Source: Promethearchaeota archaeon (lineage in GTDB: Archaea; Asgardarchaeota; Lokiarchaeia; Sigyniarchaeales; Promethearchaeaceae). From it: a stretch of DNA of 32,000 bases. Shown here one piece after another: positions 1-32,000 of the stretch. Every line of letters begins with the position of its first letter. Position 1 is the stretch's first letter. Location of the stretch: the NCBI GenBank assembly GCA_016933055.1, contig JAFGBS010000034.1:1-32000 (forward strand). Direction: 5' to 3'. The translations under genes were made by a program, and so were the position numbers. The notes below the pieces were generated by a model that saw only the letters and a program-made list of their open reading frames with translations, was not told the DNA's origin and ran no database searches.

Positions 1-690
1 ACCCTAGGGTAAAACGCAAAAGAGAGGGTGAAAAAACCCGAAAACCTGCAAAAGTTGAGAGAAAAAGGGAGTCCCCTGATCGGGGGGAAGGGTGCCGATC
101 ACAGGGACGGGGGCAGTTTGTTCGAAACCACCAAGGAGAAAGAGGAAGGTAGGGTATATAAGATCTGTTTATACCGGGGTATAAAACAACAAATGTTGTT
201 TCACAAAAACGTTTGTTTCTCAACTGAACAACAAACGTTTCTCATTGGGAGATTTTTCCTATCCAAGAAAAAACTATACTATTTTTTAAAAATTGATCCC
301 TTTTTTATTCGGTTACAAGCAATTTAAAACAAGGAGTAAAAAAAGTGTGTTATTTTTATTACTCCCTTCTCCAAAACATAGGCGAAAAAATAATTGGGGA
401 GAGGGTAGTATAGTTTGCATAGTTTTTTTTTTTTTATTATACATATATTTTCTCTTTTCTTTTTTTGTTTTCTCTTTTCTTTTTTTATAACCATATTTTT
501 TTCAAAAGTATGCAAACTATACTATTATTTCTCCTTTAAACCTACACATAAAGATTTTAGAGATCATTGAGTATACTATTTTTCTTTAAAAAAAACATCT
601 CCATTAAATTAAACTCTACAGTGATTAAATTAACCTCAAAAAAAAAAATAGTATACTTTTTTGGATAGTGTCAATAAAACTCATAAAATC
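1..690. repeat. Non-coding, repeat- and palindrome-rich region (candidate replication origin or element end)
   Basis: Hairpin 71-108; palindromes 168-185 and 184-201; IR 207-217/230-240; IR 333-339/359-365; perfect 16-bp IR 406-421/509-524 around a T-rich tract; tandem pairs 448-466/468-486 and 603-616/624-637. ORFs here translate as low-complexity K/F runs. Confidence 0.7.
151..187 (+). repeat. Copy 1 of 37-bp imperfect direct repeat with TTTATAC-N4-GTATAAA palindromic core
   Basis: agggtatataagatctg-tttatac-cggg-gtataaaac; 27/37 identical to 2753-2789 without gaps (manual count). Confidence 0.75.
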
Positions 691-704
691 CGACAAAACA
701 CCAA

Positions 705-2366
705 CTACTCATCCATGAATTCCATATAATCATCTAGATCTTTCCCGGTTGGATCGGGAGCATCACAAGTTGGATCTGATCCGTTTGGTTTTAAGGCTAA
801 TCCAACATAACAAGATTCTTGGTTTCCCCCACGAATTAATCTTTTCCGAGCTTTATTATATCCCAATGGGGACAATTGTTGGGTTAATTTGGTTTTTGTA
901 ACAGGCGGTTTATTTTGAGTTTTCAACCATTGGATATATGCTAGATAAAAATCATCACTTCTCACTTTTTCTTTTACCCCTGTAACACAATGAGCGTCAA
1001 TGAAATCATTGACTAATTCGGATTTAGATAACCAAAAATCTTTCACTTCGATCCAATTGTAATACTTATCATCAAATTTCCCATTTTTCATTAGGGTTTG
1101 GAGTCCGGCAATACATTCATTAAGGAACCCCGACAATTCTTCCTTTGTAGTTATTTTCTCCAACATTTTCTCGTCCCCCTTCTCTGAAAAATCATTTGAA
1201 CATTCCAAAATAATCCATTTTCTCCAAAACCCTTTATCCGTATCTTCCGGGACTTCTGGCATTTTAGTGTTACAAGAAAACACCAATTTTGCAGTTGGTT
1301 TAATTTGATAGCTTTGAATATGTTTAGGATCAACTAATATTCGTGATTCATTTCCAACATACTGCTTAAAATTTCGAATTGAGATTTTATAGGTTGCATC
1401 AATATCAGAACAATATACCAAAGTTTTATCCTCTAAGGAAGCGGATTTATGTCCTTTTCCAAAATCCTTCAAGTCCATATTAACGGAATTTTCTTCACCA
1501 ACCATTGCAAATTGGAGAGAAATAAAAGTTGTTTTTCCATTGTGTCCATCCCCATAAAGCATGAACGCTTTTTGGTAGATCATTAAATCTGTTAGACACA
1601 ATCCACAAAATTGACGTAATACGGTTTGATCCTCTTTTTTGAATACTTCGGATAGAAACTTATCGATCTTTGGACATTTGGCTTTTGGATCATATATCAT
1701 GGGAATTCTTTTCGTATGCAGTTTTTCCGGTGTGTGTTTTTCAAACTTACCTGTTGAAAGGTTCAAAATTCCGTTTTCCAAATTGATTTCTTCTGAATTG
1801 ACATTAAACTCAGAATCTTCCGTTTGGGTTTCTCTTTTAATTGAATCGAAAATGTCCTCAATGGAATTCTTAGTATCCTTTAAATCGTAAAAATCCATCC
1901 ATTCCCCAATTTGTTTTTTAATCATATTATCTAAAAACGGTTGCCAATATTCGTCTTTGTAAACATACGTTGTTGTTGCTATCGATCCTTTTCGCAATCG
2001 TGTTCTTATCTGTAAATCTTCTAATACTATCTCTTTAAAATTACGATTAAATAACTCCTTTGGAGTATTCTCTGGATCAAATTCTAAGGCTTTCATGTTT
2101 GGAGAAATTGTATGTACGCAACAGTCAAACGCATGCACAAGTTTTTTTCTTTGAATGGGTGTTAGAAGAGAGTTTTGCATGTCTAGCTCGTCTTGGGAGA
2201 GCAACTCCCGAAACTTTTCCGGCTCAAACTCAACGTCTTTTAAGCATGAAAACTCGTTCGCCTGCCGGTGTGTCTGCCCACTATCTCCCCATAACATCGT
2301 ATAGTCTGCCTTCGCAAGGAGACATGCGTTTTCCAAATATTCGAAACAACTGATTTTGTGTTGCAT
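705..2366 (-). CDS. Phage/plasmid D5-family (P4 primase-type) superfamily 3 helicase, no recognisable primase catalytic domain
   Basis: D5_N-like segment INLENGILNLSTGKFEKHTPEKLHTKRIPMIYDPKAKCPK; Walker A LYGDGHNGKTT; Walker B region LVYCSDID; motif C LVFSCN; C-terminal wHTH-like segment (FYLAYIQWLK...KLTQQLSPLGY). SD-like AAGGA precedes the ATG. Confidence 0.88.
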   Translation of the reverse strand: MQHKISCFEYLENACLLAKADYTMLWGDSGQTHRQANEFSCLKDVEFEPEKFRELLSQDELDMQNSLLTPIQRKKLVHAFDCCVHTISPNMKALEFDPENTPKELFNRNFKEIVLEDLQIRTRLRKGSIATTTYVYKDEYWQPFLDNMIKKQIGEWMDFYDLKDTKNSIEDIFDSIKRETQTEDSEFNVNSEEINLENGILNLSTGKFEKHTPEKLHTKRIPMIYDPKAKCPKIDKFLSEVFKKEDQTVLRQFCGLCLTDLMIYQKAFMLYGDGHNGKTTFISLQFAMVGEENSVNMDLKDFGKGHKSASLEDKTLVYCSDIDATYKISIRNFKQYVGNESRILVDPKHIQSYQIKPTAKLVFSCNTKMPEVPEDTDKGFWRKWIILECSNDFSEKGDEKMLEKITTKEELSGFLNECIAGLQTLMKNGKFDDKYYNWIEVKDFWLSKSELVNDFIDAHCVTGVKEKVRSDDFYLAYIQWLKTQNKPPVTKTKLTQQLSPLGYNKARKRLIRGGNQESCYVGLALKPNGSDPTCDAPDPTGKDLDDYMEFMDE

Positions 2367-2387
2367 GGTGTCCTTCCCCGGTTCAGT

Positions 2388-2507
2388 TTATGCAGAACGC
2401 CGACGTTCAAGATCGTCCAAAACTTCCAGTTTTGCGATGTCTCTATCGTTTTCACGTTCGAGTTCATTAATCGCGTGTTGAAGTTTTGTCCGTTCGTTTT
2501 TATGCAT
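2388..2507 (-). CDS. 39-aa charged, probably helical protein (not in ORF track)
   Basis: Manual translation MHKNERTKLQHAINELERENDRDIAKLEVLDDLERRRSA*. ATG overlaps the end of the wHTH gene, AGGA lies upstream, and it fills the gap to the helicase RBS. Confidence 0.6.
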   Translation of the reverse strand: MHKNERTKLQHAINELERENDRDIAKLEVLDDLERRRSA

Positions 2508-2709
2508 GACGTCCTTTCCTCTTTTTCATGAAAGTTCGACTTCCGGAGATCATCATGATTTCTGCTTCTCCTTCGATTACTAATCGAAGAAGGTGTCGTT
2601 CTGCTGAGCAATACGCAAGACCGCTCTCGTTGGCGAACCAAGTGATCGATTGGGGTAACTCACTTAGTAGGTTTTTTATTTTTTTATTCACTTCAAACAT
2701 TCTGGGCAC
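2500..2709 (-). CDS. Small winged helix-turn-helix DNA-binding protein (start GTG 2709 or ATG 2700)
   Basis: ITWFANESGLAYCSAERHLLRLVIEGEAE has an HTH-wing pattern; first gene of the helicase operon. Confidence 0.7.
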   Translation of the reverse strand: MPRMFEVNKKIKNLLSELPQSITWFANESGLAYCSAERHLLRLVIEGEAEIMMISGSRTFMKKRKGRHA

Positions 2710-2752
2710 TTTTTTTTACCTTCAAATCGGTTTACATAAAGAAAATCAACAA

Positions 2753-2789
2753 GGGGTATTTAAGGGTTCTTTATACGCCCGTATAAAAC
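2753..2789 (+). repeat. Copy 2 of 37-bp imperfect direct repeat, followed by hairpin AAAACC-GGG-GGTTTT (2785-2799) and palindrome TAGCCGGCTA (2804-2813)
   Basis: ggggtatttaagggttc-tttatac-gccc-gtataaaac, directly upstream of the wHTH gene. Confidence 0.75.
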
Positions 2790-3249
2790 CGGGGGTTTTT
2801 TCCTAGCCGGCTAACAAACCGGAAGAATCCATAAGGTTTTTCTTAGTCTCCAAGCGTGGTTATCACGGTTTTCTTATTTTTCTGAGAAAATGAGGAGTCT
2901 TTCGGATCGGGATCTCCATGTCTTTTCCCTTAGTTCAAAAATCCGATCTGAAATTTTCTTAAAACTACCCATATAGAGAGGAGAAAGAAAGAAAATCTTA
3001 GGGTTTCCATAGTTTAAATAATATGGATTTTAGAATCAAATCCCTATTTTACGAACTTTTCGTCGAAAATACTGAAGATAACAGGATTTTTAGACATGAA
3101 TATCTCTCTGATGTATCATATTAAGTTCCCCTTTTCAGTCTCCCTCTTTTCGTTTAAAACGCAAATTTCTGTGTGTACCATCGTGAATTACATAATCTTA
3201 GAATGCATGTCTAATTATGAATATGACAGATTCGTGATTAGAGCGGATA

Positions 3250-3836
3250 TCAGCAAATCCAAACGTGTGTCACGGAAAAGTTTGTATCCGTCCAGGATAA
3301 AGTAAATATCCCATCAAGATCGGAACTTTGTGCATCTGAGGACAAGTTAAAAGCACCAGGATTGAGATCCGCGACTATTTCCATACAATTCGATAATTTC
3401 TGCCCAAAGTCATTATTTCCAGTCACTACGTAATAATAGGTATCAGGTACGTAATCAGTAATTTCGTAGCTTAAAACCAATGAATTCTCAATTAATAAGG
3501 TCAGACTTCCGTTACTTTCCGTAATGGGGCCTGAGAATTGATAGAACGAATAATTGTTTGCTTGATATTCAGAAGTCCAATTTAAGATAAAAATTCCATC
3601 CCTATCTGGTGCATCGGCAGTAGAAGTTAAGACGAATTTACATCAAGAGGATCATATCCTCCATCAGTAATGATCCAATCATAAGTACCCGTTAATATTT
3701 CTCTTCCAGGGAGTCCGACACTACTATATTTTGTGTATCCTCCATGGAAATTTACTCCAGGTCGCAATGATAACTGAGACCATCCCAACAATGTTTGATT
3801 GGAAAATATAATATACAATCCCGTGATGGACTTCAC
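3250..3836 (-). pseudogene. Fragmented secreted/surface protein with Loki-type fibronectin-III-like repeats
   Basis: The 3250-3480 frame extends upstream to 3642 as KFVLTSTADAPDRDGIFILNWTS...YYYVVTGNNDFGQKLSNC, then a second repeat PGAFNLSSDAQSSDLDGIFTLSWTD breaks off near 3285. It joins the 3627-3836 frame only through a frameshift near 3640, and further stops lie upstream of 3864. Confidence 0.7.
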
Positions 3837-4044
3837 GTTACATGTATGGTCTCGAATAATATCTCAGAAATTATAAGCTTTGATTCGGATTCCGATAAAA
3901 TTGAGGAATTTTCAAGGGTTATTCTCGAGTAATCACATATTAGCAGAAAATTTTATGGGATAAACAGATGCGAAATTTGTTTCATACATCAATATCTGTT
4001 GTGTAATTTAAATCATTTCTCCTCACTCAACACATGTAGAAGGA

Positions 4045-4078
4045 GTAACAGTATAGTCCGAATAGGTAACAGTATAGT
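4045..4078 (+). repeat. 13-bp direct repeat GTAACAGTATAGT x2, 21-bp period
   Basis: Exact copies at 4045-4057 and 4066-4078; GC-rich hairpin TCCGTGC/GCACGGA at 4088-4110 follows. Confidence 0.85.
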
Positions 4079-4188
4079 GTTAAACGGTCCGTGCGGGTAG
4101 GTAGCACGGATAAAGGTTCGTATCCATAGAATCAAAAATGGAATTAGAAGCAGAGTATCACTTCACAGATGTTGACTACTAATATCCC

Positions 4189-5172
4189 TTATTCCAGTGC
4201 TATATTTTTTAAAACGTCTTTAATTTTTTCTGCTGATTTTTTTAGAGCGATTTGCTCAGAACTATTGAGTTCTAGACGAATCATGCTTCTAACCCCTTCA
4301 TGATTGATAATAGCAGGTATACTCAAATAAACATCTTCTAAACCAAGATAATCACTAATCAGAGAAGAAACGGGTAATATGGAATTCTCATCTTTCAAAA
4401 TTGCACGGGTGATTCGAGTAAGTGCAATTCCTATCCCATAGGAACTTTCACCTTTACGGTTAATTATCTCATAGGCAGCATTTCGAACTTGGTTGACTAT
4501 TTCGTCATACTCTAACTTATGATCTTCACAATCATGGTGATCTTGATGTCGTTCACACACTGGGCAATAATCTTTTAACAATACTCCTCCTATAGAGACA
4601 CTCGACCATGCTGCAAACTCACTATCACCATGCTCACCTAAAATATATCCGTGAACATTCGCGGGATCAACACTGCAATAAGTACCCAATATATATCGGA
4701 AGCGCGCAGAATCCAATACAGTTCCGGAACCGATAACTTCATGAGCGGGTTTTTTAGTCAATTGATGTGCAATTCTAAATGCAATATACGATAATATGTC
4801 TACAGGATTGGTCACAACCACTAAAATAGCTTTAGGTGCATATTCCATAATCTCCGGGATGATTTTTTTGTACAATTCTGCATTTGTTTTAACTAAATCC
4901 AAGCGATTTTGACCTGGTTTTTGACTAATTCCTGCAGTAATCACAATAAGGTCGGAACCATAAATATTAGGATAGTCTCCTGCTGACAATTTTACTGGAG
5001 AATAAAATGGAATCCCATGTGAAAGGTCCATTACTTCTCCTTCGACACGTTCCTTATCAATATCCACGATAACGATCTCGCGGGTGAGATTTTTAATCAA
5101 CATTGCGTACGCATACCGAATCCCAACATTTCCACCCCCAATGATGGATATTTTACTGGTTGTTTTACGCAT
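4189..5172 (-). CDS. ldh: L-lactate dehydrogenase
   Basis: Rossmann IIGGGNVG; ITAGISQKPGQNRLDL with the LDH-type specificity Gln; VTNPVD, GTVLDSARFR, GEHGDS. ATG at 5172 preferred over TTG 5178. Confidence 0.92.
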   Translation of the reverse strand: MRKTTSKISIIGGGNVGIRYAYAMLIKNLTREIVIVDIDKERVEGEVMDLSHGIPFYSPVKLSAGDYPNIYGSDLIVITAGISQKPGQNRLDLVKTNAELYKKIIPEIMEYAPKAILVVVTNPVDILSYIAFRIAHQLTKKPAHEVIGSGTVLDSARFRYILGTYCSVDPANVHGYILGEHGDSEFAAWSSVSIGGVLLKDYCPVCERHQDHHDCEDHKLEYDEIVNQVRNAAYEIINRKGESSYGIGIALTRITRAILKDENSILPVSSLISDYLGLEDVYLSIPAIINHEGVRSMIRLELNSSEQIALKKSAEKIKDVLKNIALE

Positions 5173-5287
5173 TTCCAAAACTCTTTTGATGAAAGCTAGT
5201 TCATGGGACTATATGAGTATCTTTCTTAATTCTCATAAAACACGAATAAGCACAAGTTTTTTCTGAGTACACGTTCACATTTTTAAT

Positions 5288-6115
5288 ATGAAAAAAGTCT
5301 TAACCATAGCTGGTTCTGATTCGGGCGGGGGGGCAGGAATCCAGGCAGATTTGAAAACTTTTTCGGCTCGAGGAGTGTTTGGAATGTCAGCAATTACTGC
5401 ATTAACTGCCCAAAATACCGTTGGAGTTCAAGGTGTATATGAGATCGACGCATCGTTTGTGGAAAAACAAATTGATTCTGTTATGACGGATATTAAGGCA
5501 GATGCGTGGAAAACGGGGATGTTAGCAAACGCACAAATTGTTGAAATTGTTGCCAAATGTGCAAGAAAATATAACATTCATAATTTAATAGTAGATCCGG
5601 TTATGCTCGCACGCAGTGGGGATCCATTGCTGAAACTTGATGCTGTTGAAATTTACAAAACTGATCTATTTCCCTTGACTCTCATTTTGACACCAAACCG
5701 GGAAGAAGCAGAATATTTGTCAAAACAGCCTATTAAAAGCATCGAGGACACCGAAAGAGTTGCTAAGATTCTTTACGAGATGGGACCGAAAAATATATTA
5801 ATCAAGGGGGGCCATATTGAAACAGTTAATGAAGCGATAGATGTCTTATATGACGGAAAACAATTTACATATTTCCATGCGGAACGAATTAACACACACA
5901 ATACTCACGGTACGGGATGTACCTATGCAAGTGCTATTGCGGCAGAAGTAGCAAAAGGTCAAAATATCAAGGAAGCAATTCATATTGCAAAATCCTATAT
6001 TACTGCTGCAATCATTTACGCAGATAAACTACAAATTGGGAAAGGATATGGCCCAACTAATCATTTCCAAGGAACAGTAGTTCCTGTTAATCTCAATTTA
6101 GTAACTAGTAAGTAA
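5288..6115 (+). CDS. thiD: Hydroxymethylpyrimidine/phosphomethylpyrimidine kinase
   Basis: [52 protein letters not shown]. Confidence 0.96.
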
Positions 6116-6137
6116 AAAAAGGAGAATTTATTAGTTT

Positions 6138-6827
6138 TTATCGAACTTTTTCCACGAGAGTCGTACTCAAAAGTTCGTCAATTGCTTTTCTCTTTTTCCT
6201 TACGAATGGCACAGTGTGAAACTCTAAAACATTGTCTGGTTGGACAAAAACTTTAATCATGCCAGCACCTATAGTAATATATTCGAATATGTCGATTATT
6301 TCCATGTAAATTTTCACAGGACCCGTGGGATACCGGTTAGCTTTTCCAGTTGCCAATCCACGCACGTAAATCTCGTTTTTTTCTATTTTTACGAATCGGA
6401 ATTGCGCTACAACGATGGCTGCTACAATAATTAATCCGAATATGAATACCATCCAACCATAAAAATGACTAGCTAACGGAAAATCAAAAAATGGTCGGAT
6501 ACTAGTCCACCAAGCGAATAGATTTATCACTCCTCCAATATCAAGTAAAATTAGAGTTAATCCAATTATTATAAAAGATAAGAAGAGTAGAAAGAATTTC
6601 ACAGTCGGAAAATTAAAACCTACTGTAACTGTATTGAATAAAAATACGAAAACCCAAATTATCGCTAAAACATCACTGGGGGGTATAAACAATTGAATTA
6701 TTAATGCAATTACGCTGTAGATTAATAAAGGATAATACAAAATAACTTTGGAGTAATCCTTTAAAAACACTTTTGTTGGTTCAGACATTCTCTTATTTTT
6801 AGTTTTTTTTTTTATATTTCTTGACAT
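6138..6827 (-). CDS. Membrane protein of unknown function (about 4 TM helices plus soluble C-terminal domain)
   Basis: 229-aa ORF with four long hydrophobic stretches followed by a beta-rich tail. Confidence 0.75.
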   Translation of the reverse strand: MSRNIKKKTKNKRMSEPTKVFLKDYSKVILYYPLLIYSVIALIIQLFIPPSDVLAIIWVFVFLFNTVTVGFNFPTVKFFLLFLSFIIIGLTLILLDIGGVINLFAWWTSIRPFFDFPLASHFYGWMVFIFGLIIVAAIVVAQFRFVKIEKNEIYVRGLATGKANRYPTGPVKIYMEIIDIFEYITIGAGMIKVFVQPDNVLEFHTVPFVRKKRKAIDELLSTTLVEKVR

Positions 6828-7222
6828 ATTTATAATAAAATTTGAGATCTTTTTAGTATTAGGTATATTTTTTATAATATATATACTACTTCTTGCTTCC
6901 GACTAGTGGAATTATTAGAAAAAGGGAATTTGGCAATAGAAAGCCGAAGATCTCTGTCATTTTATAACCTATTCATATACAAGTAATTGGATTATGGGCA
7001 GATTGCCTTAAGATTACACTAATTTGTATACAACACTTTTTAAAATCGCTAAAACATGATATTTCCTTAATTTCCCTTCTTTTATTAAAGGTGTATAAAA
7101 GAAAGGTACAGTTCTTAATTGTATAGTCTATTAAAATCCTAAACAAAAGCATCAGAGATTATAACGATTGATCTCAATTGAACTATCCTAAAAATTTTAA
7201 TAGATTTTGGGAGATTTTAGTA

Positions 7223-8380
7223 ATGAAGTTAATGGATAACAAAAACAGAATTCTTGATTGCCATATACATTACTCACTTCCAGTTACACCTTACGAACTG
7301 TTTGATATAATGGATCATACAAAAACCAACATGGCAAATTTGGTAATTGTACCCGATAGGCAACGTATTTCCTCCGTTCCTGAAGCGTTGATGGTGAAAT
7401 ATCTAAATCCTAATAAAATCTTTGTGTTTGCTTGTTTAGACGTTACTCAGTATTTCATGCACAAAAATTCTGTAGGTAAACATTTTGTAAAATACGTGAA
7501 AAGAATGTTGAAATGTGGGTGCGACGGGATCAAAATGATTGAAGGAAAACCAGACTTGCGACGAACCGTACCCATTCCTGATTTTGATCTCCCGGTATGG
7601 GACCCGTTTTGGGCATTCGCGGAAGCTGTCGGCCTTCCAATTTTATGGCATGTTAATGATCCCGAGGAATTTTGGGATAAATCTAAAATTCCAACTTGGG
7701 CGAAAGACCGAGGATGGTTCTATGGAGAAGATACAATCAATAATGAGGATCAATATCGACAAGTTCTCACCGTGTTAAAAAGACACCCCCGATTAAAACT
7801 CATTTTTGCTCATTTTTTCTTTATGTCCGCACAACTCGAGCGATTATCTAAGATTTTTGACGAATACCCAAATGTGTGTGTCGATTTAACTCCTGGGATC
7901 GAAATGTACATAAATTTTTCGAACAACATCAGCGAAGTTACACGTTTTTTTGAAAGGTTCCAATCTCGAATATTATATGGTACTGATATTGGAGCAAGAA
8001 TAGTGTTATCAGAAGGTTTTGACTTAAATGAAACAAAATCAGAAAGTTTGAATCGGTCCAATTTAGTTCGAACATTTTTGACGAAATCAGGTCAATACAC
8101 AATACAATCGGACGGAAATTTTTTAATTGGAGTTGAAGATTTTCAGTTACCCGCATTAAATTTACCATTAGAAGTTTGCCAAAAAATCTTTTATGGTAAC
8201 TTCATTCGACTTGTGAGCGAAAAACCTAAGCAAGTTAATTCAGAAATGGTAATCAAAGAATGTAAGAAGATCAAATTCATGATTCGAATCATGTCGTTAC
8301 TTAAGTTGATCAAAAACCCAGATTATTCCTATGCAAATCAAGTCATCGATTTCTTTAAAAACAAAAAAAAGGAGTATTAA
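7223..8380 (+). CDS. Amidohydrolase superfamily (amidohydro_2-like) metalloenzyme
   Basis: DCHIH (HxH), GIKMIEGK, LWHVND, FAHFF, YGTDI metal-ligand pattern. ATG 7223 preferred over TTG 7178. Confidence 0.85.
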   Translation: MKLMDNKNRILDCHIHYSLPVTPYELFDIMDHTKTNMANLVIVPDRQRISSVPEALMVKYLNPNKIFVFACLDVTQYFMHKNSVGKHFVKYVKRMLKCGCDGIKMIEGKPDLRRTVPIPDFDLPVWDPFWAFAEAVGLPILWHVNDPEEFWDKSKIPTWAKDRGWFYGEDTINNEDQYRQVLTVLKRHPRLKLIFAHFFFMSAQLERLSKIFDEYPNVCVDLTPGIEMYINFSNNISEVTRFFERFQSRILYGTDIGARIVLSEGFDLNETKSESLNRSNLVRTFLTKSGQYTIQSDGNFLIGVEDFQLPALNLPLEVCQKIFYGNFIRLVSEKPKQVNSEMVIKECKKIKFMIRIMSLLKLIKNPDYSYANQVIDFFKNKKKEY

Positions 8381-8391
8381 AAGATATAAAA

Positions 8392-9804
8392 ATGAAAAAA
8401 TTATCCAAAGGACAACTAATTTTATATGCGTTTGCAGGTTTCGGACCCAACTTACTAGGCACCATTCTAGGTGTTTATATGATCAATGCAGTTATAATTG
8501 AAGGTTTTGGTGCAGAAGCCCCATATTGGACTTTCGCCAATAAAACGTTAGTTGTTACTGCTGTGTTCAGCGTATTGGTACTTATTGCAAAGCTACTCGA
8601 TGGAATAACAGACATACCGTTAGCAGGTTGGACGGACTCTCTTAAGTCAAAATGGGGAAAAAGACGACCTGCTATGCTGATTGGTTTCATCCCCATGGTC
8701 CTTTCGTATATGTTGTACTGTCTGATACCAATCAATGAAGAACATAACATACTTAATACTATATATTATGGGGTATTGCTTTCGATATTTTTTACAGCCT
8801 ATACTCTGACGTTTGTAACCTATTATGGAACCTATAGCGAAGTCACATCATCTCCGGAAGAAAGGATCTTATTATCAAATTGGAAAGCATTTTTTGATAC
8901 CATACAGTATAGTGTAAGCTATGCACTCATTCCGGTATTTATTTCGCTGAAGATTAATATTCGCACGGTCTGTTTAATCTCTTCACCTTTCTTCTTAACT
9001 TTGGTATTGGTATTCTTTTTGCTAAAAGAAAAATCCACGTTACCTGAGGATATTGCAAAAGAGAAACGAGAACGCGAGAACAAGCCTGATTCGATTCCCC
9101 AAGAAGAAGATGTCGGTTTTTTTGAAAGTATTAAATTAACTGCCAAAAACAAAGGATTTATGATCTGGTTGGCAGTAATGGCTGCATTCTTTTTTGGTCT
9201 GCAATTATTCTTAGCTGGGCAAAATGTGCTAGCTTCGGGATCGATGGGATTATTAGGTTGGCAAATCGCTGTAATTAATACTTCCGCATTTGCACCTGTG
9301 CCACTTATGTTATGGATTTATCGCAAAGTAATGAAGAAAAAAGGTTTTCGGTTCGCATTTCAGACTGCTTTGTTTTCATTTGCATTAGCAATGATAACTT
9401 TCTCAGTTGCCTATGTGGAATGGATTCCGAGTGTCTGGGCTAGACTGATTATTGGAGCGATCGGAGGGACAATTGGTAGCTATGGAATAGGAGCATTTTT
9501 CAGTGCACCGTATGTCATCCCCTCACAAATGGCTGCTGAGGAATTAAAAGCCACAGGAAAAAGTCATCCCTCTATGTATTTTGCGATGCAAGGATTTTTC
9601 AATGCGATTGTTGCAGCAATTAGTACGAGTGTCGTATGGCTAAATATTCGAGAATTAACCGTTGATGGTGAAGTTTTCTTTGGAGTTCACCTTATGCCAT
9701 ATATAGTTGCGGCTGCTTGTGCTCTATCCATTATTCTCGCTTTCTTTTTACCCAAATCGTTTAGTCGACTGGGACGAGAGAAAGATGTTAACTTGAGTGA
9801 ATAA
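8392..9804 (+). CDS. MFS transporter, glycoside-pentoside-hexuronide (GPH)-like
   Basis: About 12 hydrophobic segments; AKLLDGITDIPLAGWTDSLKSKWGKRRP motif typical of GPH symporters; 11 nt after the amidohydrolase stop. Confidence 0.88.
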   Translation: MKKLSKGQLILYAFAGFGPNLLGTILGVYMINAVIIEGFGAEAPYWTFANKTLVVTAVFSVLVLIAKLLDGITDIPLAGWTDSLKSKWGKRRPAMLIGFIPMVLSYMLYCLIPINEEHNILNTIYYGVLLSIFFTAYTLTFVTYYGTYSEVTSSPEERILLSNWKAFFDTIQYSVSYALIPVFISLKINIRTVCLISSPFFLTLVLVFFLLKEKSTLPEDIAKEKRERENKPDSIPQEEDVGFFESIKLTAKNKGFMIWLAVMAAFFFGLQLFLAGQNVLASGSMGLLGWQIAVINTSAFAPVPLMLWIYRKVMKKKGFRFAFQTALFSFALAMITFSVAYVEWIPSVWARLIIGAIGGTIGSYGIGAFFSAPYVIPSQMAAEELKATGKSHPSMYFAMQGFFNAIVAAISTSVVWLNIRELTVDGEVFFGVHLMPYIVAAACALSIILAFFLPKSFSRLGREKDVNLSE

Positions 9805-9807
9805 CTA

Positions 9808-9831
9808 TTTTTTTCATTCTTTTTTCCTTTC
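9808..9831 (+). terminator. Probable archaeal oligo-T terminator of the amidohydrolase-MFS operon
   Basis: T7 and T6 runs immediately after the MFS stop codon. Confidence 0.5.
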
Positions 9832-10059
9832 ACCAATTACTAAAATCGGCAGTTTTATGGAAAGTTCTTCCTCATTTCTCATAATGTCCTATCTTCATCA
9901 GATATAATAATACTGCCATTATTTCCGATCCATGTCATACTATTAAATAACAAGGGCATCTAATAATATGAATCCCTTAAACTCATTTGCCTTCACAAGC
10001 CAATAAGAATATCTGATTAATTTATAGGGTGAAGATAAAAAGAAAAGGGAGAATTTTAT

Positions 10060-11646
10060 CTATGGACGAGGTACTAGTAAATCTCCACCATCAGTAAGCC
10101 AGTTTAAATCGACTTTGACAAATGTAAGAGTTTCGCGGTAGTCATTTTTTCCTGTCTCAAATAAGATACAAATTGTTTTATCAGAGAGAATAGCAATTTG
10201 TGAGTAAGCGGATGGTCCTTCATATACCAATTTTGCTACTGGCCATGTTAATCCTTCATCATAACTCATCCGAAGTGTTAAATGACCTCTTGCATTTTGA
10301 GTTGGATTGGAGAATAGCACACGATTTTGCATGTAAGTAACATTATCAGTAAATCGCATTATTGACCCTTGGGTACTTGATGCCGGTAAATCTTCTTCAT
10401 AGTACCACTCTTCCCATGTTTCTCCACCATCATTACTCCAAGCCATAATCCTATAACTTCCTAGGCGGGATCTACAATTAAATACCAGAGAGGAATTCAC
10501 ACTTTCAAAAGCTTGAGGTTCAGAACCTCTGCCTACATATTCACCTTTTTGCCAAGTAACTCCATGGTCATCGCTATAAATTGCACATGCACCCCCTACA
10601 GAGGTTGGAATTATTAGTCTTCCAGTTGACATTTGAATACCATTTCCAGGTCCTGTCGCACATCTACTTATTAATCCTAATTCTTGAGTTAAATTTCGAG
10701 GTGTTGACCATGTTTCCCCAAAATCAGAGCTATTCATGATATGCATGCTCTGATAATCAATACAAAAAGGTAACCACACCATTCCAGTATCGTTATCATA
10801 TAAAGGACATGGATTGTGTACTGTATGCACTCCAACATCCTGAATTATTTGAATTGGACTCCACGTGTCTCCACCATCAATGCTTTTTTTCATAACAATG
10901 TTAATATCCCCCAGATCAGAAAATCCGTTTTCTCGAGATTCGCAGAACGCAAGTAATGTATCATTTGGCAATACAATCATAGAAGGTATTCGGTATCCTC
11001 TACTGGGTTCTTCATTTTCTATAAATAGGGGTTGATGAATAACCCCTTCGGTCCATTGAGGGTTGTTGAATAACATCACTCCGCCAAAATAACCAAAAAT
11101 GAATAGGAATGTAAATCCCCCTGCTGTTAATCCTCGGAGTAATCGAGGGACTTTTTTCAATTTTATTGCTTCTACATAGAATTTAAGACTCCCAATAAGG
11201 AATAGCCCACCATACCCAAAGAATGGAATTGAAAGAAATGTAATGACAATTGGTGGAAATCCTCCCGCTACACCTGCAGAAAGGATTAAAAATGTCCTAT
11301 AAAGGAGAAATGCAGCAGCAATGTTCCAAAATGACCAAAATACTACCCAAACTAAACGTAAATGTTTATTCTTTATTAGATCGATTCCAAGTCCTCGAAA
11401 TCTTTTGGATTTCAGGCTAATAACTGTCATAATAAGGCTATAAAGAATACCAATCAAGAGAATTGCTGCAAATGTAGGTAAAATCCAGATGGATTGAGAT
11501 ACTAAAAGAAATTCTCCGCTATATGAATCCATCAGCAAGTAGACAATGAAAGTAAAAATAATCGAAAATAATAATTGTATACAAGAAACCACTATATCCC
11601 ATTTGAAAATCCGAGCGTTCGGATTCCTAAGTTCCATTTTTTTCAT
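10060..11646 (-). CDS. Exo-alpha-sialidase (GH33-like) with N-terminal polytopic membrane anchor
   Basis: YRIP motif; five Asp-boxes (SIDGGDTW, SSDFGETW, SDDHGVTW, SNDGGETW, SYDEGLTW); candidate catalytic Glu (SEPQ), Arg (NCR, NARG) and Tyr (SAYS); about 5 TM segments in the first ~190 aa. Confidence 0.88.
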   Translation of the reverse strand: MKKMELRNPNARIFKWDIVVSCIQLLFSIIFTFIVYLLMDSYSGEFLLVSQSIWILPTFAAILLIGILYSLIMTVISLKSKRFRGLGIDLIKNKHLRLVWVVFWSFWNIAAAFLLYRTFLILSAGVAGGFPPIVITFLSIPFFGYGGLFLIGSLKFYVEAIKLKKVPRLLRGLTAGGFTFLFIFGYFGGVMLFNNPQWTEGVIHQPLFIENEEPSRGYRIPSMIVLPNDTLLAFCESRENGFSDLGDINIVMKKSIDGGDTWSPIQIIQDVGVHTVHNPCPLYDNDTGMVWLPFCIDYQSMHIMNSSDFGETWSTPRNLTQELGLISRCATGPGNGIQMSTGRLIIPTSVGGACAIYSDDHGVTWQKGEYVGRGSEPQAFESVNSSLVFNCRSRLGSYRIMAWSNDGGETWEEWYYEEDLPASSTQGSIMRFTDNVTYMQNRVLFSNPTQNARGHLTLRMSYDEGLTWPVAKLVYEGPSAYSQIAILSDKTICILFETGKNDYRETLTFVKVDLNWLTDGGDLLVPRP

Positions 11647-11933
11647 AAATTCACCAATCTATTTACTCTGACAGTTCTCTCTTTGATATTCTTTATAAAA
11701 ACTCTCCTAAATTCCATTTCAAACACAGACAAATGGTAATTAAAAAACCAACTAAAGAAAATGTTACCGGAAGTATCAGATATGCGGTTTTGTGATAGAA
11801 AAGTAATAAGAAGAACTTTCGGAAGATTTTGAATGTGTCTATTGCAGGGATAATATATGTAAATGTGAATGGAAGCCCGTATCTAACAAGGAGAGAACAA
11901 TATAGAAAAAAATAGATTTAAGATTGAATTATA

Positions 11934-13262
11934 TTATATACTCTGGAACTTAGTTCTGCCCGTTCCCCAAACACCAATCGCTTTTGCTAATTCTTCGTGA
12001 TCCTTTGCATATTCTTTTGCAGGAATCCCTTTCATCGCCGCATCGATTGCTTGACGTAATGATCGAGCTCCAGCTTCTGGACCGTCAGGATGGGCGTGAA
12101 CCCCTCCACCCGAGCCGATCATGACATCTTTACCGCAATCTTTGATGGTTTTCTCTATCATTCCGGCCGTAATCCCTCCACTCGGCATTGGCATTGTGGG
12201 TTTAATATTCTGAAGTGGGTAGGTGAGTTCCTTGATGTTCATAAAGAACCGCTCATCAACTACAATTGCTTTTCCATAAGGAGCAGGCAGTACTATTGAG
12301 TCAGCTCCACATAATCGGGGAATTTTTCCCAGAGTTAGGTTACTGGCAACACCAGACCAAGGATCTTGATACCACGTTCCAGCGAAGTCCATATGCGCAA
12401 GGATCGGCAATTTGATGGATGGATCTTCTGCGATTGCTCGTAACATGGATAAACCGGCCGGCAAGTAGTTAATTAAAAGACCGTTTCCACCCATTTCCTG
12501 TACTTTATTTGCATTTTCTATAATATCTGGATAACCATCGCTTATACCAATCGTGTATATCTTCTTCTCGCCCGTTTCGCTTGCAGCTTTATCTGCAGCC
12601 TCCATAACCATGGATAAACGATCCTCCAGAGTGTTAAACTCTGCATCTGCAATCAATTCATCGTCTTTCACTACATCACAACCGCCTAAAAAGGCTTTGT
12701 AAGCGAGGTCTGCAGCAACTCCACAACTGTGACCGGTGCATGGCTTAATCATATTGTTCAGAATTGGTCTATCTGTTACACCCAACAATTTTTGAAATCC
12801 TTGAATTCCGTATTTTGGACCCTTAAATAATTTAAGGACCTTCTTGGGGAGTTGAAAGTCGACAAGCTTTAACTTCCCCCCCATGCTTATATTTCCGTAG
12901 ATAGCCGTGAACATAAGCGGAAAATTGAATTTTCCTTTACTGTTTATCATATTAGTAACGGGAAACGCAATTCTGAATACATAATAGCGCAATGCATTTT
13001 TATCTACTTCCACTTCATATTCGAAATTGGGAATTTCATAGCAGCCTAAGACTTTAGCAATGTGTTCTTTACGAACTTGTTCCGTCTCTTCAGGAACCCG
13101 GATCCATGTTCCTGTGCTTTGTTCAATGGCAGCGAATTGTGCCAGAGTAGTTGCTTCCATTTTTGAACTTAGTGCAGCTGTGTATGTCGCAATAATATAT
13201 TTCTCTCTATCTATTCCATCTTCTAACGCCTTTGGGGTTGCTTCTAAATCTTCTGTTTTCAT
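11934..13262 (-). CDS. RuBisCO-like protein (form IV, RLP)
   Basis: AIEQSTGTW, YGNI, KPCTG, KDDE, AHMDFAG, PSGG, GGGVHAHPDG. Lacks the K177, R295 and H327 equivalents needed for RuBP carboxylation. AGGAG SD upstream. Confidence 0.92.
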   Translation of the reverse strand: MKTEDLEATPKALEDGIDREKYIIATYTAALSSKMEATTLAQFAAIEQSTGTWIRVPEETEQVRKEHIAKVLGCYEIPNFEYEVEVDKNALRYYVFRIAFPVTNMINSKGKFNFPLMFTAIYGNISMGGKLKLVDFQLPKKVLKLFKGPKYGIQGFQKLLGVTDRPILNNMIKPCTGHSCGVAADLAYKAFLGGCDVVKDDELIADAEFNTLEDRLSMVMEAADKAASETGEKKIYTIGISDGYPDIIENANKVQEMGGNGLLINYLPAGLSMLRAIAEDPSIKLPILAHMDFAGTWYQDPWSGVASNLTLGKIPRLCGADSIVLPAPYGKAIVVDERFFMNIKELTYPLQNIKPTMPMPSGGITAGMIEKTIKDCGKDVMIGSGGGVHAHPDGPEAGARSLRQAIDAAMKGIPAKEYAKDHEELAKAIGVWGTGRTKFQSI

Positions 13263-13283
13263 AGTGGTTATTTCTCCTTTCTT

Positions 13284-13300
13284 TCTTATATCATATAAGA
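13284..13300. promoter_or_regulatory. Palindrome TCTTATA-TCA-TATAAGA upstream of RLP (candidate operator over the TATA region)
   Basis: Perfect 7-3-7 inverted repeat 22-38 nt upstream of the RLP start. Confidence 0.4.
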
Positions 13301-13676
13301 GGAATCAAGTATACATTCGATTGTGAAATTATAACAGTTTTTGAAATGCAACTTCAATTTCATGCTTCTTTTGTCTGAAAACGTAAGTTATTGTTAAAAA
13401 ATTAAACAATAATGATCATTCTTTTGAAAGAATCTTATTATGTTAGGGATATCTACGCATCTTCTAATAAAAAAAACACTAATTGAGGTTGCAGAAAGGA
13501 AGAACACCGCAAAATAATTCCAGAACGTATATCCAACGAATTTCCGCATAATTATAAAAACTAACCGAGCTAATTCTTCGTTCGGGAACAGCCCGTACGA
13601 TTTTATTCATGGAATTAAGTAGATTTTTCAAACGTATTCACCTTCGTTTTTTATACTATGAATAATAGAGGTACCT

Positions 13677-14642
13677 ATGGTTAATTTCGAAGATGTGGAA
13701 CAAGCGTATCATCGAATAAAGCAATACGTGAACCACACTCCTGTCATGACTTCCCGCACCTTAAACGAAATAGTTGAAGCAAATGTGTATCTAAAATGCG
13801 AAAATTTCCAAAGAGTGGGCGCATTCAAACCCCGGGGGGCGTTGAACAAAATTCTGCAATTAAGTAACGAGGAAAAATCTCGCGGAATAGTGACGCATTC
13901 TTCGGGGAATCATGCTCAAGCGGTCGCTCTTGCTGGCAAACTGCTTGGAATCAAAACCGTGGTTGTAATGCCAGAAAATGCACCACAAGTAAAAGTGGAC
14001 GCAACAAAGGGGTATGGTGCCGAAGTGGTTCGTTGTGATAATAATACGGAATCCAGAGTTCGAACTGCAGAACAATTGGGAGAAAAGCATGGATATACAC
14101 TGGTTCATGCCTATGATGATTATAATATTATTGCGGGAGCGGGAACTGCCGCATACGAACTGATAAAAGAAGTAGGAAAATTAGATTATATTTTCTTTCC
14201 GATTGGTGGAGGAGGACTTGCGAGTGGCACTATAATTGCATCTAAAGGAATGATTCCTGATATTGAAATTATTGGAGTAGAACCCGAGAAAGCGGATGAT
14301 GCGTTTCGATCGCTTCGAGATAATGTTATTTACCCGAGTCCTTATCCAAACACTATCGCTGATGGACTGCGTACACAGTTGAGTGAAAAAACTTTTGGAA
14401 TTATTAAGAAATATAATACCAAAATCATCACCGTCACTGAAAATGAGATTGTGGATGCAATGAAATTTCTTTGGGAAAGAATGAAAATCGTAGTTGAACC
14501 TTCCGGAGCAGTTCCACTTGCGGGAATTCTCAAATTGGAAGAAAATTTAAGGAAAAAACAAGTAGGTGGCATTATTAGTGGTGGAAATGTGGAGTTAAAT
14601 GACTTTTTTAAAATCTTTTACGACAAAATTTCACTCACCTAA
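13677..14642 (+). CDS. PLP-dependent threonine/serine dehydratase family protein (short form, no ACT domain; serine racemase-like)
   Basis: LKCENFQRVGAFKPRGA (PLP lysine), SSGNHAQAVA, PIGGGGL, TIADGL, VEPSGA, SGGN. Confidence 0.92.
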   Translation: MVNFEDVEQAYHRIKQYVNHTPVMTSRTLNEIVEANVYLKCENFQRVGAFKPRGALNKILQLSNEEKSRGIVTHSSGNHAQAVALAGKLLGIKTVVVMPENAPQVKVDATKGYGAEVVRCDNNTESRVRTAEQLGEKHGYTLVHAYDDYNIIAGAGTAAYELIKEVGKLDYIFFPIGGGGLASGTIIASKGMIPDIEIIGVEPEKADDAFRSLRDNVIYPSPYPNTIADGLRTQLSEKTFGIIKKYNTKIITVTENEIVDAMKFLWERMKIVVEPSGAVPLAGILKLEENLRKKQVGGIISGGNVELNDFFKIFYDKISLT

Positions 14643-14710
14643 TTCTATATTTTCATTCAGAATTGATAAGAAATATTTAAGTTGAAAATTGGTGTTTTCC
14701 TCTTAAGATT

Positions 14711-15244
14711 GTGAATTCTACTAATACCAGTGATATACCTAAACTAGACCAAAAGATTGACGATTTTACTCAAAATTTACCAGAATCCTTAAGAAATGCA
14801 CTATATCAGTGTATTAGTTGCGGAAAGTGTGTAGCAGCATGCACTGCCGCACGTGTATCGGATTTTAATTCACGTTTAATTGTTGCGAAAGTTATCGATA
14901 AGGATGAAAGCGTTCTAACAGATGAAATGCTGTGGAAATGCTTCTTATGCCATCAATGTGCTATGTTATGCCCAAAAAAAGATATGGATTTGCCGGATCT
15001 TATTTATCGTCTTCGTCAGATCTCCATTCAAAAAGGAGTTGCTCCCTTATCTCTAAAAAAATTAGATAATTGGTTATATCGTTTTTTTGAATCGGGCAAA
15101 ATAGCAGGACCCAATAGTGTTTCGGAAGAAAGAACGGAACGATTGAAAAAAGTTGCAGAAATTTCTGGCGTAAATGTATATAAACAATGTATCGAAGAAT
15201 TGGAAAATGCTGATGAAATTGAAGATGCTGAGGAGAAAGGATGA
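14711..15244 (+). CDS. hdrC: Heterodisulfide reductase subunit C-like 2x[4Fe-4S] protein
   Basis: CISCGKCVAAC and WKCFLCHQCAMLCP motifs; adjacent to a CCG-domain gene. Confidence 0.8.
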   Translation: MNSTNTSDIPKLDQKIDDFTQNLPESLRNALYQCISCGKCVAACTAARVSDFNSRLIVAKVIDKDESVLTDEMLWKCFLCHQCAMLCPKKDMDLPDLIYRLRQISIQKGVAPLSLKKLDNWLYRFFESGKIAGPNSVSEERTERLKKVAEISGVNVYKQCIEELENADEIEDAEEKG

Positions 15245-15245
15245 T

Positions 15246-16226
15246 ATGCAACAATTAGATAAGGACCCTCTTGCACTCTTTGATAATTTGAAGACGTGGC
15301 TTTCTAACCAAAATATGTATGTATTCTCGGGATGTGCTGAGGAAAAATATCCAGGTATTAAAAGAGGTCTGAAATTCATTGGAAATACCATTTTGAAGCA
15401 AAATCTATATAGTTATGAGCAGCAATCGTGTTGTTCAGGTCCCCTTACAAAAATGGGATTTGGTGATCAATATTCTCTGAGTATGTATACACAAGAAAAC
15501 CTTTCTCTCCGTGAACATAATGAAACTGTTATGTTGACCTCGTGCAATGGCTGTTATTCCTATATGATTAAATCTAACAAAATGATTACTGACATCCCTT
15601 CGGTAATTTATGCATCCGAAACCGAAAATTATAACCGCCCGTTACTGTTGCATGCAATTGAATATATATCTACTTGGTTTCGAAGCTTATTTCCGTTGAT
15701 TAAATACTCGCTTGAAAAGGTGAAGTTCGTAACCCAATATGGTTGTCATTATATCAATCAATATGAATTATCCAAGGAATTATCATTTAGGAATCTCTAT
15801 GCTCAATATCGCAATCTGAAATGGTATTATAACTCAATACCTCGATATTTAGAAGATATTACTAAAATCCTTCGCAGTAAAATCATTGACTATCCCGAAT
15901 ACATATTATGTTGTGGAGGTAGTACACCACAACGACAAATAAACGAAGATAATGCGATATCAATTGCCATGAAGAAATTTTCAAGCATACATTCCCTTAA
16001 AGAGAAACCTGATGCAATTCTCACGATTTGTCCCTTATGCATGTTTTGGATGGAGGATAGTCAGCTACTTCCAGAAGTAAAAAACACCTACCCGGATCCC
16101 ATACCTATAATTCATATTAATGAATTACTGGCTATAGCACTAGGCGATGAAGAAACTTTATCTCATGCACAAACTACTCACAAAATCAGTTTAAAACCGC
16201 TTCTTGAGAAAATTGTGATAAAATAA
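15246..16226 (+). CDS. hdrB: Heterodisulfide reductase subunit B-like CCG-domain protein
   Basis: FSGC, QSCCSG, TSCNGCY, YGCH, LCCGG, TICPLC. ATG 15246 lies 1 nt after the hdrC stop. Confidence 0.8.
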   Translation: MQQLDKDPLALFDNLKTWLSNQNMYVFSGCAEEKYPGIKRGLKFIGNTILKQNLYSYEQQSCCSGPLTKMGFGDQYSLSMYTQENLSLREHNETVMLTSCNGCYSYMIKSNKMITDIPSVIYASETENYNRPLLLHAIEYISTWFRSLFPLIKYSLEKVKFVTQYGCHYINQYELSKELSFRNLYAQYRNLKWYYNSIPRYLEDITKILRSKIIDYPEYILCCGGSTPQRQINEDNAISIAMKKFSSIHSLKEKPDAILTICPLCMFWMEDSQLLPEVKNTYPDPIPIIHINELLAIALGDEETLSHAQTTHKISLKPLLEKIVIK

Positions 16227-16227
16227 A

Positions 16228-16851
16228 TTAGTCATGAACTTGTTTTTGAACTAGCACAAATAGATGTTTACTGTTCTCATCAAGGCTATCTCTCACTAAT
16301 TTTGACCATATTATCGTAAAATTTGCTTTTTTTAGCAATGATATATAAGTGTCTCCGTCGAATCCGCTCCAATACATAGTTGTGCCAAAATAATCCGTAA
16401 AAATCGACTGGGGGTCATCCTCGCTGTGTAAACTCATCAATGTAATACCGTTGGGTTTCAAAATTCGAAACATAGTAGTGAACAGCGGAAAATGTTCTTC
16501 TCTAGGAACATGGATAATCGAATAATAAGCTAAAACGGCATCGAAAAATTCATCTGGAAAATCCAATTTTGCCATATCTTTACACATGAATACTGCTTTA
16601 GGGACATTCTTTTTCGCTAGTTGTATTTGCTTAGGTGAAATATCAATCCCAACTACCTCAAATTTTTCACTGAGATATTTTGTAAAAGGGATTCCTCCTC
16701 CACAACCCAAATCTAGCACTTTTCCATTCTGTGGAATATAACGGCAAAATTCAGGGAGAAAGGACATTTCTGGAAGAGTTTCATGACGTATAGAGCTATA
16801 GATACCTCCCACAGCGTTATATCCTGCCTTAACGATTTCTTTCGGATCCAT
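16228..16851 (-). CDS. Class I SAM-dependent methyltransferase
   Basis: VLDLGCGGG, VGIDIS, FDAVLAYYSIIHV, LKPNG. ATG 16851 avoids overlap with the upstream gene. Confidence 0.92.
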   Translation of the reverse strand: MDPKEIVKAGYNAVGGIYSSIRHETLPEMSFLPEFCRYIPQNGKVLDLGCGGGIPFTKYLSEKFEVVGIDISPKQIQLAKKNVPKAVFMCKDMAKLDFPDEFFDAVLAYYSIIHVPREEHFPLFTTMFRILKPNGITLMSLHSEDDPQSIFTDYFGTTMYWSGFDGDTYISLLKKANFTIIWSKLVRDSLDENSKHLFVLVQKQVHD

Positions 16852-16865
16852 ATTGACATATCTCC

Positions 16866-18575
16866 CTAAGAATAAAATAAATTCCATGTTGGATGGTAAG
16901 AATGCACCATATCCATGATTTCCGTATAATCATCTACGGAAAAATAAGGTATGGGACATCTATAATCCCCGGATTCGCAAATTCTAAAATCTATATGTCC
17001 CAAACCTATATTATTATTGCTGAGAATTGCTATAACATATCCTTTTTCCACCCAAGTACCCACAGTTACATTAATTTGTGCTAACTGTACCTCTCTTTGA
17101 AATGTTGTTGCAGCGTAGATATTTAACCGGTATTCAAATTCTACTGTTTCATTATAGGTTATGTTTATGATGATCTGATACCTGTTTGCACTGGGTAGTC
17201 CCAAATCATTATACCCCACGTATGAAACATTCCCGGGTGCTGCCGCGAGTACTTTTACCCCGTCGTTCATATGGTAATTAATGCCAAGATGCTCGTAACC
17301 CCAAGGACAACTATCTGTAGTTGAAAAACCCGCTTCAAAACTATATATATCTGCTTGTGTATTATATATGACTCCCAATTTGTTCAAAATCGTAGAATCA
17401 TATATAAGTTGCCAATTTGGTAAAAATGTATGATAAAGGTTTAGCATTTTGGAATACCCATAGTCTCCATAATATCTATCCATAGGAAGACGCTCCCAAT
17501 TCTCTACTACGTCATGATGAATATGTGCTGATGGACCAACGAATAAAAATCGCCCTATTTCTTGACCAGGTATAACCCAATCCCCTTCTTCAACGGTGAT
17601 CATGGATTTCTGTAACTCAAAATCTGCCATATCACCTGTCCAAGGCTCAAAATTATATCCAACCATCGTGGTGTCATTATAACTTATCATTAATCCTACC
17701 ATATACCGATTTTCCACTCCACTTCCCCAATCTTTGTATTCAACCATAGTTACTTGACCTGGTGCAGCAGCACGAATGATGGAATTATTATTGAATTGAA
17801 TATCAATTCCTAAATGCTCCCGATGCATAGGATTATACACACCACGAGCATACGGAGAAATCCACTGTACATCACTGGGATTATCCCAAATCACATCCAG
17901 ATACACTAAGGGTGTATTTTCATCAAAACAGAAAAATGGCCATTCGGGATGATAAATGTGAACTAAATCCATCATTTCATCATAAGCGACGGGTGTATAG
18001 TATTTATCAAGGCGAATTCTCTCCCCCCTATCTTTTAAGTCGAAGTGAATATGAGCACCTGAACCTGCATTCAAAAATACTCCCACAATGTCGCCTTCTT
18101 GTACCCAATCCCCCTCCTTTACTTGAATTAATTGTTTTTGATGATCCCAATTAGCCGATATGTTCGTCCACGGTTCAAAACAGTAACACAACTCAATAGA
18201 TTTATTGAATCGTATGTACACATGAATCATAAATCTATTTTCTCCACTATCCTCACCCCAATCATCGTAAGTAATTTCCGTTACCTTTCCTGGAGCACCT
18301 GCGATTACATTTGAGTTATTCTTAAAAGCAAAATCGAATCCTTCGTGTACTCTCCCCCATGGGCAAGATCGGGTAGTTGAATACCCTCCATTTACAGCAT
18401 AGATATCATTCGGATCTTCAAAAATCACATTAAGCTTTAAAACAGACGAATCATATCGAGCACCGGGATTAAAAAATAAATCTATATTCAAAAAACTGGG
18501 AACCAAGTAAATCCCCACAACACTAATGATTAATAGAAAGCCAATAAATAATGCAATTTTGGCACCTTTTTTCAT
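16866..18575 (-). CDS. Membrane-anchored protein with three tandem M23-family peptidase domains
   Basis: N-terminal TM (IALFIGFLLIISVVGIYLV); repeats with HEGFD/HIH, HLGID/HIH and HLGIN/HID; shared AAAPG-x-V and VxxGDxV segments. Confidence 0.85.
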   Translation of the reverse strand: MKKGAKIALFIGFLLIISVVGIYLVPSFLNIDLFFNPGARYDSSVLKLNVIFEDPNDIYAVNGGYSTTRSCPWGRVHEGFDFAFKNNSNVIAGAPGKVTEITYDDWGEDSGENRFMIHVYIRFNKSIELCYCFEPWTNISANWDHQKQLIQVKEGDWVQEGDIVGVFLNAGSGAHIHFDLKDRGERIRLDKYYTPVAYDEMMDLVHIYHPEWPFFCFDENTPLVYLDVIWDNPSDVQWISPYARGVYNPMHREHLGIDIQFNNNSIIRAAAPGQVTMVEYKDWGSGVENRYMVGLMISYNDTTMVGYNFEPWTGDMADFELQKSMITVEEGDWVIPGQEIGRFLFVGPSAHIHHDVVENWERLPMDRYYGDYGYSKMLNLYHTFLPNWQLIYDSTILNKLGVIYNTQADIYSFEAGFSTTDSCPWGYEHLGINYHMNDGVKVLAAAPGNVSYVGYNDLGLPSANRYQIIINITYNETVEFEYRLNIYAATTFQREVQLAQINVTVGTWVEKGYVIAILSNNNIGLGHIDFRICESGDYRCPIPYFSVDDYTEIMDMVHSYHPTWNLFYS

Positions 18576-18612
18576 AGAGAAAATATAGATAATCGACTTA
18601 TAACCTTAACTC

Positions 18613-20211
18613 TCAGTCAAGAGCATTGTACATTGAAGTGATTTTATTGAAGAATTCCCTTTCCGTAATAAGTTTTAAATGTAAATCATGGTGTAACTTT
18701 TTTATCTGTTCATAATGATCTTTAAGGAAATTTGTAAACCATTCAGAAGACATCGATTTTGCTAATAATTCAGGAATTTGAGAGAGATTTTTATATTTTT
18801 GCTTATCGGTTTCGGAAGATGTAACAAATTGGGAAACTCTTTGGAAATAATCCTTTATTTCTGAAACTGTTTGATCAACAATATATTCATACGATTCATC
18901 CCATGGATTTCCTTGTAGATCAATAGCTTTTAGTTGTTTCAAAGCAGACATACTTTCCGGTAACGAGTTCAGTAAATTATAACTCACATTAAGTAAACGC
19001 AACTCGATTAGCAAACCTATATTTTCCGGAAGATATGTAAGCTTATTGGACTGTAAGTTAAGACGTTTCAGTTCCGTTAGTTTTACGATCTCGGCAGGAA
19101 CCCGGATAATTTGATTATAAGATAAATCGAGGTGGACTAATTTGTTGAGATTAGAAATGGTTGCAGGGAGGGTTTCAAGTGCATTCCATGAAATCTCTAG
19201 ATGTTGAATGTTTTTCAAATTACCAAATGCGTCGGGAAGATTAGATATTTGATTTCTTCGCAAGTTTAGGTATTTTAAATTTTTCAAGTTCCCAAATGTT
19301 TCTGTTAATGAGGTCAATCGATTATTTACGATATTGAGTGCTTCTAGGGAACTTAAATCACCAAAATTATCGGGTAAATCGCCTAATTGATTCCAAGAGA
19401 GATTTAGTACTTGAAGATTCTTAAGATTACATACAGAGTCGGGTAAATGCTCCAATTTGTTGTTGAACAGATATAATATCTTCAAATTGGTCAAGTTCCC
19501 AAAATTTGATGGTAATTTCTCCAATATATTCCAAGATATATTGAGTTCTTCCAAATTAGCTAGAGTTGTAATAGAATTTGGTAATTGCATCAGGTTATTA
19601 TAAGATATATCTAATTGTTTAACGGACCGTAATAATCCTATACTATCAGGTAAGGATATTAATTCATTATTTGAAAGTTCTAAAGTTTCTAGGTTTTGCA
19701 ATTCACCGATACTATCGGGAATAGCAGAAATCTGGTTATTATAAAGAGACAAAAATTTTAATTTTTGCATGTTTCCGAATAATTCGGGTAGAAATTGAAT
19801 TCTGTTTGACTTAAGATCCAACTCTGATAAATTTTTCAAAGAGATGATGGAATTTGGGAGAAAATTCAAACGATTGTTTCCCAAAATTAATTTTTCAAGA
19901 GCTGTAAGTCTTCCTAAAGTGGCAGGTAATGATACGAGTTTGTTATTCAAAAGATAAAGCTCTTTTAATTCTGATAAAGAACCAAGAGAAGAGGGTAACG
20001 CAATTAAATTCTCATTATTGAACCCTAATCCTGTAATTCTGTTTTTATTAATTGTATAGCCTGTTTTTCGATCGATGATGCAAGTTCCGTTTGATAAATG
20101 GGTGTGTTCAATTGCATCTACCATAGGGATTGGTTTTTGTAGTAATTCTTCCATCTCCCGTAAAAAATTTACCTCATCTTGAGGTAAAGTAATCCCATGG
20201 TAGTCACTCAT
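18613..20211 (-). CDS. Leucine-rich repeat protein (about 16-17 repeats of 23 aa)
   Basis: Repeated LxxLxLxxNxLxxLPxxIxxLxx; C-cap LKAIDLQGNPW; ~90-aa helical tail. Confidence 0.95.
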   Translation of the reverse strand: MSDYHGITLPQDEVNFLREMEELLQKPIPMVDAIEHTHLSNGTCIIDRKTGYTINKNRITGLGFNNENLIALPSSLGSLSELKELYLLNNKLVSLPATLGRLTALEKLILGNNRLNFLPNSIISLKNLSELDLKSNRIQFLPELFGNMQKLKFLSLYNNQISAIPDSIGELQNLETLELSNNELISLPDSIGLLRSVKQLDISYNNLMQLPNSITTLANLEELNISWNILEKLPSNFGNLTNLKILYLFNNKLEHLPDSVCNLKNLQVLNLSWNQLGDLPDNFGDLSSLEALNIVNNRLTSLTETFGNLKNLKYLNLRRNQISNLPDAFGNLKNIQHLEISWNALETLPATISNLNKLVHLDLSYNQIIRVPAEIVKLTELKRLNLQSNKLTYLPENIGLLIELRLLNVSYNLLNSLPESMSALKQLKAIDLQGNPWDESYEYIVDQTVSEIKDYFQRVSQFVTSSETDKQKYKNLSQIPELLAKSMSSEWFTNFLKDHYEQIKKLHHDLHLKLITEREFFNKITSMYNALD

Positions 20212-20229
20212 TTAAATCCCTTTATTTTT

Positions 20230-20829
20230 CTATAGCTCCTTAATAGCGTAAAGATCCTTAATAGTTTTTAGTGTTTCTGTTATTCTCTCAAAATGCGTTC
20301 CTATCCAGAAATATTTACCACAATTTTTATTACTACATTGCCAGAAATCAGAATGATATTCGTAGACACTAGAAGGAATCTTATCTCTATCTACATTTGG
20401 TTTGGTAATCTTTTGCAAAATGGAATTACATTTTGGACAACGAGCAATTTCAATACCATATTCTAATTCTATATGAAAGTGCAAGTAAATTTCTGCCATA
20501 TTAATTCCAATTTCGTCTGATCTTAGCAATAAACAAGGATAAAATTGATTTCCGCTATTAATTCGGGAATATTCGGGAATATGAAATTTTTGGATGAAAT
20601 TAGATTCAGTTTTTAGATTTTTTTCCGTTATTTCTTGCATTTTCCGAATAATCTCCGCATCCTTAGAAATTAGAATACGGTATGTGGAGACGCAAATTCT
20701 AATTATTTGATCATCATTGGGAGTTATGCCATCTTCATTTGGATGGTCTTTAGGAGATGTAGTATCATAACCGAGAATTCGTAACCATCTGAGAACTTTG
20801 CCGCACATCTCATCAGTAAGAAACTTCAC
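20230..20829 (-). CDS. Mut7-C RNase domain (PIN-like) protein with C-terminal Zn ribbon
   Basis: FLTDEMCGKVLRWLRILGYDT, LISKD, RCPKCN ... FWQCSNKNCGKYFWIGTHF. GTG start. Confidence 0.88.
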   Translation of the reverse strand: MKFLTDEMCGKVLRWLRILGYDTTSPKDHPNEDGITPNDDQIIRICVSTYRILISKDAEIIRKMQEITEKNLKTESNFIQKFHIPEYSRINSGNQFYPCLLLRSDEIGINMAEIYLHFHIELEYGIEIARCPKCNSILQKITKPNVDRDKIPSSVYEYHSDFWQCSNKNCGKYFWIGTHFERITETLKTIKDLYAIKEL

Positions 20830-20915
20830 GTTAACAACACATATTAATTAATAAATTATCGTTTAAAAAAAATCCAGAAAGAAAAAAGTTCATGTTTTAT
20901 TCTAGTAATTTCACA

Positions 20916-21389
20916 TCATTTGTATTGCAGCATTTTCAGTAACTGTAATTTTGAATAGGAAATCAGATCCATAGTATCTTGTCTCGGATTTTGAATATGA
21001 GCCAATAAATTTTTGAATTCTACCTTTTTATGAAGCCACTTTGTGAGTATTTTCAATTGATTTTCATAGTTTTTGATGTTTGAGAAAAAATATCTCAGAA
21101 ATTCGCCACTCGTTCGATCTGAGTTGTTAAACACAAACGAAATCATGATTTCATTATGTCCTCCTCTTACATATGCCTCCGATAGAAAAGAATAGATATA
21201 ATTTGCCGAAATCCTGTTGTTGTGATAATGAACGAAAAAACTATCCGGTTGGTGAAGATCCATAAGTGCAGATATTTCTTTTTCTAATTCTTTATCTTTC
21301 GCAATATCCGAATTAGACACCAGAATCGAAGGTCCATATTTTAAATCAAAATAAGACACTATGGTATCAAAAGGTGCTAGATCTTCCAT
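20916..21389 (-). CDS. Small longin/uDENN-like domain protein
   Basis: SYFDLKYGP (FDxxxGP opening typical of uDENN longins) and YVRGGHNEIMISFVF; resembles the N-terminal domain of 29796-31160. Confidence 0.6.
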   Translation of the reverse strand: MEDLAPFDTIVSYFDLKYGPSILVSNSDIAKDKELEKEISALMDLHQPDSFFVHYHNNRISANYIYSFLSEAYVRGGHNEIMISFVFNNSDRTSGEFLRYFFSNIKNYENQLKILTKWLHKKVEFKNLLAHIQNPRQDTMDLISYSKLQLLKMLQYK

Positions 21390-21603
21390 CTTGGAATTAT
21401 TGTCGACATTCCTTTAATTTGATTGATAACATGCGCATATATATACTGTTATGCGAATAATCATTGACTGAGTTCTTTTATTAACCGTGATGATTTGCCT
21501 TTATAGGCATCCATTCTTTAATATGAATACTCCAAAAACCTTTAGTTTTTAGTCTCATTTTAAATACTAGATTCAAGATAGTGGTAATTCGAGGTAAATT
21601 TAA

Positions 21604-24210
21604 GTGACTCAACAGCATTCAGTAACCGTCGGATTGGAAGATGAAGCTAATGCACGAATCAAGCGATTTCGGACTCGATTTTTGAAAGAAATTCCGTATA
21701 TTTCTATCCAACGTGCGAAATTTTATACACAAAAATGGAAGGAACTGAAAAATCGAAATGATTTGTCCCTTAACGAAAAAGTCGCACTTTCAATGATGCA
21801 TGTCTATGAGAACCTGGATTTTCATATCGATGGGGATGATTGGATAGTAGGTGGCTGGACGGAGAACTTCCTCGGAATTCCGATAGATATTGAGAGGGGA
21901 TTATATAATGGTGTTTTTGAAATTGAATTTAGTAAACGAAAAATGCGTCAATTCGCTCTTAAGGGAAATTTAGCATTTGCTCTACATAAAATCAAAACAG
22001 AAGGATTGCGTAATTTACTGAAGAGTTTAAAAGAAAGCAATAAAGTCGGGATTGCTATGCCCGGACTGGGAAATGATACTATTGATACTCGAAAAATTAA
22101 TCCCTATCAAATTAAACCAGAAGATAAGAAAATTCTATTATCAGAATTACTACCATATTGGAAAAATAGTAATATTGCAGATAAATTGATTCAAAAATTC
22201 AATGAATCCGACCTATACCGAGGAGAATTTAAGGAATTTATAAATAATTTACCGCGGAGCACTGCAAAAAACGATGTGGTCACTAATATTGGAGCAGCTT
22301 TGGGTGTTTGGCAAGGACATTTAATACTTGACCACCATACTCCCCTGAAAAAAGGACTTATAGGGATGTTGGAAGACGTTGCGAACTCAATGAAAGAACC
22401 TGATTTAAAATCAGAGGAACTTTCCTTTTTAAAGTCAGTTCAACTTGCGCTGGAAGGTGTTAAAGTATTTGCTAGAAATCTGGCTGAAAAAGTAAGGAAA
22501 GAAACTGAATCTGTTAACGACCCCGAAAGAAAAAGACAACTGGAAGAAATTGAAAAAATTTGCACTAATGTGCCTCTCTATCCCGCCAGAACCTTCAAAG
22601 AAGCGGTACAAGCATATTGGACGGTTAAAACTGCAGTAGAAATAGCCGTTCCTTTTAATGTGCATGCTCCTGGTAGATTGGATCAGATTTTGTATCCTTA
22701 TTACATAAAAGACTTAGAAGAGGGAATTATTACCCGTGATATTGCTCGGGAGATCTTAGAAGAATTATTTTTAAAAATAATGTCACATAACATGCGTCCC
22801 TATTCCAATGCTTCTACGGAATTCAGCCAACGTTACGAGGGTTCGGAACCTGTAACCTTGGCGGGAATCACGAGAAGTGGTAAAGATGCTACAAACCAAT
22901 TAACCTACCTCATTTTAGAAGCAGCGGACCGATCACGTGCTTCCCTCAACTTTGTGGTTCGGATACACCCGAATTCCCCTGAAGACTTATTGTTAGAAGT
23001 GGCCGGCCTGCACAGTAAAGGTTTATCCAGTGTATCCCTCATGAATGACGAGATATGTATTCAAACATTGTTGAAGCGTGGATTTACGCAAGAGGATGCA
23101 AATGATTTTGGAATCACGGGATGCGTTGACATGGTCGCCCCTGGCAAGACAGGCGGAGAAGGATTCTCCTCCATGTTGATGTGTAGTGTTCTTGACTTAG
23201 CTTTGCGTAACGGAAACACTCGAACCCCAATGGGATTGCTAAAAAATGTAGGATTAAAAACAGGCGAACCCGAGGACTTCGAAAATTTTGAACAATTACT
23301 TCACGCGTTCTTCAAACAGGCTGATTTAATGCTAGATCTTATTGTAAAAGGATCTCGGATTCGAGATGAATTATACGCAAAAGAATTACCCGCCCCCCAT
23401 ATTTCTGCATTTATGCAAGGACCTTTAGAATCGAAAAAAGATATAACTTTAGGTGGAGCAATCTACGATGTCGAAGGTATCTTATATATGTGCAGTATTG
23501 CAAATACCATTGATTCTCTTTATGTAATTAAGAAATTAGTGTTTGAGCAACAAAAATTCACTCTTCGGCGCCTCATGGAAGCTGTGGATCATAATTACTC
23601 TCATGGATACGAATGGATACGGAAAGAAATTATGAACTTGAAAGGGAAATGGGGGAATGGAAATCCCGAATCTGATGAACTAGCTTGCAGAATCACCACG
23701 TATCTCTTTGAGCAGACATACAAATATAAAACCTTTAAAGATGGTTTTTTTGCACCTTTCATTAACTCTATGACTACTCATACCTATTCAGGGAGAATTT
23801 CCCTTGCTACTCCCGATGGTCGCTATGCTGGAAAACCCTTCGCTGCCAGTTGCAATCCTTATAATGTGGAAGAACATGGTCCCACGGGAGTATTACGATC
23901 CGTAGCTGCACTTGATTATTCTCATGTTATGGGGTGCGCGGTAAATATTCGAATGCATCCATCCGGTATAGGGAAAACGAAAGAATCCCAGAAGAAATGG
24001 ACATCATTAATACAAACCTACTTTAAATTAGGAGGAGAACAACTTCAACCCACTGTCGTCTCGACTGAAATGCTACGCGAGGCCCAAAAGAATCCAGATC
24101 AGTATCAAGGATTAATTATTAAAGTAGGGGGCTATTCGGCTTATTTTGTGGATCTGGGAAAAGAAATTCAAGATGAGATCATATCACGAACAGAGCATGA
24201 TCGGATTTAG
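21604..24210 (+). CDS. Glycyl radical enzyme (PFL2/dehydratase-like clan), substrate unassigned
   Basis: 868 aa; PGRLDQILYPYY; single-Cys loop ITGCVD; TPDGRYAG; glycyl finger IIKVGGYSAYF. Confidence 0.92.
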   Translation: MTQQHSVTVGLEDEANARIKRFRTRFLKEIPYISIQRAKFYTQKWKELKNRNDLSLNEKVALSMMHVYENLDFHIDGDDWIVGGWTENFLGIPIDIERGLYNGVFEIEFSKRKMRQFALKGNLAFALHKIKTEGLRNLLKSLKESNKVGIAMPGLGNDTIDTRKINPYQIKPEDKKILLSELLPYWKNSNIADKLIQKFNESDLYRGEFKEFINNLPRSTAKNDVVTNIGAALGVWQGHLILDHHTPLKKGLIGMLEDVANSMKEPDLKSEELSFLKSVQLALEGVKVFARNLAEKVRKETESVNDPERKRQLEEIEKICTNVPLYPARTFKEAVQAYWTVKTAVEIAVPFNVHAPGRLDQILYPYYIKDLEEGIITRDIAREILEELFLKIMSHNMRPYSNASTEFSQRYEGSEPVTLAGITRSGKDATNQLTYLILEAADRSRASLNFVVRIHPNSPEDLLLEVAGLHSKGLSSVSLMNDEICIQTLLKRGFTQEDANDFGITGCVDMVAPGKTGGEGFSSMLMCSVLDLALRNGNTRTPMGLLKNVGLKTGEPEDFENFEQLLHAFFKQADLMLDLIVKGSRIRDELYAKELPAPHISAFMQGPLESKKDITLGGAIYDVEGILYMCSIANTIDSLYVIKKLVFEQQKFTLRRLMEAVDHNYSHGYEWIRKEIMNLKGKWGNGNPESDELACRITTYLFEQTYKYKTFKDGFFAPFINSMTTHTYSGRISLATPDGRYAGKPFAASCNPYNVEEHGPTGVLRSVAALDYSHVMGCAVNIRMHPSGIGKTKESQKKWTSLIQTYFKLGGEQLQPTVVSTEMLREAQKNPDQYQGLIIKVGGYSAYFVDLGKEIQDEIISRTEHDRI

Positions 24211-24215
24211 GTATC

Positions 24216-25154
24216 ATGAAACAAAAAGAAATCAATGGTGTCCAAACAGGTGTTATTTTTGATATTGCTCCTTATTCTATTTACGATGGGCCTGGAATTC
24301 GTACTAATATATATCTCAAAGGTTGTCCATTGCACTGTTTGTGGTGTCATAATCCAGAATCTCAAGAATTTACTCCACAATTGTCTTATTTATTTGATAG
24401 ATGCAGTAAATGTGGCACGTGTGAGAAAACCTGCCCGGAGGGTGCGATAACTATCGACTTTGAAACTGGTGTACAGATTATCCAAGATAAATGCACTCTA
24501 TGTGGGCAATGCGTTGAGAATTGCCCTCAAAAGGCATTAGAAATCATTGGTAGAGAGATGACCGTGAACGAAGTAATCAACGAAGTAATCCGCGATAAAT
24601 CTTTTTTCGAAAATTCTGGAGGGGGAATTACCATAACTGGGGGAGAACCTACAGCACAACCAAAATTCTTGCTTGGTTTATTGAGACTACTTAAAAAGAA
24701 TGGAATTCATACAGCAATTGAAACGTGCGGAGCATTTCCCGAAAAATTAATCTCTGAACTTGTAGAAGTGGTGGATTTATTCTTGTTTGATATAAAACAT
24801 CCCAATTCAGAAGTTCATAAACAAGTTACAGGTGTTCCGAGTGATCAAATTCAACAGAATTTTAGAACCATTTATTCATTAGTGGGGGCAAATAGAATCA
24901 TCCCGAGAATCCCCCTCATACCTGGTATCAATATCGAGATCAATGTTATTGATAAAATCATTGCTTTCTTACTAAATGCAAATTATACAGGACCCGTACA
25001 CCTAATGCCCTACAATAAAATGGCAAAAACTAAGTATGAAAAAATCGGAAAATCTTCATCCTACAAGGATATGGGAGAGTTGACCGAAGAGAAATTAAGT
25101 GATATTTTGTCGAGATTTTCAGAGAATAAAATCGAAGTTGTCGTGAATCATTAG
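24216..25154 (+). CDS. Glycyl-radical enzyme activating enzyme (radical SAM with ferredoxin-like insertion)
   Basis: DGPGIRT, GCPLHCLWCHNPES, CSKCGTCEKTCP and CTLCGQCVENCP, GGITITGGEP; 5 nt after the GRE stop. Confidence 0.94.
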   Translation: MKQKEINGVQTGVIFDIAPYSIYDGPGIRTNIYLKGCPLHCLWCHNPESQEFTPQLSYLFDRCSKCGTCEKTCPEGAITIDFETGVQIIQDKCTLCGQCVENCPQKALEIIGREMTVNEVINEVIRDKSFFENSGGGITITGGEPTAQPKFLLGLLRLLKKNGIHTAIETCGAFPEKLISELVEVVDLFLFDIKHPNSEVHKQVTGVPSDQIQQNFRTIYSLVGANRIIPRIPLIPGINIEINVIDKIIAFLLNANYTGPVHLMPYNKMAKTKYEKIGKSSSYKDMGELTEEKLSDILSRFSENKIEVVVNH

Positions 25155-25224
25155 TATAATATTTGGGAGTATTTATTAAGGAGAAAATAGCAGTTAGATC
25201 TATCACTATAATCTGGTGATTAGC

Positions 25225-25368
25225 ATGGGTAAAAAAGATGACATCTGCCGCAGTATTACAGATGAGATAGCCGAAATTAATTTTGAATGTCTCAAAAAGA
25301 ATGGATCTAGTGATAATAAAGTTATTTATTCTCGTAAAACGGGATATTCTCGCACTACGAGAAAGTAG
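25225..25368 (+). CDS. Possible 47-aa small protein (not in ORF track)
   Basis: MGKKDDICRSITDEIAEINFECLKKNGSSDNKVIYSRKTGYSRTTRK*, preceded by an archaeal-type SD GGTGAT, in an otherwise empty 535-bp gap. Confidence 0.35.
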   Translation: MGKKDDICRSITDEIAEINFECLKKNGSSDNKVIYSRKTGYSRTTRK

Positions 25369-25689
25369 ATCTGTCTTTTTCTAATTTTTTGATAGTAGAT
25401 AGGTTCGCGCAGTTTAATTTCAGTTTCTTACATCTACGTTATGCTAAAGTCAGGTTGAATTATGATATCTACATCTTGGAGCGAATAACATGCCCCCAAA
25501 GATGTAGAAGGTGTTCAAATCAGTTCTTTAAACGCTATGAAGGTTAAAAGATCTATGTTCTAATCCGATCGGATAAACTTACTGAATAGAATGGTAAATA
25601 TGCAGTATTTTACCTAGAAGTATATCTATCGTTACAATTCTCTATACGTTCCTTTCTATTGATAATTAAAAAGAAAAGATAGAAATCGG

Positions 25690-26223
25690 TTACTGGATTT
25701 TCCATTCGTACTTCCTAGGACCAAGAAATATTATGAATAAGGCACATACAAGTACAAAGAGACCTCCCCAACCATACCCAAATATTTCGAGTAGAACACC
25801 CATGATCAACATCCAAGGGATCTGGATCTTGTCAATAACCACTACATCGGTAAGTAATTTTTCCCATTCTTTATTTCCGCATAATTCAGAAAACTTAGGT
25901 TTTACCCAAATTATAGAAAGAGCTATTAATACTCCGGCATTAATGAGAGCCCATATTCCACTGCCAATGCGCAAGGTGGTAATATAAACAATACCTAAAA
26001 TAATGTGCACTACACCTGAAACAAGAACGAATATCCATGCATATTTTCCGAGTACAGTCACAAACGGCTCTAAACTCTCCCATGTAGATGAAGAATCGCT
26101 AGAAGATGTCTTAACAGATTTATTTTCTTCAGTAATTTTTGTATCAAATCCACATTTCTCACATACGGGCTTACCGCCCATTTCAGTACCACATTCAGGA
26201 CAGAACTTCGGAATTTTTGCCAT
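25690..26223 (-). CDS. Zinc-ribbon membrane protein
   Basis: FCPECG-x6-VCEKCG, Ser-rich linker, then 3-4 TM helices. ATG 26223 preferred. Confidence 0.8.
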   Translation of the reverse strand: MAKIPKFCPECGTEMGGKPVCEKCGFDTKITEENKSVKTSSSDSSSTWESLEPFVTVLGKYAWIFVLVSGVVHIILGIVYITTLRIGSGIWALINAGVLIALSIIWVKPKFSELCGNKEWEKLLTDVVVIDKIQIPWMLIMGVLLEIFGYGWGGLFVLVCALFIIFLGPRKYEWKIQ

Positions 26224-26374
26224 AATGCTTCCCTTATTTTTCATTGTTTGAAGGTTAAATAAGGTTTAGAATACTTCTAATTAAAGGTATTTAATCAAGT
26301 TAATGTAGAATCAGAATAAAGGAATCCTATTTAATCGTCCAATCTTAATACCATCAGTAACGGGAAGAAAGCTG

Positions 26375-27502
26375 ATGAAACAAATCGATGAACATGGATT
26401 GGAAATGCCGGGAGATCAAATCATCCAGAATCCAGAATTTGGAAAGAAGATTTTGAAAAAAATTCATACCATCAGCGCTGATTTGATACACCCGGTGAAA
26501 CTAATGCATGTATGTGGAACGCACGAACATACTTTAGCTGAATATGGATTACGTTCCCCTAATATCATCCCTAAGAACGTAGAGATAATCTCCGGTCCGG
26601 GATGTCCTGTTTGTGTCTGTCCAGCAGAGGATATAGATCGAGCAATTGAACTCACTAAAAATCAAGATATAATTCTTACTACCTTTGGGGACATGATTCG
26701 AGTGCCCTCCACCCACAGTTCACTTTCTCGGGAAAAAGCTAAAGGTGCAGATATTAGGATTGTTTATGGACCAGCGGATGCTATTAAAATTGCTCAAGAT
26801 AATCCAAATAAAGAAATTGTGTTTTTTGCAATTGGATTCGAGACCACAGCTCCCTTACTTGCATTAGAATTAGCCAATAATCCTCCTTCTAATTTTACCG
26901 TACTTTCTGCTCACAAATTGATACCTCCAGCCATGGAACTCATGATAAGTCTTCCCGATTTCAAATTGGATGGGTTTATTTGTCCCGGACATGTTGCAAC
27001 GATTATTGGTATGAAACCATTTATCCAATTTTCTGAAAAACATAATTTTCCTAATGTTATCGCAGGATTTGAACCCAATGATATGCTTTTAGGGATTTAT
27101 ATTCTTCTAACTCAAATCAAAAACCGCGAAACCTACGCAATCAACGAGTATACACGTGTTGTTCGACCGCAAGGAAATCAAGTAGCCCAAGAGTTTATGA
27201 AAGAGGTATACGGGTGTACAGATTCGAAATGGAGGGGGATTGGGCTTATACCCAATAGTGGTTTAGAATTAAAAGAAAAATATCAGCAATACGATGCATT
27301 AAAGCGATTCGAAATTCCCCTCCTTAACAGTCAAGATATTCCTAAGGGATGTTCATGTCATTTAGTGTTAGTGGGCAAAAAGAAACCAGAACAATGTCCG
27401 CTGTTCGCAAAAAAATGTACACCTATAAATCCAGTGGGTCCATGTATGGTAGGAAATGAGGGAAGCTGTAGAATATCTTATATGTACCGATCTCGACAAT
27501 AA
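26375..27502 (+). CDS. hypD: Hydrogenase maturation protein HypD
   Basis: MHVCGTHEH, SGPGCPVCV, GFETTAP, CPGHV, C-terminal CSC...CPLF...CTPINPVGPCMV...GSC. Confidence 0.97.
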   Translation: MKQIDEHGLEMPGDQIIQNPEFGKKILKKIHTISADLIHPVKLMHVCGTHEHTLAEYGLRSPNIIPKNVEIISGPGCPVCVCPAEDIDRAIELTKNQDIILTTFGDMIRVPSTHSSLSREKAKGADIRIVYGPADAIKIAQDNPNKEIVFFAIGFETTAPLLALELANNPPSNFTVLSAHKLIPPAMELMISLPDFKLDGFICPGHVATIIGMKPFIQFSEKHNFPNVIAGFEPNDMLLGIYILLTQIKNRETYAINEYTRVVRPQGNQVAQEFMKEVYGCTDSKWRGIGLIPNSGLELKEKYQQYDALKRFEIPLLNSQDIPKGCSCHLVLVGKKKPEQCPLFAKKCTPINPVGPCMVGNEGSCRISYMYRSRQ

Positions 27503-27620
27503 AAATCAATGCTTGCAAGAGTATAAAACACTATAATAAAGTTTTTTAGTCTAAAGCAGTCTTAATTATTCGTAAGAGAACAAAAAACAAGAAGTAGAGA
27601 GGTTTTCAAAACGCAACTAC

Positions 27621-28531
27621 ATGAAGAAATAGATGCTTCTAAAATCCTATTCACTGGTCTTGATTCTGCCGGAAAAACAAGCATAATTTTAGCTTTACAG
27701 CGAGAATTCTCACAAATTGCGACTTTACATCCAACTAGGCAAGCTCAACGGAAAATTTTCGAGTTTTTAAGTCACAAAATTGCCGAATGGGATCTCGGTG
27801 GACAGTATAATTATCGGATTTCATATTTAAAAGCGCCCAGCAAATATTTTGATAAAACCAGTGTGTGTATTTACGTAATTGATGTACAAGATGAAAGCAG
27901 AATAGAGGAAAGTCTATCCTATCTTAAAGATGTGGTAGACGAGTTCCGTAAGCTCGAAATTAATCCACCAATTTACATTTTTCTCCATAAATTAGATCCT
28001 ACCTTAAAAAAGAAAAAGCCCATAGAAACTGAAAAACGCAATTTGGATATCCGTAATAAAGCCTTAGAAATAATTGGTGATATTCATGTTGTGGAATTCT
28101 TTAAAACCTCTATTTACGATTTGTGGACGGTAATGACTGCTTTTTCCAAAATTCTGTTGGCAATCTATCCCCAATCCGAACTCATTGATAAGACCATCAA
28201 GGAATTTGCTGAAATGAATAATGCGAAGGCAATTATAGTTCTTGATTCAAATAGTTTGATTATTGGCCAGCATTTCGATAATGATGAAGCAATGACCATT
28301 CTCGAGCATGCTACCCCTTACTTTCTAACACTAAATGATTCTTTTAGTGGAGTAGACGAATCCAAGAAAATGATTGTTGAGCGTGGAGGGATGGTGTATT
28401 TTTTTGACGAAATCAAACTTGAAAAAGGAATTAAACCTTTATTTCTCCTCATTATGAAAGAAGAAAACAATTTTGATGACCAAAAAATCAGGACGTTTAT
28501 GAATATATTTCGGGATTTGATTATCCCTTAA
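27621..28531 (+). CDS. Rag/Arf-like small GTPase with C-terminal roadblock/longin-type domain; true start upstream of the ORF-track call
   Basis: Frame open from 27566: KILFTGLDSAGKTS (G1), HPT (G2), WDLGGQ (G3), HKLD (G4), TSI (G5), then AIIVLDSNSLIIG. No in-frame ATG/GTG/TTG precedes G1; an out-of-frame ATG sits at 27621. Confidence 0.85.
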
Positions 28532-28650
28532 TTGATTCTTTTTCACACAGTTGAAATAAATACGACAATTATTCTTGTTCGATAAAATTATATGAGTTAA
28601 TTTTTTCAATAATATTATCAATAAAGAAGGGGACAAAAGGAGAAATTTAG

Positions 28651-29742
28651 ATGCGAATTTGCACAAATTGCGGAACTACGAATCCCGATAGTACAGGGGC
28701 ATGTAAAAAATGCGGCTCACCTATAAAACCAGTGAATTCAGTTGTAGTAAGAACCAACTACCGTAAAACTAATAAAACAAATCAGAAGACAGAACAACAC
28801 AATGATTTCAATCCAGTTCAACAGCAAATAAATAACCCCAAACATGATCTACCTTCCCAAATGTCCTCAGCTAATACTCCTAAAATCACAAATTTGGAAT
28901 ATAAATTTCATTCCCCAAAAGTGGCGGAAAAAAAGTCCTCAAACCAATCAGGACTTCCTTTGGAACCTATTCCCCCAACTCCAACAGAAAATTTTGTCAT
29001 TCCTCGACCTATCATTCCGAAAAAAAGTAATTATGACAATAGTTCCCCAAGAGAGGAAAACAGCCCCATTGTTTTGTCTAACAAGACCATACAAAACACA
29101 GATCTACAGGCAATTCCTCAAAATTTGCACAGGGAACAAACTCAAAGGGAAAATAGAAGTTCCTATTCAAATCCAATAGATTCCTCTAACCAAATTCCAA
29201 TTATGGCTTTTAGCACTCAATCCATTCAATCACAGCAAATCGAACAAGAAATGACCAGCATTATGGATAGCTTAAGGGTGTCTCCATTACCGAAATCTTC
29301 CTCAAATAAAAAGGGGCATTCTCAAGAAGACGATTCCAAGCTTGATACCACCATTCCAAACTCACTGGATGACATCCTAATAAACCTATCTCAATTGGAT
29401 TTGAATATTGAAGCATCCGCATTGGTTAATGTGGATGGAAACATTATTGCATCTGCTATTTCTGAACGAATAGATGATTTTCTAATTTCCACAATCACTA
29501 ACACATTAGGAACAATTTCTCAAGACGTTATGGCTAGTTTGGAAAGTGGAGATGTTAAATTTGTGTCTATTTTTGCAACAAAAGGCATATTGTTTTTATC
29601 TCCCATCATGAAAAATCTGTTTCTTGTGTTGTATACAAGTTCAGATGCAAAAATAGGCTTGATTAACCTAGCTCGAATGGTAGTAAAGAAGAAAATAGAA
29701 CTTTTTTATGCAAAGCGAAATCTTCGAAAATCACCAGTCTAA
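28651..29742 (+). CDS. Zn ribbon - long low-complexity linker - roadblock/LC7 (MglB/LAMTOR-like) protein
   Basis: CTNCG...CKKCG; ~210 aa rich in S/N/Q/P; C-terminal NIEASALVNVDGNIIASAIS...LFLVLYTSSDAKIGLI. Confidence 0.82.
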   Translation: MRICTNCGTTNPDSTGACKKCGSPIKPVNSVVVRTNYRKTNKTNQKTEQHNDFNPVQQQINNPKHDLPSQMSSANTPKITNLEYKFHSPKVAEKKSSNQSGLPLEPIPPTPTENFVIPRPIIPKKSNYDNSSPREENSPIVLSNKTIQNTDLQAIPQNLHREQTQRENRSSYSNPIDSSNQIPIMAFSTQSIQSQQIEQEMTSIMDSLRVSPLPKSSSNKKGHSQEDDSKLDTTIPNSLDDILINLSQLDLNIEASALVNVDGNIIASAISERIDDFLISTITNTLGTISQDVMASLESGDVKFVSIFATKGILFLSPIMKNLFLVLYTSSDAKIGLINLARMVVKKKIELFYAKRNLRKSPV

Positions 29743-29795
29743 TCCTTTTAGGTTTAATTATCAATATAGATCAAAACACTTCCGACGGATTTGGG

Positions 29796-31160
29796 ATGAT
29801 AGAGCAGGCACATAAGGATTCATTTTTCTACATCGTAACATTCAGCATGTTTTCTGATGTAAAAGGTCCCGTTCCCATATACTGTTATCCGGATTCCGTA
29901 AATATTGATACCCAAGTAGAAATTGCAATGAAATCAGTTTCATTATTAATGGGCGAGGCGGTTTATCAAGCAGGTTTGTCTGATGATCTGAAATATTTTG
30001 GAATACTTCCATTTCCCGAGTTAAATTATATTGGATTAACCTATTTTTTTCTTATACCCGATGAACTGGCGCGAGGGAAATCGAAGGCAGCAACTGCAAC
30101 TCTGGTATTAAAAGAAACAGATGACCATTTCCTTTATAATAATATCCACATACTTCGCATTTTATTTGATAATGCTAGGTTAACCCTAAGAAAAAACCAC
30201 GAACTATCAACCATTAAAGAAACCATTGAGGACCTACGACAAAATATACTAAAAATATGGGATTATAATCAAAAGAATTCTAATTCAAACCAATTGAAAA
30301 TTGTATGCACCGGATTAGATAATGCGGGGAAAACAAGTTATATCGAGATAATTAATTCTGAATTTTCAGAATTGTTGAATGTTGCCCCAAATGAGCAAAA
30401 CTCAAAACATACAGTTTCCCTCATTAAATGGGATTATAAACCAAAGGAAAAATATCATAAATCGTACTTCGAAAATGCGAATTTATATCTATATAACGTT
30501 GACGTGTTGATGTATCTTATTGATGCTCAAAATCCTGACAGATTTGAGGAATCCATGGATCTTTTAAGTAGAATTTTCCATACTCTAGATAAATTAAAGG
30601 TCCATCCTGAAATCCAAATAATTCTGCATAAATTTGATCCAAATATTAATTCTTCCATCAGCAGCAAGATTAACCAATTCAAGAGAACGATATCACAGAT
30701 TCATTCGAATTGGTCCTTACAATTTTTTTACACATCAAAATATGATTCTAATTCGATTAAAAAGAGTTTTATTCATGCAATATCTATTTTTACTTCTGAA
30801 AAGGAACCGTTTTCATCATTAATCCAGCGATTCGTGCGAAAAGTAGATGGTCATTCCGGTACATTTTTAACGCAATATGGTTTGGTGTTGGGTAAATATA
30901 GTAAAACTTCTGAATGGGAGCATTTAACTTGGAATTTAAAAGATGATTTATTCAATATGTTTCAACATAGTGAAGATTTACAAATTCCCTATCTAAAGAT
31001 CCAATTTAATGGTATTACCCTATATTATTATAAAATCCAAATCAATTCTCATGAATTCCATCTAGTATTTGACTCCCCAAAGGATAGGAAAAAAATAAGA
31101 AAAAATATCGATCTTTTCATTACCCAAACCACTCCTCTTGTCCAAGACAATCTAGATTAA
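29796..31160 (+). CDS. Longin/uDENN-like - degenerate Rag-like GTPase - roadblock/longin fusion
   Basis: FSDVKGP and PDELARG in the N-terminal domain; GLDNAGKTS, HKFD and TSKY retained; G2/G3 read PN and WDYKPK; C-terminal GTFLTQYGLVLG domain. Confidence 0.78.
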   Translation: MIEQAHKDSFFYIVTFSMFSDVKGPVPIYCYPDSVNIDTQVEIAMKSVSLLMGEAVYQAGLSDDLKYFGILPFPELNYIGLTYFFLIPDELARGKSKAATATLVLKETDDHFLYNNIHILRILFDNARLTLRKNHELSTIKETIEDLRQNILKIWDYNQKNSNSNQLKIVCTGLDNAGKTSYIEIINSEFSELLNVAPNEQNSKHTVSLIKWDYKPKEKYHKSYFENANLYLYNVDVLMYLIDAQNPDRFEESMDLLSRIFHTLDKLKVHPEIQIILHKFDPNINSSISSKINQFKRTISQIHSNWSLQFFYTSKYDSNSIKKSFIHAISIFTSEKEPFSSLIQRFVRKVDGHSGTFLTQYGLVLGKYSKTSEWEHLTWNLKDDLFNMFQHSEDLQIPYLKIQFNGITLYYYKIQINSHEFHLVFDSPKDRKKIRKNIDLFITQTTPLVQDNLD

Positions 31161-32000
31161 TCCTTTTTTTTAGACCGTTTGTGAATCATTCCAGTACTTA
31201 AAAGTGCTATAATTATTGAACACGCAACAATGAATGTCCCAGTGTGAAAAGGAATTGATTGAGGGGTTTTATAGTCTACTTCGAGATATGTAATATCTAT
31301 GGAGAGCGACCATCTGATATCGTTTGGATTCGAGGTTTTTATATATGGTATAAACCCCCACTCGACAACCGAGCCCTCTATCGATGGTTGAACTCCTCCC
31401 CCTAAATTTTCTCCAATGCAGACAGGAAGATGGATATAATCCATATAATTCCTATATTTTGGATTAGTCTGGGACCATGTTGGATCCATACTAATAAATC
31501 CATACCCCGGAATATAATATTCTACCCAAGCATGGCCTGGGATCGTGCCTATAGTTTCTCCGGAGGAAGTAGTTCCATAGTAGTAGGAAATTTGATATCC
31601 TGCTTCTTTTTTGGTAGCAAGGTAACCATCATCCATAATGACTAACCCGACAACTTTCCGAGCAGGGATTCCTTGGATTCGTAATAGTGTGGTAAATAAA
31701 GTTGAAAAATCACTGCAATCCCCTAATTTCAAAAGATAGGTTAAATAAGCTCCTCTAGAAACCGTTGCATCTTCATCATATTCAATATTTTTCGTAATCC
31801 AATCTAAAATTGCATCCACCTTATCAATAATCGAATTTTTGCCCTCGCAGAGACTGTTCGACAAACTAATTAAACTGGGGTTTTCCACTTGTAGATTATT
31901 CTCCGCCCCAGTTAGATTCTGATAGAGAGGATCAGTAGTATCATAAACCCCTTCATTTCTTTCTCTCAGTTTCCACAAGGTTTCTTTTAATGTAATCTCA
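31157..32000 (-). CDS. Transglutaminase-like (Cys-His-Asp) surface protein with C-terminal TM and basic tail; 5' part outside the window
   Basis: GDCSDFS, LLRIQGIPAR, GHAWVE, MDPTW; tail SIPFHTGTFIVACSIIIALLSTGMIHKRSKKKD; frame stays open to the window edge. Confidence 0.88.
   Translation of the reverse strand, partial: EITLKETLWKLRERNEGVYDTTDPLYQNLTGAENNLQVENPSLISLSNSLCEGKNSIIDKVDAILDWITKNIEYDEDATVSRGAYLTYLLKLGDCSDFSTLFTTLLRIQGIPARKVVGLVIMDDGYLATKKEAGYQISYYYGTTSSGETIGTIPGHAWVEYYIPGYGFISMDPTWSQTNPKYRNYMDYIHLPVCIGENLGGGVQPSIEGSVVEWGFIPYIKTSNPNDIRWSLSIDITYLEVDYKTPQSIPFHTGTFIVACSIIIALLSTGMIHKRSKKKD

Follow-up and report, generated by a model that had tools for sequence, protein, structure and literature searches.

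Three consecutive genes near the end of the 32,000-nucleotide stretch of Promethearchaeota archaeon DNA analysed here (the window) are best explained as a compacted, lineage-specific variant of a conserved Lokiarchaeial Rag-type GTPase neighbourhood, a reading in which our confidence is evenly balanced. G1, G2 and G3 would make up a plausible GTPase-regulator module assembled from known parts. Domain identities, motifs, conservation of the neighbourhood and the pattern of selection, all described below, are direct observations. A preliminary description of this DNA had reported three co-directional genes here, and three + strand open reading frames are indeed present, followed by a convergent neighbour:

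27611..28531, + strand: G1, 306 codons; RagA-like GTPase (about 27641-28168) and C-terminal roadblock domain (about 28169-28528)
28651..29742, + strand: G2; zinc ribbon (28651-28728), variable low-complexity linker (28729-29355) and roadblock/LC7 domain (29356-29739)
29796..31160, + strand: G3; folliculin-type longin (29820-30194), linker helix (30195-30287), Rag-like G domain (30288-30794) and roadblock domain (30795-31157)
31157..32000, - strand: transglutaminase-like membrane protein gene, convergent (Pfam Transglut_core, E 7e-22), running off the end of the window

Domain composition and selection

G1 belongs to the Rag/Gtr GTPase family and is an ortholog of LokiRagO. It matches Pfam Gtr1_RagA over residues 5-217 with 104.2 bits (cut-off 22, E 9e-30) and aligns over its full length with PDB 8yl2, the LokiRagO structure (E 4.5e-101). 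The P-loop GLDSAGKT, switch I PTR, switch II WDLGGQ, HKLD and TSIYD are all invariant across 13 orthologs, so the original reading of a GTPase with an intact G1-G5 motif series was correct. The C-terminal roadblock domain that went with that reading is covered by the 8yl2 alignment, with a weak match to Pfam Robl_LC7; in the comparison made to establish family membership of G1, the model of the paralogous G3 has roadblock topology and aligns with the C-terminal roadblock domains of RagA/C.

The start of G1 had been placed at an ATG at 27621, which is out of the G1 frame and meets a stop three codons later. The open frame spans 27566-28531 and contains no ATG, GTG or TTG before 27863; the first codon, at the orthologous start position, is ACG in this assembly (27611-27613), where two relatives have ATG. 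The possibility that translation begins at the ATG at 27621 and then shifts frame in a programmed manner was rejected, since there is no slippery heptamer and the relatives have a plain in-frame ATG ten bases upstream. A metagenome pattern scan found no further copies of the G1 start region. Two stretches of non-coding DNA flank the gene:

27532..27564, + strand: conserved non-coding block 5' of G1, TATA-like TATAATAAA followed by GTTTTTTAGTYTAAAGCAGTCTTA
28551..28643, + strand: G1-G2 spacer elements, AT-rich at 28551-28578 and Shine-Dalgarno-like AAGAAGGGGACAAAAGGAGA at 28624-28643, before the G2 ATG

The first block, a candidate for a promoter or 5' leader, aligns with three related contigs, although around it the intergenic DNA has diverged. 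The 119-bp G1-G2 spacer is also conserved (74% mean column identity in a four-way DNA alignment), which, given its TATA-like block, suggests that G2 may have its own promoter. A scan for sigma-70 promoters and terminators gave background levels, the sigma-70 model not being applicable to archaea.

G2 had been seen as a zinc ribbon, a disordered region and a roadblock domain, a composition that its orthologs bear out. The four zinc-ribbon cysteines are invariant among them (Pfam Zn_Ribbon_1, E 5.5e-5), the low-complexity middle part differs in length between them and gives a poor alignment, and a roadblock profile from 11 orthologs matches the solved roadblock proteins 7f8m (E 5e-8), 7yh1 (E 2e-6) and 9jue (E 1.7e-3); the single sequence scores 20.8 bits against Pfam Robl_LC7 (E 3e-4), below the cut-off of 23. 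Matches of the same profile to 'Cake' designed propellers were set aside as repeat artefacts.

The AF2 model of G3 (pLDDT 78.9) consists of a longin domain at residues 12-133 (b-b-a-b-b-b-a-a), a linker helix, a G domain at 165-333 and a roadblock domain at 336-452 (a-b-b-a-b-b-b-a), and this topology, together with Foldseek, confirms the longin-GTPase-roadblock fusion proposed for this gene. Across the G and roadblock domains the top Foldseek matches are 8yl2, RagA/C and Gtr1/2, with about 300 residues of the model aligning to RagA/C and Gtr1/2. The Rag-family character claimed in the preliminary description is upheld for G1 by Pfam Gtr1_RagA and for G3 by Foldseek, and domain-by-domain profiles and Foldseek place a roadblock fold at the C-terminus of all three proteins and a longin fold at the N-terminus of G3.

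At the level of fold, the modelled G3 longin is of the folliculin type. It reaches a VIA Z of 13.6 with a chain of the FLCN-FNIP2 complex (rmsd 2.7, 135 residues), 13.4 with Lst4, 12.8 with C9orf72 and 10-11 with NPRL2/3, against 9 or less with SNARE, TRAPP and SRX longins, and its top Foldseek matches in AFDB Swiss-Prot are SMCR8, C9orf72, DENND11, NPRL2, LST4 and LST7. Pfam Folliculin is the only family matched by 20 of 20 G3 orthologs at E <= 1 (best E 5e-6); only four of the 20 match it at E <= 1e-4, and the longin of the window's protein scores 15.9 bits against PF11704, below the cut-off of 23.3. When PDB sequences were searched with an HMM of this domain, no solved FLCN or NPRL2 chain was retrieved and only chance matches appeared. 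An exhaustive longin profile search yielded 187 representatives, and a Pfam scan covered 10 of the best 150: seven of the 10 are Asgard-type GTPase fusions, three have no family match, and no eukaryotic folliculin is identifiable among these 10. Two elements of the longin are conserved throughout:

29865..29870, + strand: GP motif (G24-P25) where strand 2 of the longin begins, invariant in 20 orthologs
30072..30074, + strand: R93 in the beta4-beta5 loop, within an invariant A92-R93-G94; R93 is invariant in 20 orthologs and in a nine-member close clade

In G3 as in SMCR8 the GP motif lies 12 residues from the start of the aligned range, a position that agrees with the motif defined for GAP longins (PMC12290439), and R93 is by sequence a candidate arginine finger. 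The earlier folliculin reading is supported by the fold, the GP motif and the arginine; the Pfam Folliculin score of the window's protein is sub-threshold.

In the G domain of G3 the residues on which switching depends, the Thr of switch I and the DxxGQ of switch II, have been lost:

30429..30446, + strand: degenerate switch II of G3, WDYKPK instead of WD[LF]GGQ

Just 5' of it, switch I reads PN..EQ where orthologs read PTKG; it carries a deletion, and the Thr of PT[KR]G is absent. The P-loop (30312-30335) and HKFD (30627-30638) are kept. Degenerate switches are found in the window and its close clade, whose members have WDFGGQ, WNFGGQ, WDFGSD, WDFGSH, WNFRDP, WDHEGL or WDYKPK at switch II. 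Switch II thus decays independently in different clade members, while GxxxxGK and xKxD stay.

Selection follows the same division. The longin domain is the most constrained part of G3: identity within the clade is 84% for the longin, 52% for the G domain and 45% for the roadblock domain, and dN/dS is 0.10-0.17 in the latter two. Values of 0.02-0.03 are shared by the G3 longin domain, G1 and the G2 roadblock domain (0.024, against 0.17 in the G2 linker). Compared with the contigs L041-L043 of the same clade, G1 is 92-93% identical, while in the same genomes HypD is 78% and G3 44-46% identical.

Relation to known GTPase-regulator systems

The nearest relative of G1 with a structure is LokiRagO. 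PDB 8YL2 is entitled 'homo tetrameric RagA-like small GTPase from Asgard Lokiarchaeota', is GTP-bound and was released on 2025-09-10; G1 has the same GTPase and roadblock architecture and motifs and is 56% identical to LokiRagO, measured against a genome copy whose sequence equals the crystallised one. Unlike in the window, no G2 was found in the source genome, and a NERD/Mrr-like gene lies between LokiRagO and the G3 ortholog. Literature searches found no paper describing LokiRagO, its partners, LokiRagM, 8YL2, 8ZLA or 9M28. Rag/Gtr GTPases of eukaryotes are obligate heterodimers of two different subunits joined through their roadblock domains. G1 and the G3 orthologs resemble RagA/B-RagC/D (yeast Gtr1-Gtr2) in matching Gtr1_RagA, in HKxD and TSI[YF]D and in the C-terminal roadblock domain; however, the eukaryotic Rags have no N-terminal longin, the switches of G3 are degenerate, and a G1-G3 heterodimer is not required, since the solved G1 ortholog is a homotetramer.

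FLCN-FNIP (Lst7-Lst4), NPRL2-NPRL3 of GATOR1 and C9orf72-SMCR8 provide the nearest folds to the G3 longin and share with it the GP motif and the beta4-beta5 loop Arg. G3 differs from these GAP complexes in that its longin is fused to a GTPase: the C-terminal DENN domain is absent from G3, where G and roadblock domains follow the longin, and no gene for a second longin is present in the cluster. The C-terminal roadblock/LC7 domain of G2 likewise belongs to a type that serves small GTPases as regulator or scaffold, as in MglA-MglB and Ragulator (LAMTOR2-5), whereas the zinc ribbon and long variable linker of G2 are additions and a LAMTOR1-like wrapping subunit is missing. Ragulator has a LAMTOR1-type scaffold and two roadblock heterodimers, and the cluster holds one stand-alone roadblock-bearing gene; the 'Ragulator' label given earlier extends only to the roadblock fold that G2 and LAMTOR have in common, no LAMTOR1-like scaffold being found among the neighbours.

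Asgard longin-GTPase-roadblock fusions and 'Folliculin/SMCR8 longin' proteins have already been described in general terms (PMC10933270; 10.1101/2020.10.19.343400; PMC12290439), and G3 shares their architecture and the GP-plus-Arg class. Tran et al. 2024 (PMC10933270) found that GTPase genes of MK-D1 generally lie outside operons with roadblock or longin genes and that genome layout rarely helps to pair GTPases with regulators. In the operon of the preprint by Liu et al. (10.1101/2020.10.19.343400) the GTPase is Rab-like, not Rag-like, and PMC12290439 asks explicitly if Asgard GAP-type longins serve Arf or Rag GTPases. None of the three describes the conserved grouping of G1, G2 and G3 or the decay of the switches.

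Gene neighbourhood and its possible readings

G3 orthologs occur in 61/61 genomes of the order. In ten relatives' loci G1 is followed directly by G2, with G3 1-4 kb off on the same strand, and same-strand proximity of the three is seen in at least eight genera belonging to one family and in part of a second. Direct contiguity is confined to the clade of the window, that is, the window and loci L041, L042 and L043, all four of which have a G2-G3 gap of 50-53 bp. The preliminary description had placed the genes in one operon and looked to synteny in relatives for support: the neighbourhood is conserved and, in this clade, contiguous, but across most of the order an opposite-strand NERD/Mrr-like gene, often together with NrdD, is interposed between G2 and G3, and in several genera with both G1 and G3 no G2 was found.

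Could synteny be all that links the three? G1 would then be a lone homo-oligomer, the G3 longin would act on its own G domain, in cis or as a homodimer, while G3 drifts, in this clade, towards a non-catalytic scaffold, and G2 would be an unrelated roadblock protein. We regard this as somewhat unlikely. It agrees with the homotetramer of 8yl2, with the AF2 homodimers reported for MK-D1 longin-GTPases (PMC10933270 supplement), with the NERD and NrdD genes that part G3 from G1-G2 in most genomes, and with one family in which G2 and G3 are on different contigs. The G3 type of longin also occurs fused to many different GTPases, Rag-like and Ras-like, and action on the fused G domain is therefore favoured, at least ancestrally. 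Against it stand the same-strand proximity across so many genera, the compaction to a contiguous cluster in the very clade where the G3 switch decays, and the strongest constraint falling on the longin Arg and GP motif even after the cis G domain lost its catalytic residues.

Alternatively, it could be G2 that regulates G1, its roadblock domain serving either as a GAP in the manner of MglB or as a platform in the manner of Ragulator; G3 would then belong to a separate circuit, possibly one shared with the transglutaminase-like protein. G1 and G2 are directly adjacent wherever G2 exists, the G2 roadblock domain and G1 have equally very low dN/dS, and one source names the G2 homologs 'predicted regulator of Ras-like GTPase activity (Roadblock/LC7/MglB family)'. 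The transglutaminase-like gene, which overlaps the G3 stop by 4 bp, adjoins the G3 ortholog in 16/20 relatives' loci and in the three other contiguous loci, and the G3-transglutaminase pair is conserved more widely than the G1-G3 pair; being convergent, however, these two genes cannot share a transcript. Nor was G2 found in the closed genomes G008, G020, G030 and G013, all of which keep G1, so that G2 is dispensable for G1 function, and we consider this division unlikely.

The preliminary description had gone further and proposed a compact Rag-Ragulator-folliculin complex as an ancestral nutrient-signalling switch, which is very improbable: the three fold classes known from the eukaryotic system do occur together in one cluster, but nothing in the locus suggests nutrient sensing, its neighbours (HypD, NERD, NrdD and the transglutaminase-like gene) include no transporter, sensor or LAMTOR1-like gene, G2 and the LAMTOR proteins have only the roadblock fold in common, and Asgard archaea are reported to have no TOR-kinase homolog (10.1101/2020.10.19.343400).

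A proposed division of labour

In the preferred reading, a compacted variant of the conserved Rag-type neighbourhood, G1 would be the active switch, an ultra-conserved RagA-like GTPase-roadblock protein orthologous to LokiRagO. G3 would most likely be a regulatory subunit that binds nucleotide and does not switch, because its switch regions have decayed in the clade and its nucleotide-binding motifs are kept; its longin domain may regulate another GTPase in trans in the manner of a GAP, most likely G1. G2 would be a clade-restricted accessory whose roadblock domain most likely pairs with G1 and offers a platform comparable to MglB or LAMTOR. The binding partners, the activity as a GAP and the effect on the cell are inferences. 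In its most specific form, which we judge quite unlikely, the proposal makes G3 a dedicated trans-acting GAP for G1, with R93 of the longin reaching into the G1 nucleotide pocket and the switch-dead Rag half and the roadblock domains, G2 serving as adaptor, holding the pair together. A complex prediction comprising G3, the G2 roadblock domain and two GTP, in which G1 was scored, gave ipSAE values of 0.00 and 0.17 against a mark of 0.32 and is uninformative about binding.

In eukaryotes, lysosomal nutrient signalling is built around Rag GTPases, roadblock platforms and longin GAPs, whose Asgard homologs have been catalogued. The locus suggests a specific pairing that can be put to the test: in G3 a GAP-type longin is joined to a Rag-like domain, and next to it an intact, extremely conserved Rag-like GTPase with a crystallised ortholog has been retained. 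The G3 of this clade, with its own switch lost and its candidate catalytic Arg kept, is a natural separation-of-function variant. If the proposed pairing is true, it would name the GTPase served by Asgard GAP-type longins, and a prokaryotic pair of Rag and longin GAP would be older than eukaryotes.

The three genes of the cluster

Three open frames lie on the forward strand within 27566-31160, accompanied by two conserved non-coding blocks common to three diverged contigs:

27532-27564, conserved non-coding block upstream of G1
27611-28531 (+), G1, RagA-like GTPase with a roadblock domain
28551-28643, conserved non-coding block in the G1-G2 spacer
28651-29742 (+), G2, zinc ribbon, linker and roadblock domain
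29796-31160 (+), G3, longin, Rag-like G domain and roadblock domain

G1 scores 104 bits against Pfam Gtr1_RagA (cut-off 22) and aligns over its full length (E 4.5e-101) with PDB 8yl2, entitled 'Homo Tetrameric RagA-like small GTPase from Asgard Lokiarchaeota (LokiRagO) in complex with GTP'. Locus L021, in the closed genome of a member of the same family, encodes a G1 ortholog with exactly the 8yl2 sequence, to which the window's G1 is 56% identical; a literature search found no published description of the structure. The GTPase motifs are intact, as the preliminary description had stated, and the P-loop, switch I, WDLGGQ, HKxD and TSIYD do not vary across 13 orthologs. The start proposed there, the ATG at 27621, is out of frame and is followed by a stop after three codons. 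Two close relatives begin G1 with ATG followed by QLHEEIDASK, and the window has ACG (27611-27613) aligned to that ATG; a third relative has ATT at this position and TTG three codons upstream. The window assembly contains no in-frame ATG, GTG or TTG for G1 before 27863. Apart from its start codon, G1 is under very strong constraint. The ACG is likely to reflect an error in base calling, initiation at a near-cognate codon or a lesion of very recent origin.

The proposed layout of G2 was borne out by the ortholog alignment: an invariant four-Cys zinc ribbon is followed by a linker that varies in length and is poorly conserved, and the profile of the domain at the C-terminus matches solved roadblock proteins (7f8m, E 5e-8; 7yh1, E 2e-6).

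A GAP-type longin fold on a G domain with degenerate switches

The G3 structure model, folded with 20 orthologs (pLDDT 78.9), comprises a longin domain (residues 12-133), a linker helix, a G domain (165-333) and a roadblock domain (336-452); with Foldseek grouping the G and roadblock parts with 8yl2, RagA/C and Gtr1/2, the predicted three-domain fusion holds. The longin domain modeled by itself (pLDDT 85.4) has its top VIA-align match (Z 17.6) in 8yqg, a Lokiarchaeota roadblock-longin protein. It also resembles one chain from the active FLCN complex (Z 13.6, rmsd 2.7 over 135 residues), Lst4 (Z 13.4), C9orf72 (Z 12.8) and NPRL2/3 (Z 10-11), with DENND1, SNARE, TRAPP and roadblock folds ranking lower (Z 9.7 or less). 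SMCR8, C9orf72, DENND11, NPRL2, LST4 and LST7 head the Foldseek list against AFDB Swiss-Prot. GAP longins are marked by a GP motif beside an arginine finger, and the motif also occurs in one class of Asgard longins, for which the same study raises the question of Arf or Rag GTPases as clients (PMC12290439). G24-P25, where strand 2 of the G3 longin begins, is exactly such a motif; it is invariant in 20/20 orthologs, as is A92-R93-G94 in the beta4-beta5 loop. Sequence support for a folliculin-type assignment is weaker than fold support: all 20 orthologs match Pfam Folliculin at E <= 1 but only 4/20 at E <= 1e-4, the window's G3 scores 15.9 bits (cut-off 23.3), and the longin profile found no solved FLCN chain by sequence.

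Across the order, G3 orthologs have PTKG as switch I and WDLGGQ as switch II. In the window's copy, switch I has PN, a deletion and EQ, and switch II has become WDYKPK. Switch II variants in its nine-member close clade are WDFGGQ, WNFGGQ, WDFGSD, WDFGSH, WNFRDP, WDHEGL and WDYKPK; switch I is scrambled to the same degree, and GxxxxGK and xKxD are invariant. Judged by its sequence, the G domain of the window's G3 would not switch normally. Identity within the clade is 84% for the longin, 52% for the G domain and 45% for the roadblock domain, and dN/dS between two members is 0.028, 0.10 and 0.17, respectively, rough values with dS near saturation; selection therefore still acts on every part of G3. 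At 0.02-0.03 for G1 and 0.024 for the G2 roadblock domain, constraint is on a par with that on the G3 longin, with the same roughness from near-saturated dS. Identity to three relatives is 92-93% for G1, 78% for HypD, 63-66% for G2, 50-55% for the transglutaminase-like protein and 44-46% for G3.

Gene neighbourhood and transcription

G3 orthologs were detected in 61/61 sampled genomes of the order and G2 in 43/61 (37/42 in one family, 3/4 in another, only sporadically in the window's own); four closed genomes with a G1 yielded no G2. The proposed synteny is conserved as a same-strand neighbourhood, but direct contiguity belongs to the close clade, where three further contigs share it with G2-G3 gaps of 50-53 bp; across most of the order a NERD-like gene intervenes. 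In a large sister family the order is G1, G2, a NERD/Mrr-like gene on the opposite strand (often joined by NrdD), G3 and a convergent transglutaminase-like gene; the 8yl2 source genus shows G1, the NERD-like gene, G3 and then the transglutaminase-like gene, with no G2 in the series. At loci L025-L040 of the sister family (e.g. L027:5996-8909), G2 and G3 are separated by this NERD/Mrr-like gene together with an anaerobic ribonucleotide reductase (ATP-cone plus NRDD), whereas the 8YL2 source genus has just the NERD-like gene at that place.

Within the 119-bp G1-G2 spacer are conserved blocks of AT-rich and Shine-Dalgarno-like sequence, and upstream of G1 there is a conserved TATA-like one, the two regions being candidate promoters or leaders; a single G1-G2-G3 transcript is therefore possible but not indicated, and G2-G3 is the likelier co-transcription unit.

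Several neighbours were also noted. A transglutaminase-like membrane protein gene, 31157-32000 (-), converges on G3 with a 4-bp overlap of its stop; this pair is kept in 16/20 relatives' loci from four families, more widely than G1-G3 linkage. Many relatives encode a second paralog with longin-Rag-roadblock architecture (about 500 aa), divergent and a few kb from G1 (L025:483-1994, L027:383-1885, L036:13783-15318 and others), adjoining ThiL-like and LOG-like genes; the best candidate in the window's genome is on another contig (C27:19548-20573). Upstream, 21604-25154 (+) holds an 868-aa ORF and then a radical-SAM activating-enzyme-like ORF. Between the latter and HypD, 25690-26244 (-) encodes a small protein whose N-terminus has a double-zinc-ribbon-like motif (Pfam DZR, E 0.002) and whose C-terminal segments are hydrophobic.

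Which GTPase might the G3 longin serve?

Longin-GTPase-roadblock fusions and Rag-like GTPases have been described in MK-D1, where GTPase genes generally lie outside operons with roadblock or longin genes and one operon holds two Rag-like GTPases (Tran et al., PMC10933270). A different Asgard operon combines a LAMTOR1-like roadblock protein, a Rab-like GTPase and a DENN protein (Liu et al., 10.1101/2020.10.19.343400).

Three-gene compaction coincides, in the same clade, with decay of G3's own switch, and the most constrained part of G3 there is the longin with its GP motif and arginine. Together with the conserved same-strand neighbourhood, these features favour a module in which the G3 longin would act for another GTPase. 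Ancestrally, the longin may instead have worked in cis on its fused GTPase, which is argued for by the joining of the same longin type to many GTPases: an exhaustive longin profile search gave 187 representatives at E <= 1e-3, and the ten long matches scanned with Pfam were five Rag-like fusions, two Ras-like fusions and three without a family. Library matches P0146 and P0150 join this GAP-type longin family to Ras/Rab-family GTPases (about 340-350 aa), besides the Rag-like ones. The homotetrameric state of the solved G1 ortholog also counts against a trans module. The nutrient-signalling role first proposed has no contextual support at the locus, and a 2020 preprint reports finding no TOR-kinase homolog among Asgard archaea (Liu et al., 10.1101/2020.10.19.343400). 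For a module in which the longin serves another GTPase, G1 would be the obvious candidate client. G1 and G2 may pair through their roadblock domains, in keeping with the equal constraint on G1 and the G2 roadblock domain and with the strict adjacency of the two genes.
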